From Thecamonas trahens ATCC 50062 (Eukaryota; Protista; Apusomonadida): 64,000 nucleotides of DNA. Of the stretch, positions 1 through 64,000 are shown piece by piece. The first letter of the stretch is position 1; each line of letters starts with the position of its first letter. Made by a program: the position numbers and the translations under genes. The notes below the pieces were generated by a model that was not told the origin of the DNA, did not search any database, and was given only the letters and a program-made list of their open reading frames with translations. The stretch is taken from positions 247,324 to 311,323 of the forward strand of contig NW_013657646.1 of NCBI RefSeq assembly GCF_000142905.1, in the 5' to 3' direction.

Positions 1-511
1 CGACGCCCGCGCCGTCGATCTTATGCGCCGGGCGTTTGCTGCGCTCCCCGAGCTCATCGAGTCACTGCGTGCTGTCCGCGCCGAATCTGATCCGGGCTAC
101 ACCGGAAGCGCCAACTCGGACCTCGACAGGCTGTACAAGCACGTCATTGGCATTGTCAATCTCGTTTCGGCCCGGCTTCCGGCGGTCGCCGCCGCCGTTG
201 CGGCTGGCTCGTCCGGCGCTGCGAGCTCACCGGCTCGCCGGCCCGGCACTGCGCCGGCTGCGTTGCGGGCCCGTACCCAGACCACGCCATCGAGTGCATC
301 GCGTTCACGTCGGGCTGACGCCGGCCTCTCTACATCAATCTCGGCGGCGGCACTGGCCGCAGCCGCCGCGGCCGACGGCGACGGCGACGACGACTATGAC
401 TACGAGGTCTACGACGTGTACGAGGCGTACGAGGATGAGCTCGACCGCGAAGCCATCCATCGCCGCGCGCCCCCGCCACAGCCCATCCCTGCGCCGACGT
501 CACCTGCTTAG
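1..511 (+). CDS. 3' end of a hypothetical protein (partial; frame open to window start)
   Basis: Frame of ORF 23..511 has no upstream stop back to position 2. GC3-rich codons, then an Ala/Ser-rich and acidic Tyr-rich tail. No family recognised. Confidence 0.55.
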   Translation, partial: DARAVDLMRRAFAALPELIESLRAVRAESDPGYTGSANSDLDRLYKHVIGIVNLVSARLPAVAAAVAAGSSGAASSPARRPGTAPAALRARTQTTPSSASRSRRADAGLSTSISAAALAAAAAADGDGDDDYDYEVYDVYEAYEDELDREAIHRRAPPPQPIPAPTSPA

Positions 512-936
512 CTTCCCAGCCTCCTTTCCACCCCCCCCCCCCCCCCCGGAAATAATCTAAACTTTCCGTCCTTGAACTTGGGGCGTGGGGAGTCATTATC
601 TGAATGTTCTACCGGAGGCACCCGAATCGGCGGCGACGCGCCAGATCCTGAATTGGAGCTGGTATGCGCGTGCATCGAGGAGAACCAANNNNNNNNNNNN
701 NNNNNNNNNNNNNNNNNNNNNNNNNNNNNNNNNNNNNNNNNNNNNNNNNNNNNNNNNNNNNNNNNNNNNNNNNNNNNNNNNNNNNNNNGGACCGTCGGAG
801 GTACGCCCCCTCCCTCCCCCCTCCCCTCTCTCTCTCTCCCCCCTCCCTCCCTCCCCCCTGCCTGTCCACTGCCTTAGTTGCAACCGCCCTCACCCCCCCC
901 CTCCCCCCTCCCCCAAACCCACACGCACACAGGAAG

Positions 937-1365
937 ATGACCATGCTCGGAGTGTTCCAGCGAGTGGAGGCGAGGCTCACCCGTGAGCTGACCGAGGAGG
1001 AGAAGGCGTCGGTGCGAACTGTGGTTGACGCTGCCGTCTTTGCTGCCCTGGTCAAGAGCGAGGGTCTCGACGATGGCGACGATGCCATGCGCGGCCGCGC
1101 ACGCCTCTCCGAGCACGGTGTGTGCGAGGTCGTCATGAGCATCCGCACAGAACTGCTCAAGGCAGATACCACAGCTGATCGCCAGATCGAGCTCATCCGC
1201 GCCCTCGCCCGCGAGCACATCACCTTTAACGTGCTCAAGAAGACAAAGGTCGGCAAGACGCTCAACAAGCTCCGCAAGTCGTCCGACTCGCGCGTCGCAC
1301 GCATGGCCAAGGAGCTGATCCTGGTCCTCAAGCGCCTCGTTGCCGACCGCTCATCCTCCAGCTGA
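937..1365 (+). CDS. Small protein with a TFIIS N-terminal (TND/Med26/IWS1-type) helical domain; 5' end uncertain
   Basis: ITFNVLKKTKVGKTLNKLRKS..VARMAKELI matches the TND consensus (L..T.IG..V..LRK...V...AK.L). Preceded by a C-rich tract ending CACAG (possible acceptor) and an N gap. Confidence 0.7.
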   Translation: MTMLGVFQRVEARLTRELTEEEKASVRTVVDAAVFAALVKSEGLDDGDDAMRGRARLSEHGVCEVVMSIRTELLKADTTADRQIELIRALAREHITFNVLKKTKVGKTLNKLRKSSDSRVARMAKELILVLKRLVADRSSSS

Positions 1366-1379
1366 GCCTCTGCCTGAGT

Positions 1380-1410
<31 letters not shown>

Positions 1411-1542
1411 TGAGCTTAGCCATGGCCTGCCCATCACCCTAATTACACCCCCCAACCCCCTCCTCGTCCCCCATCAATTTTTACCAAACCACCCCCCCCC
1501 CCACCCCCCATGCACCAGGTGCAACCACCCGTCTCTCCCGCC

Positions 1543-2250
1543 ATGGCTGCTGTAACGGAAGACTCGGCCACGCCAGGCCTTCCCCCGGTCCGCTTTGGCG
1601 ACATGACCGAGGACGAGACCGCCGCCCGCATCAAAATGCTGCTGGAGACCGAGGGTGAGGCCAGGCCGTACCTCCACGACGCCTTCCCGGCCTCCAACGT
1701 CCTCGTCGAGGGCTCGCCCATGCCCGACCTGTCGCTCCTGCGTCTCGATGGCTCGCCCGCCGCCCTCGGTGCCGACATCATCATCCCGGCGCTGGACAGC
1801 TCGCACGCCACAGGCGTTGTCATCCTCAACTTTGGCTCGTGGACCTGACCACCCTTCCGCCGCAACATCCGCTCGGTCACCGAGCTGGCTGCTGCGGCGG
1901 AGACGCCGCTGTTCAACGTCTACATCCGCGAGGCCCACGCCGAGGACGACTGGGCCATCGAGGTCAACACCGACGATGACGTCTGCTTCCCGCAGCCCAA
2001 ATCGACCGCAGCCCGGCTTGCTGTTGCCAACGACTTTGTTGCCACCGCCTCCCTCGATCCGGCTGCCATCCTCGTCGATCCCATCGAGAACGAGGCCGAG
2101 GCCGCCTTTGAGGCCCGCCCCGAGCGCCTCTATGCCATCGCCCGCGTCAGTGGCGTCCTCACCGTTGTCTTCCGCACTGGAATCGGGCCATATATGTACT
2201 CGGTTACCAAGCTCAAAGCCTTCCTCGACTCCTGTCGAGCGCCGCACTGA
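1543..2250 (+). CDS. Iodothyronine deiodinase-family selenoprotein, 235 aa, Sec at in-frame UGA 1846-1848
   Basis: Reading through TGA gives VILNFGSWT-U-PPFRR ... FNVYIREAHAEDDW ... FPQPKSTAARL ... ILVDPIENEAEAAFEARPERLYAI ... GIGPYMY. These are the deiodinase motifs FGSxT(U/C)PPF, YIxEAH, VDxxxN, PERL, GxGP. Frame stays open for a further 133 codons after the UGA. Confidence 0.93.
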
Positions 2251-2338
2251 GTTTGCCTGTTGGCCCTGTGTGCGCACGGTCGCCGCGCCGCTCCGTGCCC
2301 TGCCGCTGTTCCGCGCAATCTTCCGATGGTTGAATGCC

Positions 2339-2392
2339 ATGACTTGACGCCTCCTCATCCGCACTCATTCGTGCGGCGGTGGCGACAACGAG
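2339..2392 (+). promoter_or_regulatory. Candidate type-II SECIS element in the deiodinase 3' UTR
   Basis: Core ATGAC (2339-43) opposite CGAG (2389-92). 11-bp helix II TTGACGCCTCC/GGTGGCGACAA (9 WC pairs). Apical bulge TCAT. Perfect 6-bp mini-stem CCGCAC/GTGCGG. Located 89 nt after the stop. Confidence 0.75.
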
Positions 2393-2476
2393 CCTGAGCG
2401 CAAGCCCTGTGGGGCCTTGCCTTCCTCCCTTTTCACACCATCGTCATCAAACTGCGTTAGTACAGCGTTCAATATC

Positions 2477-5400
2477 TCATCTACCTCCGTACGTCGGCGG
2501 TGGCACTGTCGGGCTACTCACCACCGCTTCGTACGATGGCGGCATGATCGCCGTGTTAAATGCCGAGCCTGGCGGGCCAAAGTAAGCTGCCGGACACGAC
2601 GGCGGGAGCGGCGAGCTGCCGGGCACAGGCGGCATGACGCCGGCAGGCGTAAACGGCGGCGGTGGCGGCATACCGGCGCCACTACCCATCGGCGGCAGCG
2701 GAATGCCTTCGTCCACCCCAGGCGGCGGCCGCGGCTGCCGCGCCTGATGCACGCCCCGCCGCCGCGCCATCTGCTGCCGCTTGGTCACCACCATGATGAT
2801 CACCAGCAACAGCAGTGTGCCCGCCAGCCCACCGGCAATAGCCACCACTGGAGTCGTCGAGCTGCTCGAGCCCGACGAGCTCCGCGATGACGCCCCGGCC
2901 GTCGTCGACGAGCTGGATGTGGAGTTGATGCCGCTGATCCTGCACGTCGAGGAACATGCCGCTGTCGAGTCGCACTCTTCGCCGGCAGCCGAGTTGACAT
3001 ACCCATCGCCACACACAGCAAACGTGCAGTCTGGATCACACTGCGATGTCGCCACACGGCCGGTATCGCAGTCCTCGCCCGGTGCAACCACACCATCGCC
3101 ACACACCACGTTGATGCTCTTGCACGTCGGCGAGCAGAACAGGCTCGACGTCACCGCAGTGTCACACTCTTCGCCTGCCGCCGCATTCACCATGCCATCG
3201 CCGCACGACGGCGCCGTGCAGTCAGCATCACAGCTCACGGTGTGGACGCCGCCTTCGTCGCACACCTCGGACCGCACTCCGGTCGCCCTCACATTCGACA
3301 GCCCAATTGTGTCGCAGCTGGAGCACGATTGCTTGGTCTGCAAAAAGACGAGAAAGAGAGGCGCTGGCGTCCCCGTCGACCATCCAGAAAACTGCGTGAG
3401 CGAGACCACTGCCGACTTCCACGACGTAGACGACCGCGAAATGGTCACCGTCCCGCCAATCTGCGACGAGCTGCTCATCTGTGCAGACGAGAACAACTGG
3501 ACCACGAGCAGCTCACCAGAGTCGACGGTCTCGCACGGCGTAGAGCTGGCTGGATACCTCACGTCAAATGTGACTTCCTGCGTACCGGGCGGTAGGAGCG
3601 TTACCAGCCGGCGCTTGCCCGACGAGGGCGTTCCAGTGAACAGCACTGTCTCCCCTGCCTTTGCCGAGCTGCCCACAAGGCATGACGGGAGCGTAGCGGG
3701 GTAAAACTGGACACCGATCGCGTCCGCTACCGCGCTTGTCGATGACAGCGGAATCCGGAGGTCGAACTGGTGCGAAGAGCTCTCCACTCGCCCGTTACCA
3801 CATCGCGGCGCCCTGCAGCTGTTGCTGCACCCGTCGCTGTCGATGGCGTTGCCGTCATCGCACTCCTCCGGCGAGGTCACCACGCCGTCGCCGCACACCG
3901 GCAGCGTGCATGAGCTAGTGCACGGGGCCGAGTTAGGCGCCGACGCGTCGCACGGCTCGATGCCCTGGTGAACAAATCCGTCGCCGCATGACGCCGGCCG
4001 GCAGTTAACGCAGCTGTCCGTGTTGATAGTGTTGCCATCGTCGCACACCTCGCCGGTCGAGTACGGATTGACTAGGCCGTCGCCACAGACTGGAAACGTG
4101 CAGTCGACATCGCAGTATCCGGTGGCCGCTCCGCCCGAGTCGCACTCTTCCACCCCGTTGACAACAAAGTCACCGCACCGCGGGAGAAGGCAGCTCGAGC
4201 ACCCATCCGCCGGATTGGTGTTGCCGTCATCACACTCGCGCAGCAGCATGGCTCGGACCTCGACATCGTCCACAAAGGTGGTCGGGTCCGCGCCGCCGAC
4301 ACTGTCCGCCGACCGATAGAGCTTGATCTGGACGCCGATGCGCCGCGCCCGGTCGTCGAGCGAGTATCCGGTCATCCCCACCGCCTGCGGCGTGACATAG
4401 ACCACAGTCTCAGCGAACGACGTCGCGCTCGACAGGAGCGGCGAGACAGCGGCCACCTCGACATATGACGAGAGCAGAGCCCCGGTAGTCGTGTCGACAG
4501 TCCGTGCGGCAACATGCAGAAGCTGGCTCGTCGTGTTGCTCACCACCACGCCACATCTCGCGTCCGACGCAGCCTCGGCGCTTCGCGCCACGCCGCTCGT
4601 CCACGTTGTGAAAGACATGCCGGCAAAGCCGGTAACAGGCTTGAGCTCCAGCTCGCGCTGGCCGTTGCTCGAAAGAAGAACCGCCGTTGACGGGTCGCTC
4701 GCCGGCGTGCAGCCCGACTGGACCACCGCGTTGCTCAGCGGCGTGGTGTACCGATTAAACCACTCGGAAGTGGTCGAGAAGCTATCGAAAAAGCCGCCGT
4801 GTGCTGCCCGCGAGGTAAAGACGGGCGACGCCGCCGACCCGTCACCGCACTCTTCCCAGGTGCAGCTCGCTGAGCACCCGTCGCCATCAACGGCGTTCCC
4901 GTCGTCGCACTCTTCGCCAGCACCCGGGTTGATCACTCCGTCACCACAGCCACCATGGACCGTGCAGTTTGGTGTACAGGTTGTAGAGCCAAGCGGTGAG
5001 CCCGAGTCGCAAGCTTCAGACCCCGTCACCATGCCGTCGCCGCAGTACGCATACCGACAGTTGGGCATGCACTCTATGCTTCCGTCGTCGCACTCTTCGC
5101 CAGCCGCTACGTTGCGGATACCATCGCCGCAGACAGGGGCCGTGCAGTCGACGTTGCAACTCGCGCTCTCGCCTGCCGTGTCGCAGGCCTCGACACCTAT
5201 CCAAACCAAGCCGTCGCCACACCTGGCTGGAGCGCACAACACGCACGAGTCGTTCGTGAACGCATTGCCGTCGTCGCACACCTCGGCGCTCAAAGACGTC
5301 ACAATGTTGACGCCAACCAGCGCCGAAACGTCATAGCTTGAACCCGAGTGCACCGGCTGAGAGAAAATGAGCTCAAACGGCGCGTCGGTCGGCTTCCGGT

Positions 5401-6547
5401 TCTGCATGCTGGCAGGAATGGCGAGCTGGTGTGTGCCAAGTGAGCCACTGTGGCGCGGCAGGATCTCGGTGTGCTCGACGGAAGCGCCGCGGATCTTGAA
5501 TGTGGCATGAAGATCCTCTCCCGAGTCGACTTTCTCGCAGCTCCCGACTCCGGACCCGTACTCGTAAGTCACCTCGATGCCCCCAATTCGGGTGGTCAGG
5601 GTGTCGATGGTTAGGGTGGCCGTGCGATCGCTCGTGCCGTCAAACGTGATAGACTCTTGAGCACACGTACTGGAGATTCGCGCTCCGGTTCCCAGCGTCC
5701 ACTCGGGGCCGAGGCCGTGGGTGGCAAATGTCCACTCGTAAGTGGCGGTCGAGACGTTGCCGTTCACCACGCCGTCACCGCAGTATGGCGTGATGCGGCA
5801 CTCGACGCAGCCGTCGACGCTAGTTGCGTCCGGCGTCCCGTCGTCGCACTCTTCCGGCTCGGCCGGGCCGCCGTAGATGGCGACGTCGTCCAGAACCATG
5901 TGGTCAAAGCTGGAGCCAGACGAGGAGGCCTGGTTGAACCGCAGATGGATGATCTTGCCCTGCACATCGGCAGGGATGTCAATCGAGTGCGAAGACCACG
6001 TCGAGTGGGTCGTCGGCACAGCGGCAAGTATAGTCCACGTCGTGCCGGACGCTACCTTGTACTCGAGGGTCAGATCCTCGCCGTTGTCCGGGTTCTCGCA
6101 ACTGCCGGACGACGAGGTCATAAAGACGTCAAAGCTGACGCGAGTCACCTTCTCCAACGTTCCAACCAGTTGCAGCGTCCGAACCGAGTCGCCTTGGAAG
6201 CGGGCCGCCCACGATCCGCGGGCGGCGCACGTGCCGACGTTGCCAATGATGGCTACGCCTGTGGCCTGCCAAGCCGCGGAAATGGTGCCGGACTCAAAGT
6301 CATCACTGAAGATCAGCCGATTGCCAGACAGGTTGCTGACGTTGTATGCGTTGAGAATGCCATCGCCACAGTACTCACGGACACACACGGCCGAGCATCC
6401 ATCATACGAATCATTGTTGCCATCGTCGCACTCTTCGCCACTCTCCACCACCGCGTTGCCGCACGAGGCGCCCAACGCCTGCCGGCTGCAGAGGGTCACC
6501 ACAGCGAGAGCAGTCAGGACCACCACAAGCACGGGCGCACGCACCAT
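2477..6547 (-). CDS. Type I membrane protein: Myxococcus-type Cys-rich repeats (DUF4215-like) plus four reelin-like beta-sandwich inserts, TM helix, PPxY tail
   Basis: Signal peptide MVRAPVLVVVLTALAVVTLC. Many CGDG..EECDDGN..DGC repeats. TM VVAIAGGLAGTLLLLVIIMVV. Pro-rich cytosolic tail with PPSY and PPTY. Confidence 0.85.
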   Translation of the reverse strand: MVRAPVLVVVLTALAVVTLCSRQALGASCGNAVVESGEECDDGNNDSYDGCSAVCVREYCGDGILNAYNVSNLSGNRLIFSDDFESGTISAAWQATGVAIIGNVGTCAARGSWAARFQGDSVRTLQLVGTLEKVTRVSFDVFMTSSSGSCENPDNGEDLTLEYKVASGTTWTILAAVPTTHSTWSSHSIDIPADVQGKIIHLRFNQASSSGSSFDHMVLDDVAIYGGPAEPEECDDGTPDATSVDGCVECRITPYCGDGVVNGNVSTATYEWTFATHGLGPEWTLGTGARISSTCAQESITFDGTSDRTATLTIDTLTTRIGGIEVTYEYGSGVGSCEKVDSGEDLHATFKIRGASVEHTEILPRHSGSLGTHQLAIPASMQNRKPTDAPFELIFSQPVHSGSSYDVSALVGVNIVTSLSAEVCDDGNAFTNDSCVLCAPARCGDGLVWIGVEACDTAGESASCNVDCTAPVCGDGIRNVAAGEECDDGSIECMPNCRYAYCGDGMVTGSEACDSGSPLGSTTCTPNCTVHGGCGDGVINPGAGEECDDGNAVDGDGCSASCTWEECGDGSAASPVFTSRAAHGGFFDSFSTTSEWFNRYTTPLSNAVVQSGCTPASDPSTAVLLSSNGQRELELKPVTGFAGMSFTTWTSGVARSAEAASDARCGVVVSNTTSQLLHVAARTVDTTTGALLSSYVEVAAVSPLLSSATSFAETVVYVTPQAVGMTGYSLDDRARRIGVQIKLYRSADSVGGADPTTFVDDVEVRAMLLRECDDGNTNPADGCSSCLLPRCGDFVVNGVEECDSGGAATGYCDVDCTFPVCGDGLVNPYSTGEVCDDGNTINTDSCVNCRPASCGDGFVHQGIEPCDASAPNSAPCTSSCTLPVCGDGVVTSPEECDDGNAIDSDGCSNSCRAPRCGNGRVESSSHQFDLRIPLSSTSAVADAIGVQFYPATLPSCLVGSSAKAGETVLFTGTPSSGKRRLVTLLPPGTQEVTFDVRYPASSTPCETVDSGELLVVQLFSSAQMSSSSQIGGTVTISRSSTSWKSAVVSLTQFSGWSTGTPAPLFLVFLQTKQSCSSCDTIGLSNVRATGVRSEVCDEGGVHTVSCDADCTAPSCGDGMVNAAAGEECDTAVTSSLFCSPTCKSINVVCGDGVVAPGEDCDTGRVATSQCDPDCTFAVCGDGYVNSAAGEECDSTAACSSTCRISGINSTSSSSTTAGASSRSSSGSSSSTTPVVAIAGGLAGTLLLLVIIMVVTKRQQMARRRGVHQARQPRPPPGVDEGIPLPPMGSGAGMPPPPPFTPAGVMPPVPGSSPLPPSCPAAYFGPPGSAFNTAIMPPSYEAVVSSPTVPPPTYGGR

Positions 6548-6588
6548 AGCAAGCAAGGAACAAGAATGAAGTGTGAAGGGTGGAGAAA

Positions 6589-6643
6589 GGTGTGGGTAAG
6601 GTGGGTGTGGGTGTGGGTGTGGGTGTGGGTGTGGGTGTGGGTG
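6589..6643. repeat. (GTGTGG)n hexamer microsatellite
   Basis: Directly visible tandem gtgtgg units between two genes. Confidence 0.9.
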
Positions 6644-6754
6644 CGGACGGTTTTACTGTCGTGGGCATTCTCGGAATGGTGGCCTGCCGGTGGTAGGGAC
6701 GGTCCCGGATGACCGGGCAGTGACGACGACGAGCGTGTGAGAGTTCTGTGATTT

Positions 6755-9205
6755 TCATTGAACGGAGACATCGACACTGGCACTAGCCGCGCAGTCTGCG
6801 GTGGGGGAGAGTGGGTGGGCGAGGGTGTAAATGCAGACGTAGCCGTCAGCAAGGACGCGCTTGGTATCGACAGAGACCCGAGTGTCGGTGTAGCGGTAGG
6901 CCTTTGGCCCGCGATGGGCAGCGAGCTCCGAGTCGACAAGGGTAGCAAGAGAGACAGGCTCGGCGAGGGCGCGGGCGAGGTTGTTGGCGCGGTGCAGAAC
7001 CGGGACCGAGCCGTGGTCGGCCGATGCGTCGCCCATTGAGTCGAAGCGGACCCAGATGTGGGCGAGCGAGCCGTCGGCGTCGACGACCGGGATGCGGTTG
7101 TAGGCAACAAAGTGCGATGAGTCGATGCAGATGATGGCGTGGAGGTCGAGCCGGGCAAGGCTGTCGTCGCCGGTCTCAGGGTGACGGACCGGGACGGTGA
7201 CCTCACCGCAAGGGTAGATAAAATCGTAAATGGCCGAGTGGTACTCGCGCGGCATCTGCAGAATAAGGAACTTCGGCGCGCCGACAAAGACCATGCCGTA
7301 AGTCGCGAGGTGTGCGTCGAGGAGGACCTGGACCGACGGCCCACGGCCGATAAAGGTCTCCAGTGCGCCCGACTCGGGGTCGAAGATCGGGGCAAGAGTG
7401 TGGACAAAGGCGCGAAGGATGGTGCCGTCGACCGCTTCGGACGAGACGTAGCCGGGCGCGAGCTTGTCGTCGGGAAGGAGGAGGTTGAAGAGGACTGTGA
7501 TAAAGTCGACAACGTCCTCCTCCTCGCATGCACCGACCGTCGGGTCGTTCTCGGCATCCCACACCTTGTTGAGGAAGAGCCGGAAGCGGAGCATGACCGA
7601 AGCGTCGACAAAGAGGCGGCCCCGTAGATCGCGTACAACCAGGTTGCGGAGCGTCGAGCGCAGATGCGGGACATATGTGATGTGGTCGGGCGAGTCTGCC
7701 AGCTCGCGGCGCAGCCTGATCGGCTCAGACTCGTCCAGCATGACATCAAAGTCCTGGACGGTGACAAAGAGCGAGAAGAGCGTGGCGTCGAGGTAGCACG
7801 AGTTGTTTGAGCCCTGGATGCCGCGCCACATCCCCAGCGCGACGCGGTCAACAGCGGCGGCGGCAGGGAGAAGGATCGGCGGCGGGAGCGGCGCTGTCAC
7901 CGATCCGTCGTCACCGATGCCGTCACCGTCGCAGGCCTCGGCTGCCAGCGCCGCCGCTGGGCGCGGACCGTACAGCTCGTGCGCAAACTCGGCAGGCGCA
8001 AGCGTCGGCGCTCCAGTCTGCATCGACGTTTGCATTGTTTTCTGCTCGTGCGCGAGCCGATGAGGATGGTAGTGCTGCTCGTGCGACGCGAGCTGAGCCT
8101 CCGACGAGTACACCCGGTAGCAAAAGCGGCACCGTGGGCGAATGCTCGACGAGCTAGCGCCACCACTACTGTCCGGCTCTGGGGCAACTTCATCCACAAA
8201 CATGGCCGGCACGTAGCCAGCCCTGTTGGCAGCGTTGCGGACCCAGAGCCAGCCCGGACGACAGGCTGAGATCCGCGGCACAATCACGGTCTCGCCCTTG
8301 ACCAGCGGCAGCTCAGACATCTGTGGGTCGAGGTAGCTCTCGGAAGCGCGCATGATTTTGGAGCCGGCGGCGCGGGCTCTCTGAAGCTCATCGTCGCGAA
8401 AGGAGGGGGGACGGTCCGGCTGCGGTGGCGACTGCGACTGCAGCCGCGGCTGAGCAGGTGGCGGTTCGCGAGTCGGGGTCGGCTCATCGGTTCGGCTCTC
8501 GGGCGCAGTTCCAAGCCCAGGCGGCCCAAGCTGAGGCTTGGGCTCAGGCTCAGGCTCAGGCTCACGTGGCGACGGCGGCGACGGCGCATGCTCGTTGTCA
8601 AGATGGTTGTTGAGGGTGAACGCCAAGAAGAACGTCTTGTTGCAAATCGGGCAGGTGTGATCGATCGAGCTCGCCACGGGCTCTGTCGCTGGCGCGCGCG
8701 TAGGGGTTGAGCTCGACCGGTGGAAGGTATCGATGTGGATAGAGACGGAGCCTTCAGTGTAAAAGACCTGCTCGCAAATGGGGCATTTGTATGTCTTGGT
8801 TACCCGCGCTTTGGTGCAGTATAGCTCGTGGGAGGCGAGCGACGAACGCGAGTGCGAGGCGTGGCCACAGTGCCGACAGCTCGACCCGTAGCGATCATTA
8901 GACCGTGCATGCGAGCGCGATGAGGACAGCGGCGAGGCCGAGTGCGACGACGGTGAGCTAGAGAAAGACGTTAGCCGCATAAGCCTGGACTCTGGCACAA
9001 GGATCATGTCGCTGGCAGTGAGGCGGCTCACCTGATCCTGGCGCTTGGCGACAAAGACAAAGGTTGACCCATCGTAACACGTTGTTCGTGGAGGCGACGC
9101 AGCATACACGATGTCCCCACGACGCAACATCACCTTGCGCCCTTCCTTGACCGTTGATCCCGTGAACGTGATGATGACCGAGTACCGAGTCACCAACGAG
9201 GCCAT
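6755..9205 (-). CDS. CYLD-type ubiquitin-specific protease with C2H2 zinc fingers and SH3
   Basis: Cys box GIQGSNNSCYLDATLFSLF (cf. CYLD GIQGHYNSCYLDSTLFCLF). His box IICIDSSHFVA..WVRFDSMGD. C2H2-like fingers CRHC, CPIC x2, CRFC. SH3 SELPLVKGETV..GWLWV..GYVPAMFV. Confidence 0.85.
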   Translation of the reverse strand: MASLVTRYSVIITFTGSTVKEGRKVMLRRGDIVYAASPPRTTCYDGSTFVFVAKRQDQVSRLTASDMILVPESRLMRLTSFSSSPSSHSASPLSSSRSHARSNDRYGSSCRHCGHASHSRSSLASHELYCTKARVTKTYKCPICEQVFYTEGSVSIHIDTFHRSSSTPTRAPATEPVASSIDHTCPICNKTFFLAFTLNNHLDNEHAPSPPSPREPEPEPEPKPQLGPPGLGTAPESRTDEPTPTREPPPAQPRLQSQSPPQPDRPPSFRDDELQRARAAGSKIMRASESYLDPQMSELPLVKGETVIVPRISACRPGWLWVRNAANRAGYVPAMFVDEVAPEPDSSGGASSSSIRPRCRFCYRVYSSEAQLASHEQHYHPHRLAHEQKTMQTSMQTGAPTLAPAEFAHELYGPRPAAALAAEACDGDGIGDDGSVTAPLPPPILLPAAAAVDRVALGMWRGIQGSNNSCYLDATLFSLFVTVQDFDVMLDESEPIRLRRELADSPDHITYVPHLRSTLRNLVVRDLRGRLFVDASVMLRFRLFLNKVWDAENDPTVGACEEEDVVDFITVLFNLLLPDDKLAPGYVSSEAVDGTILRAFVHTLAPIFDPESGALETFIGRGPSVQVLLDAHLATYGMVFVGAPKFLILQMPREYHSAIYDFIYPCGEVTVPVRHPETGDDSLARLDLHAIICIDSSHFVAYNRIPVVDADGSLAHIWVRFDSMGDASADHGSVPVLHRANNLARALAEPVSLATLVDSELAAHRGPKAYRYTDTRVSVDTKRVLADGYVCIYTLAHPLSPTADCAASASVDVSVQ

Positions 9206-9866
9206 GATGCTGCAGTGTGCAGGCGGAGCGATGGAAGCTTTGGCCGACAGGCGCAGAAGGCGGCGGGGACGGAGGGAGGGGCGGACGAGGAGGGAGGGAG
9301 GGACGGGTGGAAGGGAGGTGTGGGTGTGGAAGAGAGTGTGTGGAGGGAGTACGTGGAGTGCGGTGGGGTGGGTGGGCGAGTATGAGGGTATGGCGGTGGT
9401 GGCGGCGGTGGCGGCGGTGGCGGTGGGGAGGTGGCGGCGGAAAACATGCCAAGAACCAAAGGTGGGCGGCTTGCCCGGACTGGACTGCATTGGACTTGAC
9501 TGGGCTGAGCGCCTGCTTCAGATACCAAACAGACATCAGCCAGGTGGATGCCCAGCAGACACCCACGCGGCACCGATCTCGTCAGGGGAAGGACTATCGG
9601 TTGGTTGCACCAGGGTGCATGCACTGGCATCGCACCAGGTGGCGCAGGGATCGAGATCGCGGTGATGAGGCCCCCGGCCAAGTCATGCCGATACCTCGGC
9701 CTCATCAGGAGACCCACCGTCCAGCATCCGTCTCAATCGTGCTTGTACCATTGATGAGCCCTGTATCGGGCATTGCCGCGTCCGGAGACGGCGGCCGTGC
9801 GGCATGTGACCGACCAAAATGGGGCAAGGGGGACGGGAGGGGGAGCCACCCGTCTCGCGATCAAGG

Positions 9867-11102
9867 ATGCCGGAAGTGACAGCAGTTGCAGCGACGGTGA
9901 TGGTGATGATGGCACTGGCGAGTGTGGTGGAGTGTGGGCCGACGACGTGGCCCTCGCCCGAGTGTTCGGGCCAGGGCGTGCTGTACGCCGACGTGGGCGT
10001 GTGCGAGTGCTTCGACTGCTTCTCGGGCGCTAACTGCTCTAAGGTCGATGCTGGCGGATGCGTGGTCAATGCGGTGGGTGGCTCGCCGCTGATGTACCAG
10101 TCGTACTGGGCGCAGTACGATGGCCCGCCTGTCGCCGCCGAGGTTGCCCTGCCGGCCTGGTACCGCACCGGGTACCAGTTTGAGAGCGTGCTGACGCCGG
10201 CGTCGACGGGCCTAGGCGCTGCGCTGCGCGAGGCGATCCTGGACGTCCACGCATCGGCAGGCAACGTGAATACCGAGGGCATGTCGGTGGTGGTTGGCTC
10301 GGGATGCACGCTCCTTATCGCGGCGTCAAGCGTGGCGCTGGCCGAGGCCGCGCCGTGCGAGCAGACAACCATCTACGCCCAGCCGCCGTACTACGACGGG
10401 TACGCCAACTGGGCGTCTGTGGGCGCGGCGAACACGTCGTTCTCGGCATCGAGCTCGCTCGATCCACAGCGACAGTGCATTGTCGAGTTTGTGACCCTCC
10501 CGAACAATCCAACCGGCGAGCTGCGGTCGGCGGTGTACTCGGGGAGCCAGGTGGCGCACGTCCACGACATGGTCTACGCCTGGCCGTCTCTGACCAACAA
10601 GATCCACAACTACTCGGCAGACATCATGCTCTTCTCGCTCTCCAAGCTCTCCGGGCACGCAGGCTCGCGCATCGGGTGGGCGCTGGTCAAGGACCCCGCG
10701 GTCGCCGCCGCCATGGAGAGCTTCATCTCCAAGGCCGAGATCACGACGTCGGTCGACTCGCGCTACCGCGCGCTGGCCATCCTGCGCGCCATCACCGCCA
10801 CCCGCGGCGGCTTCTTCTCCGCCATTCGCACCGAATTTACTGCCCGCTGGAACAAGGTCCTGCCTATCTTTGCCTCCTCCACCCGTTTTGCCATCCGCTC
10901 GGTCCCGGACCAGTTCTACCTCTGGATCGAGTGCCTCGACGGCTCGACTTCGTGCTACGACGTCTTTCTCGCTGCCGGCATCCAGGGCTGGGCCGGGCCT
11001 TCGTTTGGCGCCTCGGATGCCTTTGTCCGCCTCGAGCTCGTCCAGCACGACCTTGTCTTTGACATCCTCCTCACCAAGCTTGCAGCCCTCGTTGCCGCCT
11101 AG
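9867..11102 (+). CDS. Alliinase / tryptophan aminotransferase-related (TAA1/TAR-like) PLP enzyme with EGF-like domain
   Basis: Signal peptide. EGF-like CSGQG..CECFDCFSGANCS. VVGSGCTLLI, PPYY, EFVTLPNNPTG, HDMVYAWP. PLP lysine motif FSLSKLSGHAGSRIGWA. Confidence 0.9.
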   Translation: MPEVTAVAATVMVMMALASVVECGPTTWPSPECSGQGVLYADVGVCECFDCFSGANCSKVDAGGCVVNAVGGSPLMYQSYWAQYDGPPVAAEVALPAWYRTGYQFESVLTPASTGLGAALREAILDVHASAGNVNTEGMSVVVGSGCTLLIAASSVALAEAAPCEQTTIYAQPPYYDGYANWASVGAANTSFSASSSLDPQRQCIVEFVTLPNNPTGELRSAVYSGSQVAHVHDMVYAWPSLTNKIHNYSADIMLFSLSKLSGHAGSRIGWALVKDPAVAAAMESFISKAEITTSVDSRYRALAILRAITATRGGFFSAIRTEFTARWNKVLPIFASSTRFAIRSVPDQFYLWIECLDGSTSCYDVFLAAGIQGWAGPSFGASDAFVRLELVQHDLVFDILLTKLAALVAA

Positions 11103-11319
11103 CCCATGCCCTTGATCTCTCCCTTCGGATCGTTTGAACGCCCAGCCCCGCATGGTCCTATTCCCCCCCCCCCCCCCCCTCCCCCGTCGGCCGCCAATGA
11201 CTCTCCTCCGCTCTCCATCCCACGTTTTCACCACACCTCCCCTCCCCCCCCCTCCCCCCTCCTCTCTGCCCCCCTTACCCCACCAACCGACCACACTTGA
11301 CTCCCCTCCCACCCTCAGT

Positions 11320-11949
11320 ATGGCCCTCTCTGCAGTGACGTCGTTCTACGCCTCGCTCCCCCCTCTGGAGCCCCCTGCGTCGTGGGGCTGGGAGCTCGAC
11401 TCGCGGACGTCAAAGTGGTTCCTCATGGACCCGTGGCAGTACCTCACCGTTGTGCTGGCGTACATTGTCATGGTGGTGGTCGGTCCGTGGCTCATGGCCT
11501 CCCGCCAGGCCTTTGACCTCTACTACATCCGTCTGGTCTACAATGCTGTCATGGTTGTCCTCTCTGGATACATGTGCTATGAGCTCACCTACAACACCGT
11601 CTTTGCCTTGGCCACGGCTTCAAGTTCTGGGCTATTCCCGTCGAGCACAACCCTGCCGGCGATCGTGTACGCATCGCTCTCCCTCCCTCCCTCTCTGTCT
11701 CTCTGTCTCTCTCTCTCTCTCCCCTCATCTCCCCTCATCTCCCCTTTTTCCCCCTCCCCTCTCCTCCTCCCTCCCCCTCCTAGAATNNNNNNNNNNNNNN
11801 NNNNNNNNNNNNNNNNNNNNNNNNNNNNNNNNNNNNNNNNNNNNNNNNNNNNNNNNNNNNNNNNNNNNNNNNNNNNNNNNNNNNNNNNNNNNNNNNNNNN
11901 NNNNNNNNNNNNNNNNNNNNNNNNNNNNNNNNNNNNNNAGCGCCGCAGC

Positions 11950-11985
<36 letters not shown>

Positions 11986-12559
11986 CACTCTCCCTCCGCT
12001 CTCCCTTTTCCCCTTCCCCCTTCCCTCCTCCTCCCTCCCCTCCTCCCCCCCCCCCCCCCCCCCTTCCCTCTCACCTCCTCCTCCACTATCGCCGCAGATC
12101 GCCTCTGCACTCTGGCTCTACGCCATGAGCAAGATCCCCGAGTACCTCGACACGCTGTTCATGATTCTGCGCAAGAAGAACAAGCAGATCTCGTTCCTTC
12201 ATGTCTACCATCATGCCTCGATTGGACTGGTCTGGCTCATCAATGGGCTGTACTTCCCGGGTGGTGATGCGTGGTTTGCGGCGGCCTTCAATGCCTTTAT
12301 CCACGTCCTCATGTACTCGTACTACTTCCTCCGCACCATCAACGTGCCGTGCCCGTGGAAGCGCTTCCTCACCGTCTTCCAGCTCATCCAGTTTGTCTCG
12401 TTTGTTGCCCAGGGCGCCTACGGCCTCATCATCGGCAACCCGTACTACGGCAAGGAGATCCTGGCATTCAACATGTGCTACGCCTTTACCCTTCTTGCCC
12501 TCTTCTACAACTTCTACCGCACCACCTACAACCGCAAGCCCAAGTCCAAGGCCCAGTAA
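11320..12559 (+). CDS. ELO/GNS1 fatty-acid elongase (2 exons: 11320-11666, 12098-12559; probable 1-nt deletion near 11606)
   Basis: SKIPEYLDT, KKNKQISFLHVYHH, NAFIHVLMYSYY, WKRFLT..QLIQF motifs. Donor GTACGC at 11667, acceptor CAG at 12097. C-terminal Lys-rich tail. Confidence 0.9.
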
Positions 12560-12798
12560 GATCCATCCACCTTCTACCATATCCGCCTGCCACTACCCGC
12601 CTGCCACGACCCACTTGCTACTACTCGCCTTTGCTGACCCCCCTCCCCCCCTCCCCCATCTTTGCTCCCACCAGATCGCATCCATCTGCCCTTCCTCTGG
12701 CCTTGCCCCGCCCGTAAAGTGGCGCAAATCAGCCATGTCGCCACCACCACCGTTCTCCTCAAACACCCCTCTACCTCTCCCCTCCCCCCCCCTCACCC

Positions 12799-14013
12799 AT
12801 GGACCCTATACGGCTCCAAGGCAGACGGCGTACGGCGGCGGCGGCGAGAGCCACTCGCGAGCCTGTGGACCGCCCTGTCGTGGCGCGGTGTACGGCGTGG
12901 ACGGTGACGGTGCCCGACGCGGCGTCGGCGAGCCTCCTCTCCCGCGCCGGCTACGGCCACGCCATGTTTGATCGTGCTCCCGGTGGCGCCACCCTGCCGC
13001 TGGCACGTGGCATCAACCGCCGTCGCGCCAGTGGACACCACTCGCGCCCGCCATCGGCCATTCCCCTGGCCCCGGCCTCTGTCCCCACTCCCGATCTCCC
13101 GCCGCCGTCACTCAAGCGAGCCCGGTCCGATGCCGGCGCCTGCCACTTTGGCCATGGCGCTGGCATCGATCCGGATCTGGTCTCGCTGCTCCCTGTCCGC
13201 CGCTCAAAGCGGAGGCGGAAGTTGAAAGACGGCGACGGCGACGGCGGCAGCGGCGACTCGGGCGCAGGTGTGGGAACGCCGCCTCCGGCTGTGGCGGCCG
13301 CGCGGTCGGCGGCGACATCCCCGGCAGGATCGGCCGAGCCGTCGCCCTCAACAGCGATGCTTGGAGCGGTCGCAGAGCCGCGACGGCTCCCCGCCGCCAC
13401 CGTCATTAACCCGCTGCATCTCATGCCTGTTGAGACCTTTTTCCTTGTCCAGGCGTTGGGAGTGATGCAGGTTCGCGACGCCTCATGTGGCGCGGCGCTG
13501 ACGCCGGCTGCACTGTGGCGCCGGTTCTCAGCCCGCGATCGCGACTTTGCGCGCAAGTACGCGGCATACCACTTCTTTCGCTCGCGCGGTTGGACTCCGC
13601 GTGACGGGACCCAGTTTGGCTGTCACTTTGTGCTCTACCAGCTCGTCCCGGCTGCCCACCACGCCCAGTTCTGCGTCCGAATCCTTGCCGGCGACTCGGA
13701 TCCATGGTCCGCAAATTGGGTGTCGATCAAGGCTCTCCAGCGCACCGCCTCGCTTGCTCACAAGCAGATTCTCCTCGTCCAGGTCACCTTTCGCCATGGC
13801 GCCTCCCTCGACGCCATGTCCTGCCTCCGCGGCGCCACCGTCCAGACCGTCCGCCTTGGCCGCTGTCGCCGCGCCGAAGATCTTGAGCGGTTCATGCCAC
13901 AGCTACCGCCACCCGCACCCAAGATCAACGGGAGTAAGGGCAAAGCCAAGGCCAAGGGAAAGGGCAGCAAGAGCAGCACTGCCAGCTCCACCAACAAGCA
14001 TCGAGTCGGCTAG
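12799..14013 (+). CDS. SEN2: tRNA-splicing endonuclease catalytic subunit Sen2-like
   Basis: LHLMPVETFFL, YAAYHFFRSRGWTPRDGTQFGCHFVLY..HHAQF..RTASLAHKQILL carry the Tyr/His/Lys triad context. Confidence 0.85.
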   Translation: MDPIRLQGRRRTAAAARATREPVDRPVVARCTAWTVTVPDAASASLLSRAGYGHAMFDRAPGGATLPLARGINRRRASGHHSRPPSAIPLAPASVPTPDLPPPSLKRARSDAGACHFGHGAGIDPDLVSLLPVRRSKRRRKLKDGDGDGGSGDSGAGVGTPPPAVAAARSAATSPAGSAEPSPSTAMLGAVAEPRRLPAATVINPLHLMPVETFFLVQALGVMQVRDASCGAALTPAALWRRFSARDRDFARKYAAYHFFRSRGWTPRDGTQFGCHFVLYQLVPAAHHAQFCVRILAGDSDPWSANWVSIKALQRTASLAHKQILLVQVTFRHGASLDAMSCLRGATVQTVRLGRCRRAEDLERFMPQLPPPAPKINGSKGKAKAKGKGSKSSTASSTNKHRVG

Positions 14014-14278
14014 CCGTAGGCACCGATGCCTTTGCCACCACGCCGACCAACTCCACGGCCACCCTAGCCCACCGCCGTCATCCCCATGCCCCCAATGCCA
14101 TAATGCCCGCATTCGCCCGCAGTGCCACCGACCGAAACGACCAACCACCACCACTCCTTTTGGCCCACCACGGCAACGACCAGCCAACCAAGACCTCATA
14201 CCCCTCTCTCTCTTTCTCTCCTCCCCCCCACCCCCACCCCCACTACCCCCACCCTCTCTCTCCCCCCCCCACCCCACT

Positions 14279-16111
14279 ATGGCGGTCGCATGGCTCAAGG
14301 ACAAGGCATCTGTGCTCAAGGCCACAGGCAACGAGCTGGAGAAGGCTGTGGTCAAAGCCACCTCACACCTGGAGGTGGCACCCAAGGCCAAGCACGTCCG
14401 CAGGCTCATCCTCACCACCTACGACTCTCCGCAGGAGGCTGTCTTTGCCATGCGCCACCTGCTGGAGAGACTGCAGTCCAAAGACTGGGTAGTACGCAAC
14501 CCCTCTGCCCCCCTCCCCCCCCTTCCCCGCTTCCCCCTTGCGTNNNNNNNNNNNNNNNNNNNNNNNNNNNNNNNNNNNNNNNNNNNNNNNNNNNNNNNNN
14601 NNNNNNNNNNNNNNNNNNNNNNNNNNNNNNNNNNNNNNNNNNNNNNNNNNNNNNNNNNNNNNNNNNNNNNNNNNNNNNNNNNNNNNNNNNNNNNNNNNNN
14701 NNNNNNNNNNNNNNNNNNNNNNNNNNNNNNNNNNNNNNNNNNNNNNNNNNNNNNNNNNNNNNNNNNNNNNCCTCCTCCTCCTCCTCCTCCTCCCACACAG
14801 GTCGTGCTCAAGGCAATCACCGTGTTTCATCGGCTCTTCCGCGAAGGTGACGACCTCGCCATCGACAAGGTCGCACCGCATCCAGAGGTCTTCTCAGTCC
14901 TCGGCTCGTTCATCGATCGGTCGGACGTGCGGGCCATGGGCCAGTCGACCTTTGTACAGAACTACGCAAACTACCTGGTGGAAAAGCTGGCGGCATACTC
15001 GGCGCTCAAGTGCCAGTTGGAGAAGCCGCCGCTTCCGGGAGATCGCCAGACTGGGACTTCCATCATCAAGGGCATGAAGGTCCGCAGGCTGCTCAAGGTC
15101 GTGCCGCGGCTCCAGCGCCAGCTCAACATGCTCTTCACCTGTGACCCAGACGCGCGCATGCTCGACAACGGCGCCACCGTCTTTGCTTTTACCCTCCTCA
15201 TCAAGGACGCCTTCAAGCTCTTCCACCTCGTCAACGATGCCATCCTCATCATCATCGACGCCTTTTTTGACATGAAGCAAGACGACGCCCTCCGCTCCAT
15301 CACCCTCTACCAAGAGTACGTGCTCGAGTCGGACCTCATTCGTGACCTCATGCGCAAGGCAAACAAGATTCCGGGCCTCGACCTCAACATGCCGTCGCTC
15401 AAGCCGGCGTCGACAGGCCTTCTCTCCGCCCTCGAGGAGTATGTCAACGCAGGCAACTTTGACCACGCTGAGGCCGAGGTCCGTGACGTCTCGGAGCTCC
15501 TCGCAGACTCGATGCCGCACGACCTGGTCGTTGGCGGCTCGTCGGCGCCTGCCCCGCAGTCGGCCGCGCCCAAGTCGGCGCCGCTCATCTCGCTCGGCAA
15601 CGACGAGTCGGCGGCCCACCTCGACCCGCTTGGCACGCCCGGCAAGACCGCCGCCGCCGCCGCACCGTCCGCGGCGGCCGCTACCGCTTTTGATCCCTTC
15701 GGCTCAGTCCCGTTCGAGAAGCTCCTCGCCCAGCAGCACTCGTCCGGCGCGTCGACCCCGACCCCGACCCCGACTTCTGCTCCCGCCACAGGCGCCCCGC
15801 TCCTCGACATGGGTGGGCAGGCGTACGCGCGAAAGCAGAGCCAGATCAATGAGCTCCTGCAGCAGACGTCCAAGCCTGCTCCGGCGCCGGGCGTCTTTGG
15901 CGGCGCGCCTCCGATCTGGGCCGCTCCGGCTGGGCAACTGGCTGCTGGGCCACCCCCGGCCGCCGCCGCGGCCCCGGCCCTTGCCGCCCCGCTAGTCCCG
16001 GTCACCTCTTCGTCCAAGCCAACCGGTCCGCTCGACAAGCAGGGCACCGCCAAGCAGTCGTCCAACAACCCGTTCGACTTTGGCGACCTCCTCGAGGCCT
16101 TCCCGCAGTAA
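14279..16111 (+). CDS. ANTH-domain clathrin assembly protein (AP180/PICALM-like); exons 14279-14491 and 14801-16111
   Basis: KAVVKATSH..APKAKH lipid-binding motif. DWV|VVLKA splices in phase 0 (GTACGC...CAG). Disordered tail with DPF, NPF and DLL motifs. Confidence 0.9.
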   Translation: MAVAWLKDKASVLKATGNELEKAVVKATSHLEVAPKAKHVRRLILTTYDSPQEAVFAMRHLLERLQSKDWVVRNPSAPLPPLPRFPLAXXXXXXXXXXXXXXXXXXXXXXXXXXXXXXXXXXXXXXXXXXXXXXXXXXXXXXXXXXXXXXXXXXXXXXXXXXXXPPPPPPPPTQVVLKAITVFHRLFREGDDLAIDKVAPHPEVFSVLGSFIDRSDVRAMGQSTFVQNYANYLVEKLAAYSALKCQLEKPPLPGDRQTGTSIIKGMKVRRLLKVVPRLQRQLNMLFTCDPDARMLDNGATVFAFTLLIKDAFKLFHLVNDAILIIIDAFFDMKQDDALRSITLYQEYVLESDLIRDLMRKANKIPGLDLNMPSLKPASTGLLSALEEYVNAGNFDHAEAEVRDVSELLADSMPHDLVVGGSSAPAPQSAAPKSAPLISLGNDESAAHLDPLGTPGKTAAAAAPSAAAATAFDPFGSVPFEKLLAQQHSSGASTPTPTPTSAPATGAPLLDMGGQAYARKQSQINELLQQTSKPAPAPGVFGGAPPIWAAPAGQLAAGPPPAAAAAPALAAPLVPVTSSSKPTGPLDKQGTAKQSSNNPFDFGDLLEAFPQ

Positions 16112-16393
16112 TCTCGTAACTAAACGCACGGAACGCTGGACACCATTGTCGGATGCCGCAGTGAACTCGACGCAATGTAGAAAGCTCACTCTCAGCTGCG
16201 CGATGCGGCGCGCGCTGCGCTTGTGGGCCACGACGCCGACCAGAATGCAGACGAGCACAGACGAGGTTGATGCGCTTGAGACGGCGACGGGGCTTGCGGC
16301 TTGGGGCCACAGCCTCCACGACGTCGGGCGGCCGCAGTAGTACCCCTCTTTGCTTCGAATGGTTTTATCTGGCACGCCTGATCTGCACTCAGC

Positions 16394-18683
16394 TCACGCA
16401 TCGGCCTCGAGTGCAGCCACCCGCCGCAGCAGCGCCGCCACCGTCGCCTCGAGCGACGCTACCTGCGACTTGAGCGCCGCGACTTCAGCTTGCGACGCTG
16501 GCAGTTCGCGCTCGGCCCCAGCCGCCCTTGATGCAGACACTGCTCGTGGCTTGGGCGGACGCCCGCCCGGACGCGGCGCGCCACCGCCTGGCCGCGGCTT
16601 GGTTGCCGGCTTGGGCTTGGCTGAAGGCTTGGGCTTGGCCGCCGGCGCTGGCCGCGGTGCCATCGGCTTGGGCGGCATCGCCGTGCCAGCCTGGGGTTCG
16701 GGCTTGGGCGGCGGCGGCTTGGCTACAATGCCTGGTGATGCCGGGCGCGGCGGCGGGCGCGGGCGCGGGCGCGGGCTCGGGCGCGGGCCCCCGCTCGGCT
16801 CTGGCGACGTCGCCCGCGAGTTGGGCGCAGACTTGTCCGAACTCGAGCCCGAGCTAGGCGCGGCGACGGCTGCTGCTGCTGCAGCTGCTGCAGCAGCCAC
16901 GCCGACAGCAGCTGCGTTGCTGGCTGCGGCCGCTGAAACAGCCGCCACCTCCTCAGCAGGCTCCTCGGTCTTGGGCGCGGAATCGGCGTCGCTCCCGCTG
17001 TCGCCACTCGACTTGCTCTGCTTGGCGAGTACTTCCGAGGCGTAGTCAAACTCGTGGACGATTTCGATGTGGGTCTCGGGCACAAAGCCAGTCTTGGACT
17101 CGAACATGACCTCGCGCCATCCCGGAGCGCCACAGTCGTACTTTGTGACCAGAAAGTAACGGCCGGAGCTGGCCGAGACCGAGACCTCGGTCTCGGACCT
17201 CGCCTCAAAGTCATAGATGGCCTTGCCGATGGCGAGCGCCGGGCGCTTGGAGCGCTTGAAAATGCGGTCGGCGAGCGGAATGAGTGCCGCCGTCGCCTCG
17301 GTCACCGCCTGCGAGTGCGCAAGCGCCTCCATCGGCGACTCATCTTCCCCGCGGACCAGGTTCGGCGCAAAGACAATGGCCACGTTGGACGCAGACATCT
17401 TGGACTGGCTCTCAAACGAGGTCACCCGCTTCATAAAGGGGAAGAGCGCCCGCAGAAGGCATTGCGAGTACGCCGGCACGTCGCGGATGAGCGCCCGCGC
17501 AAACTCGACAATAAACTTGGTGTCGTACGCATCGGCCAGTGACCGGTAGAACGGATACAGCTCGTACGGGACCGGCGGTTCCGGGAGCTCGCGCACGTAA
17601 AGTTTGAGCAGGCCGGCCACCGTGTCGGCGTCGTTGACTGGAAGGACAACGGCCTCGCCGGTGTCATATCCCTGCTTGAACCGCTTGATGTCCACCGCCG
17701 AGCCCGAGAGTCGCAGGAAGCCCTCGGTGGCAATCTGCGCATCGGTAAAGGTCTTGAGGCAGTCTTCGACCACGGCAGGCAGCGAGCCATCCGATGACGG
17801 CCTCCGCGCCACCGCATCCTCCAGCGCCACCCCAAAGATCTTCTCCCTCGCCGCAGGCAGCAAGCTCGAGAGCTGCTCCAGCCACGCGTCGCGGAGCCGC
17901 ATGTTCTCCGCCACGAAAAAGTACACCCGCCCCGTCGCCCGCACCTCAAACGCGCCAATCGGCGCGCTCGGCCGGTCGGTGATGCACACAGCTTGCACGT
18001 CGTCGATAAGCACCTCGCCCGCAGGCTCCTCGTCATCCTGCGCCTTGTAGTACGACAGCGCATCGGCCGAGAGCGTGCACCACCGCCGCTTGAGCGACTT
18101 GTTCGATCCCCCCTCCTTCTCCAGCCATCCAGATTGCACAATCTGGAACTGCTGTGCCCACTTTTCCTGCGTGCCCTCGGGCATGAGCTTGAGCAGGGCG
18201 GCCACCCACGAGGCCCGTTGCAACTCCCGCTCGGCCTGGATGGTAAAGATGCGCTCAGGCGTCCTGATCTTGAACACATACGAGTCATCGCCGTCATGGT
18301 CCTTGTCGGTCAAAATGTTCTTGATGTCATTGATCAGAATATGCCCGGCCTGCTTGGTGGCATTCTCCGTCTTAAAGTAGTACAGCGCATCGCGCGTGAG
18401 CTGAAAGAATCGCTTCTGAAACTTGGTCGACGAGCCGCCTGTCTTGGCCAGCCATCCCGACTTGATCACCAGCCGCTATCATGCCCCAGCCATAGTCATC
18501 CACCCCGTCCACCAGCCTCCTGTGTGTGAGTCGGGTCGGTATGCCCCTACTGTGCCCCCTGCTCCCCCCCCCCCCCCTCTCTCTCCCGCCGCTCCCTTCC
18601 TGTGCCTGCCCCCGCCACAAACCGACTGAGCCACCCCCGCACCACCACCCACAATGGGGGCCACATCCACATACCGAGTCCAT
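16394..18683 (-). CDS. PH-PH-RhoGAP-SH3 protein with Pro-rich linker and C-terminal coiled coil; 9-nt first exon (MDS, 18683-18675), intron 18674-18476
   Basis: Two PH domains (KSGWLAK, QSGWLEKEGG..KRRW). RhoGAP IFGVAL..EGFLRLSG..LKLYVRELPEP..SNVAIVFAPNL. SH3 AIYDFEA..GFVPETHI. GTATGT donor and TAG acceptor restore the frame. Confidence 0.88.
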
Positions 18684-19161
18684 GCTGCAATCAACCACCA
18701 GCAATACACTCTGTCTGGGTAGACCACAAAGGTGTTCCACAGACCAAGCTGGGACAAGTGGTACACCCCACACTCCCTCCTCCCCCTCCCCTTCGCAAGT
18801 GCAAACCCCTCCCTCCCCTCCCCCTCACAACGAGCAACTCGCTCTTTGGCCGAAATGGTGCGTGTTGGCCGTTCCGGCGAATCGGCCGACAAACGCCTTT
18901 TCACCGCCTCGGCACGTGCAGGCAACGAGGGGATGGTGGGCAGAGGCCTGTCGAGCTGGGAAGCACCATCAGGTGGTGAGCGATGAGAGTAGAAGGTACA
19001 GTGCGGAGATAGAGGGAGGGGAAGGGAGGAGAGGACATGTGGGTGGCCGGGCGGGAAAAAACAACGGACGCGGGAGGAGAGGACTCGGGCATGGGAGAGC
19101 TCGATTGAGGAAGCGTGACCAACGATGGCGGACAGGGTTCAACGTGCGCGGCAAGAGGCAA

Positions 19162-20593
19162 CTACGCGAGGAGGTCGACCGATTCTGATGAATCATCGGA
19201 GCGGGCAAGAGCCGGAGAGTTGGGCCCGACGCCTGCGGCGATGAGCTCGACTTCGGAGCCCGACGAAGATGCAGCGCCGGCGGCAAAGGCAAAGTCGGCG
19301 CCGGCGCCAGACATCTGGTTGAGACGGACAAAACCGCCGGCAGACCGTTTGTACTCGCGATAGCGGTCGTATAGGTAGAGGAGGCCGCATGTGCCCCAGA
19401 TGAGGCCGTAGGGGATAGAAACCCAGACGTACCACATGCGGGCGCCGTTATCGTCCGACTGGAGTGAGACAATGGCAAAGAGAGCGCAAAAAACGGCAAG
19501 AACGACAAAGATGACGGCCTTCTGGATCTTGTCAGCAAGGGTGGTGCGCGACACGGGCGCCTCAACAATGTCCGACGGCGGTGACGAGCCGAGCGAGCGG
19601 GCGCGCCACTGGGCGACGAGCTCCCACACCTCCTCGGCGCGGAGGATGTCATTGAAGCCGAGGTGGATGTCGTCGCGGTCTTCAGCCGAAGAGGTGCGGG
19701 CACGGACACCCACCTCATCATACGCCGTCGAGTGCATCTCCTCAGTCGAGAACCAGACCGAGCCGACGCCGCGGCCGCGGCGACGGAGCAGGATCTCGTG
19801 CATCTGGTGCGGGAGGAAGAACTTGATGCTGTGTCCAAAGGCCGAAGCATACTTGGGGCTAACAATTACCGCTTGCTCGCCAGTCAGAATGTACAGGTTC
19901 GTCTTGGCCGCCGCCTTCAGCACGAGGAGGATGACGGTGGCGCTAGCAAAGCCGAGGGTGGTCACCCAAGCCGACGAGCCCATGCGCTCCTGATAGAAGA
20001 TGGCGTAGAGGACGGCACCCGAGAGGAGGGCAAGCAGGAGGAGGAACGACTTGTGCCTGCCGAGCTTGCGCTGGTAGTCTGCATACAACACAGTCTCGTC
20101 GGCAAACTGGGCAACGAGCAGCTTGTCCTTGGCCCGCAGATGCGAGTAGTCGTCGAGATCGGACCAGGCGTTGTACGGGATACGATCCCAGCGCATTTCC
20201 GCCAGGTGCTGGCCAATGGCCACCACAGTCAGCGCAAAGTAGATGCCGAGGACCGGGAGGAGAACCTCCTCGGGCCGTGCCGGGCACGAGTCGCCCATTC
20301 TTGTGATTCTGTCGTCGTTCTTGGGGCACCCGCCGAGGCCCCATGCCATGCAGCTGCCATGCGAGTACGTCCCGCACCACTGGCACCCGTTGACTTCGAT
20401 ACAAGGTTCGCAGGTCTTGACATTGCAGCTGAGCAGGGGGGGGAGGGGAGGGGGAGGGGGGTGAGGGGAGTGAGGGGGGGGGTGAGGGGGGTGAGAGGGG
20501 GGAAGGAAGGGAGGGAGGGGCGTACTCCGCCTGGGCCTGGGCTCCGCTGACGAGGACGGCAGTGGCGACCACCAGCCAGATCACGGCCTTCAT
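19162..20593 (-). CDS. Multi-pass membrane protein: signal peptide, PSI domain, TMs, bacterial-type PH domain, 2 TMs; intron 20525-20429
   Basis: Exon 1 MKAVIWLVVATAVLVSGAQAQA with GTACGC donor. Spliced product DCNVKTCEPCIEVNGCQWCG...SC...CP fits the PSI pattern C..C....C.WC. YILT...GVGSVWF...GFNDILRAEEVWELV resembles bPH. Confidence 0.7.
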
Positions 20594-21028
20594 AGGGAAG
20601 GGTGGGTGCAAGGTGGGGTGGGGGCGGGAGCTATTTAGAGGCGGTTAAGNNNNNNNNNNNNNNNNNNNNNNNNNNNNNNNNNNNNNNNNNNNNNNNNNNN
20701 NNNNNNNNNNNNNNNNNNNNNNNNNNNNNNNNNNNNNNNNNNNNNNNNNNNNNNNNNNNNNNNNNNNNNNNNNNNNNNNNNNNNNNNNNNNNNNNNNNNN
20801 NNNNGCCCCGAGGTACCTGACCCTGCCTGCCTGACCCCCTGCCGAGGTGGGGGTGCCAACCCCCCCCTGGGCCTTTGATCGCAGCCTGATCTGCCTGTGA
20901 TCAGGAACACGATCACGATCAAGTCGCACACACCACCGCTTCCCCTCCCTCCGCTCCCCCCTCCCCCCCCCCCCCTCCTTCCCATCCCTCCGTCCCCACC
21001 GCTGCCACCACTCGACGAGAGCAGCGGT

Positions 21029-22273
21029 ATGGACAGAGATAGTGGGCTGGGTGGAGCCGGCATGTCCATGGGCACTAAGATGGGCTACGAAGAGGCGACG
21101 GCGGTGAATGCCGAGTCCGGGACGGTGCTGGTGGTCGGCGTGCCGGCCGGGTCGGTGGTGGGGGTGGACGGGGTGGGATGGAGAGTCACCGAGGCATTCG
21201 CTGGCATCAAGATGCTGCCGCTGGACATGCTGCACTTTGTCACTTTTGCTGCGGCGGACAGTCACGGCTCGGATGCCATGCCAACCGGGTTCTGGATGTC
21301 ATTCGAGGAGGCGCTGGCGCCCGACGAGGGCCGGCCGGGCGCCAAGGCCGTCGCTGTCTACCGCTACGAACCCAAGTCCGAGATCCTCGTCCCGCATCCA
21401 GACCCGGTCCAGGCATACCGGCTTGCGCTTGGTGTCCAGAGCTTCGACTTTGACGCCCGGCTGCAGCCGTTCCCGCCATCGGCCGTCGACGGATGGCGCG
21501 CGCTGAGCGCGCCGCTCACCCGCGGCCTTGTCGCCGCCCTCATGCCGGCATCAGGCGTCCTCTCGGGTGCAGGCATGCCGCTCTCCGAGGCCGAGGCCGA
21601 AATGTTGGGAAAGAGCGAGCAGGTCCAGGATGAGAACGGGGGCGAGAGCGGAAGCGAGGACTTGCCGCGGCTAGCCAAGTTTGAGCGCAAGGCGTTTCTG
21701 GCCCAGGTGACTGGGGCGAGCCGGTCTGCGGTCGGGCACGACAACTCGCCGATGCTGCGCGCTGTGGCACGAAAGCGGCCGCGCGGCGTGCTAGACGTTG
21801 TTGGCGAGTTTGCCTTTGCCTTTCTGGGTGTTTTTCTCGTCTCGTCGGGCGCGTGCTTTGTCGGCTGGCGTGCGCGGTTCGAGGCTTTTGCCGCCGCCCG
21901 TCACATCTGGGCCGACGAGCCGACCACGTTCGAAGTCCTTCTGGATCTGGTCGTTGCCCAGCTTGACCTCATGAGTAACGAGCTTTTTGCTGACCTGCTC
22001 ATCGAGGACGCGACGTCGAACGCGGTCCGGACCTGGGTCGGCAGCCTCGCCCGCACCGCCGCCGAGCTCGATCTCGTCGGGCAAGCCCGCGAGCTTGCCG
22101 ACGCCGCCCGCGACCGATTTGGATGGGAGCTCGAGCTCGAGGGCGAGCAACGAGCGCTCGATCGGGTCGTCGGCGGCCTCGCCGCCACAGCGCTTGACGA
22201 CGCCGCCGCCATTCAGGCCGCGCTCTGCGCTGAGTTTGGCGACGATGCCCCGACGGTGGTCTTGCCTATGTAA
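21029..22273 (+). CDS. AAR2: AAR2 U5 snRNP assembly factor
   Basis: VGVPAGSVVGVD..W...FAGIKMLP...HFV..GFW..FDARLQPFP..W..LS, and C-terminal VVGEFAFAFL. Confidence 0.85.
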   Translation: MDRDSGLGGAGMSMGTKMGYEEATAVNAESGTVLVVGVPAGSVVGVDGVGWRVTEAFAGIKMLPLDMLHFVTFAAADSHGSDAMPTGFWMSFEEALAPDEGRPGAKAVAVYRYEPKSEILVPHPDPVQAYRLALGVQSFDFDARLQPFPPSAVDGWRALSAPLTRGLVAALMPASGVLSGAGMPLSEAEAEMLGKSEQVQDENGGESGSEDLPRLAKFERKAFLAQVTGASRSAVGHDNSPMLRAVARKRPRGVLDVVGEFAFAFLGVFLVSSGACFVGWRARFEAFAAARHIWADEPTTFEVLLDLVVAQLDLMSNELFADLLIEDATSNAVRTWVGSLARTAAELDLVGQARELADAARDRFGWELELEGEQRALDRVVGGLAATALDDAAAIQAALCAEFGDDAPTVVLPM

Positions 22274-22865
22274 GCAGCCCGCGTCCCGCAACAAGTACAC
22301 CGCGAATGTAGCCCTTGGCAAGCGCCGATGACATGCAGACCGAGAGCAGCCATGCCAGGACTGCCAGCGCAGCCGCCGGCCCGCGGCCCCATCGCGCGAG
22401 CAAGCCCGGGTGGAGCGCAACAAAGGCGAGCGATGCAGCCTCGATCAGCGCCAGCGCAGTCCGCGACATGTGGGTGTGAATCATCGACGGGAAGCGAAAG
22501 TCCTGCATCGGCCAGAACCACGGCACGTGACCGCAAGTCATGTCAGCCAGCAGGTGCGAGATCATGCCGGCGGCGGCGACAGCGGCGTGCGATGACGGGC
22601 GCGAGGCGCCGACGAAGGTCAGCAGCCCACCAAAAGCCAGCGATGCGACCATGACCACCACCAGTGTGTGCCCGAACGATCGCGATGCGCTCGCCACACC
22701 AGACATGTACCGAAGCTTGTCGATGAGGTCAGGCATGAGCGACGCAAGGACGAGGACTACATCGTGCGCCGCCGTCACCTCGCCGACCGTCGCGCGCATA
22801 AACGCCACCCGCCGTGCCGCCGCCAGCACCAGGTACCCCGCCAGCACATGGCTGCACACCAGCAT
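22266..22865 (-). CDS. Membrane-bound metal-dependent hydrolase (YdjM/DUF457-like)
   Basis: H..; SLMPDLIDK; RSFGHTL; SHLLAD; PWFWP motifs; hydrophobic helices; intronless. Confidence 0.8.
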   Translation of the reverse strand: MLVCSHVLAGYLVLAAARRVAFMRATVGEVTAAHDVVLVLASLMPDLIDKLRYMSGVASASRSFGHTLVVVMVASLAFGGLLTFVGASRPSSHAAVAAAGMISHLLADMTCGHVPWFWPMQDFRFPSMIHTHMSRTALALIEAASLAFVALHPGLLARWGRGPAAALAVLAWLLSVCMSSALAKGYIRGVLVAGRGLLT

Positions 22866-23464
22866 GCCTTTTGTGGCTGCTAGATGTGAGTCAGGTGGCC
22901 GCCAGTCGCGAGGTCGCCGCTGTTGAGGTCAAAGCCACCGGAGCGGCGGTGAGGTCAGTGGCCTGAGCGGGCCGAGGATGGCATACAGCTGAGGGTAAGG
23001 CGATGGTGAGCGATGGTGATGGCGATAGTGATGGTGTTGATCCATGATCCAGAAGTGGTTGCTCCTTGTGTGATGGCCTTGATCAAGCGGCGCGGAGACA
23101 GCAAGTGCACGACAAAGTGCTGCCGAGGGAATCATTCTCATACCTCGCCCGTCTTTGGCCACCATCACAGGCCTGCCCTTACCGAGCGCACACACACATC
23201 CACCCCCACCCCACACACACCCCACCCCACCACCCCCACCCCACACACACCCCACCCCACCCTCCACTCTTATCGTCCCTCACCTCCTCTAATCCCTCCC
23301 ATCCATCGCCACCATCACGGCAATCAATCCCATCAGTGACTGGTGTGCCGTCATCAGCGCGTGCGGCCTGGCGTGGCGCAACCGTTGGCGGTGACATATC
23401 CAACCAGCTGTATGTGGTGCCACTCCACGCCCCCCCCCCCCCCCCCCCACCCACACACACGCTT

Positions 23465-26400
23465 ATGGGCAAGTCAGGGGCACATGTCCATGCTAGACTC
23501 AAGACGCTGAGTGAGTGGCTCCACAGCAAACCGCCGGCTAAGCTCGTGGGCGTCATGACCGAGCTGCTGCACTACGCCTCCGAGTCGGGCAGGCTCCTGG
23601 ACTCTGCGGTGACTGCCCTCGCCCATCGCGGCTTGTCTCGGCTGCTTTCGCTGACGGATGCAGAGGACAAACGCATTCGCATCAAGGCGGCAGAGTGCAT
23701 TGTTCGCTTTGCCGCTGGTTCGGAACTGGTTCAGAACATCCTCGTCGAGCTCGATGCCGGCTTTGGCTGGGGCCCGCTCTTTGTCATCCATCCCTCGAAC
23801 AAGTACAAGGCCGAGCAATCGCGCCAGCTAACCTTTCTGACGCTTCGCTACTACCTGCGCAACAACGCCCTGCCCTCGCTCAACATCGAGCAGAAGCGAA
23901 TCTTTCTCGAACTCGCCACCACCGTCCGCGATGTCGTCGACACCATCGACGCTGTCGTCGCTGCAGAGACCCGTGCGCTCCTACTGGACTCGGACGATGA
24001 GGCCGAGGCTGATGCCGACGTCAGCGCCAGCCAAGCCACTATTCCGTTGTTGTGGTGCTACCCGCGACCCGAGCCGCGTGGCTCGCGCCATCTCGAGTCT
24101 TCGCTCCATCGTTCCCGGGTCTTGTTCCCAGACCCAGCTAGCGCGCTCTTTGGCTTTGTGCACACCGCCAGGCTGCGGGCGGAGAACGCGATATCATCAT
24201 CGTCGCTGGCAGAGCCACGGCCGCCAGCGGCCGCGTCCTCTGCGCCGCCGCCTGCGCCGCCGATCATCACCACCATGCTGTCGGCCGACGGCTCGTCAGG
24301 CGGTATTCTCTCGCCGCACTCGCTCGCGCTCAGCCGGCCACACACCTCGCGGCACAACGAGAGCCAGCCGCTGGTGACGCCTGATCCGCCGTCGGCGCGC
24401 CAGGTTAAGCACGCGCGGAGGCTTTCGCTCTCGGCGCTCTCGACGTCAATGGGCCGCCTGCGGCCGGTGCCGACCGCCACATCGGACGAGTCGACTCCCG
24501 AGTCGCCACGAGCAAAGCGGCGAACACCTCGGCAGCGCCGGCACATGTTTGGCTCAATCCATGAGCTCTCCTTCTATCCGCGAACCATCCGCCGTCTTCC
24601 GGCACACTTTTACGACACTGAGGATCTGGTCGATCTGCTCCGGAGCCGGCGGATCGATGAGGTCCGCCTCAACTACGTCCGGTTCCGCGACATGGTGGTC
24701 GAGTCGGGTGGCCCGCGGTACCGACGGCGACTCTCGCTCCCGTCCAACTACAAGCACAATCCAGTGCACTCGCTCGCTGTCTCAGTCCGGCTGCGTGCAT
24801 CGGCGGCGCTCGACGCGTCCGCGCTCCACCTGCCGCTGCATGGTCCGTGGGACGAGGGCATTGTGCCGCCGCTGTATCTGGAAGACATGCAGCCGGCGCT
24901 GGTCATGACAGCCGGCTCACCGCGGTCTCCGCGCTTGATGTACATGCCGAGCACGACCAACAGCTCCAGCGGTGCGCTCACAACCGCCGAGCTCACTGGG
25001 CCGGACGGCGCAGAGGGCAGCAAGAGCGGGCCGGTATTTGGGCGTGCCGAGCTTGCCGCAGCTGTGGCGCAGACGCGCACGCCAACCAAGGCGCCGCGGC
25101 CGTCGATGCTGGAGACCTCTCTTGCTGCGTCAACATCCGACGGCTCTGTGGTGATGGCGATGGTGAAGCCCAAGGGTGGGACGAAGGCTGGCGGACGGCC
25201 CAAGGTAGCACGGGCAGAGTCAATGCGGCGGATCCGCCGGCAGCGGCTGGCGCGCGAGCGCAAGCGCGAGTCGTCGCTTCTCGCTGGGAGCAGTGGCGGC
25301 GGGCACGGGCATGGGGCGAGTCGGCGAGCGCAGTCGGCGCGGCCGCGTTCGCGGTCGGGATCGCGACGGATACTCTCGGGCGCTTCGCTCTCGACCGACG
25401 CGGCCGGCTCGAGCGGCGGCGACGGATCGTCGATGCGCGAGTCACGGGGCGAGCGGCGGCGGCCGTCGTCGCGGCTCCGGTCGGTCTTCCTCACCACTGT
25501 TCAAAAGGCTTCCGAGTTCTACGCCTTCCCCCTCGGGCCGCTCTTTGCGCTGCAAATTGGTCCGCAGGCAGCCGAGCACAACTTTGGCTCGCATGCCGTC
25601 CGGCGGCGGGTGCTCTCGCAGAGGACCGAAGCGCTGTATCATGGACATGTCGAGGTCAAGCCGTATAACACCGGCGTGGGTGTCTCCAAGGCTGCAATGC
25701 AGGCCAGGCTTGAAGCCATCACATCGGGTCTCGAGAGCCGCGGGCACGATCCATCGCTCTCGTACGCCGAAGAGGACGTGCTGTACGACGACTCGTACGA
25801 CCCGTTTGCGTCGATGGTCGGCCTGCCCAACGGCATGCTCAACGAGCCCAAGTCAATTGTCTCGCCGTATGTCTCACACGTCAAGGCCAAAGCCTCGAGC
25901 CAGCTCTCGATCTCGCACTCGGTCTCGCCCATCAAGAAGGAGCGCCCGCTCCTGCGCGACGATTCGCCGCAGCCGGTCATCGAGCGCTCGTCGCGCGACA
26001 TCATGATGTCGTTCCAGAACCTGCTCCGCACCCCGTTGGAGGACACTCTGCCGTATGATGAAGCTGACGGTGCGCTCCTCGACCTCGAGACGACATCCCA
26101 TCGCGACGCGGCAACCCGTGGCATGATGGCCGCCGCCGCCGAGGCGCTCCGCCAGCCGTCGACGGGCTCGTCGACGTCGTCAACCGCGCTCCGCCCGCCT
26201 CGCTTTGTGCCCACCGCCGACGTCTTTCTCGCCCGCCCACTCTCGAGCTCCAACGCCCGAACTGCGCCCGCAGACATCGACCCATCGGTCTACCGCTTCA
26301 ATCTGGATCCCATCCGCGAAAAGCGCCGGATCCAGGCAATCCTTGACGCCCGCGCCGAACAGGAGCGCCGTCTCGCCGCCTCCCGGCGGGCCGCCCGCCG

Positions 26401-26470
26401 CAAGGCCGCCGCCCTCCGAGGCGAAGACTCGGACGAATACTCTGACTCTGGCTCGTACTATTACGAATAA
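23465..26470 (+). CDS. Hypothetical ~1000-aa protein: N-terminal ARM-like helical region, mostly low complexity
   Basis: Long ORF with coding-like codon bias. LSRLLSL..DKRIRIKAAECIVRFA..ELVQNILVELD looks ARM-like. No family recognised. Confidence 0.7.
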   Translation: MGKSGAHVHARLKTLSEWLHSKPPAKLVGVMTELLHYASESGRLLDSAVTALAHRGLSRLLSLTDAEDKRIRIKAAECIVRFAAGSELVQNILVELDAGFGWGPLFVIHPSNKYKAEQSRQLTFLTLRYYLRNNALPSLNIEQKRIFLELATTVRDVVDTIDAVVAAETRALLLDSDDEAEADADVSASQATIPLLWCYPRPEPRGSRHLESSLHRSRVLFPDPASALFGFVHTARLRAENAISSSSLAEPRPPAAASSAPPPAPPIITTMLSADGSSGGILSPHSLALSRPHTSRHNESQPLVTPDPPSARQVKHARRLSLSALSTSMGRLRPVPTATSDESTPESPRAKRRTPRQRRHMFGSIHELSFYPRTIRRLPAHFYDTEDLVDLLRSRRIDEVRLNYVRFRDMVVESGGPRYRRRLSLPSNYKHNPVHSLAVSVRLRASAALDASALHLPLHGPWDEGIVPPLYLEDMQPALVMTAGSPRSPRLMYMPSTTNSSSGALTTAELTGPDGAEGSKSGPVFGRAELAAAVAQTRTPTKAPRPSMLETSLAASTSDGSVVMAMVKPKGGTKAGGRPKVARAESMRRIRRQRLARERKRESSLLAGSSGGGHGHGASRRAQSARPRSRSGSRRILSGASLSTDAAGSSGGDGSSMRESRGERRRPSSRLRSVFLTTVQKASEFYAFPLGPLFALQIGPQAAEHNFGSHAVRRRVLSQRTEALYHGHVEVKPYNTGVGVSKAAMQARLEAITSGLESRGHDPSLSYAEEDVLYDDSYDPFASMVGLPNGMLNEPKSIVSPYVSHVKAKASSQLSISHSVSPIKKERPLLRDDSPQPVIERSSRDIMMSFQNLLRTPLEDTLPYDEADGALLDLETTSHRDAATRGMMAAAAEALRQPSTGSSTSSTALRPPRFVPTADVFLARPLSSSNARTAPADIDPSVYRFNLDPIREKRRIQAILDARAEQERRLAASRRAARRKAAALRGEDSDEYSDSGSYYYE

Positions 26471-26692
26471 ACAGATGCAACGGATTCATGGTGGTCGCCG
26501 CGATCAACTCCGCCAATATGCCGGAGCCGGTGTGCGACGTGGCCGGCCGCCCTCACCACACCCCCCGCTCCCGCTCTTGGCCCTCGCCTCCCCCCCCCGC
26601 CCCCCGCCCCCCGCTCCGGCACACCACTCCCACCCACTGCTCACACCCACCACCCAGCTCCCAACACATCTCAGCCAGGTCACCGACCAACC

Positions 26693-28168
26693 ATGCTGCT
26701 CGCCGGAGTGCAGACGCTTGTGGGGCGGGCCCGCGAAGACTTTGGCGGGCCGGACACGCCGCGGCAGCCACAGGGCGCAGCGGTAAAGGGCGAGTTCCCG
26801 GTGGCGGCGACGAGCAGTCCAGGCTCTGTGCGAGTGCTCTCGGCCAACATGTGGGGCGTGCCGACGTCACCGCTGGTGCGCAAGCGGTTGCGGACGCTGG
26901 GCGCTGTGCTGGCCGACTACGATCTCATTGCCCTGCAGGAGGTGTGGCACGTCCGCGATCGGGCTCTGGTGCGGGAGCTGGCTGCTGACGCCGGCCTCAC
27001 CTACACCCACGCCTTTTGCCACGGCTCGGGCATGGCAGTTTGGCCGGGCCAGCATGGGACTGGCCTGATGATCATCTCGCGTTGGCCCATCGTCGACGTC
27101 GCCTACCATCGGTTCTCGGTCACCGGCCGCCCGTACGCTTTTCATCAAGCCGACTACTACGGCGCAAAGGGCATCGGCTGGGTCCGCGTCGCCTCGCCGC
27201 ATGGCCTCATCGACGTCTTTGACACCCATCTGGTGGCGCAGTACTCGGCCGACCCGCACGACGAGTACTCCAAGACCCGCCTTGGCCAGGCCTTTGAGCA
27301 CGCCTCGTTTGTGTCGTCGGTGGCCGGCTCGACGCCTTTCGGCGGCGCCGGCTACGTCCTGCCCGACGGCTCGCGCGCTGTGGGCCCTGTTATTCTTGTT
27401 GTCGACATGGGCGACTTTAATGCCCCGCCGAACTCGCTTGTCGTCGCCGCTGTCCACCATCTGTGCGGCCTTCGCGACGCGTACGCCGAGTCTGACGACG
27501 GCCGCGCCGGCAAGCCCGGCTTCACTGGCGAGGGCCCAACCGGTGAGGCGCAGCGGATGGACTACATCTTTTACGCCTATGCTCCGCACCAGCCGTGGCT
27601 TCTCGAGTATGCCCGCCCGCTCGACGATCTCGTTGTGCCTGGCGAGCAGCCTGCTGTCCCAGTCTCGGACCACGCGCCGGTTGCGGCCTCGTTTCGGCTC
27701 GTCGACTCGAGCACTTTGCTCCCGCTGCCGCTGCCGCAGCTACCTGCGGCCGGCACGCGCGACCAGACTCTGACCGAGCTCGTCGCCGAAATCGAAGCCG
27801 GAGTAGTCGAGATTGCCGCCAGGCGCAACCGGCACAAGCTGCGGTTCTGGCGCGCGCTCGCCGGCCTCGTTGCCATCCTGCTGCTCTCACTCTTTGTCTC
27901 GTCGCGGTACGCGTACACTGTGGTTGCGATTGCGACGTACGGCTCGTCAGCAGGCCAGCTGTTTGGCGGCCTCCTTGTCCAGGCCCTCTCCATCGGCCTG
28001 GTCTCGGTTCTTCCGCTCATGTTCATGGCGGTCGTTCTAGCGGGCTACGTCTGCGTCGAGTTCTTCCTCGCCTGGTACACCGTTGCCGACGAAATGCGTG
28101 CCATGTCGGAAATCCTCTCGGAAGCGAGGGTGGTGAGCCGGAGCCGGGCGCCGCGGTCGTGGATGTGA
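26693..28168 (+). CDS. Neutral sphingomyelinase / ISC1-like phospholipase C (EEP family)
   Basis: SANMWG, LQEVW, GLMIISRWPI, KGIG, THL, GDFN, RMDYIF, SDH motifs; C-terminal TM helices. Confidence 0.9.
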   Translation: MLLAGVQTLVGRAREDFGGPDTPRQPQGAAVKGEFPVAATSSPGSVRVLSANMWGVPTSPLVRKRLRTLGAVLADYDLIALQEVWHVRDRALVRELAADAGLTYTHAFCHGSGMAVWPGQHGTGLMIISRWPIVDVAYHRFSVTGRPYAFHQADYYGAKGIGWVRVASPHGLIDVFDTHLVAQYSADPHDEYSKTRLGQAFEHASFVSSVAGSTPFGGAGYVLPDGSRAVGPVILVVDMGDFNAPPNSLVVAAVHHLCGLRDAYAESDDGRAGKPGFTGEGPTGEAQRMDYIFYAYAPHQPWLLEYARPLDDLVVPGEQPAVPVSDHAPVAASFRLVDSSTLLPLPLPQLPAAGTRDQTLTELVAEIEAGVVEIAARRNRHKLRFWRALAGLVAILLLSLFVSSRYAYTVVAIATYGSSAGQLFGGLLVQALSIGLVSVLPLMFMAVVLAGYVCVEFFLAWYTVADEMRAMSEILSEARVVSRSRAPRSWM

Positions 28169-28182
28169 ACCAGCAAGTGCAC

Positions 28183-29817
28183 TCACGCCTGCACGCTGTC
28201 GGCCACCCGATGGACCGCCAGCCCGTCGACGAGCAGCGGGTGCCGGAGCGGAAAGGTTCCTTCGGCGACCCGCGCCTCGGCCTCGAGGATGACGAGCCAG
28301 AGGACAACCCCGTATGTAGATAGCACAAAGGCGTCGAATCCATCGCACTCGTTGCTCATTGAGTGCGGAAGGATCGTGCCGTCGGCCTTGCCGCACAGCA
28401 CGCGGCGCGAGGCAGCCGTCAGCACGGCGGCCTCGTCAGCGGTCGCCAGCCCGGCCTCGACCATAAACGCTGCAGCGTCCTTGACCAGCGCGCGGTAGTC
28501 GACGGTCTCAATCTGCGAAAGTGCCGCTGGCTCGCCATCGTCGTCAGGGGTGGGCAGCGTGATGGTGGTGCGCTCGTAGTTGAACGAGGAAGAAGCGTAG
28601 ATGGTGACGCGGGGGGTGTTGAGGCCAGTCGCCCGGGCCACCCGGGCCACCAGCGGTGCCAGGCTCTTGCCCAACTTGTCGACCGAGGGGCAGACATAGC
28701 ACGGCGGGATCCAAAGAACATGAGCGTGCTGGAGGTCGCGCAAGTCCCGCGGCAGCGCTTCGGGGCCCACAACCCCGACGTTGTCGGACTCTGGCGCAAG
28801 GCCGCTCCCGGTGAGGTAGCCCTCGACCTGGCTCACGATGACGGCCCAGAGATCGCGGGCAGCCGAGTTGCGGCCGCGAACAACATCGCGGAAGAGTGGT
28901 TTCAACGCAGCAGCCCAGTTCCGAGGCTTGGCGGTGCTACCGGTGCTACTGCCGGCTTCGCAGGCTTGGGCAAAAGCGACGAGCTTGCGTGACGACGCGA
29001 TGTAGCTCGCAACCGCCGAGAGCTCCTTGTCGCGGGATGAGCGGCGCGAGATGAGACGAGCATGCCACTTGGAGAGATCAACGTAGTCGTTGCCGGCTAG
29101 CGCGCCAAAGACTGGCAGCAGCAGCGGCGACGGCAAGCCGAGCGCGGCAGCAACGACAAACGGCGGAAGAAGGAGTCCCGAGGCAGCGTCTGGGTCATCC
29201 AGCGCGCTCAGCGACGAGATCGGCATGTAGCCGGCAAGCGCAGGATAGACCAAAAAGTCTGAGTCCTGCGCGATGAGCGCGTCGAGGCGGGTCTCGGCCG
29301 CGGCGCCGTACGCCACCATCCCCGCGTCCGAGTCCGAGGCGAGGCGGACGAGGGTGATGCGACCAGCGTCTGCAACATCGAGCACGGCAGTGAGAAAGGC
29401 ATGGCGGAGGAGCGCCGGCGGCAGAACAACCCCAGACGAGCATCGCGACGTGCTGCGGCCGAGGGCGTTCATAGCGGCGCGGACCGCGGAGGCGCGGCGA
29501 GAGATCCGGGTGCGGTCTTTGGCCGCGCCACGCTCGCCATCAACAAAGACGACAAGCTCGCCGTGGTCCGGAAGCGCGGTGAGGAGGGCGGCGAGGTAGT
29601 CTGTCACGGTCTGAGAGTAGGCGATGAGACCCGTGACACAGCCTGTGGCGCACGGGCAGCCGCATCCGTGGTGGCTCCGCTCGCGAGAGAGGGTGAAGAG
29701 GGCGTGGAGCAGGCCCTCACCATCCACACCGACCCGGCCCAGGCTCTTCAGCCGGGTTCGGGCCACCACCCTCTGCGACGCCGCATGGATCTTGCTGTGG
29801 AGTCCGCGAATGCCCAT
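28183..29817 (-). CDS. Asteroid/FAM120-like PIN (XPG/FEN1-superfamily) nuclease-domain protein
   Basis: MGIRGL, VGVDG, VFVDG..K..TR..R, DSD (usually EAD), QDSDF, LLPVFGALAGNDY. Confidence 0.8.
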   Translation of the reverse strand: MGIRGLHSKIHAASQRVVARTRLKSLGRVGVDGEGLLHALFTLSRERSHHGCGCPCATGCVTGLIAYSQTVTDYLAALLTALPDHGELVVFVDGERGAAKDRTRISRRASAVRAAMNALGRSTSRCSSGVVLPPALLRHAFLTAVLDVADAGRITLVRLASDSDAGMVAYGAAAETRLDALIAQDSDFLVYPALAGYMPISSLSALDDPDAASGLLLPPFVVAAALGLPSPLLLPVFGALAGNDYVDLSKWHARLISRRSSRDKELSAVASYIASSRKLVAFAQACEAGSSTGSTAKPRNWAAALKPLFRDVVRGRNSAARDLWAVIVSQVEGYLTGSGLAPESDNVGVVGPEALPRDLRDLQHAHVLWIPPCYVCPSVDKLGKSLAPLVARVARATGLNTPRVTIYASSSFNYERTTITLPTPDDDGEPAALSQIETVDYRALVKDAAAFMVEAGLATADEAAVLTAASRRVLCGKADGTILPHSMSNECDGFDAFVLSTYGVVLWLVILEAEARVAEGTFPLRHPLLVDGLAVHRVADSVQA

Positions 29818-30161
29818 GGCCAAACGAGGTGTGAGTGCCAACACTGATGGGGTGTGCCGAGGAGAGGAGGAGGAGAGGGGGGGTGGCCAGGAAGAGGGGG
29901 GATCGACCCAATGCCATTGGTTGCTGTCACCAATGATTGGTGGTATTGGTTGGTTGGTTGGTGGTTGGCGGTTACGGTTGATTTGGCCATGACATCGATT
30001 ATTTCTCGATGGCCATCATCATTACCAACCGAGCCACCTCTGCCGAAGGCCACACTCTTCCCCAACTCCCCCACTCCACCCCTCCCCTCCCCCCCCTCGC
30101 CCCACCTTCCCCCACCCTTGCACAAGCCACACACACTTACAACAACAACAAAACGCCAGCC

Positions 30162-33100
30162 ATGTACTGGGTGTGCTACATGGCGGTAGTCCTCGTGGCT
30201 GGTCTTGCCACAGCCCAGACAACCGGTACGCATCGTGGGTTTCCCCCCTCCCTCCTCCCGAAGGAGATAGTGGTTGGCGCCGCTGGCGTGGGGGCTGACA
30301 CGGCGGGGTGGCGTTCCCCGACCCTTTTTCTTCCACCGCCACACCCTTGCAAGGCAAGGGGGTACGTGGAAGGCTAGGGCGCTGAGGGAAGACAACGCTG
30401 TTGTTAGGGGGGGAAAGGGGGCAGGGGGGGCAGGGGGGGGGGGGGGGTACTTACCCATGCATGTGTGGTGGTGGTGGTCCGGGCATGGGCTGCAGAAATC
30501 GAGAAGACGTACTACGTCGGCGTAGCCACGTCGGCTGGTGTGCCTGGCTTTGGGCATCCGGGTCCCTCGTCCAGTGCGCCCAACTACCTCGGACTCTCTG
30601 AGACCTCGGGTGGACCGTACAACGTCCTTGCCGCACCCATCTTTACCCGCGATCGCAAGTACCAGTTTGTCATCGAAGGCACGGCGACGTTCTACCTCTC
30701 GACTTCGTCGAGTGGCGGCAACCCGGGCGTGGACGCCATCAACCCGTCGTCGCCCAGCGACGTGGTGACCGGCGGCACTTGGAGCGGAAACGCGCATGTG
30801 GGACAGGCCGGAGACACGCTTGTGTTTTCGCCGACAACGACGACGACGCCAGACTCGTTCTACTACCAGGATGCAGTCGAGACGAGCATGGGGTACTTTG
30901 CTCAGGCCATCGACTGCGTGTCGATTGACCCGTCGCCGGTCAAGCTTCTCTCGCCGGCCAACGGGACGACCAACTTTCGGATCGGCACACCGCTGGTGTG
31001 GGAGCCTGTGGCGTCGTTTGGCCGGCGGTGCCCGGGCGATCCGTTGCAGGGCGGCGTGAGTGCGGCCGACGTGACGGCCGGCAAGTACCCGCAGTACCGG
31101 ATTCTGTTTGCCGAAGGCCGCGGAGTGCTGGATGTGGCGGCGAATCTGACGCTGGCGCCTGCGCAAGGCCTTCGCGACATTGCGCCTGACGTGCCGCAGT
31201 ATCCGCTGACGTCTGCATCGATAGTGCCCGGGCGGACGTACTCGTGGGCGATTCTGGCGCTCAATGGGGCGCGGTCGTCGATCTCGCCGACGTTCACCTT
31301 TACGACGCAGGTCGAGGAGGTGCCGGTCAACGGAACGACGCTGGACAACGGCGGCGTGCTGCAGGACCGAATTTTCCCGGATGTGCCGGCGTCGTTCTCC
31401 AAGTACAAGTACTACTCGATTGACGTGGACTCGCCGGGCGGGACGCTTCTCATTGTGGGCTCTGCGTCACCGCTGCAGGTGGCGAACGCGCCGTCGCAGG
31501 GCGCCATCAACCTGTTTGTCACGGCCTTTAACGTCACGCACCCGCAGCAGACGATCAAGCAGCCTACAGCGGCCGGCGGACGGTTCCAGTTCCGGTCGCA
31601 GGAGGACGTGTCGCTGACCTCACGGAGGTCGGTCCGCGTGCCTGTTGCGGACGCGCCGGTGTACTACATCGGCGTAGAGGCGTCGGGCGGGTCGGCCACG
31701 TTTGCGCTCACGGCGCTGTATCAGTGCCCGCTCACGTCTGTGCAGAACTCGGCGTCCGGCACGGCGTGCACGGCGTGTCCGGTCAACATGGAGGCGCTGT
31801 TTCCGGGCGCCGTCGGGGCACCGTCGGCGGCCTGCCGGTGCCAGAAGGGCTTCTACGGGCCTGTGGGTGGGCCGTGCACGCGGTGCCCGCGCGGCGGCGT
31901 GTGCGACGGCTCGGAGCTGCCGTCGGGCACGGTCGGGTTCTGGGCGTCGCCGGACGACCGGTCGTTCTTCTTCACCTGCCCGCTGCCGTCGTCGTGCCTG
32001 GGAGGGCCAGACTCGCGGTGCGAGGAGGGCTACGAGGGCCGGCTCTGCTCCAACTGCAAGAGCGGGTACTACAAGCTCAACTCGCAGTGCTACAAGTGCC
32101 CGTCGTCACCTGGGGTCACGTTTTTCTTTGGCATCGCCATCCTCGGCCTCTTCCTTGTTCTCTGCGTCGAGCTGGCGCGGTGGTACCGCAAGATCTCGTC
32201 GGTCACGGTCTCGATCAACTTTATCCAAACGGTGGCCATTCTCCCGCTGTACCAGCTCAAGTGGCCGCAGTATATCAAGGTCTTCTTCAACGACCTCTCA
32301 GGCTTCAACCTCAACCCGCAGCTGACTGCTCCCGAGTGCTCGTTCACCGGCATGTCGTGGTCGCAGCAGTGGATCTTCACCATGTTCTTCCCTGCCCTTG
32401 TGGCCGCGTTTATGAGTGTGGTGTACGTCGTTGTCTGGCTGCTCCGCCAGTGGCAGCTGGCCAAGTCGTACGAGCGGCCGATCAAGACCTCGCGGGCGTG
32501 GGACATTATTGTGCCGACGTACGTCACTTTCCTGCTCTTCTTCTACATCTCGATTTCGCAGGCCACCGTCTCGTTCTTTGACTGCACCGAGCAGGGCGAC
32601 AACACGTTTACCCTCGACGCGTCGGCAGACATCCTCTGCTACTCGTCTGATTGGTTCACCCTCCTCCCGCTGGCCGTCCTCGGCTTCCTCATCTACGTCA
32701 TTGGTATCCCAGTTGCGCTCTTCTCGGCGCTGTACATTCGCAAGAACAAGCTCTACGACGTCTCACGCAAGGGCCAGCAGATGTACCGCTGGCTCGGCCC
32801 GGTCTACCTCCGGTTCCATGTCCGATACTACTGGTGGGAGATGGTGGTCTTTGCGCGCAAGCTCTTCCTCATCGCCGCCGGCTCGTTCCTCACCGGCTTT
32901 ACACTCTTTCAGTCGGTCACCGCCGTCTTTATCCTTGTCGTTGCCCTGTGGATCCAGCTCCTGGTCTACCCGTTTGCCTACCAAAAGGCCAACTGGCTCG
33001 AGGCTCTGCTCAACTTTGCCCTCATTGTCCTCTTCCTCATGGGCATCCTCTTCCAGTCGGGCACCCTTCCCGACGCCTCGGGCATGCCCGAGTTCATCTT

Positions 33101-33326
33101 TGGCGTCGCCGTTGTCCTCTTTACCGTCTGCCTCGCCGCTGCGCTCTACTGCGTCGGCTGCGAGCTCCGCGACGTCTACCGGCCCATCACTGACGAGGAC
33201 CTGCTCATCATGCAGAAGCAGCTCGGCAAGCACGAGCTCGAGCACGCCCACTCGACCGCCGACGTCTCGGTTGCCCGCGAGGCCCCGACCCTTGTTGACG
33301 AGGACTTTTCCGACGACGAGTCGTAG
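30162..33326 (+). CDS. Cell-surface multi-pass membrane protein: beta-rich ectodomain, GCC2/GCC3-like Cys-rich region, ~9 TM; intron 30226-30495
   Basis: Signal-peptide exon with GTACGC donor and CAG acceptor in phase 1. C..CP.G..C..GFW..C..GYEGRLC..C..GYY..C.KC. TM domain with INFIQ, C.S..W, YYWWE....RK, PF....N.LE motifs of a widespread protist family. Confidence 0.82.
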
Positions 33327-33475
33327 CCATAGTGTGCAGTGAGTGAGGCCTTGAACATATCACGATGTGGATAGTGGGCGCACAGCAGGGGTGGGGCGGG
33401 GAGGCGGTGGACGGGTGGCAAAGGTTCGCGACAGAGGCTTCAGCACCCGTCTTTGTGGATAGGAGGAGAAGGACC

Positions 33476-35671
33476 ATGGGGAAGGACAGTTCGGCAAAGA
33501 GTAGGTGTGCAAGGGGGAGGGGTGGAAGGGGGCGGGGCGGGGGTGGGGGAGGGGAGTGATGGNNNNNNNNNNNNNNNNNNNNNNNNNNNNNNNNNNNNNN
33601 NNNNNNNNNNNNNNNNNNNNNNNNNNNNNNNNNNNNNNNNNNNNNNNNNNNNNNNNNNNNNNNNNNNNNNNNNNNNNNNNNNNNNNNNNNNNNNNNNNNN
33701 NNNNNNNNNNNNNNNNNNNNNNNNNNNNNNNNNNNNNNNNNNAAAAGGATCTGTCCAGAATGGGGGGCTAGCGTGGAAGTGATAAAAAGCCAGGCCTGAA
33801 GTTGGGGACAAGAGGAGCGCCGGCGCCGGGGCGACGCGGGGGGGTGGGGGGCTCGGAGGGGGGCGGGGTGGCGGCGAATGGCTCACGGCTTCGATGGCGT
33901 GGGGGGCGGGGGGGGTCATGGTCGGGTGATGCGACGGGCGGCAGGCCGGATGGGGGTCATTGCGGAGATCATTGCCGGGCTGAAGAGAGAGTTTGGCTCG
34001 CGTGGGGTGCTGAACAAGCGCAAAGCCAAGAGCAATGAGAGCAAGAGCAAGAGCAGCGGGCCGGGCGATGTGAGCAGCAAGGTGGAGGCGATCATTGGCG
34101 ACGTGTGCCGCAAGCACGCGCTGCCGTCGTACCCAAAGAGGGTGGAGCTGATTGCGGCGGTGGCGCCCGAGGATCAGGACCTGTTGTTCCCGCTGCTGAA
34201 GGCGCGGCCGGTGCGGACGGCGTCGGGCATTGCTGTGGTGGCCGTCATGTCCAAGCCGCACCGCTGCCCGCACATTGCCATGACCGGCAACATCTGCGTG
34301 TACTGCCCGGGCGGGCCGGACTCGGACTTTGAGTACTCGACGCAGAGCTACACAGGGTACGAGCCGACGTCGATGCGGGCCATTCGCGCGCGGTACTCGC
34401 CGTATCTGCAAACGCGGAACCGGGTTGACCAGCTGCTGAGGCTCGGTCACTCGGTGGAAAAGGTCGAGTTTATTGTCATGGGCGGGACCTTCATGTCGCT
34501 CGACGCCGGCTACCGCGACTACTTTATCCGCAACCTACACGACGCCCTCTCGGGTCATGCGTCGAGCTCGGTCGCCGAGGCTGTCGCCTACTCGGAGCAG
34601 TCGCGGGTCAAGTGCATCGGCATCACCATCGAGACCCGCCCCGACTACTGTCTCAAGCCGCACCTGGCAGACATGCTGGCGTACGGATGCACGCGAATCG
34701 AGATGGGTGTGCAGGCCATTTACGAGGATGTGGCGCGCGATACCAACCGCGGCCACACTGTGGCTGCCGTCTGCGAGGCCTTTCAGCTCGCCAAGGACGC
34801 CGGCTTCAAGGTCGTCTCGCACATGATGCCCGACCTGCCCAACTGCTCGCTCGACCGCGACCTTGCCGGCTTCACCGAGCTCTTTGCCAACCCTGCGTTC
34901 CGGCCCGACGGCCTCAAGATTTACCCGACCCTCGTCATCCGCGGGACCGGCCTGTACGAGCTGTGGCGGACCGGGCGGTACTCCAACTACACGCCCGAGG
35001 AGCTGGTCGACGTTGTGGCACGGCTCCTGGCCCTTGTCCCGCCGTGGACCCGGGTCTACCGCGTCCAGCGCGACATCCCGATGCCACTGGTCTCATCGGG
35101 GGTGGAGCACGGCAACTTGCGCGAGCTGGCCATGGCACGGCTCGCCGACCTCGGCTACGCCTGCCGCGACGTCCGCTCGCGTGAGGTCGGCATCAAGGCC
35201 ATCACCGACCAGGTCCGGCCGCACCATGTCGAGCTTGTGCGTCGCGACTATGTGGCCAATGGTGGATGGGAGACGTTCCTCGCCTACGAGGATCCCGAGC
35301 AGGACATCCTTGTCGGTCTCTTGCGGCTGCGCAAGGCGTCGCCGGCGGCGTTCCGGCCAGAGATGACCGCCGGCCCGACCTCGATCGTCCGCGAGCTGCA
35401 CGTCTACGGCTCGGCTGTTCCACTCCACTCGCGCGATCCGACCAAGTTCCAGCACCAGGGCTTTGGCACCCTCCTCATGGAGGAGGCCGAGCGCATCGCC
35501 GTCGCCGAGCACGGCTCGACCAAGATGGTGGTCATTGCCGGCGTCGGCACCCGCCAGTACTACCGGCGCCTCGGCTACGAGCTCGAGGGCCCGTACATGG
35601 TCAAGGCACTCAGCAAGGGCGACATCGAGCATGGCGAGTGGTGTGAGCCCGAGTTGGACTGGTGCAGCTGA
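33476..35671 (+). CDS. ELP3: Elongator complex protein 3 (radical SAM + KAT); first exon inferred (33476-33500), main exon from 33945
   Basis: [71 protein letters not shown]. 5' exon is uncertain because of an N gap. Confidence 0.96.
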
Positions 35672-35786
35672 ATGAAAGCGAGGCCAGCACAGCCGCCTGT
35701 CGGGGTTGGGGAGGGCGGCCAAGTGGCCAGGAAGGGGGGGGGAGCAAGCAAGCCTGCAGACTCGACTGCGACCGCGAGGTAGCAAC

Positions 35787-37010
35787 ATGACATGGGCTTG
35801 CGGCTGCAGCGGTGTGGGGCCGGGACGTAGTGGCCGGGCCCGGCTGGGAGCGCTTGCGGTGGCGCTTGCGGTGGCGTTGGTGGTGGCTGCCGGGCGGCGG
35901 GCCGAGGGCACGGCTCTGCTTCCTGCCGACGGGCCGATTCCGTCGGCTGTTCTGGCGCTGGTGGCCGGAAACGATGGCGATGGTCTGGCGAGTGCGGTGC
36001 GGCGGATGGAAGGCGGCGAGTGGGCCCGCATGCTGCGGGAAACGGTCCCGGTCCCTGATCACAATCTGCAGGCTGTAGGCCTTGTTCACATCGCCGCCCT
36101 CAACGGGCATCTGTCCGTCCTCAAGCGGCTGGTGCAGCTTGGGGCGGATCTGCTGCTGCCTGCTGGCGATGGTGCAACGGTGCTGGATGCCGCTGTCCAG
36201 GAAGGCCACGAGGCCATTGCCCGCTGGCTTCTGGTCCCGGGCACCGATCGCCGGCGCGCGCTTGCGCACGCTCCGCCGCGGTCGACCGGCTGGTCGGTCC
36301 TGCACATGGCAGCCGAGCGCGGCGACACCGGAGTTGTGCAGCTTCTGATAGATGCCGGCGCGGATGTCAACTATGCGCGCGAGGGCGTGACGCCGGCGTT
36401 CTCGGCGGCGCTCGGTGGACACTTGCAGGCTCTGCAGAGTCTGCTGCGTGCGGGTGCTGACGTCAACGCCGGGCCGTCATCATCGGGCGCGTACATTGTC
36501 CACGCGGCGGCGTCGTCGGGAAGCACGGCAGTTGTGGCGGCGGTTGTCGAGGCTGGCGCTGACGTCAACGCGCGGCTGCCGTCGGGAATCACGCCGCTGC
36601 ACATTGCGGCCGAGGCTGGTGCGGGGCAAGTTGTCGAGCTCCTCTTGGCGACGCCCGGCGTGGTGGCAGCAGCCAAGACCGACGCCGGGCACACTCCGCG
36701 CGACCTTGCTATCATTCACAAGCACGAGGCGCTAGACAAGATCTTCCGCAAGGCCGGCGTGACGTCGTCGGTCAAGGCGACGTACGTCAAGGCCTCGTTC
36801 TCCACCACGCTCCTCAAGCTCGGGCTCGGCACTTTTGGCGTGTTTATCGGCCCGCTGCTGGCGTGCAAGGCGGTGCGATGTGGGGTGCTCGCGGCAGCCG
36901 GTCGAGAGGCAAGGGCCAGTGTAGACCAGGCTCGGAAGAGCGATAGAGGAGTCGGCGCAAGCAGCGTACGTAGCAAGCCGAGCGCGCGACGGCGGAAGAA
37001 ACTCCGATGA
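35787..37010 (+). CDS. Ankyrin-repeat protein with N-terminal hydrophobic segment and C-terminal TM
   Basis: About 7 ankyrin repeats (GWSVLHMAA, GADVN, GITPLHIAA, GHTPRDLA). Confidence 0.85.
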   Translation: MTWACGCSGVGPGRSGRARLGALAVALAVALVVAAGRRAEGTALLPADGPIPSAVLALVAGNDGDGLASAVRRMEGGEWARMLRETVPVPDHNLQAVGLVHIAALNGHLSVLKRLVQLGADLLLPAGDGATVLDAAVQEGHEAIARWLLVPGTDRRRALAHAPPRSTGWSVLHMAAERGDTGVVQLLIDAGADVNYAREGVTPAFSAALGGHLQALQSLLRAGADVNAGPSSSGAYIVHAAASSGSTAVVAAVVEAGADVNARLPSGITPLHIAAEAGAGQVVELLLATPGVVAAAKTDAGHTPRDLAIIHKHEALDKIFRKAGVTSSVKATYVKASFSTTLLKLGLGTFGVFIGPLLACKAVRCGVLAAAGREARASVDQARKSDRGVGASSVRSKPSARRRKKLR

Positions 37011-37023
37011 AAGACCAGCGGGA

Positions 37024-37674
37024 TCAGGCCGAGACCTGGGCGTCGGGCATGTTGTCCGGGTGCGCGGCCTTGAAGGCTTCAATCTCGTTGAGAGCGGCGT
37101 CGATGCGGGCGATGATGGGGTACTTGGTCTCGACGTCGATGCCGAAGCGACGGGCGTTGTAGACCTGCGGGACGAGGCAGGCGTCGGCGAGCGAGAGCTC
37201 GTCGCCAATGCAGTAGTTCCCGGCGTGCTTTGCCAGAAAGGCCTCGAGGGCATCAAAGCCGGTGGCGATCCAGTGAGCGCCCCACTCGATCTTGCGGTCC
37301 ATACCGACGTACTTGAGGACGCGGAGGTTCTGGACGGGCTGGATGTCTGCAGCGATCATGGCCACGGCCTGGCGGACGTAGGCCCTGGCGAGCGGATCCT
37401 CAGGAAGGAGCTTGGGCGCGTCCGGATAGGCCTCCTCCAGGAACTCGAGAATGGCGGTGGACTGGCCGATGACGGTTCCGTCGGCAAGAACAAGGGCAGG
37501 GAGCAGCTTGGACGGGTTGAGCTCGGTGTACCCGTCCTCGGTCTGCTCACCGGCAAGCAGCGAGACGGCGTGATACGTGTATGCCAGCGACTTGTGGGCG
37601 AGGGCAATGCGGACGCGGTACGAGCACGACGACCGCCAGTACGAGTACAGCTGGAGTTCTTCAGACGACGACAT
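37024..37674 (-). CDS. GSTZ1: Glutathione S-transferase zeta / maleylacetoacetate isomerase
   Basis: LYSYWRSSCSYRVRIAL, NP...LPAL, QS.AI.E.LEE, DIQPVQNL, ADACLVPQVYNARRF, AHPDNMPD. Confidence 0.95.
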   Translation of the reverse strand: MSSSEELQLYSYWRSSCSYRVRIALAHKSLAYTYHAVSLLAGEQTEDGYTELNPSKLLPALVLADGTVIGQSTAILEFLEEAYPDAPKLLPEDPLARAYVRQAVAMIAADIQPVQNLRVLKYVGMDRKIEWGAHWIATGFDALEAFLAKHAGNYCIGDELSLADACLVPQVYNARRFGIDVETKYPIIARIDAALNEIEAFKAAHPDNMPDAQVSA

Positions 37675-38199
37675 GGTTTGGGGTGGGGGTTGGGTGGGGT
37701 GTGGTTGGTAGGGGGGGAGGGGTGGGGGTGGTGGGAGGGGGGGGGGGGGAGCATCCAATATAACTATTCATNNNNNNNNNNNNNNNNNNNNNNNNNNNNN
37801 NNNNNNNNNNNNNNNNNNNNNNNNNNNNNNNNNNNNNNNNNNNNNNNNNNNNNNNNNNNNNNNNNNNNNNNNNNNNNNNNNNNNNNNNNNNNNNNNNNNN
37901 NNNNNNNNNNNNNNNNNNNNNNNNNNNNNNNNNNNNNNNNNNNNNNNNNNNNNNNNNNNNNNNNNNNNNNNNNNNNNNNNNNNNNNNNNNNNNNNNNNNN
38001 NNNNNNNNNNNNNNNNNNNNNNNNNNNNNNNNNNNNNNNNNNNNNNNNNNNNNNNNNNNNNNNNNNNNNNNNNNNNNNNNNNNNNNNNNNNNNNGGGGGG
38101 GGCGGGGGGAGGGGGGGGGGGAGGGGGGGGGGGGGGGAGTTTGGTGGTGGAGGTGGTAGTAGTAAGGGGTGTGGTGGGGGGGGGGGGGCGGACAGATGC

Positions 38200-38493
38200 C
38201 TAGAACAGTGCCTCACCAGGATATCTGGGGAAGGGGATGACGTCGCGGATGTTGCCAAGGCCGGTGCAGAGGAGGACGAGGCGCTCAAAGCCGACGCCAA
38301 AGCCCGAGTGGACGACCGAACCAAACTTGCGGAGGTCGAGGTACCACCAGTAGGGCTCGAGCGGCATGTTGTCCTCCTTGAGGCGCTCGACGAGGACGTC
38401 GTAGCGCTCTTCACGCTGCGAGCCGCCCATCAGCTCGCCGACGAGCGGGCAGAGGACGTCCATGGCGGCGACGGTAGGCGCGGGAGCCTCGGG

Positions 38494-38532
<39 letters not shown>

Positions 38533-40880
38533 AGGGTAGTTGTAGACGATGGTCGGCATGTTGTAGACCTGCTCGCAGAGGTAGCGCTCATGCTCCGAGG
38601 CAAGGTCGATGCCCCACTCGACCTTTTTCTCGAACGAGACGTCGCCGGCGGCGATGGCAGCCTCGAGGACGCGGATGGCCTCAGTGTAGGTGATGCGGGT
38701 AAAGTCCGACTCGACAATGTTGTAAAGGCGGTCGATGAGGCCCGGCGCCACGTACTGGTCAAACACGTTGATCTCCTCGGAGCACTTGGCCATGACGGTC
38801 GAGACGCAGTGCTTGAGGTAGTCCTCGGCGCACGCCATGTTGTCGTGGATGTCAGCAAAGGCAAGCTCGGGCTCGATCATCCAGAACTCGGCAAGGTGGC
38901 GCGAGGTGTGCGAGTTCTCGGCGCGGAAGGTCGGGCCAAAGGTGTAGACCGACGAGAGGCCGGCGCAGTACGTCTCGACGTTGAGCTGGCCCGAGACGGT
39001 GAGCATGGCCGGCTTGGAGAAAAAGTCCTGCGCGTAGTCGACGTGGCCGTCGTCGGTGGCCGGAATCTCCGAGACCAAGCCATCCTCCTTGAGGAGCGTG
39101 GTAACGCGGAACATTTCACCGGCGCCCTCGCAGTCGGACGCCGTGATGAGTGGCGTGTGGACGTACTGACAGCCGATGCCCTGGAAGAACTCGTGGGTGG
39201 CCATGGCGAGGACGTTGCGGACGCGCGCGGCGGCGCCGACCACCTTGGTCCGCACACGCAGGTGCGCCAGCGGCCACATGGTCTCAAGCTTGATTCGCGA
39301 CTTGGCCAGCGGGTACTCGTCGGGGGAGCACTCGCCGAGAATCTCCACCGTCGTCGCCTTGATCTCCACCGCCTGGTTCTTACCGGGCGACTCGACAATG
39401 GTGCCGACGACCTTGAGCGACGCACCCGTCGCCGCCGCCTGAAGCTCAGCGAACCCGATCTTGTCCTCCTCCACAATGACCTGCAGGCCCTTGATGGTGG
39501 AACCGTCGACAAGCTCCACAAACGCCATGGTCGTCTGCTTGCGGATGGTGCGGACCCAGCCGGCGACCGTGACCGGCGCGCCGGACCACTTGAGCCCGGC
39601 CGAGAGCACGTGCCGCACCGACGTCCGCTGCGAGTACTTGAGCGTCACCGGCGCGTCTGGCAGCGTCGCCGGGTCGTCGAGCGTGACAGGGAGCGTGCGG
39701 ACCGACTTGGCCGGCGCAGCGTCAGTACCGTCGGGCGCCGACGCGCCGGCCTTGCCACCGGCCTTGCCACCGGCCTTGCCACCGGCCTTGCCGCCAGCCT
39801 TGCCACCAGCCTTGCCGCCCTTCTTGCCGCCCTTCTTGCCGCCCTTCTTGCCGCTGGCCGCCGCCGCGATGTCGGCCTCGGTCATCGGGCCGAGCGCCTC
39901 GGCCATCTTGGCCTGGAGAATAGTCTCGACTGCATCGCTATCCACGAAAGGCAGCGAGCGCATGACCTGGCCCTTGAGCTTGGTCGCCTTGATCTGGTAG
40001 CGGAGCTTGGCGAGGTCGTCGGCGTTGTCGGCGAGGGTCTTGGCCACCGCCGCCGCAATCTCGTCGTCGGTGTACGAGACGCCCACGCCGGTCGTCTGCT
40101 CAAAGTCGGCCACGTCGAGTTCATCGACGGGCATCTCCTTGGCCTTCTTCAGCCACTTGGTTGCGGCCTTGAACTGCGACTTGCGGATTCGCTCGTCGGC
40201 CACGTACTGCGCGAGGAACACCAGGTGCTCATCGGCCACCATCTTCTTGGCCGCCTTGGCCACCTCGCCGAGCAGCTTGCGAGCCTCCTCAGACTCGGGC
40301 GTGCCGACCTAGGAGGTTGATCAGCAGTGTGGTGTCGGGTGGTGTGTCGGGTGATCGGGTGGTATGTCGGGTGATCGGGTGGCGTGTCGGGTGTCGTGTC
40401 GGGTGTCGTGTCGGGTGTCATATCGAGTTGGTCGGGTGTTGTGTCGTGCCGGGTGTCGTCGTGTCGGGTGTCGTGTCGGGTTGGTCGATATCCATGTCAG
40501 AGTGACCGTGTGAGTGAGTGCAGACGCGACCACAGACACCACGGGCGAGAGCAAGAGAGCAGGGGGAGAAGGGGGGGGGGGAGGGGGAGGGGAGGGGAGG
40601 GGAGGGGAGGGGAGGGGAGGGGAGGGGAGGGGGAGGGGGAGGGGGGGAGGGGTGCGGGTGCCCGGCACGGTGGCCATGGACAATGCAGGGGAGAGTGCAT
40701 CCAACCAGGGGGAACGGGGGAGGGGAAGAGCGCAAAGGGGGAAGGGGAGGGCGGGGAGAGACGGGAGGCACATACCGCAGCATGGATGACAAGAAGGGCC
40801 TGGGTAAGGTCGGTGTTGTCGATAGTGTCAGGGGCGAGACCCAGGTCGGCAATGACAGCCTTGGCGTGATCAGCGTCCAT
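38200..40880 (-). CDS. Asparaginyl-tRNA synthetase with GlnRS-type N-terminal domain; exons 40880-40776 and 40308-38200
   Basis: OB-fold GWVRTIR..F..L.DGS. LTVSGQL, YTFGPTFRAENSHTSRHLAEFWMIEPE, GGSQRE, HSGFGVGFERL, PFPR. Phase-0 intron GTATGT...TAG. Confidence 0.93.
40330..40650. repeat. Intronic repeats: degenerate GTGTCGG-type units (40330-40480) and (GGGGA)n (40581-40650)
   Basis: Directly visible inside the AsnRS intron. Confidence 0.85.
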
Positions 40881-41080
40881 GGTTGTGGTCGGTGAAGCGG
40901 AGTGGTGGCTCGCCTTGGGGATCATCCTCTGCTTGCCATGGCTCGCTCTCGATCAGCTTCGGCTTTTCGATAGTCTTTTGTTCTGGATTGGCCGGTCGGC
41001 TGCCCATCGAAACATCGACTGTTCCACCACTCTCTCATCTCGACAGCTGCGATTGGAACGTTCTACGGGGTTTTCATCAA

Positions 41081-44000
41081 TCACATGATGGCGCAGCCAC
41101 GCCGGCGCCGTCCGCGATCGTCGCCGTCGTCGACGCCGTCGGGGGCGTTGAAGACAAACCGGTCAGGAAGGTCGAGAGGAGGCTCGTTGATGACAGGGTC
41201 GGCAGGCATCGGCGGAGCCGGGGGAGGGGCAGTGGCAGCCGACGTGCCGACGTCATCATCAGCGGCAGGCTCGGGGTTTGCGGACTCGCCGCCGATGGCC
41301 CAGCCGACGGGCGCGCCGCCTGACTCGCGCCACGCGGTGAGGACCCGCTCGTACTCGGGAATGTCGTTCTCGTGGATGAACCAGTGGAGGCGAGCGCCGT
41401 AGAACTCGCGCACGTTTTCGGGCTCGTACTCAAGCCAGTCCGGCACGTCGTCCTCGGCGAGGGTGTCGAGCGGAAACTTGCCGTCAAAGTACTGGTTGTT
41501 GACAAGGTCGCGCCAGCCAAAGCGGGTGATCATGGCCACAAAGTCGGACTTGCCCATCCGTCGCATAAAGTCAAGGACGGCGCAGCGAACTCGGATGGTG
41601 GCCATGAGTGCATTGGCGAAGCGGTCGCGCTCGACGCGGCAGGTGGCATCCGACGGGCACGAGCCGCTTGGCCGGCACCCGGCCTGGCCACATCCGAGCG
41701 CCGCCACCCGCGGATCGATGTTGGCCGAATGGTGCGCGTACATCCAGCAGTACTCGGTGTCGGTCTGCCACTCGGAGCCGTACGTCGAGTGGGTCGAGAC
41801 CGACGTTCCGTGGAGCTGGTCGCGGTTCCGCGCGCAGAGATAGCAGTAGTCGTTCCCACACACGCAGTGCAGGTGGCAGCATGCGTCGTCCTTGATTCCC
41901 ACCTCGCCGCACGTTGGGCACTTGCGCATGGCCTTCTCGGTGACCAACGCATAGAACTCGAGGAACTTTTGCAGCGAGCCAAACTTGTCGACGCACCCCG
42001 CGTGGATCTCGTCGTCCATGGCGTTGCGCGCCACATCCTGCTCGTTGCGCGGCGGGCTCCGCCGCGGATGGATCTGCTCGCACACGGCGCAGCAGTACAC
42101 TCCGCAGTGATCGCACTGGAACCGCGCCGAGCCCGACGCTAGCACGTCGCGGATGTCGTTGATCCGCGAGCAGACCGAACAGTTGGTCCGGTACGCCCCG
42201 TCCGTGTCGTAGCTCTCGTTGACCATCACCGCCGCCACAAGCAGCAGCTCAGATACCGGAAGTGCCTTGCGGAGGACAGACATCGGAACCGTCGCCTCAC
42301 ACGCCGCATTGCAGCACTGCGGGAACTCGCCGTCGTGCAGCGCCGCCTTGGCCATGTGCACAAAGCACTCCTCGCAAAACTCAGCGTTGCACTCGCACCG
42401 CCACACCATGCCCTCCGAGCCGAGCGGCGGTGCCATGAAGCACACCGCGCACACCCGGCCCTCGGACCCGTCCCACGACCCACCAGCGCCAGCAGCCTCC
42501 AGCACCGCTGCTGCCTCGCCCGACGAGCACACTCCGATTGGCGTGAGGCCCTGGTTGTTTGCCATGCCTGCGGCAGCACCAAAGCCGTCAAACGCCAGCA
42601 AGAGCTCCACAACCTCGGCCGAGCCCGACCGCGCCCCGCAGTGTAGCACAGTGTCGCCGTTGGCATTGACCGCCGTTGCTGACTCCGCCTCGCGCGTCAC
42701 TGACCGCGTCAGTAGCATCGCCACAGCAGCCGCAGAGCCCGACGCCGCCGCTCGCATCAACGGCGTGTTGCCCGCGTGGTCGGCGCAGTCAACACTCACC
42801 CGCGACGCAAGCAGGAGAGCCGTCACCTCGTCCGCACGCGCGTCGAGCGCGTGAAAGAGTGCCGTCCGTCCGCGGTCGTCGGTCGCTGCCGCCGCTGCCA
42901 CGCCATCGCGATCCAACACTCGCTTGACGGTGAGGACCGAGCCGGTCGCCGCAGCATCGGCAAGCGAGGCCGGCAGCTCGGCGCTGCTCGACGCTGCACC
43001 GCCAGCCTCGGCAAAGACCGCGCGAACTCGACCCGAGGTCGCCATAGCCAGCGGCGTCAGCCCAGCGCTCGACTCAAGCGTCGGATCAAACGACTCGAGC
43101 GCAAGAAGGAGCGCCACAAGCTTGGGGTCGTCGTGCTTCACCGCAAGGTGCAGCACTGTCTCGCCGTGGTCGTTGAGTGCGTACTCGGCCGCGCTGCCCG
43201 ACTTGTACGGCGCGTGGACCGCCGGGTGCGCAAGCAGCGTGTACACAATCGGCTGCTTGGTGTCCTGCATGATGGCCCACGCCAGCGGTGAGTAGCCGTA
43301 CAGCGACTTGCGCGCCACATCGGCGCCGTACGCGATGAGGTACGAGACAATGGGCGTGAGGCCAGTCCGGATGGCCACAAGCAGCGGCGAGCGCTGCCAG
43401 ACGTCAAAGGCCCGAAACGACGCCGGCGTCTCTGGCCCGCCACGCGACGACGACGAGCCCACGTCGCGCGCTGGTGTCACCGCAGGTGGCACGTAGTTCT
43501 CACACGTTCCGCCGTGGACCTGGATGGCGTCAATCTCGTTGTATCCGTTGACAGCCGCGCAGTTGAGGACAAGCTTGAGTCGCGAGCAAGGGAACTGCGG
43601 CAGCGTGAGCGTCGGCGTAAAGATGCGCGAGACCGCCGGCGCCGCCCGTGGGTTCTCGTCGACGTAGAGGTCGACCCAGGCCTCGGCAGAGTTGTCCCAG
43701 GCCTGGATGTGGGTGATAGCGCCCGGATTATACGTCTCGTACACGTCGATGGAGGTGATCCATAGCTCGCGCTCGATACTCACGTCGATCCACTCGATGT
43801 TCTGCGAGTTGTACGGCTGCGCCCAGGCGCCGGCAATGTCACCGTACTGAGGGTAAACCCGCGGCGCGCCGATGACGTTCGTCGCCGCCCAGTTCGAGGT
43901 GTCGTACTGCGCCGAGTAGCCGTTGACCGCTGAGATGTAAACAGTGTGCATGTCGAGCGACTCGGGCGGTGGCCGCCGCGAGAGCATGCCCGGGTTGGCC

Positions 44001-45055
44001 TGCAACACAGACTTGACCTTGGCCAACGAGCGCGAGGCGGCGGCGCGGACAAGCTCCGGAAGCGGGTTGGCGTCAAAGGCCCGGAAGTTCTTGATCGACT
44101 GGGCGAGAACAGCCTTGGGCGTGAGAATGCCGGCGCGAATGTGCATCTCGAACGGGTGCGCCAGCGAGCCGGCCGAGGCTGGGCCGACTGCCGAGCTCGG
44201 CTCGGTCCCGGCCGCAAACCACGCGTTGGCCGCGTTGACGTCGACCGCCAGCGAGAGCGCGGCAAACTTGCCCTTCTTCGACTTGAGGTCCGTTCGCACC
44301 TGCCGCTTCGGCATCGAGTCGACCGCAGCCTCAAAGGCTTTGAGCTTGCGCGCCCGCGCCGCCTTGGCCTCCAGCTCGGCCCGCAGCTCGTCGTTGAGCG
44401 GGACGCCGATGACCCGCACGCAGTCGATCTCGTTGTAGCCCGGCACCGAGTCAACGTCAATCTCCAGCCGGAACAGGTCCGACGACATGTCGACGTTCGC
44501 CAGGGGCGGTGCAAAGATGCGCGAGACCGGCGGCGCCCGGCGCCCGGCCCCAGTCCACAGCGAAACCCACTCTTCGGCGCCGTAGTCCCACGCAGCAATC
44601 CGGGTCACCGCGCCCGGATTGTACGTCTCATAGATGTGGACCGAAGCAACAATGACCGGCTCGGCCACAAAGAACTCGACCCAGTGCGTGCCCTGCGTGC
44701 CGTACGGCTGGGTAAACGAGCCGCGAATGTCGCCGTAGTTGTGCTCGAGTGTAAAGACACGCGGGGGGCCGCACAGGTTCTTGGCTGCCCACCGAACCGC
44801 GTCATACTGCACAGAGTAGCCTTGAATGCGTTCCACCCACTGGCCGAGCATTCCGTCCGGCACCTTCATCAGTTCGCGCGTGCCAGGCAGAGGCGGCGGC
44901 AGCGGCGGTCCCGTCCGCGACGGGCCGGCGGCCCCACCCCCACCACCAGCCCCACCACCACCGCTGCTTGCTCCCTGCTCAGCGCCACCACCACCGTCCC
45001 CGCTCATTCCCGCCACTTCGCCTTGCGTCTCCATTGTCGTTGTTGCTGCTGACAT
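41081..45055 (-). CDS. RBR-type E3 ligase with two FBXL4/pappalysin-like discoidin domains and ankyrin repeats
   Basis: Two copies of S.QY..W.A.N..G.P.V..YGD..YETYNPGA..W..L..SRIF.P..YNEID. Ankyrins. RING1 CAVC..CEC..FCEEC..CC..C; IBR CSVC..CDHC..CAVC..H; RING2 CPTC...KDDACCHLHCVC..YCYLC. Confidence 0.85.
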   Translation of the reverse strand: MSAATTTMETQGEVAGMSGDGGGGAEQGASSGGGGAGGGGGAAGPSRTGPPLPPPLPGTRELMKVPDGMLGQWVERIQGYSVQYDAVRWAAKNLCGPPRVFTLEHNYGDIRGSFTQPYGTQGTHWVEFFVAEPVIVASVHIYETYNPGAVTRIAAWDYGAEEWVSLWTGAGRRAPPVSRIFAPPLANVDMSSDLFRLEIDVDSVPGYNEIDCVRVIGVPLNDELRAELEAKAARARKLKAFEAAVDSMPKRQVRTDLKSKKGKFAALSLAVDVNAANAWFAAGTEPSSAVGPASAGSLAHPFEMHIRAGILTPKAVLAQSIKNFRAFDANPLPELVRAAASRSLAKVKSVLQANPGMLSRRPPPESLDMHTVYISAVNGYSAQYDTSNWAATNVIGAPRVYPQYGDIAGAWAQPYNSQNIEWIDVSIERELWITSIDVYETYNPGAITHIQAWDNSAEAWVDLYVDENPRAAPAVSRIFTPTLTLPQFPCSRLKLVLNCAAVNGYNEIDAIQVHGGTCENYVPPAVTPARDVGSSSSRGGPETPASFRAFDVWQRSPLLVAIRTGLTPIVSYLIAYGADVARKSLYGYSPLAWAIMQDTKQPIVYTLLAHPAVHAPYKSGSAAEYALNDHGETVLHLAVKHDDPKLVALLLALESFDPTLESSAGLTPLAMATSGRVRAVFAEAGGAASSSAELPASLADAAATGSVLTVKRVLDRDGVAAAAATDDRGRTALFHALDARADEVTALLLASRVSVDCADHAGNTPLMRAAASGSAAAVAMLLTRSVTREAESATAVNANGDTVLHCGARSGSAEVVELLLAFDGFGAAAGMANNQGLTPIGVCSSGEAAAVLEAAGAGGSWDGSEGRVCAVCFMAPPLGSEGMVWRCECNAEFCEECFVHMAKAALHDGEFPQCCNAACEATVPMSVLRKALPVSELLLVAAVMVNESYDTDGAYRTNCSVCSRINDIRDVLASGSARFQCDHCGVYCCAVCEQIHPRRSPPRNEQDVARNAMDDEIHAGCVDKFGSLQKFLEFYALVTEKAMRKCPTCGEVGIKDDACCHLHCVCGNDYCYLCARNRDQLHGTSVSTHSTYGSEWQTDTEYCWMYAHHSANIDPRVAALGCGQAGCRPSGSCPSDATCRVERDRFANALMATIRVRCAVLDFMRRMGKSDFVAMITRFGWRDLVNNQYFDGKFPLDTLAEDDVPDWLEYEPENVREFYGARLHWFIHENDIPEYERVLTAWRESGGAPVGWAIGGESANPEPAADDDVGTSAATAPPPAPPMPADPVINEPPLDLPDRFVFNAPDGVDDGDDRGRRRRGCAIM

Positions 45056-45348
45056 TGTCGAGTGTTCCTCCTCCCCTCCCCCTTCCCCTCCCCCGCCTCC
45101 TCCTCCGCCTGCCAACCTGTGCAGGCGTCTTCTTCGGAGCGAACGTTCCTTTTTCGCTGTCGCCTTTCCGTCCCTCGCCACACAACGAGCTGATGGGAGA
45201 ACGCTCCAATGAATTTCGCGGCTTGATCTCGAAGCTAGAGGTGGAGGAAAAGGAGAGTGGTCTGGTGGGGGGGGGAGAGAGAGAGACAGGGGCAAGATGG
45301 GTGGGTGGTTCTTGGCCTCGGCTGGGTTTAAACGCCGTACAAATATAA

Positions 45349-45567
45349 CCGGTGATGTTTACTATGTCACCGCATTGTGATCTTCGATTTTTTCGTTGCG
45401 CTCTTCAGAGCTGAGACAGCCCACGGCATCCCCCTGGCGACTACACAAGAGCCATGTTGGTAATGGCGTACTCTGGCACTCGACCGTGAGTGTAGCGAAC
45501 GTCGATGATGTAGGGAGAGCGGCGGATCGATGTCTGTGGTTGTGCTCTTCTCAAATCATCTGACCAG
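45349..45567 (+). ncRNA. Candidate box C/D RNA (~215 nt)
   Basis: C-like GTGATGT 45352, D' CTGA 45411, C'-like ATGATGT 45505, D CTGA 45560. Weak terminal stem. Segment 45391-45407 is near-complementary to the conserved 5.8S motif. Lower-GC intergenic region. Confidence 0.3.
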
Positions 45568-45957
45568 CTCCTCGGCGACGACCATCACCTGCACAGCGTC
45601 GCATCACTACAAGCACCTGGACACCACCAGGGTGTAGACACCGATCTCGAGCGCACTCCTGCTGCTGCCATGAGATGGATCTGCACTCTTCACATATAGA
45701 GGTCGAGCACGAGATCGACTCTCCATCACTCTGCCCGCAACGCCTCGTCCAAGCAGAGGATCGATGGATGAGGTCCGGAACGGGGAAAAAACCCTGAAAG
45801 TCATGCGCTTCCACCGTTCTCCTCCCGCCACGCTACCTCCCCGTCACCCCTCCCCCCGCACCCCCCCCCCCGCACCGCTCTCTATCGGCATACCGAACTC
45901 TCTCTCAGCATGGGCCTGGCGACGACAACTCGTGGACTACACGCGAAGGTCTCTTCG

Positions 45958-48136
45958 ATGGCAGTGGTTGCGGTGGTGTTCGTGGTGTTGGCATTGGTTT
46001 GGGCGGAGGGTGCGAGTGCCGCGAGGGTGACCTTTGGGCGGGGCATTCGTGACGTGACGGGACCTGCGACCGAGGTGGACTTTATGGGCTACGCCGAGCC
46101 GAGCCAGACTGGAGGCGGGCTGCACTTTCGGCTCCATGCGCGTGCGATGGTGTTTTGAGTGACGACGGCGCACGATTTGCCTATGTCTCGGTCGATGTGT
46201 GCATGGTCATGCTCGGGGTCAAGCTGGCGGTGGTGGAGGCGCTCGAGGCTAAGCTGCCTGGAGTGTACTCGCACGAGAATGTCATGCTCTCGGGCATCCA
46301 CACGCACTCGGGCCCAGGCGCGTACTCGACGCAGTCTCTGTTGTACGATATCACCACGCTCGGGTTCGACAAGAAGCACTTTGACACGGTAGTGGGCGGC
46401 ATCGTGGCAGCCATTCTCGACGCGCATGCCGACGCGCGCCACGAACTGAAGGGCCGACTCAAGGTCGGCTCGCTGCTGGGCGCCAACATCAACCGCTCGC
46501 CATCGTCGTATCTAGCGAATCCGGCCGAGGAGCGCGCGCTCTTTGAGCATGACGTCGACAAGAACATGACGGTGGTGGCGCTCGACGATGCAGGCACCGG
46601 CGAGCCGCTGGCGCTGCTCTCGTTCTTTGCGGTCCACTGCACGTCGATGCACAACACAAACAAGCTTGTTTCCGGAGACAACAAGGGCTACGCCTCGATG
46701 CTTGTCGAGGCGGCGCATAATCCTGCCGGTAGTCTCCCCGGCAAGGGCCCGTTTGTGGCTGCGTTTGGGCAGGCCAACGAGGGCGACGTCTCGCCGAACG
46801 TCGAGGGCGCGTGGTGCCACGCCAAGGTTGGCGGCACGCCGTGCGCCGACGGCGAGTCGGTCTGTGACGGCCGCAACGAAGAGTGCTTTGGTGTCGGCCC
46901 GGGTGGCTTTGACAACGACTTTGAAAGCACCCGTACCATCGGGGCGGCGCAGGCGGACGAGGCGATGCGGCTGGCGCAGTCGGCCAACGAAGCACTCGAC
47001 ACCGCGCTCGGCGTGGCCTCGGTTCACGCCTGGGTCGACATGACCAACGTTACTGTCGCGCCCAAGTTTTCGGGTGCGCCGAGCCCGGTGACCACCTGCC
47101 GGCCGGCGGTCGGCTTCTCGTTCGCCGCGGGGACCACTGACGGGCCGGGCGCGTTCAACTTTCACCAGGGCGACAACACCACGTCGGGCAATCCGCTGTG
47201 GGATCTGGTCCGTGGCCTGATCAAGGAGCCGACACCGGCGCAGGTCGCGTGTCACGCACCCAAGCCGATTCTCCTTGACGTTGGAGAGATCAAGCCGCAC
47301 CCGTGGACGCCGACCGTGCTCCCGCTGCAGATCTCGCAGGTCGGCCAGCTGGTCATCATTGCCGTGCCCGGCGAGTTTACCACAATGTCCGGCCGCCGGC
47401 TGCGGTACATTGTCCGCCGCGCCTTTGTCGACGCCGGCCACCCTGCCGCCGACAAGCTGACCTTTGTCATTGCCGGCCTCGCCAACGCGTACTCGCAGTA
47501 CATCGCCACCGGTCCGTCGCTCACTGCCGCTGGCACGTACGACACTGCTGGCGGGGAGTACGCCCGCCAGCGTTACGAGGCGGCGTCGACGCTCTTTGGT
47601 CCGTACACGCTCGCGGCTTACATGCAAGAGTACTACACGCTCGCCACCGCGCTTGCAAAGCGCGCGCCTGTCCCGGCTCCTGGCACCCCGCACCATCGAC
47701 CGTCTTTGTCAACTACGACTTTCTCCCGCCGGTCCTCGCCGACATCCACCCGCTCGACGCCACCTTTGGCGCCGTCCGTACGCAGCCGGCCGCATCGTAC
47801 TCGATCCGCGACAATACCACGGTCTCGGTCGTCTTTTGGGGCGCCAACCTCCGCAACAACTACATGACCGACTCGAGCTACCTCACCGTCGAGATGCGTC
47901 AGCCGGGCTCGGGCGCTTGGTCGGTCGTCTGCACCGATGCCTGCTGGGAGACCCGCATCCTCTGGCGCCACACCCGCCTTCTCGAGTCGCTTGTCACTGT
48001 CGAGTGGGCCATTCCGGCCTCGGCCGCCCCGGGCACGTACCGCATCACGCACTCGGGCTATTTCAAGCTGCCTGAAGTCGACGAGGTGACCAAGCCATAC
48101 TCGGGCACCTCGCGGGAGTTTGCCGTAACGCCGTAA
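45958..48136 (+). CDS. Neutral/alkaline non-lysosomal ceramidase with two apparent frameshifts (~46155, ~47688)
   Basis: DVTGP...FMGYA..GLHFRL.ARA | NVMLSGIHTHSGPG, INRSP..Y..NP, FAVHCTSM, SGDNKG, GDVSPN, AAGTTDGPG, PGEFTTMSGRR, YEAASTLFGP | GANLRNN..YLTVE..D..WET..GTYRITH. Confidence 0.92.
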
Positions 48137-48641
48137 TGCTCCGCAACAGCGGTAGAATCTATGACCAGCGCCAGGCCAGCAGTCTTGAAAATCATTCCCC
48201 CTCCTTGAGCGCTCCCTAACCTTTCCTGCGCCCCACGAGCCAGCCATCTACCCCCCGCTCCCTGCTCTACACCATTACCATTTCCTTGCCCAAGCACCAC
48301 TTCAACATCTTCCCATCCCCATCCCCATCCCCCCCCCCGCTTCCCCTCGCCGCCCACCCATGGCATCCGATTTCCCTCTGCCAACGAAAAATTCGCGCCA
48401 CACCAAACCACCACCACCAGCCCCTTTGACACTACCTCCTCACCCACCACACACGACTTGACACGTACCCGTAGCACAAGTCCCCGCTCGCTCTCTTCTC
48501 TGCCCCTCTTCCCACCTCCACCCCCTTTCCCCCCCTTCACCCTTCCCCACTTCCAACTCGGAAGTGCCCCGTGCTATCCCCCCCCACCCCTCCCTCCCCT
48601 CCCGCTTCCCGCCTAAAACAGCTACACAAGCCGATTCTACC

Positions 48642-49667
48642 ATGTCGCGTCCCGAGCGCAAGCGCAAGGTCGCCACCAAATACGACAGCCTCCACCCAGA
48701 CGAGGAGCGGATGATTGCCGAGGCTCTGCGGGCTTCGATGCGTGGTCCTGAGAGTGCCAGTATTGATGAGGCTGGCGACGTCGCCGTTTCGCCCTCGCCT
48801 CGCCCGGCCAAGCGGCAGAAGACTCTCGCTAGCAAGAGCAAGACGCCTGCGGCCAAGAAGCAGAAGAAGACGAAAAAGGCCAGCTCCAAGTCGGCATCGG
48901 CCGCCTCGAGCGGGAAGAAGGGATCGGCTACGGCCAAGACAGCCAGCAAGGCGAGCTCCGCCGGCTCGGACGATGCCGTTGCGTCGAGCAGCGCAAAGGC
49001 GGCCGAGACCAGCGCGAGCAAGGCGAGCAAGACAAGCAAGGCGAGCAAGACAAGCAAGACAAGCAAGACAAGCAAGGCGAGTAAGGCGAGCAAGAAGAGC
49101 AGGGAAACCAAGGCCAAGAGTCCACGGCGGCCACAGATGAAGAAGAAGATGGTCCGCAAGCGGCCGGCGTCCGGCCTGCTGCCGGTAGTGGAGATGACTC
49201 GGCGTGAGACGTTCTCGGCAGCGCATCGGCTGCACACATACAAGATGAACAAGGCCGAGAACGCGGCGCTGTATGGCAAGTGCAACGGGCTGCACGGCCA
49301 TGGGCACAATTACGTGCTCAAGGTCACCCTCCGCGGTCCGGTTTCACCCAAGACCGGCATGCTGTACAACCTTACCGACCTCAAAGAAGTCATCAAGACC
49401 TCGATCCTCGACGTCCTCGACCACAAGCACCTCGACAAGGACGTGGCGTTTTTCAAGAAGCGTGTGTCGACGACCGAAAACGTTGCTGTCTTTTGCTGGC
49501 ACCAGCTCACGACTGCTCTCGGCAACGACGCCTTCCTCCTTGCCAAGGTCTTTGTCGGCGAGACCGAGAAGAACGGCTTCACCTTTTTCGGCGACTACAT
49601 GGCCGAACCGCGCTTGGGCGACATGTCCGAGGGCTCGGACTCGGGCTCGGGCTCGGACAGCTTTTGA
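48642..49667 (+). CDS. PTS: 6-pyruvoyl-tetrahydropterin synthase with ~180-aa basic N-terminal extension
   Basis: FSAAHRLH..YGKCNGLHGHGHNY..TGM..NLTDLK..LDHK.LD.DV..STTENVA..ETEKN. Confidence 0.9.
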   Translation: MSRPERKRKVATKYDSLHPDEERMIAEALRASMRGPESASIDEAGDVAVSPSPRPAKRQKTLASKSKTPAAKKQKKTKKASSKSASAASSGKKGSATAKTASKASSAGSDDAVASSSAKAAETSASKASKTSKASKTSKTSKTSKASKASKKSRETKAKSPRRPQMKKKMVRKRPASGLLPVVEMTRRETFSAAHRLHTYKMNKAENAALYGKCNGLHGHGHNYVLKVTLRGPVSPKTGMLYNLTDLKEVIKTSILDVLDHKHLDKDVAFFKKRVSTTENVAVFCWHQLTTALGNDAFLLAKVFVGETEKNGFTFFGDYMAEPRLGDMSEGSDSGSGSDSF

Positions 49668-49816
49668 GAGTCCAAACCACCGTCCCACGTAAACTGCATC
49701 ATCGCAAGTCAAAGCACACTACTACCACTTGGTACGGAGTCGAAATGTGACGCGAGCTCGAGCAGGAGCACTGATGTGTGTTTTTTTTCCCTTGGCTGTC
49801 ACGAGCTCACAACAGG

Positions 49817-52132
49817 TCAGCGACGCCGCTGGGAGACGACAAAGCCGCGCGACTCGGGGTACTCTTCCTCGGGAGTAGACTTGGCCTTGGCCTTGGACTT
49901 GGCCTTGACCTTGGCCTTGGACTTGGCCTTGGACTTGGACTTGGCCTTGTCCTTTGCGCGGGCCGAGTCGTCGGCGATGCGCGATGACTGGCCGGCAGCG
50001 GGGCCAGGGTGTCCCGGCGAGTAGGAAAGGTAGACGTTAGGGACGGCTTCGAGGACGTCGACAGGCGCCTCGTTCTCCTCGCCGGTGTTGTAGTCGCCCG
50101 GAGCAATGGCGTGCTGCTGGAGGGCAGCCTCGTACTGGAGCAGCTTGTCCGAGTCGAAGCGTGCGGCCGAGGGCGAGGCTGGACCGTCTGCGCGTGCGGC
50201 GGCGGCGCGGGCGTCAGGCGAGGCTGGCAGGACAGGGCCGACCTGGAAGCCACCGTTGAGCAGGGCGGCGCGCTCGATGTTGTTCCCGGTGTAGTCCTGG
50301 TGGCGGACGACATAGTCGTTGGCCTCCGAGTCAAAGGAGCAGGCCGATTGGACGTAGTCGAGATCGTCGGCCGGAATAAAGTAGTTGACGATAAGGCGGC
50401 AAAGCTTGAGCTCGCGGTTTTGCCTGCGGATTTCAGCGACGAGAGCCTCGCGGTCGGACGCGTGCTCCTCCTGCAGGTCTGTGATTTCGGTGCGGGCGGC
50501 TTGGAACTTGGACCACAGCCGCTTGAGCTTCTGGGTCTTGACGTCGACTTCCTCCTGAAGGTTAGCAAACTTCTGGGCCTCGAGCACCGTCTCCTCCTGC
50601 TTCTCCTCCATCATGGACTGCAGGCGCTCAGCCTCCTTGGCCTTGCGCTCCATCTCGAGCTGTGCCTGCTGCAGCTCGCGCTCCTGCTTCTCGACCTCGT
50701 CGAGGAGGTTGGTGCCACCGACAATGACCTTTTCCTCGAGCTGGGCGATCTGGGCGGCAAGGTCGTCACGGGCCTGGCGCTCCTTGGCGATTTCGGCCTC
50801 GCGCTTGGCGAGCTTTTTGGCGAGCTTGTCCTTCTCTTCCTGGGCGAGCGACTTGTCAGCCTCCATGCGGGCCCGCTCCTCGGCGAGGCGGGCCTCCATT
50901 TCTGTGATGGCGGCGTCGTCCATGCCTGCAAACTTGTCCGAGGTGCCTGCCGCGGCGGAAGTGCCTGCAGGCGGGCCACCGCCGTCGGCGACGGCCTGCA
51001 ACTGGGCCTTGAGCCGCTCGATCTCCTCCTGGAACTGGCGGAGCATGGCGTCCTTGGGATCCTCGTTGATGACGGGCTTGTTCTTGATGTTCTTGGCGCG
51101 GTTAGCGTAGCGGAGTGTCGAGATTGTCTCGTCGTAGTTGTAGTCTGCCGGCCCGACGTTGGCGATCATGACGGTCTTGGAGTTGCCGCCAAGCGAGTCC
51201 TGCAGCAGGCGAGTGAGCTTGGAGTCGCGGTAGGGGATGTGGCGCTTACCGCGGGAGGCACCTTCGGCGAGGGCCGAGATGACGTTGCCGAGGGCCGAGA
51301 GCGAGAGATTGATGTTGACGGCCTCGGTGAAGCGATCGCCTTCTGCGCCGGTCTTGGACTGGCGTTCCGAGCCTGCGAGGTCGACCAGGTTGAGCCGGCC
51401 GACATGGATGTGCTGGGCGCCGTCCAGGCCGATTTGTGAGCACTCGATGGTGATGGTGAAGACCGAGTGTGAGCGCGATGAGTCGACGTTCATCTTGGTT
51501 GCGCCGACCGAGCGGTTCTTCTTGCCTGCGCCCATGACCTTGTTGATCTCGGCCACCGACTTGACGACAAAGGCCGAGAGGTCCTTGACGTACACGCCCT
51601 TGTCCGGGTGCTCCTTGATGGCGAGCTTGGTCTTGTAGCTCTTGGACAGCAGGTCGCGGATCTCCTCGTTGTAGATCTCCAGGTACGAGGCGGTGACCAG
51701 GTACTGCCGCTGCTTCTCGCCGTCGGCCTTGTCGGCGTCGATATGGTGGAAGATGTGGTGAAAAGCGTTGGGAATGATGCCGCGGAGATCGTTGTCGTCG
51801 TACACACCTTCCATGGTGAACGTCTTGCCCGTCCCGGTCTGGCCGTAGGCAAAGATAGTCCCGTTGTATCCGGCCAGCGCTGCGTCGATGATGGGCCGCG
51901 CCGTCTCTTCAAATATCTGCATCTGGGTAGAGCTTGGTCCGTACGTATGATCAAAGGTAAACTTCTTGCCTGGTGCGGACGAGCCCGGCTTGGTCACCGC
52001 CACTCCTGCGTGCGTCTCATCGATCTGCACTGCCAGCTCCCGTCCGTCGGCCACTTCCTTGGAGCTCAGCGGCCTGCACCGGACCACGACCTTGACCGCC
52101 TCACCTGATGAACCACCTGCAGTTTTGCCCAT
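49817..52132 (-). CDS. Kinesin-2 motor subunit (KIF3A/FLA10-like)
   Basis: VKVVVRCRP, GQTGTGKT, SSRSH, LVDLAGSE, HIPYRDSKLT; kinesin-2 neck NKPVINEDPKDA; coiled coil; tail YPESRGFV. Confidence 0.95.
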   Translation of the reverse strand: MGKTAGGSSGEAVKVVVRCRPLSSKEVADGRELAVQIDETHAGVAVTKPGSSAPGKKFTFDHTYGPSSTQMQIFEETARPIIDAALAGYNGTIFAYGQTGTGKTFTMEGVYDDNDLRGIIPNAFHHIFHHIDADKADGEKQRQYLVTASYLEIYNEEIRDLLSKSYKTKLAIKEHPDKGVYVKDLSAFVVKSVAEINKVMGAGKKNRSVGATKMNVDSSRSHSVFTITIECSQIGLDGAQHIHVGRLNLVDLAGSERQSKTGAEGDRFTEAVNINLSLSALGNVISALAEGASRGKRHIPYRDSKLTRLLQDSLGGNSKTVMIANVGPADYNYDETISTLRYANRAKNIKNKPVINEDPKDAMLRQFQEEIERLKAQLQAVADGGGPPAGTSAAAGTSDKFAGMDDAAITEMEARLAEERARMEADKSLAQEEKDKLAKKLAKREAEIAKERQARDDLAAQIAQLEEKVIVGGTNLLDEVEKQERELQQAQLEMERKAKEAERLQSMMEEKQEETVLEAQKFANLQEEVDVKTQKLKRLWSKFQAARTEITDLQEEHASDREALVAEIRRQNRELKLCRLIVNYFIPADDLDYVQSACSFDSEANDYVVRHQDYTGNNIERAALLNGGFQVGPVLPASPDARAAAARADGPASPSAARFDSDKLLQYEAALQQHAIAPGDYNTGEENEAPVDVLEAVPNVYLSYSPGHPGPAAGQSSRIADDSARAKDKAKSKSKAKSKAKVKAKSKAKAKSTPEEEYPESRGFVVSQRRR

Positions 52133-52146
52133 ATGAGGTATATATG

Positions 52147-52152
<6 letters not shown>

Positions 52153-52190
<38 letters not shown>
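52153..52190. repeat. (TG)n microsatellite
   Basis: Directly visible. Confidence 0.95.
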
Positions 52191-52192
<2 letters not shown>

Positions 52193-52784
52193 CGGGGGAG
52201 GGGTGTGGGGGGGGAAGGCGACAGGGGGGGTAAGGTTAGTANNNNNNNNNNNNNNNNNNNNNNNNNNNNNNNNNNNNNNNNNNNNNNNNNNNNNNNNNNN
52301 NNNNNNNNNNNNNNNNNNNNNNNNNNNNNNNNNNNNNNNNNTTCCTTTTGCCATTCCTTTTCGGGAGAGGCATCAACTTTGGTCAACTTTGGGGGTTGTC
52401 GCCAGTGGAACCAGTTGGCCAGTGGGTTTGTGGGCAGTGGGCCCCACTCCCCCTTGTTCCCCCAACCCCGCTTTGGGGGAGGAATTAGTTCCCCCCTTCA
52501 ACCCCCCTAGACACCACAGGATTTTTCGCCCCCCCCCCCCCCCCATCCCCCCCTCTATCCCCTGCACACCCACACGCTCTGAAAGCACACAGGTGTACAC
52601 ACAGGTGTATGTATCCCTACCCTCCCCCTCCCCCCCGACTCGCTCTTCCCACTTCCCCCAAGAAGTCGATCAAGCCGCGCGACCGGCAGCCGCGACCCTC
52701 CCCCTCCCTCCTCCCCCTCCCCCTCCCCCCCCCCTCCCCCCCCCCTCCTACCGCTCACCACAGTCAATACACGTAGGACGAAGG

Positions 52785-54794
52785 ATGGCGGCCCGCAAGT
52801 TGCAAGCCGAGGTGGACAGGGTGTTCAAGAAGATCATGGACGGGGTGGAGGTCTTTGACGACACATTTGAAAAGGCGGCGAGTCCCGAGTTTTCGTCGCA
52901 GAAGGAGAAGCTCGAGGCGGATCTCAAGACGCAGATCAAGAAGCTGCAGCGGCTGCGTGACCAGGTGAAGCAGTGGCAGGGCTCGTCGGACTTTCGGGAC
53001 AAGTCTGCGCTTCAGGAGAAGCGGAGGCTGATCGAGACCAAGATGGAGGCGTTCAAGGAGTTTGAGAAGCAGGCAAAGACCAAGGCGTACTCCAAGGAGG
53101 GCCTGGCCAAGTCACAGCGGAAGCGCGGAACGCAGTCGCCGGAAAAGACGGAAAAGCTTGATTGGCTGGCCGAGTGCATGAGCCGCATCGACGAGCAGCT
53201 CGAGCAGATGGAGGCCGAGATGGAGGACCTGTCTGGCCGGCGCAAGAAGCGGTCTGCGGCGGCGGATCAGATCGAGTCGTTGGAGGTCCACATCGAGCGG
53301 CACAAGTTCCAGCGTGAGCAGCTGGAGCTTGTGGTCGAGGCACTGGAGATTGACCGCATCACGGTAGAGCAGGTCGAGGAGATCGAGGAAACACTCGAGT
53401 ACCACCTCGAGTCGTGGCGCGACCCGGACTACTTTTACGACGAGTTTATGTACGAGAGCCTGCGGCTCGACGAGGAGTATGTCGAGGACGACGCAGCCAA
53501 GAACATCTCGTCGCTCGCCGAGTTCTCGGCGGCGTCGGACGCGGTCAAGACGGCGTCGTCGTCGGAGAAGCGCAAGAACCGGAACAAAAAGTCAACCAAG
53601 AAGAAGAAGGAGGCGTCGGCCAAGGCGTCCAAGTCCAAGAGCTCGGACAAGTCGTCGTCGATCAAGTCGACGAGCTCGACCAAGTCTGCGACGTCGAACA
53701 AGAAGAGCGGGACGAGCGCGCTCGAGCCGACCAAGCCGGCCTCGCTCTCGTCAGCGCGCGTCAAGGCGTCCAACGCCAAAGACTCCCGCAACCTGGCCGA
53801 CATTGTCTCCGGCGCAGGCTCCAAGACCTCGCCCAAGAAGGCCAAGAGCGCGCCGGCGGGCGGCAAGGACCTGGCCGGCCCGCGCGTCCCGTCGCCGGTC
53901 AAGGTCGAGGCGCGGCGGAGTGCCAACCCGCCGCTGGCGTACCTCAACGCGGCCAAGGCGCACAAGGCTTCTGGAGCTGGAGTGACTACGCCCGCCGGCG
54001 CGAGCGGAGCCCCGGCCGGTGCGGCTGTGTCGGGCCTGACCTCGCTCGCGCCGGCGCGGACCGGCACGGGCGGTAGCTCCAAGCTCCCGCCGGGCATGGG
54101 CCCGCCGGGCATGCCCGCCGTCGGCACTGCGCGCGGCGGGAACGCTGGCGTGGGTGGCCTGCCGTCGCGGGCCGAGGCAGCAGCAGCCGCACAGGCCGAG
54201 GCGGTCGAGGCGGCGGCGGCGGCGGCGGCGCTCTCGGCTGCGTCCAATGCGCCACTCTCGTCGGCGGCGGCGTCGGCGTCGGCAGCCGGCGTCTCATCGG
54301 CGGTGCTGAAGGAGCTCGAGGCGGCTGCGGTTGTCGCCCGATCCGACGCCAACACCGCCAAGCGCAAGAAGCGCAAGCAGCACTTTGAGGCCATGCTGGA
54401 CCGCTCGTACTCGGCGCTGCCCGAGACCGTCGAGCGCCAGGTCTTCCGCCAGCCGGTCAACCCGGGCGTGACGCCGGCGTACTACCCGAAGACCGTCCAC
54501 CCAGTCTTCTCCTCGCCGGCTACCTTTGAGAAGCTCGAGTCCGACACCCTCTTCTTTGCCTTTTACCACCAGCAGGGCTCCTACCAGCAGTACCTTGCCG
54601 CCCGCCAGCTCAAGTCCAAGGCCTGGCGCTTCCACAAGAAGTACAACCTCTGGTTCAAGCGCCACGAGGAGCCGCAGAAAATCGACCACACCTCGGAGCA
54701 CGGCACGTACGAGTACTTTGACTACGACTCGGGCTGGTGCTACCGCCGCCGCACCTCGTTCACCTTTAAGTATCGCTACTTGGAAGACGAGTAG
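52785..54794 (+). CDS. NOT3: CCR4-NOT subunit NOT3/CNOT3
   Basis: RKLQAEVDRVFKKI, QKEKLEADLK.QIKKLQRLRDQ.K.W, KTKAYSKEGL; NOT box DTLFFAFY.QQG.YQQYLAA..LK...WRFHKKY..WF.RH.EP. Confidence 0.95.
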   Translation: MAARKLQAEVDRVFKKIMDGVEVFDDTFEKAASPEFSSQKEKLEADLKTQIKKLQRLRDQVKQWQGSSDFRDKSALQEKRRLIETKMEAFKEFEKQAKTKAYSKEGLAKSQRKRGTQSPEKTEKLDWLAECMSRIDEQLEQMEAEMEDLSGRRKKRSAAADQIESLEVHIERHKFQREQLELVVEALEIDRITVEQVEEIEETLEYHLESWRDPDYFYDEFMYESLRLDEEYVEDDAAKNISSLAEFSAASDAVKTASSSEKRKNRNKKSTKKKKEASAKASKSKSSDKSSSIKSTSSTKSATSNKKSGTSALEPTKPASLSSARVKASNAKDSRNLADIVSGAGSKTSPKKAKSAPAGGKDLAGPRVPSPVKVEARRSANPPLAYLNAAKAHKASGAGVTTPAGASGAPAGAAVSGLTSLAPARTGTGGSSKLPPGMGPPGMPAVGTARGGNAGVGGLPSRAEAAAAAQAEAVEAAAAAAALSAASNAPLSSAAASASAAGVSSAVLKELEAAAVVARSDANTAKRKKRKQHFEAMLDRSYSALPETVERQVFRQPVNPGVTPAYYPKTVHPVFSSPATFEKLESDTLFFAFYHQQGSYQQYLAARQLKSKAWRFHKKYNLWFKRHEEPQKIDHTSEHGTYEYFDYDSGWCYRRRTSFTFKYRYLEDE

Positions 54795-55802
54795 GCCGCC
54801 CCGCCTGCTCACGCGCAGTCGTCTCCGCCCTTCGCAGCCTGCACTGGCAGCGTAAACGTTGCGCCTCTGACCCCACGTTCTGATGATTATGGTGATGCGC
54901 ATCATCCCCTGCCTCCACTGCTCCGCACCTCCGCACCCAGCCGCAACCGCCACTGGCTGGTGCAGCCTTTTGGTGACAGGCCAAAGACAAGTCCGCGCCG
55001 GCGGAGCCAGCCGGCAATCACCGTGAACTGTCTGTCTGTCCCCTCCTCCGGCACCCTTTCCCCTTCTAGACGGCTCACATCCCCATCCACCTGCCGCCCT
55101 CGCTCCCCTCCCCCCTCCCCCCTTCCTCTTCCACCCCCCCTCTTCTCCCCCCTTCCCCTTCCTCCCCTTCCCCCCTCCCCGCAACAGGTTCTCCTCCACG
55201 CTCACTGCACGCGTGTCGAACACCGGCACGTGATTCGCACCAACTAGCCCGCTCCGCCCACCCCCCACCGCCCTCTTCTCGTACCGTACTTCACCTACAT
55301 CACCTCACTCCGTGACATTGCCTTGTCACCTCCGCACCCACACCCATACCCATACACATACCCAAACCAACGAGACCAACCCATACCGCTACATTGTCTG
55401 CACACCCATCATGCAAGGGTATGTCCCCCCCCCCCTCGACCCCCTCGTTCCCCTCCCCCCACTGCGAGTCTTAAGGCTGNNNNNNNNNNNNNNNNNNNNN
55501 NNNNNNNNNNNNNNNNNNNNNNNNNNNNNNNNNNNNNNNNNNNNNNNNNNNNNNNNNNNNNNNNNNNNNNNNNNNNNNNCCCCCTCTCCCCCCCGTCTGG
55601 AATGTCCTCCGAAAGTGGCCACCAACCTGCCCTCCGCCCTCTTCCCCACTTGGCCGCCGCAGCCGCAGCAAAAGGCAGGGGAGGAGGAGAAGAGGGAGGA
55701 GGGAGGAGGAGGAGGGAGAGTAGGTGGCTCGGCTTGCGGTGGGTAGCCACAGTGTCCTGGGCAAGACGACAACGTCGGCGGAGCTTGTGCCATTGACTCA
55801 CA

Positions 55803-57524
55803 GTGGGTGACATTGGGCTCGGCTGTCTCTGGCTTCCGCTTGTTAGCATAAGCTTGCAAGGCTATTCAGGGCTTCGGATCAATGTGCCCAAGCAGCTGGG
55901 CCTCACTGCGCCAAATGCGAGGACATACACGGAGGAGTCGCCTTCTTGGAGGACTGGGGTGGAGCTGTGCGCCACGCTCAAGGTGGCGCCGGTCCCGTTT
56001 CCGCATCGAAACGTGGTTGCGGTGCTTGCGGGCGAGGCGTACGCCATGCCGTGGGGCATCTCCATCTCGGTCCAGGCCAAGTCGAACGCGGCGCATCAGG
56101 CGGTGATGATGCCGGTGTCTACAGCGTCGAACTCGCTGGTGTGGAGCTACTCGCGTGAGGCGCAGGTGCTCTTCTACCACATGCTGAGGTCGTTCCCGCG
56201 GCTGGTGTCGGTCATCCAAGCCGGGGTGTATGTGCCTGAGAGCGCGGCGGTGGCCATTGCCAACACCAACCAGTACGTGTACGGCTTGAGCCAGGGTGAG
56301 GCGCAGGCCATTTCGGCGTGGCTCTCGGACGTGGCCGGCCTCGAGCCGATGTCTCTGCCGGACGCGGTCGTCGACATGTGCCTGAGCCACTGCTCCTCGC
56401 TCGGCACTCTGGTCCCGCCGCTCACGCCGGACATGATGGACCACGACGCCAACGTCTTGCTCGACGAGCTGGCTGCCGAGGGCCTCACCCTGCCGTATCA
56501 GTCGTTCTCGCCGGTCTCGTCGCCGATTTTCGAGTCGCTGCCGTCTCTGACGCCGACGTCTGCGTCTGCATCGTCGCCCGAGGACGCACGGATGCGTGAG
56601 TTGTTTTCCGCGTTTTCCAACTCGTCGCCGACCTCGTCGTCGTGCGAGGTCTCGCCGCGGTCACCGTCGCTGCATGGTAGCGGCCATGGGGCGAGCCACA
56701 GCGGCGCGAGCTCTACGTCAACGTCGGCCCGCGACTCGCCGCTCATCGTCCCGTCGCTGACCAACCATCCAGCGGGCCTCGCCGCCATCCCCATTCCGGT
56801 CTCAGCCCGGGTCTCGTCGCCGCGGTCGGTTTCGCCGCGGTCGCCACGGAGCACCGGCTCGCCGCGGGTCCCGGACCGGCGCCAGAGTCTGTCCAAGGCG
56901 ACGCGCGGGCTGAAGATTTCCCGTTCGCCGCGGTCACCACGGTCGCCGCGGTCGCCGCGGTCGCCTGCATCGCCTGTATCGCCGGCGGGCACCGGATCTG
57001 CGGGGCGGGCGGCACCTCCGGCGGCGTCGCGCTCGGCGAAGGCGGTCTCGACCGACCGCACGCTTGTGAAGAGCCCAAATGCCATTGTGGGCGCGTACTG
57101 CAAGCACGCCCGCTTTGCTTGTATTAACGACGTGGTCCTTGCGCTCCTCGAGGAGTTTATGCTCACCTCGCCCAAGTCGAGCAAGTCGGGTGGCAAGGCT
57201 GCCCGCAACGGGCCCAAGCGCGCGGCCATCGGGCTCCGCGAGGTGCTCAAGCAGTCGCAGCGGTCGGCGGTCGCCGTCGTCCTCTTTGCGGCCGACATCG
57301 AGGGCGCAGTCCGCGACAAGCTTGGCAAGCTCATCGGCTCGATTACCGAAGCATGCGCCGAGTCGGGCACGCTGGTTGTCTTTGCGCTCACGCGCGACGA
57401 GCTCTCGCGGGCGCTCGGCAAGACGGGAAACATCTCATGTGTCGGCCTGCTGCACACGGCAGTGACTGCCGTCGACCTCGGCCCACTCCGTGCTCTCATG
57501 GCCGAGGCGTATGCGCAGGCTTGA
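55803..57524 (+). CDS. Divergent SECIS-binding protein 2 (SBP2)-like L7Ae protein; main exon, upstream exons unresolved
   Basis: AYCKH..INDVVLALLEE ... KRAAIGLREVLK..VVLFAADIE ... LVVFALTRDELSRALGK..ISCVGLL parallels SBP2 YC....V..LL.EL...RRLVLGLREVLKH...PFVFALNRKALGRSLNK...VSVVGI. CAG acceptor at 55803. Confidence 0.72.
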   Translation: MGDIGLGCLWLPLVSISLQGYSGLRINVPKQLGLTAPNARTYTEESPSWRTGVELCATLKVAPVPFPHRNVVAVLAGEAYAMPWGISISVQAKSNAAHQAVMMPVSTASNSLVWSYSREAQVLFYHMLRSFPRLVSVIQAGVYVPESAAVAIANTNQYVYGLSQGEAQAISAWLSDVAGLEPMSLPDAVVDMCLSHCSSLGTLVPPLTPDMMDHDANVLLDELAAEGLTLPYQSFSPVSSPIFESLPSLTPTSASASSPEDARMRELFSAFSNSSPTSSSCEVSPRSPSLHGSGHGASHSGASSTSTSARDSPLIVPSLTNHPAGLAAIPIPVSARVSSPRSVSPRSPRSTGSPRVPDRRQSLSKATRGLKISRSPRSPRSPRSPRSPASPVSPAGTGSAGRAAPPAASRSAKAVSTDRTLVKSPNAIVGAYCKHARFACINDVVLALLEEFMLTSPKSSKSGGKAARNGPKRAAIGLREVLKQSQRSAVAVVLFAADIEGAVRDKLGKLIGSITEACAESGTLVVFALTRDELSRALGKTGNISCVGLLHTAVTAVDLGPLRALMAEAYAQA

Positions 57525-57545
57525 GGGCGGCGGCGCGTACGCTGC

Positions 57546-58688
57546 TCATTCGGCAGCAAAGTCGAAGACCCGGATTTTCTTGTCTTTGCCAGCGGCATAG
57601 ACTCTCCTCCAGTCGAGGGCGACAGCGAGGACGCCGCCAGTGTTGGCCTTGAGCGTGCGGATGCACGGCGGCGGCGCCCCGGCCAGGGCCCAGATGCGAA
57701 CGGTACCGTCGTACGAGCCCGAGACAATCTTGGACTCGTCGACGGCAAGCGACGAGACCGGCCCGCTGTGGCCGGTGAGCGTGTGGAGTGGGGATGCGGG
57801 ATACGCCAGATCCCACATCTTGAGGCTCTTGTCCCACGAGCCAGACACCACGCGCGCCCCATCAAACGCCACAGCACGAACAGGGCCCGAGTGGCCAACC
57901 AAGTTGGCAGTGCACGTTGCCGACTTGAGGTCCCACACCTTTAGCTTGCAGTCCCACCCGCCCGAGACCACCCGCCCGTGCGCAGCCTGCAGGCACCAGA
58001 CGTGAAACTTGTGCCCGCCGGCGCGTGCGCCCTGCAGCACGTGTGTCTGGACTTGGGTCTCGAGGTCATGGACCACCACAGAGTTGTCAAACGAGCCCGT
58101 GATGAGCGAGCCGCCGTCGAGCTGCAGCGCAGAGACCGTTGTGGTGTGGGCCTGGAACGAGCTCTTGGTCTCGCCGGTCTCGCCGTCAAAGACGTGCACA
58201 AAGCCCTCAGTGTCGCCGGCAGCCACCAGCCCGCTCACCGGATCGTAGTCCAGCGCCCACACGCCGCCCTCAAAGCTCTTCAGAGTCTCGCGGCAGTTGA
58301 GCGCGTTGACATCCCACATCTTTGCCACTCTGTCTGAGCCGCCCGAGTAGACCTTGGTCTTGCCCAGCGCCAGGGCCCACACCGCGTCCTTGTGGCCCTT
58401 GCGGAGGAGACACGAGGTGTACGAAGACGTCCGCGAGTTGAAGTTCTTGGCTGTCGCTAGCGCCCGGATGTACACTCGTCGCCACGGCAGATCCTTGAAC
58501 GGGCGCTTGTAGATGCCCATCTCCTGACAGAGCGACGACCATCGGGTATCGTTGTCGATGGAGACATTCCACTTGCGACACACGGCCGCTGCAGTCGCCA
58601 GTTCCGTCACACTCAGATAACGGAAGATCCGATGAAGCAGTCGCTCTGGCAGCGAGTCCACCAACTGACCCAGTCGCGTCGTCCCCAT
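57546..58688 (-). CDS. F-box/WD40 protein (FBXW7/Met30-like); true start may be ATG 58780
   Basis: F-box LPERLLHRIFRYLSV.EL...AAVCRKW, followed by 7 WD40 repeats (GH...V....SGS.D...K.WD). Confidence 0.92.
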   Translation of the reverse strand: MGTTRLGQLVDSLPERLLHRIFRYLSVTELATAAAVCRKWNVSIDNDTRWSSLCQEMGIYKRPFKDLPWRRVYIRALATAKNFNSRTSSYTSCLLRKGHKDAVWALALGKTKVYSGGSDRVAKMWDVNALNCRETLKSFEGGVWALDYDPVSGLVAAGDTEGFVHVFDGETGETKSSFQAHTTTVSALQLDGGSLITGSFDNSVVVHDLETQVQTHVLQGARAGGHKFHVWCLQAAHGRVVSGGWDCKLKVWDLKSATCTANLVGHSGPVRAVAFDGARVVSGSWDKSLKMWDLAYPASPLHTLTGHSGPVSSLAVDESKIVSGSYDGTVRIWALAGAPPPCIRTLKANTGGVLAVALDWRRVYAAGKDKKIRVFDFAAE

Positions 58689-59084
58689 CTCCTCGCCCGC
58701 CCCGCCGCCGCCCGTTCCCGATGGCCCGGCTCCCCGGCCCCGTCGTCCGACTCGTAGTACTCGGAGTACTCGTCAGACATGCTCTTGCACCGCCTTGGAA
58801 TACGTCACGCGTGAGCACCAGCAGTTGTGGGTGTGGTTGTGGGTGAGGTGTGTGGTGGGTGTGGGTGAGGTGGTCGTCGGTCGTCGGTCGTCGGTTGCCT
58901 GTCGCCCTCGTCGGGGAGGGAGGGAGGAGGGGGCGGGCTGCCAACCAGCAACCAACTTCGAACCGTCCGTGTCACCGCCAAGTGTCACCAACCGCATGTG
59001 ATCAAGGCACGGGCAGGGAGGGCAGAGGGCACGGGCAGGTGGCATCACCACCTCTCTCCAACACCACCTACACACTAGACCTCC

Positions 59085-62000
59085 ATGCTCGAAGGGGTGC
59101 TCTCCTCCTACCTCTCCACATACCTGGGTACCTACTGCCGCAACCTCACGCCATCGGCCCTCAATGTGGCTCTCCTCTCAGGCACCGTCACTCTGGAGGC
59201 AGTGGAGCTGGAACCGGATGCCTTTGCGGGCATGATACCATCGGTGGCGGTCGAAGCAGGGGCCATCTCTTCTATCAAAGTCACCATTCCCTGGAATGTA
59301 TGGGGCTCGCCCATGCAGGTCGTCGTCGATGGCGTTCATCTTCTCCTGCGCCCGGACAATGGGGACGGTGACGATCAGGCTGCTGCTGCCCGCGCCCGCG
59401 CTCTGGCTTCTCGCCGCTCTCGCCTGGCAGAGTGGGATGCACGGGATGCAGATCGGATGAAGGCTGCTCTCGCTGCAGAGGCCGACAGCGCGTCCGATGT
59501 CAAGGACTCAACGAGCGCCGATGCTGCTGCTGTTGCTGCAGAGGGCGGCTTCTTCTACCGCCTCGTCACAAAGCTGACGTCGTCGGCCCTCTTCACCTTT
59601 ACAAACATTCACGTCCGCTACGAGGACGCCCGCCCCACTGTTGGCCCATCGTTTGCCTTTGGCCTCACCTTTGCCTCGCTTGTCCTTGCAGACGCCTCGC
59701 CCGCAGATATCTTGCGCCTCGCAGAAGACGCGCGCACTCCGCCACAAGACGGCGAGACCTACGTCCACAAGCGCCTTGCTCTGTCAGCCGTCACCGCGTA
59801 CTGGACCGTTCACGGCACACTGCATCACACTCTTCTCTCCAGAGGCCTCGACTCGGGCACGACGCCCCGCGCTGCGTCGGCGGCCGCCCTCATCGCAGGC
59901 TTTGACGCTCTCGGCCTCACGGCTGCTGCCGCCCCGAGCGCCTTTATCCTTCACCCCACAGACGTCGAGACCCTCATCCGGCTTGCAGACTTTGTGCCGC
60001 AGCCGCCGTTTGACGACGCCACCCCCGACTGGCTCCACTTATCCGTCGCCCTCGTCTCAAACATCGCGCTCTCGCTCTCCCCGGCTCAGTTTCGCTCCGC
60101 CGTCGACGCCCTTTCACTCTTTCACGCCCACACCCAGCTCGAGCTCATGCTGCGTGCCCAAGATCTGGCCGCCGGAGCGTCTACTGTCGAGGCCAGCTCC
60201 ACTGCCGACGCCGACGCTGACGCCTACAACGAGCTGATTCGGCGGTGCGGACTCGTTCCCGACCGCGGCGCCCTAGGCGCCGACGATCTCGCCGCCCTCG
60301 ACCACCTCGAAGGCACCCTATCACTTGCCACCCTTCGCCGCATTCGTCGTCGCGCTCACTGGGATGAGCTTTCGGCCGCCGCTGCGGCTTCTGCGGCTTC
60401 TGCGTCGTCAGGCCAACCGACGACTGCTGTCGCGGCTGGAGCCGAGTCCGACGGCTGGCTGTCATGGCTCGGGTGGTCTTCGGGAGCGGCTGCGGATGTT
60501 GCCGAGCCTGCGTCAGCAGCTGCCGACGGCAGCAAGCCGACACCAGAGTCTTCTGCGGAGCCCGAGCTAGAGACCCGCGATGAGCTCTTTGCCATCATCG
60601 ACTTTGACGAGGCCGATACTCGGGCCAACCAAGCACTCACCAACTTTGCCCAGTACGTCTCGGCCTCACTCACTCTACCATCACTGACCTGGAGCCTCGC
60701 GAGTGCAGTACCCGAGAGACCGCCGCTGGTCAAGGGCGTACTCTCGCAGGTCGCCATCAAGTACATGGCTAACCCAAGCTTGGCCGCTGGCCAGTTTCAA
60801 CTCGGCGGCCTCGTCGTCTCGGATACTGCCACCGCTGCGGGCTCGGCGCTCGCCACCAACTACTATCCGGTGGTGGCTCAGGCCGCCAAGCCGGCTCACG
60901 GAACGCCGCTGCTGGCGCTTACCTTTGAGCTCGACCTGGAGGCCTCGCCGCACGCACTCAATGTGGACGCGTCGCTGCAGTCGCTCGACATCTCCATTTC
61001 TGCGCCGTTTCTCGGAGGCCTGGCCTCGTTTGCACATCTGCCGCCGTCTCCTACCGTCGTCGCTCTCCGCGCCGCCTACCGCCACCGTGTCGACGAGCTC
61101 TCGCAAGAGGCACTCGCTGCGCTCACCTCGTCGGCTCGCTCGGTCACACTCGCACTCTCGGCGGCACCGTCGAGCCTTGCCCTCATCGCACATCCAACCG
61201 TTAGGGACGCACCGGCGCTGTTGTGGCGGACCGGCGAGTGGGTGGTCTCGACGCCGTCGGCCGACGCCGCGCCCGACGCGCTCAACGTCTACGCGCTCCT
61301 CATCTCCGACATGGCGGTCGACTACGCCGGCGAGCCTGTCGTCGCCAACACCCTCATCTCGTGCTCGATGCAGCAGATGGAGGACCTTGCTATGTCGTCA
61401 GCCTCGTCGCGGTCGTCGTACCTTGACACTACCGCCACGGTCGACGTCCTCTCCATCGACGCCGCTCTGCCTGTCGTCGCCGGCGTGGCCGCAACGCTGA
61501 AAACGTTTGCTGCCGCCTTGCCTGCGTCGCAGACCTCCGCGACCCCGCATCCAGCCATCGAAGACAATGTTGCACCCGATGCGTCGCTGCTACTTCTCGA
61601 CTCGATCTACCTCGACGCTCCCGACGCCCTTCTCCTCACACCTCCCGACTCGGACACCGACTCGCTCGCTTCGCTGCATGACTCGTCATCCGACGACGAG
61701 TTTTGGGATGCCCAGGTCTCAGCCTCTCTCGCCCGGGCTGTGCCGCACCGCGGCGCGCCCGCCTCTGCCCCAGAGCCCATTGCCATTGTCCGCTCGCGCC
61801 TCCGTCTTCGAGTGGCGGAGACTACGATCGCCGTGTACAGTGAGGCCCGAGCTCGGCTGGCCACCCTCCGGCTCGGCAGCGTTGACATCTCGCACTCGCT
61901 GCAGACCAAGCCACGGCTCGAGCAGCGCGCCCATTTTGCGCTCGGTTCACTGCGGCTGTTTGACCATCTCGCGCTTGATGGCCTCCCGCGGCTCGCGCTG

Positions 62001-64000
62001 TGCTCAGATCTGGAGACGTACCTCTCGTCGGGCAGGCCGACTGCGGCTGATGACTTTGGCGTCGTCCTCGACTCGGCCGAGCCGTTAGTCTCGCTTGACA
62101 CCTGCCTCGCGTCCAAGCGCTACACCGCTACCGCCTCGTTCCACACCCTCCACGTCCGGATCCGCCCTAGCGTTGTCAACGCCTGGCTCGACGCCGCGGC
62201 GCTTGTGCCCGACCTTGGCGGCGCTGCACATGCGACAGACCTGCCAGTACCGACCGAGACTGCAGCTGCGCTGGAAGCAGTCAGCACCACTTTGTGTTTA
62301 CGGTCGACCAGCTCAAAGTTGTGTTCTACCTTCCGGATGACGAGGCGCAGCTCGCGACTCTAGACCTTGCCGCCTTTGAGCTCACCGTCGCCCGCCCGGC
62401 ACCCAAGCGCTACCATCTCGAGCTCACCCTCGCCGACCTCGAGCTGACGGAGAGCATGACGGCTGCCGGGAGTCCACGACAGGTGCTCGCCACTCCGACC
62501 GAATATGTCATGCGGTACACAGTATCGAACGTCGACGCCGTCGCACCAGAGCACTACACTCTGGCTGCGGTCCTCGGCCAGATCGTGCTGTCCTACGACG
62601 GCCTCTTCATTGCCGCCGCCTCAGACTACTTGGCGACTTTTACGGCCCTCCGTACCTTCCTCTCATCGTCGGCCAACCTTGCGCTCGAGTCGACCGTACC
62701 AGGTGAGAGCGGTGATGTAGACGATGCGCCACCCTTGCTCACTGTCGACCTGACCGTCCAAGATCCGGTGCTCCTGCTGGGCGACGAGTCGGGGGACCAA
62801 GGCTCGTCTTTGACCTCGGCGTCACCCATGTCACCAACGTCGGCTCGGTCTACCATGTCGACGTCAAGCGACTCAACGCGACACTTTGCTCCACCACGTC
62901 CGAAACCGACACCTGTTTGCTCGGCCCCTTTGACGTAGCTCTTGTTGTCAACACCTCGCCGATCCAGCCCGAGCCACTCGAGATCGCCGGCTACTCTGTC
63001 CCGCATATCCGGACCGTGGTCACCATCGCCACCACTACCGACGTTGTTCTCGACTCTTCGCTCGATGACCTTGTCACTGTACTCGGCCTTCTCTCTGCTA
63101 GCACACCAAGCTCGTCCCTGACGGCTCCACCGGCACTCGATCTTGCTTCCGGACCAGACGCTTCGCCAAGTCCCGACTCGTCTGCTTGGGTTGTCACGCT
63201 CGACATTGGTCAGGTCAATGTCTCGATTCGCGACGCGGTCTCGCTCTCGCTCACAGGCGTTAGGTACGGCGCGGCATGGCAGCTGCCGTCGAATGGCCCT
63301 GGCCCTGTCTCGGTATCGGGCGGCGCATTTTCCCAACTGGTCTTTGCGGCCTGCGGCAACGCGCCGCCGCTTCTCTCCTCAGCCACTGCCGAGCTGGTCA
63401 CAACCGTGCCGAGCTCGCCGGCAGCACCGGCGCGGCTCAAGATCTCGCTCGGCGACTCGACGATATCGGCGTCACCGGCTGTACTTGCTTCTGTCTCGCG
63501 CACACTCACTCGCCTGTTGAGCGCGCTTCAGCATGGTGTTCAAGATGTCAGCGCTCCAGCGGCCACCGAGGCCGCTCCTGGTCGCGGCATTGAGGCCTCG
63601 GCCTCGTTCGCTTCGCTCGAGGTTGAGCTTGCCGACTCGGCACCGTTTGCCAAACTCTCACTCGCGCACTCGGAGCTCGAGTATGCGTCGCGGTGCGGCG
63701 GAGTACTGAGCGGACACCTGCATGCACTCGCCATTGCCGACGTCTCGCGCCACTCTGGCCTGCACGTCGACGTTCTCAGTCTGCCCGCAGGTGAGGCGCT
63801 CGACTTTACCGTCGCTACGGCGTACGCAGCGTATGTGGCGGAAGCGTCGGACGAGGCACTTGCTTGCGGCTACGCAGTCGAGGACGGCGCAACGCCGCCT
63901 GACGCGCTGCTTTCTGTGTCTATGGCTTCTGCGCGCGCCACCATCCTGTACCGATTTGTCATGCAAATGCTAGCGTTTGCCTACGATGCAACGTCGGCAG
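59085..64000 (+). CDS. VPS13: VPS13-family lipid transfer protein, 5' part (frameshifts at ~62292 and ~62793; continues past window)
   Basis: Chorein-N MLEGVLSSYLSTYLGTY..L...L.VALLSG.V.L..V.L, IPW, NIHVRYED, FAFGLT; GWLSWLGW; RBG-type repeats such as P.LLL...RLVFDLG...VTN. The third frame is open to the window end. Confidence 0.88.

What the first reader, a model, noticed from the sequence alone, without database searches (positions are those of the whole stretch)
1543..2250. Hidden selenoprotein: soluble iodothyronine-deiodinase homolog recoded at UGA
Seen: ORF 1510..1848 stops at TGA exactly in LNFGSWT*PPF, and the same frame continues 133 codons with YIREAH, VDPIEN, PERLY and GIGPY. Known: vertebrate DIO1-3 have Sec in FGS(C/A)T-U-P(S/P)F. 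Inference: this is a Sec102 enzyme that standard gene callers truncate or mis-splice. It has no N-terminal TM anchor and has Trp two residues before Sec (Cys in DIO1/3, Ala in DIO2). In a unicellular host with no thyroid, it may act on other haloaromatics.
Basis: partly seen in the sequence, partly recalled or inferred. Interest (0 to 1): 0.88.

Follow-up and report, generated by a model that had tools for sequence, protein, structure and literature searches.

The report
Deiodinase-like selenoprotein gene, mis-annotated
This is a real gene for a soluble selenium-containing enzyme of the thyroid-hormone-deiodinase family in a marine single-celled eukaryote; its UGA "stop" encodes selenocysteine, the public gene model wrongly cuts the active site out, and enzymes of this kind are already known from amoebae and marine bacteria.

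Summary
ORF 1510..1848 ends at TGA 1846-1848 inside LNFGSWT*PPF, and the frame stays open to 2250.

- The Pfam T4_deiodinase match runs across the TGA (64.8 bits).
- Relatives carry Cys at that position.
- Two paralogs in the genome have TGA at the same site.
- Its closest full-length relative is a polyadenylated eukaryotic mRNA with TGA there.
- The genome has tRNA-Sec, SepSecS, SelD/SPS and eEFSec, plus a weak SBP2-like ORF. PSTK was not found.
- A type-II SECIS-like element lies at 2328-2406. It has the AUGA..CGAG core but UCAU where AA is usual.
- Contigs from two environmental metagenomes keep the TGA.

The public 213-aa gene model removes 1819-1884, which holds the active site, as a false intron.

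The protein has 235 residues with Sec102 and no membrane anchor. It keeps the deiodinase proton-relay residues but lacks Dio3 His219, Arg275 and Cys239, so its substrate is probably not a thyronine.

One feature is unexplained: a very stable hairpin (1855-1902) starts 6 nt after the UGA.

Deiodinase-like selenoproteins are known in Dictyostelium and in marine bacteria, so this is a new member of a known kind. The scan had also noted this stretch, its SECIS and a paralog elsewhere.

The parts
1543..2250 (+). Coding sequence of the deiodinase-like selenoprotein. It encodes 235 residues with Sec102, has no intron, and ends at TGA 2248-2250. An upstream in-frame ATG at 1510 is a less likely start.
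   Evidence: PF00837 match across the TGA, 64.8 bits. GC3 is 0.85 and 0.80 on the two sides of the TGA. The public model and the X5 contig both begin at 1542/1543.
1846..1848 (+). In-frame UGA read as selenocysteine (Sec102) in the motif G-S-W-T-U-P-P-F.
   Evidence: This position aligns with Cys in 11 of the 18 relatives that carry the motif, and with TGA in the mRNA contigs L022-L024. Paralogs L001 and L003 have TGA at the same site. The TGA is unchanged in contigs of X2, X6 and X5.
1855..1902 (+). A 48-nt hairpin of about 20 base pairs inside the coding sequence, starting 6 nt after the UGA. It is a candidate SRE-like recoding stimulator whose function is not shown.
   Evidence: Free energy -33.6 kcal/mol, z = -5.5, and 0 of 200 dinucleotide shuffles fold as well. 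None of 1000 synonymous recodings is as stable, and only 0.5% of coding 60-mers from this window reach this value. It is not present in the paralogs, in the homologous mRNA, or in 5 other selenoprotein genes.
1819..1884 (+). A 66-nt stretch that the public gene model removes as an intron. It is a gene-caller artefact and is really coding, encoding VILNFGSWT-U-PPFRRNIRSVTE.
   Evidence: P0001 compared with the window translation. It starts GTCATC and ends CCGAG, whereas the two inferred real introns start GTAAG or GTACG and end ACAG. It encodes the most conserved motif of the family. The X5 contig is colinear across it.
2328..2406 (+). Type-II SECIS-like element in the 3'UTR. Helix I is 2328-2337 paired with 2397-2406. 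The core is AUGA 2339-2342 and CGAG 2389-2392. Helix II is 2344-2354 paired with 2378-2388. The apical internal loop is UCAU 2355-2358, with no AA. The mini-stem is 2359-2364 paired with 2371-2376.
   Evidence: Script scan and fold. Both paralogs have the same architecture 36-40 nt after their stop codons, with UCAA or CCAA in the apical loop. The best candidates downstream of 5 other TGA-containing selenoprotein genes share NUGA-C...CGA(G/C). At the same score threshold there are only 2 other sites in the 128 kb of both strands. The environmental contigs do not differ in this element. Weak points: folding z is only -0.84 and the Rfam SECIS_1 model gives no hit.

Best explanation
Window 1543-2250 is an intact, intron-less nuclear gene of a marine unicellular eukaryote. 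It encodes a 235-residue soluble selenoprotein of the iodothyronine-deiodinase family (thioredoxin fold with the deiodinase-specific loop-D insertion). UGA 1846-1848 is decoded as selenocysteine (Sec102). Decoding is directed by a type-II SECIS in the 3'UTR (2328-2406), using the genome's tRNA-Sec, SepSecS, SPS, eEFSec and an SBP2-like protein. The unusually stable hairpin 6 nt after the UGA may help recoding; this is inferred.

For catalysis (inferred), the Sec102 selenolate sits in the conserved hydrogen-bond network Ser99/Thr101/Tyr127/Glu130/His132 and attacks an electrophilic atom of the substrate. My committed reading is reductive dehalogenation of a small haloaromatic that is not a thyronine (about 0.4). 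The alternative is a peroxiredoxin-like thiol/selenol oxidoreductase or peroxidase role (about 0.35). The oxidised selenium would then be reduced by a thiol, possibly Cys148 in loop D or an external thiol, since the vertebrate resolving cysteines are absent.

Shown here: the gene, the family, the Sec/Cys pair, the machinery and the mis-annotation. Inferred: SECIS function, the hairpin's role, the substrate and the resolving thiol.
For: Sequence and frame: with coding periodicity on both sides of the TGA. PF00837 scores 50.7 bits for the C piece and 64.8 bits across the TGA. The only significant PDB sequence matches of the C piece are Dio3 4tr3 (E 9e-9) and Dio2 9h48 (E 5e-7), with Y-I-x-E-A-H, D-x-W and P-E-R-L-Y aligned.

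Sec/Cys pair: among the top 150 cluster representatives, 18 contain the active-site motif, with C in 11, W in 4, S in 2 and A in 1. The other 132 are C-terminal fragments of about 128 aa that begin about 18 residues before YIxEAH, which is what truncation at a UGA would give. The 'W' of the closest full-length relative, P0004, is a TGA codon. It sits in polyadenylated mRNA contigs from three samples whose 3'UTR has a SECIS-like element.

Two paralogs have TGA at the same site and SECIS-like elements. Machinery: tRNA-Sec at 74.4 bits with anticodon TCA, SepSecS (19), SelD (20), eEFSec with PF21208 at 124.5 bits (56), and an SBP2-like ORF (51, 78). Other genes with an in-frame TGA exist in GPx and Rdx families. 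The TGA is unchanged in environmental contigs. An AlphaFold model of P0004 matches Dio2 and Dio3 best, with TM 0.78-0.79 normalised to the target.
Against: There is no RNA read evidence from this organism that is known to be RNA; the library kind of run X5 is not recorded. The SECIS lacks the usual unpaired AA (it has UCAU), folds no better than shuffles (z -0.84), and is not recognised by Rfam SECIS_1, although that model finds nothing anywhere in this genome. PSTK was not found. The SBP2-like ORF is below the Pfam cut-off, at 16.2 against 22.1 bits. The N piece alone matches nothing. Residues equivalent to Dio3 His219, Arg275 and Cys239 are Pro152, Ile214 and Ala174, so deiodinase chemistry on thyronines is unlikely and the substrate is unknown. 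The hairpin is not conserved in any relative tested.
Confidence: 0.88

Rival explanations
1. The UGA is a true stop. The gene would be a recently inactivated pseudogene, or would encode only the 101-residue N-terminal fragment, because its SECIS has lost the apical AA.
For: The apical loop is UCAU where the paralogs have UCAA or CCAA. The SECIS fold has z -0.84. There is no Rfam hit.
Against: The frame stays open for 133 codons after the TGA, with GC3 0.80 and a 50.7-bit family match. All three paralogs and a distant mRNA homolog have TGA at the same site, so the TGA is ancestral and not a new lesion. Environmental contigs are identical over the coding sequence and the SECIS. Candidate SECIS elements of other selenoprotein genes here also depart from the canon, with CUGA and UUGA cores and a CUAC loop.
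Confidence: 0.05
2. The public model is right: 1819-1884 is a real 66-nt intron that removes the UGA, giving a 213-residue protein with neither Sec nor Cys.
For: The stretch starts with GT, ends with AG and is a multiple of three. The database protein P0001 has this form.
Against: Splicing would delete the most conserved motif of the family and the catalytic residue. The stretch has coding periodicity and is part of the HMM match. The splice sites GTCATC and CCGAG differ from the two inferred real introns, which start GTAAG or GTACG and end ACAG (only two examples). The X5 contig of the same organism is colinear over 1542-2297. The homologous mRNA is colinear with its TGA.
Confidence: 0.04
3. 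The UGA is read through as another amino acid (Trp or Cys by a near-cognate tRNA, or a variant genetic code), not as Sec.
For: Four database relatives show W at the site.
Against: At least one of those W residues is simply a TGA translated with another code table by the gene caller. This gene itself ends at a TGA (2248-2250), as do other genes here, so TGA is a normal stop. A full Sec pathway and SECIS-like elements are present.
Confidence: 0.02

Closest known systems
Dictyostelium discoideum deiodinase-like selenoprotein (Lobanov et al. 2007, PMC2375036)
   Same: A Sec-containing homolog of thyroid-hormone deiodinase in a unicellular eukaryote that has no thyroid hormones, with a type-II SECIS in the 3'UTR.
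   Different: The Dictyostelium SECIS has an unpaired AAA and a UGUA before the core, whereas this one has UCAU and AUGAC...CGAG. This genome has three paralogs. The direct sequence relationship to the Dictyostelium protein was not tested here.
Bacterial deiodinase-like proteins of marine metagenomes (Zhang et al. 2005, PMC1088965)
   Same: Soluble members of PF00837 that occur in both Sec and Cys forms and are thought to have a redox function other than thyroid-hormone deiodination. They share the GSYT(C/U)PPFR consensus seen in the relatives found here.
   Different: Bacterial genes use a SECIS hairpin directly after the UGA. This gene lies among eukaryotic genes and has a eukaryote-type 3'UTR SECIS. 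Its post-UGA hairpin has a UCA loop with no G, so it does not look like a bacterial SECIS.
Vertebrate DIO1-3 (structures: Dio3 4TR3, Dio2 9H48)
   Same: Shared features are the G-S-x-T-U-P-P-F active site, Tyr/Glu/His of Y-I-x-E-A-H, Trp of D-x-W, Glu of (F/P)-E-R-L-Y and the loop-D insertion. The model of the nearest full-length relative superposes best on Dio2 and Dio3.
   Different: There is no N-terminal membrane anchor. The Dio3 His219, Arg275, Cys239 and Cys168 equivalents are Pro152, Ile214, Ala174 and Trp100. Sequence identity is about 30%.
Selenocysteine redefinition element (SRE) of SELENON/SELENOT mRNAs (reviewed in PMC8704476)
   Same: A stable stem-loop a few nucleotides downstream of a UGA-Sec codon, separated from it by a short spacer.
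   Different: Known SREs were defined by phylogenetic conservation and mutagenesis in vertebrates. This hairpin is not conserved in paralogs or homologs and is untested.

Membership tests
Iodothyronine deiodinase family (Pfam PF00837 T4_deiodinase) | Profile match above the curated cut-off (27 bits) | tested here: met
   The C piece scores 50.7 bits. The read-through six-frame match scores 64.8 bits over model positions 75-234.
Iodothyronine deiodinase family (Pfam PF00837 T4_deiodinase) | Catalytic Sec (or Cys) in G-S-x-T-[U/C]-P-P-F at the beta1-alpha1 junction | tested here: met
   The window has GSWT-TGA-PPF. Cys sits at the aligned column in 11 relatives.
Iodothyronine deiodinase family (Pfam PF00837 T4_deiodinase) | Deiodinase-specific insertion (loop D) with the conserved edges Y-I-x-E-A-H and D-x-W | tested here: met
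   Y127, E130, H132 and W137 align to Dio3 Y197, E200, H202 and W207. The roles of these residues are taken from PMC11592359.
Iodothyronine deiodinase family (Pfam PF00837 T4_deiodinase) | Thioredoxin fold closest to the solved Dio catalytic cores | tested here: inconclusive
   This was tested only on the nearest full-length relative, P0004 (about 41% identical to the window's two pieces). Its model has pLDDT 83.6 and its top hits are 9h48 and 4tr3. The window's own read-through protein could not be handed to the fold tool.
Vertebrate-type iodothyronine deiodinase (DIO1-3) in the narrow sense | N-terminal transmembrane anchor | tested here: not met
   The maximum 19-residue Kyte-Doolittle mean is 1.39, and it lies near the C-terminus.
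Vertebrate-type iodothyronine deiodinase (DIO1-3) in the narrow sense | Thyronine-site and relay residues Dio3 His219 and Arg275, and the resolving Cys239 | tested here: not met
   These positions are Pro152, Ile214 and Ala174 in the alignment to 4tr3.
Vertebrate-type iodothyronine deiodinase (DIO1-3) in the narrow sense | Reductive deiodination of iodothyronines | not testable with these tools
   This needs an enzyme assay.
Eukaryotic selenoprotein gene | In-frame UGA aligned with Cys in homologs, with coding sequence continuing downstream | tested here: met
Eukaryotic selenoprotein gene | SECIS in the 3'UTR: AUGA/GA quartet, helix II of about 9-12 positions, helix I | tested here: met
   The element spans 2328-2406. 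The same architecture is found in both paralogs and in 5 other selenoprotein genes. About 2 other sites occur per 128 kb at the same score, though that pattern was partly derived from these elements.
Eukaryotic selenoprotein gene | Unpaired AA in the SECIS apical loop or bulge | tested here: not met
   The loop is UCAU at 2355-2358, and there is no AA in the terminal loop UCAUUC either.
Eukaryotic selenoprotein gene | Sec machinery in the genome | tested here: met
   tRNA-Sec, SepSecS (19), SelD (20) and eEFSec (56) are present. The SBP2-like ORF is weak. PSTK was not found.
Eukaryotic selenoprotein gene | Selenium actually incorporated | not testable with these tools
   This needs 75Se labelling or mass spectrometry.
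Selenocysteine redefinition element (SRE) | Stable stem-loop a few nucleotides 3' of the UGA-Sec codon | tested here: met
   A 6-nt spacer, -33.6 kcal/mol and z -5.5. It is more stable than all 1000 synonymous recodings.
Selenocysteine redefinition element (SRE) | Phylogenetic conservation of the structure | tested here: not met
   There is no comparable hairpin in L001, L003, L022 or 5 other selenoprotein genes.

The most novel reading that the evidence does not exclude
The gene works with a SECIS that lacks the apical AA because a coding-region hairpin 6 nt after the UGA acts as a redefinition element. That would be the first such element outside animals. The enzyme would be a soluble selenium-dependent dehalogenase for non-thyronine haloaromatics that uses the loop-D Cys148 as its resolving thiol.
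Probability: 0.12. Interest if true: 0.6.

Novelty: new member of a known kind. Interest (0 to 1): 0.4.

Why it matters
The practical value is annotation. The public protein for this gene lacks its catalytic centre, and most database relatives (132 of the top 150 cluster representatives) look like fragments cut at the Sec codon. This family is therefore systematically mis-called in microbial eukaryotes and in metagenomes.

Biologically, it adds a three-gene deiodinase-like set to a marine protist that has a sizeable selenoproteome. It also gives a soluble, small, intron-less member that would be easy to express as a Cys mutant. That could address the long-open question of what deiodinase-like enzymes do in organisms without thyroid hormone.

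The SECIS without AA and the post-UGA hairpin are testable oddities of Sec recoding.

Tried and rejected
- Rfam SECIS models: no hit in the region, the paralog loci or the whole genome. Because the genome clearly uses Sec, this blank reflects on the model and not on the gene.
- MAFFT alignments of the three SECIS candidates were mis-registered.
- A covariance model built from the L003 element alone found the L001 and window elements only weakly (13.3 and 9.9 bits). It aligned the window element in a UUGA register that leaves helix II too short. I therefore did not build a second model or scan the genome with it, and no formal covariation count was made.
- My generic SECIS-shape scanner is unspecific in this GC-rich DNA, giving about 1 hit per 3 kb. 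Only the stricter AUGAC..CGAS pattern is informative, and it was partly derived from the same elements.
- The N piece alone gave no Pfam or meaningful PDB match.
- PSTK: the KTI12-family hit is a single locus that is probably KTI12 itself, and TIGR03575 found nothing.
- The top hit of the bacterial selB model was an EF-Tu. The real eEFSec was the second hit.
- The metatranscriptome run X13 covered only the neighbouring gene's 3' end identically, so no RNA evidence was obtained for this gene itself.
- A post-UGA hairpin as a general feature of this genome's selenoprotein genes is rejected.
- The pieces were searched apart, and read-through translation was done only inside scripts with the stop shown as '*'.

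Full report
**Observation.** The window reads as described. An ORF from ATG 1510 (a second ATG at 1543 has a GCCATGG context) ends at TGA 1846-1848 inside VVILNFGSWT*PPFRRN. The same frame then continues for 133 codons to TGA 2248-2250 and contains YIREAH, VDPIEN, PERLY and GIGPY. Third-position GC is 0.85 before and 0.80 after the TGA in this frame, against 0.47-0.68 in the other frames. The 3'UTR has no such periodicity. So the sequence after the TGA looks coding.

**Family.** The C-terminal piece alone matches Pfam T4_deiodinase (PF00837) at 50.7 bits, with a cut-off of 27. A six-frame search of the organism's own genome gives a single match of 64.8 bits over model positions 75-234. That match runs from window 1708 to 2229 with one TGA inside, so the match crosses the stop. 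The N piece alone is too short to score. Against solved structures, the only significant matches of the C piece are mouse Dio3 (4tr3, E 9e-9) and Dio2 (9h48, E 5e-7).

**Sec or stop?** Five lines of evidence agree.

1. An exhaustive HMMER search with the C piece found 497 cluster representatives. Of the best 150, 18 contain the active-site motif, with Cys (11), Trp (4), Ser (2) or Ala (1) at the aligned position. The other 132 are fragments of about 128 residues that start about 18 residues before YIxEAH, the pattern expected when gene callers stop at a Sec codon.
2. P0004, the closest full-length relative (about 41% identical to the window's two pieces), shows 'W' at the site. That W is a TGA codon in polyadenylated mRNA contigs from three metatranscriptome samples, and the 3'UTR holds a type-II SECIS-like element. 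A eukaryotic homolog is therefore transcribed colinearly with its UGA.
3. The genome (28.7 Mb, 131 contigs) has two more T4_deiodinase loci, each with one TGA at the same site: AGSRS*PPSRR and AGSYS*PPIRG.
4. The Sec pathway is present:
   - tRNA-Sec scores 74.4 bits and has anticodon TCA.
   - SepSecS scores 285 + 131 bits.
   - SelD/SPS scores 192.8 bits.
   - eEFSec carries the eukaryotic domain III, PF21208, at 124.5 bits.
   - An ORF in this same window (55803-57524) has as its best PDB match the L7Ae domain of human SBP2 (E 0.0015), although it is below the Pfam cut-off.
   - PSTK was not found.
   - GPx- and Rdx-family genes with in-frame TGA also exist.
5. Contigs from two environmental metagenomes (X2 over 1681-2207, X6 over 1791-1978) and from another run of the same organism (X5 over 1542-2297) are identical to the window across the TGA, with no gap. 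The library kind of X5 is not recorded, so I do not count it as RNA. The one RNA run that was laid covered only the neighbouring gene.

**SECIS.** Rfam's SECIS_1 model finds nothing here and also nothing in the whole genome. That blank is therefore uninformative.

A script, and inspection by eye, find a type-II element at 2328-2406:
- helix I
- AUGA (2339-2342) followed by C
- an 11-position helix II (2344-2354 paired with 2378-2388: 9 pairs with A.A and U.U mismatches)
- an internal loop UCAU (2355-2358)
- a 6-bp mini-stem
- CGAG (2389-2392)

Both paralogs carry the same architecture 36-40 nt after their stop codons, with UCAA or CCAA in the loop. Their helix II sequences differ but still pair. 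The best candidates downstream of five other TGA-containing genes share NUGA-C...CGA(G/C). With that stricter pattern and a helix score of at least 8, both strands of the window (128 kb) hold only two other sites, though the pattern was partly learned from these same elements.

The weak points are the missing apical AA and a fold no better than shuffles (z -0.84, against -2.8 and -3.4 for the paralogs). Environmental contigs show no difference within the element. They differ from the window at 2254 (X6 only) and share an extra G after 2410.

**A hairpin after the UGA.** Six nucleotides after the UGA, a stem-loop of about 20 bp spans 1855-1902.
- Its free energy is -33.6 kcal/mol, with z -5.5, and 0 of 200 shuffles fold as well.
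- None of 1000 synonymous recodings of the same peptide is as stable (their mean is -18.8, sd 4.0).
- Only 0.5% of coding 60-mers from this window reach this value.

It resembles the redefinition elements described next to some animal UGA-Sec codons. However, it is absent from the paralogs, from the homologous mRNA and from five other selenoprotein genes of this genome. I report it as an unexplained, possibly stimulatory structure. That it occurs in the one gene whose SECIS lacks AA is a single coincidence and not evidence.

**Mis-annotation.** The database protein that matches this locus (P0001, 213 aa, 98% identical) starts at 1543 and lacks VILNFGSWT*PPFRRNIRSVTE, so 1819-1884 was removed as a 66-nt GT..AG intron. 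That stretch encodes the family's most conserved motif. Its ends are GTCATC and CCGAG, while two introns inferred from exon breaks elsewhere in the genome start GTAAG or GTACG and end ACAG. I take it as an artefact made to avoid the stop.

**The protein.** With Met1 at 1543 the protein has 235 residues and Sec102. It has no hydrophobic segment that could span a membrane.

| Status | This protein | Dio3 equivalent |
|---|---|---|
| Conserved | Ser99 | Ser167 |
| Conserved | Thr101 | Thr169 |
| Conserved | Tyr127 | Tyr197 |
| Conserved | Glu130 | Glu200 |
| Conserved | His132 | His202 |
| Conserved | Trp137 | Trp207 |
| Conserved | Glu194 | Glu259 |
| Not conserved | Trp100 | Cys168 |
| Not conserved | Pro152 | His219 |
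| Not conserved | Ala174 | Cys239 |
| Not conserved | Ile214 | Arg275 |

The conserved residues make up most of the proposed proton relay and the edges of loop D. The microbial relatives also lack His219 (consensus Q-P-x-T) and vary at the Arg275 position. The position two before Sec is usually Tyr in the family, so the Trp here is a small variation.

A Cys in loop D (Cys148, in V-C-F-P-Q-P) is shared by the window and 4 of the 15 full-length relatives in the alignment. It could be a resolving thiol, but this is an inference and no distance was measured.

An AlphaFold model of P0004 (pLDDT 83.6, core above 90) matches Dio2 and Dio3 best. E-values are 7.5e-14 and 3e-13 with TM 0.78-0.79 normalised to the target, ahead of ResA/TlpA- and Prx-type thioredoxin folds at 4.5e-9 or weaker.

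**Mechanism.** Shown here: a Sec-encoding gene of the deiodinase family with recoding signals and machinery. Inferred: a selenolate nucleophile in the conserved hydrogen-bond network. My committed reading is reductive dehalogenation of a non-thyronine haloaromatic (about 0.4). A peroxiredoxin-like redox or peroxidase role is nearly as likely (about 0.35). This matches what was already suggested for the bacterial family.

**Comparison and novelty.** A Sec-containing deiodinase homolog in a thyroid-less protist was reported for Dictyostelium in 2007, with a type-II SECIS. Sec and Cys deiodinase-like proteins of marine bacteria were reported in 2005. This gene is therefore a new member of a known kind.

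Earlier notes of this scan had flagged the same stretch, its SECIS, a paralog and other selenoproteins of this genome. I found the SECIS independently and checked the SBP2-like ORF and the paralogs myself.

**Rules.** The read-through protein was never submitted to a search or fold tool as one sequence.

Noticed in passing
window 55803-57524 (+): A 573-aa ORF whose C-terminal part is L7Ae-like. Pfam gives 16.2 bits, below the 22.1 cut-off. Its best PDB match is the RNA-binding domain of human SBP2, residues 632-750 (E 0.0015). It is probably the organism's SECIS-binding protein.
   Followed up: partly
L001 (G000:C45) 1045-2076 and L003 (G000:C10) 796-1977: Two further deiodinase-like selenoprotein genes with TGA at the same site (AGSRS*PPS, AGSYS*PPI). 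They have N-terminal extensions of about 170 and 250 residues, and type-II SECIS elements with UCAA or CCAA 36-40 nt after the stop.
   Followed up: partly
L010, L011, L014 (GPx); L016, L017 (Rdx/SelW-like); G000:C41:31645-31782: Other genes of this genome have an in-frame TGA at the redox site. Their best SECIS candidates share NUGA-C...CGA(G/C), and some have CUGA or UUGA cores. The Rfam SECIS_1 model detects none of them.
   Followed up: partly
L025 (Logan transcriptome contig), protein P0002: This polyadenylated mRNA is a close relative with the same N-terminal helix and the loop-D Cys, but with Ser at the Sec position (GSYT-S-PTY). It may be a natural catalytically altered form.
   Followed up: no
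window 664-1365 (+): The upstream neighbour has a TFIIS/Med26 helical-bundle domain (PF08711, 44 bits). A run of N in the assembly interrupts its 5' part.
   Followed up: no
window 2477-6556 (-): The convergent neighbour is a 1359-aa ORF with many CxxCGDG...ECDDGN cysteine-rich repeats and a C-terminal membrane segment. Its stop lies 71 nt from the end of the SECIS. Metatranscriptome contig X13 matches its 3' end (2455-2658) exactly.
   Followed up: no
window 2254 and 2410: Environmental contigs differ from the assembly only in the 3'UTR outside the SECIS: T>C at 2254 in X6, and an extra G after 2410 in both X2 and X6. The organism, or a very close strain, occurs in estuarine and marine metagenomes.
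   Followed up: no

Follow-up and report, generated by a model that had tools for sequence, protein, structure and literature searches.

A predicted SECIS element with a UCAU apical bulge in a deiodinase-like selenoprotein gene of Thecamonas trahens, and its place in a SECIS family of the same genome

The stretch of Thecamonas trahens DNA analysed here (the window, 64,000 nucleotides) has a GC content of 63% and carries eukaryotic genes including ELP3, kinesin, Not3 and VPS13. A scan for bacterial promoters and terminators has no bearing on eukaryotic sequence of this kind and was discarded. Near one end of the window lies a gene for a deiodinase-like selenoprotein with a strong hairpin inside its coding region, and near the other end lies a candidate for the protein that binds selenocysteine (Sec) insertion elements:

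1543-2250, + strand: deiodinase-like selenoprotein gene, from translation, Pfam and GC3
1855-1902, + strand: strong coding-region hairpin of 48 nt, starting 6 nt past the Sec codon
55803-57524, + strand: ORF of a candidate SBP2 homologue, with an L7Ae-like C-terminal domain at about 57129-57452

The deiodinase-like gene has an in-frame UGA (1846-1848) where deiodinases carry their catalytic residue, within the thioredoxin-fold active-site motif GSWT-U-PPFR, and its true stop is a second UGA at 2248-2250. The 133 residues past the first UGA match Pfam T4_deiodinase (PF00837) with an E value of 1.9e-13 and 50.7 bits against a cut-off of 27, and a genome search that reads through stop codons scores the deiodinase locus at 64.8 bits with one TGA. 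GC3 is 0.85 before the UGA and 0.80 after it, compared with 0.62 in the untranslated region (UTR). The persistence of both the Pfam match and coding GC3 beyond UGA 1846-1848 argues that translation of this ORF runs on past it. TGA is also an ordinary stop codon in this genome, and ends both the deiodinase-like gene and its upstream neighbor.

Downstream of the gene, a SECIS-like hairpin begins 89 nt past the stop, within a 226-nt gap that extends to a convergent gene whose stop codon occupies 2477-2479. Because this stop is only 85 nt from the hairpin, the 3' UTRs of the two genes probably overlap. The convergent neighbor (2480-6556, - strand) encodes a 1359-aa cysteine-rich repeat protein with Pfam DUF4215 repeats and a Reelin subrepeat B. 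Elsewhere in the vicinity, long C-rich or CT-rich polypyrimidine tracts (510-560, 800-930 and 1430-1510) each precede one of three successive genes on the same strand, and an assembly gap of 100 Ns is present at 689-788, 1.5 kb upstream of the hairpin. The product of the gene at 9819-11099 (+ strand) resembles alliinases (Pfam Alliinase_C, E 5e-64), a family that is unusual for a protist, and has an EGF-like piece at its N terminus.

The hairpin has the layout of a type-II SECIS element, with the following parts:

2328-2338, + strand: weak helix I, 5' strand (GG, UUG and UGC segments), read from the sequence
2339-2343, + strand: 5' half of the SECIS core, AUGAC, from the sequence; all 15 SECIS of the genome have NUGAC here
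2344-2354, + strand: helix II, 5' strand of 11 nt, from the fold and from family comparison
2355-2358, + strand: apical 5' bulge UCAU, where AA(R) is expected, from sequence and fold
2359-2364 with 2371-2376, + strand: mini-stem CCGCAC/GUGCGG of 6 bp, from the fold
2365-2370, + strand: 6-nt loop UCAUUC, from the fold
2377, + strand: single unpaired C, from the fold
2378-2388, + strand: helix II, 3' strand, from the fold
2389-2392, + strand: 3' half of the SECIS core, CGAG, from the sequence; C-GA-G/C/A in 15 of the 15 SECIS of the genome
2393-2406, + strand: weak helix I, 3' strand, read from the sequence

An earlier note on this DNA, made from its letters, had read the region as an AUGAC/CGAG core, an 11-position helix II with A.A and U.U mismatches, a UCAU bulge and a 6-bp mini-stem, and this reading holds base for base. 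AUGA (2339-2342) and GA (2390-2391) stand in register with helix II, and tandem sheared G.A pairs are possible at the level of sequence. The 11 positions of helix II comprise nine standard pairs plus the A.A and U.U mismatches, a length that falls within the type-II expectation of about 9-13 bp; the mini-stem above the bulge, with its 6 bp and 6-nt loop, is likewise a type-II feature. When 2344-2388 is folded with RNAfold, as the note had proposed, the predicted type-II structure is returned as both the MFE and the centroid (-19.9 kcal/mol), with a z-score of -3.61 and none of 200 dinucleotide shuffles as stable. The note had also called helix I weak, and it is, because the whole 96-nt stretch that includes the flanks is about as stable as its shuffles (z 0.05). 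Helix I is without energy support and is not conserved among the SECIS elements of this genome.

The apical region departs from what is expected of a SECIS. An unpaired AA(R), or rarely CC, would be expected 10-13 nt past the quartet, and the UCAU bulge supplies neither. No AA occurs between the core halves, whether in the 5' strand, the bulge or the loop, and the CC at 2353-2354 is paired inside helix II, hence the element is no unpaired-CC variant either. Its CGAG also does not conform to the KGAW consensus for the 3' core (PMC3753652). An alternative 3' partner, CGAC at 2383-2386, was rejected: the resulting fold reaches -12.9 kcal/mol as opposed to -19.9 kcal/mol, clashes with the mini-stem and departs from the geometry of the family described below.

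To place the element among its relatives, we assembled 15 SECIS from the same genome, reached through protein families by Pfam and NCBIfam searches, with each Sec gene translated:

Deiodinase-like: three genes including that of the window; the other two read GSRS-U-PPS and GSYS-U-PPI
GPx: four genes, VAS[YFK]-U-GLT and IAAL-U-GLT
SelW-like: two genes
SelT-like: one gene, CQS-U
SelS: one gene, ending GG-U-G-stop
SelK: one gene, ending GG-U-G-stop
MsrA: one gene (L037), FGMG-U-FW
SelO: two genes, ending U-SS-stop

No gene matching Pfam Sep15_SelM was found in the genome. A metagenome search for relatives of the deiodinase yielded one contig of 34% identity (L030), in which there was no convincing SECIS.

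Each of the other 14 Sec genes carries one hairpin of the same build, 40-400 nt past its stop codon. In the shared build, NUGAC leads into a helix II strand of 10-11 nt and a bulge of 4 nt; a mini-stem comes next, and after it, usually beyond one unpaired nucleotide, the return strand and C-GA-G/C/A. The window element carries every part of this build. A C-rich triplet, YCC, usually precedes NUGAC. The genome consensus can be written as YCC-NUGAC, a helix II of 10-11 nt, a 4-nt bulge N-C/A-A-N, a mini-stem, one unpaired nucleotide, the return strand and C-GA-S. Across 11 of these SECIS, helix II is 93.5% paired, compared with 55% for column shuffles and 33-43% when the strands are slid against each other. 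Two-sided changes occur at all 11 helix II pairs in the same 11 SECIS, the alignment having been fitted to the model. The comparison with other selenoprotein 3' UTRs of the same genome that the earlier note had suggested thus reveals covariation of helix II.

Ten of the 15 bulges contain AA (CCAA four times, UCAA and GAAA twice each, ACAA and CAAC), and the other five do not: UCAU in the window, CCAU in a GPx gene, CCAC in SelT, CUAC in a SelW-like gene and GAGC in SelS. Bulge position 2 is C in 10 of the 15. Position 3, which corresponds to A2357 of the window element, is A in 14, and position 4 is A in nine, C in four and U in two. Immediately ahead of the core UGA there are ten cases of A, three of C and two of U, so that five of the 15 have neither A nor G there (CUGAC in L010, L033 and L041; UUGAC in L012 and L015). 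At the 3' core we find CGAG ten times, CGAC four times and CGAA once, and KGAW never.

As judged from these sequences, the first adenine of the usual AA pair is conserved and the second merely preferred, with A at bulge position 4 in nine of 15. Since the 15 SECIS share core and geometry while five of them lack AA, the window element is a single case of a SECIS consensus that is relaxed throughout the genome, and no isolated exception. The proposal of a lineage-specific SECIS variant is therefore borne out, in the lack of AA in one third of the elements, in the lack of A or G before UGA in as many, and in the C-GA-S/A found in all. The relaxation holds, but UCAU itself does not replace AA throughout the lineage, since ten of 15 elements keep AA and 14 keep the first A. 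The expectation that search tools would miss such elements also proved sound, as published patterns demand AA or CC and Rfam SECIS_1 detects none of the 11 loci on which it was tried. For RF00031 (SECIS_1), no match at E<=10 was obtained in the region, in the 28.7-Mb genome, or in 11 short loci that each contain one SECIS. All that these Rfam scans did return was weak miRNA-like noise, which included the hairpin after the UGA.

In sequence, the window element is closest to the SECIS of a deiodinase-like paralog (L005). The L005 bulge is UCAA rather than UCAU; CCGCA comes next in both elements, and both return strands contain UGCGGCGG. In so nearly identical a neighborhood, one substitution explains the difference between the two bulges. 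The same observation would suit a SECIS in decay, in which the change of the second adenine to U has crippled Sec insertion, mostly truncated protein is made, and the gene is heading to loss or to conversion of Sec to Cys; AA(R) has indeed been described as essential in animal SECIS (PMC2761289; PMC8704476). Such a history is improbable here. The ORF is intact, with coding GC3 and the Pfam match persisting past the UGA. Moreover, genes from four other core families (SelS, SelT, SelW-like and GPx) also lack AA, and joint decay of all five is unlikely for this reason.

We also considered whether the hairpin could be a chance product of GC-rich sequence, with the true SECIS located elsewhere or the UGA not recoded. 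GC-rich sequence folds readily, and the z-score of 0.05 for the 96-nt region is what such an origin would give. We searched with a type-II descriptor that is agnostic to AA. It consists of ATGA, a helix II of 10-12 positions that are >=80% paired, a bulge of 3-5 nt, a mini-stem of >=5 bp, 0-2 unpaired nucleotides and then GA. In 128 kb (both strands of the window) there are two ATGA-core matches, the element and a site at 29934. The latter is GT-rich, low in complexity and laden with wobble pairs, and was dismissed as spurious. Forty dinucleotide shuffles give a mean of 0.225 descriptor matches per 128 kb, which corresponds to a chance expectation of roughly 5e-4 for one strand of the 226-nt UTR.

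A second search used covariance models trained on this genome. The models R2 and R3 were bootstrapped from a single-sequence model (R1) and cover only the core and helix II, such that the bulge lies outside them. R2, built without the SelS element, still recovers the SelS SECIS at 37.8 bits, and thus the models generalise. For the hold-out model R3 the window was left out, and ten SECIS from elsewhere in the genome served as the training set. R3 gives 2336-2392 a score of 18.9 bits, rank 2 in 128 kb, with an E value of 0.12 per window and about 2e-4 for the UTR alone. The top match of R3 in the window, 39566-39634, reaches 19.5 bits, and the hold-out score of the element is thus modest. The site at 39566-39634 is inside a 1086-aa ORF and was taken as noise as far as SECIS function is concerned, although the occurrence of a similar score within an ORF does speak for chance. 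In a genome-wide run with R2, 150 of 31,191 first-look candidates were scored, and two training elements plus one other locus (L029) were returned, a yield that is unusable as a census. There is no Sec gene upstream of L029, which is a probable false positive.

The three tests that do not depend on AA (z-score, descriptor and R3) agree on a real element. The search with a relaxed motif that the earlier note had recommended recovers it both by the descriptor without AA and by the lineage-trained covariance model. The note had also raised the possibility of a better canonical SECIS, and no other SECIS candidate, canonical or not, was found downstream on the same strand by permissive scan, descriptor or model. 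Together with a chance expectation of 2e-4 to 5e-4 in the UTR, and with a core, helix length, 4-nt bulge, mini-stem and single 3' nucleotide that match those of the 14 other SECIS, this makes a chance hairpin very unlikely.

Equally slight is the prospect of an assembly or base-call error at 2358, for although a single base separates UCAU from the UCAA of two other SECIS in the genome and the contig is of draft quality (the 100-N gap lies 1.5 kb upstream), the other four SECIS without AA differ in their substitutions (CCAU, CCAC, CUAC and GAGC), and errors would have to recur at one functional position. Were the true base A, the window element would be canonical, and the four other genes without AA would be unaffected.

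Our preferred reading is that 2339-2392 serves as SECIS for the mRNA of the deiodinase-like selenoprotein gene at 1543-2250, a non-canonical element with a UCAU bulge that is predicted to direct Sec insertion; we consider this reading very probable. The analysis shows the sequence, fold and position of the element, the architecture of its family and the covariation of helix II; how the element acts is inferred. The AUGA and GA halves would form a kink-turn, the predicted binding site of an SBP2 homologue, and the resulting complex would recruit eEFSec and Sec-tRNA, such that UGA 1846-1848 would be read as selenocysteine. Under the simplest reading, the machinery of this organism requires a single adenine, whichever base follows, since five genes of unrelated core families lack AA and the first A is almost invariant. 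A pyrimidine in place of the second A, as in the window, would accordingly be accepted during read-through.

A candidate for the SBP2 homologue is encoded in the window itself. In Pfam, the C-terminal domain encoded by ORF 55803-57524 matches L7Ae weakly and below the cut-off (E 0.0086). Compared with solved structures, this domain matches one only, namely human SECISBP2 in its RNA-binding domain (7zjw chain B, residues 643-750, E 0.0019). This ORF is likely to encode a divergent SBP2, 53 kb from a SECIS that lacks AA. Another gene of the pathway, selD, is present elsewhere in the genome (L039, G000:C3:661585-665307, 192.8 bits); the stretch with its N-terminal Sec/Cys site consists of Ns.

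The coding region may contribute to recoding as well. The region 1846-1910 folds with an MFE of -33.6 kcal/mol and a z-score of -4.07, and none of 200 shuffles is as stable. A hairpin with the same spacing from the UGA is found in the MsrA Sec gene, where it starts at about 1528 of L037 and has a z-score of -4.7. Hairpins of this kind follow the UGA in two of the 11 Sec genes examined, the deiodinase-like and MsrA genes, and are absent from the nine others. The Sec redefinition element (SRE) of SelN is also spaced 6 nt from its UGA. By analogy, and speculatively, the 1855-1902 hairpin may be an SRE-like candidate that adds to recoding efficiency. It might even compensate for a weaker SECIS, a link that is unproven because MsrA, with its similar hairpin, has an AA-type SECIS.

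A broader proposal is that the Sec machinery of this lineage has re-specified how it reads SECIS elements, requiring one apical adenine, leaving the base before UGA free and fixing the 3' core as C-GA-S. We offer it tentatively, as an idea that stops somewhat short of being probable. If it is true, co-evolved contacts would be expected in SBP2, eEFSec or the ribosome, and the 'essential AA' would be a habit of particular lineages and no universal requirement. Across its selenoprotein genes, the genome presents all four bases (A, U, C and G) at the site of the second adenine, a natural series of variants that makes the role of the apical motif directly testable.

Such relaxation would matter for annotation. 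Every census of a selenoproteome rests on SECIS prediction, and the curated covariance models have been trained mostly on canonical elements. Because one third of the SECIS in this genome lack AA and Rfam sees none of the 11 tested, selenoprotein counts for the lineage and its relatives are likely too low, and gene models are likely to have been truncated at the Sec codon.

SECIS consensus sequences specific to an organism and elements in which AA is changed to CC are already known. Our search of the literature on SECIS variants found no description of a genome that combines a fixed NUGAC...C-GA-S core with freedom at the second apical adenine in many families. SECISearch3 describes a core of UGAN/KGAW and apical adenines that are conserved, with cytosines in a few cases (PMC3753652), and the SECISearch patterns demand NTGA..AA..GA or NTGA..CC..GA (PMC2375036). 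Relative to the canonical type-II (form 2) SECIS of most human selenoprotein mRNAs, the window element has the same location in the 3' UTR after a Sec UGA, the same AUGA/GA kink-turn core and the same overall size; helix II again spans about 11 bp, and a mini-stem again comes after the 5' bulge. It differs in having a single A in its bulge (UCAU), in a 3' core of CGAG instead of KGAW, and in giving no match to Rfam SECIS_1.

The coding-region hairpin can be compared with the SRE of SelN/SEPN1, a stem-loop within the coding sequence that raises UGA recoding (PMC6844570). Both are stable stem-loops in the coding region just past a Sec UGA. The candidate here has a counterpart in only one other of the 11 Sec genes examined.

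Closer parallels to the element exist among atypical SECIS. Human SECIS carry AA, or CC in the case of SelM, SelO and Trxr3 (PMC2761289), and these vertebrate CC variants are likewise accepted as functional SECIS with other bases in the place of the AA pair. In the CC variants both adenines are changed to C in a few orthologous genes, whereas in unrelated families of this single genome the first A stays and U, C or G may stand in for the second. Organism-specific SECIS have been described in Ostreococcus, with G before the quartet and long mini-stems, and in Dictyostelium, with UGUA before the core and an AAA bulge (Lobanov et al. 2007, PMC2375036). As in those organisms, unrelated selenoprotein genes of Thecamonas trahens converge on a SECIS sequence of their own. 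The Ostreococcus and Dictyostelium elements keep an unpaired AA or AAA, whereas in the present family NUGAC...C-GA-S is fixed, the second A is relaxed, and C or U is allowed before UGA, as occurs in five of the 15 elements.
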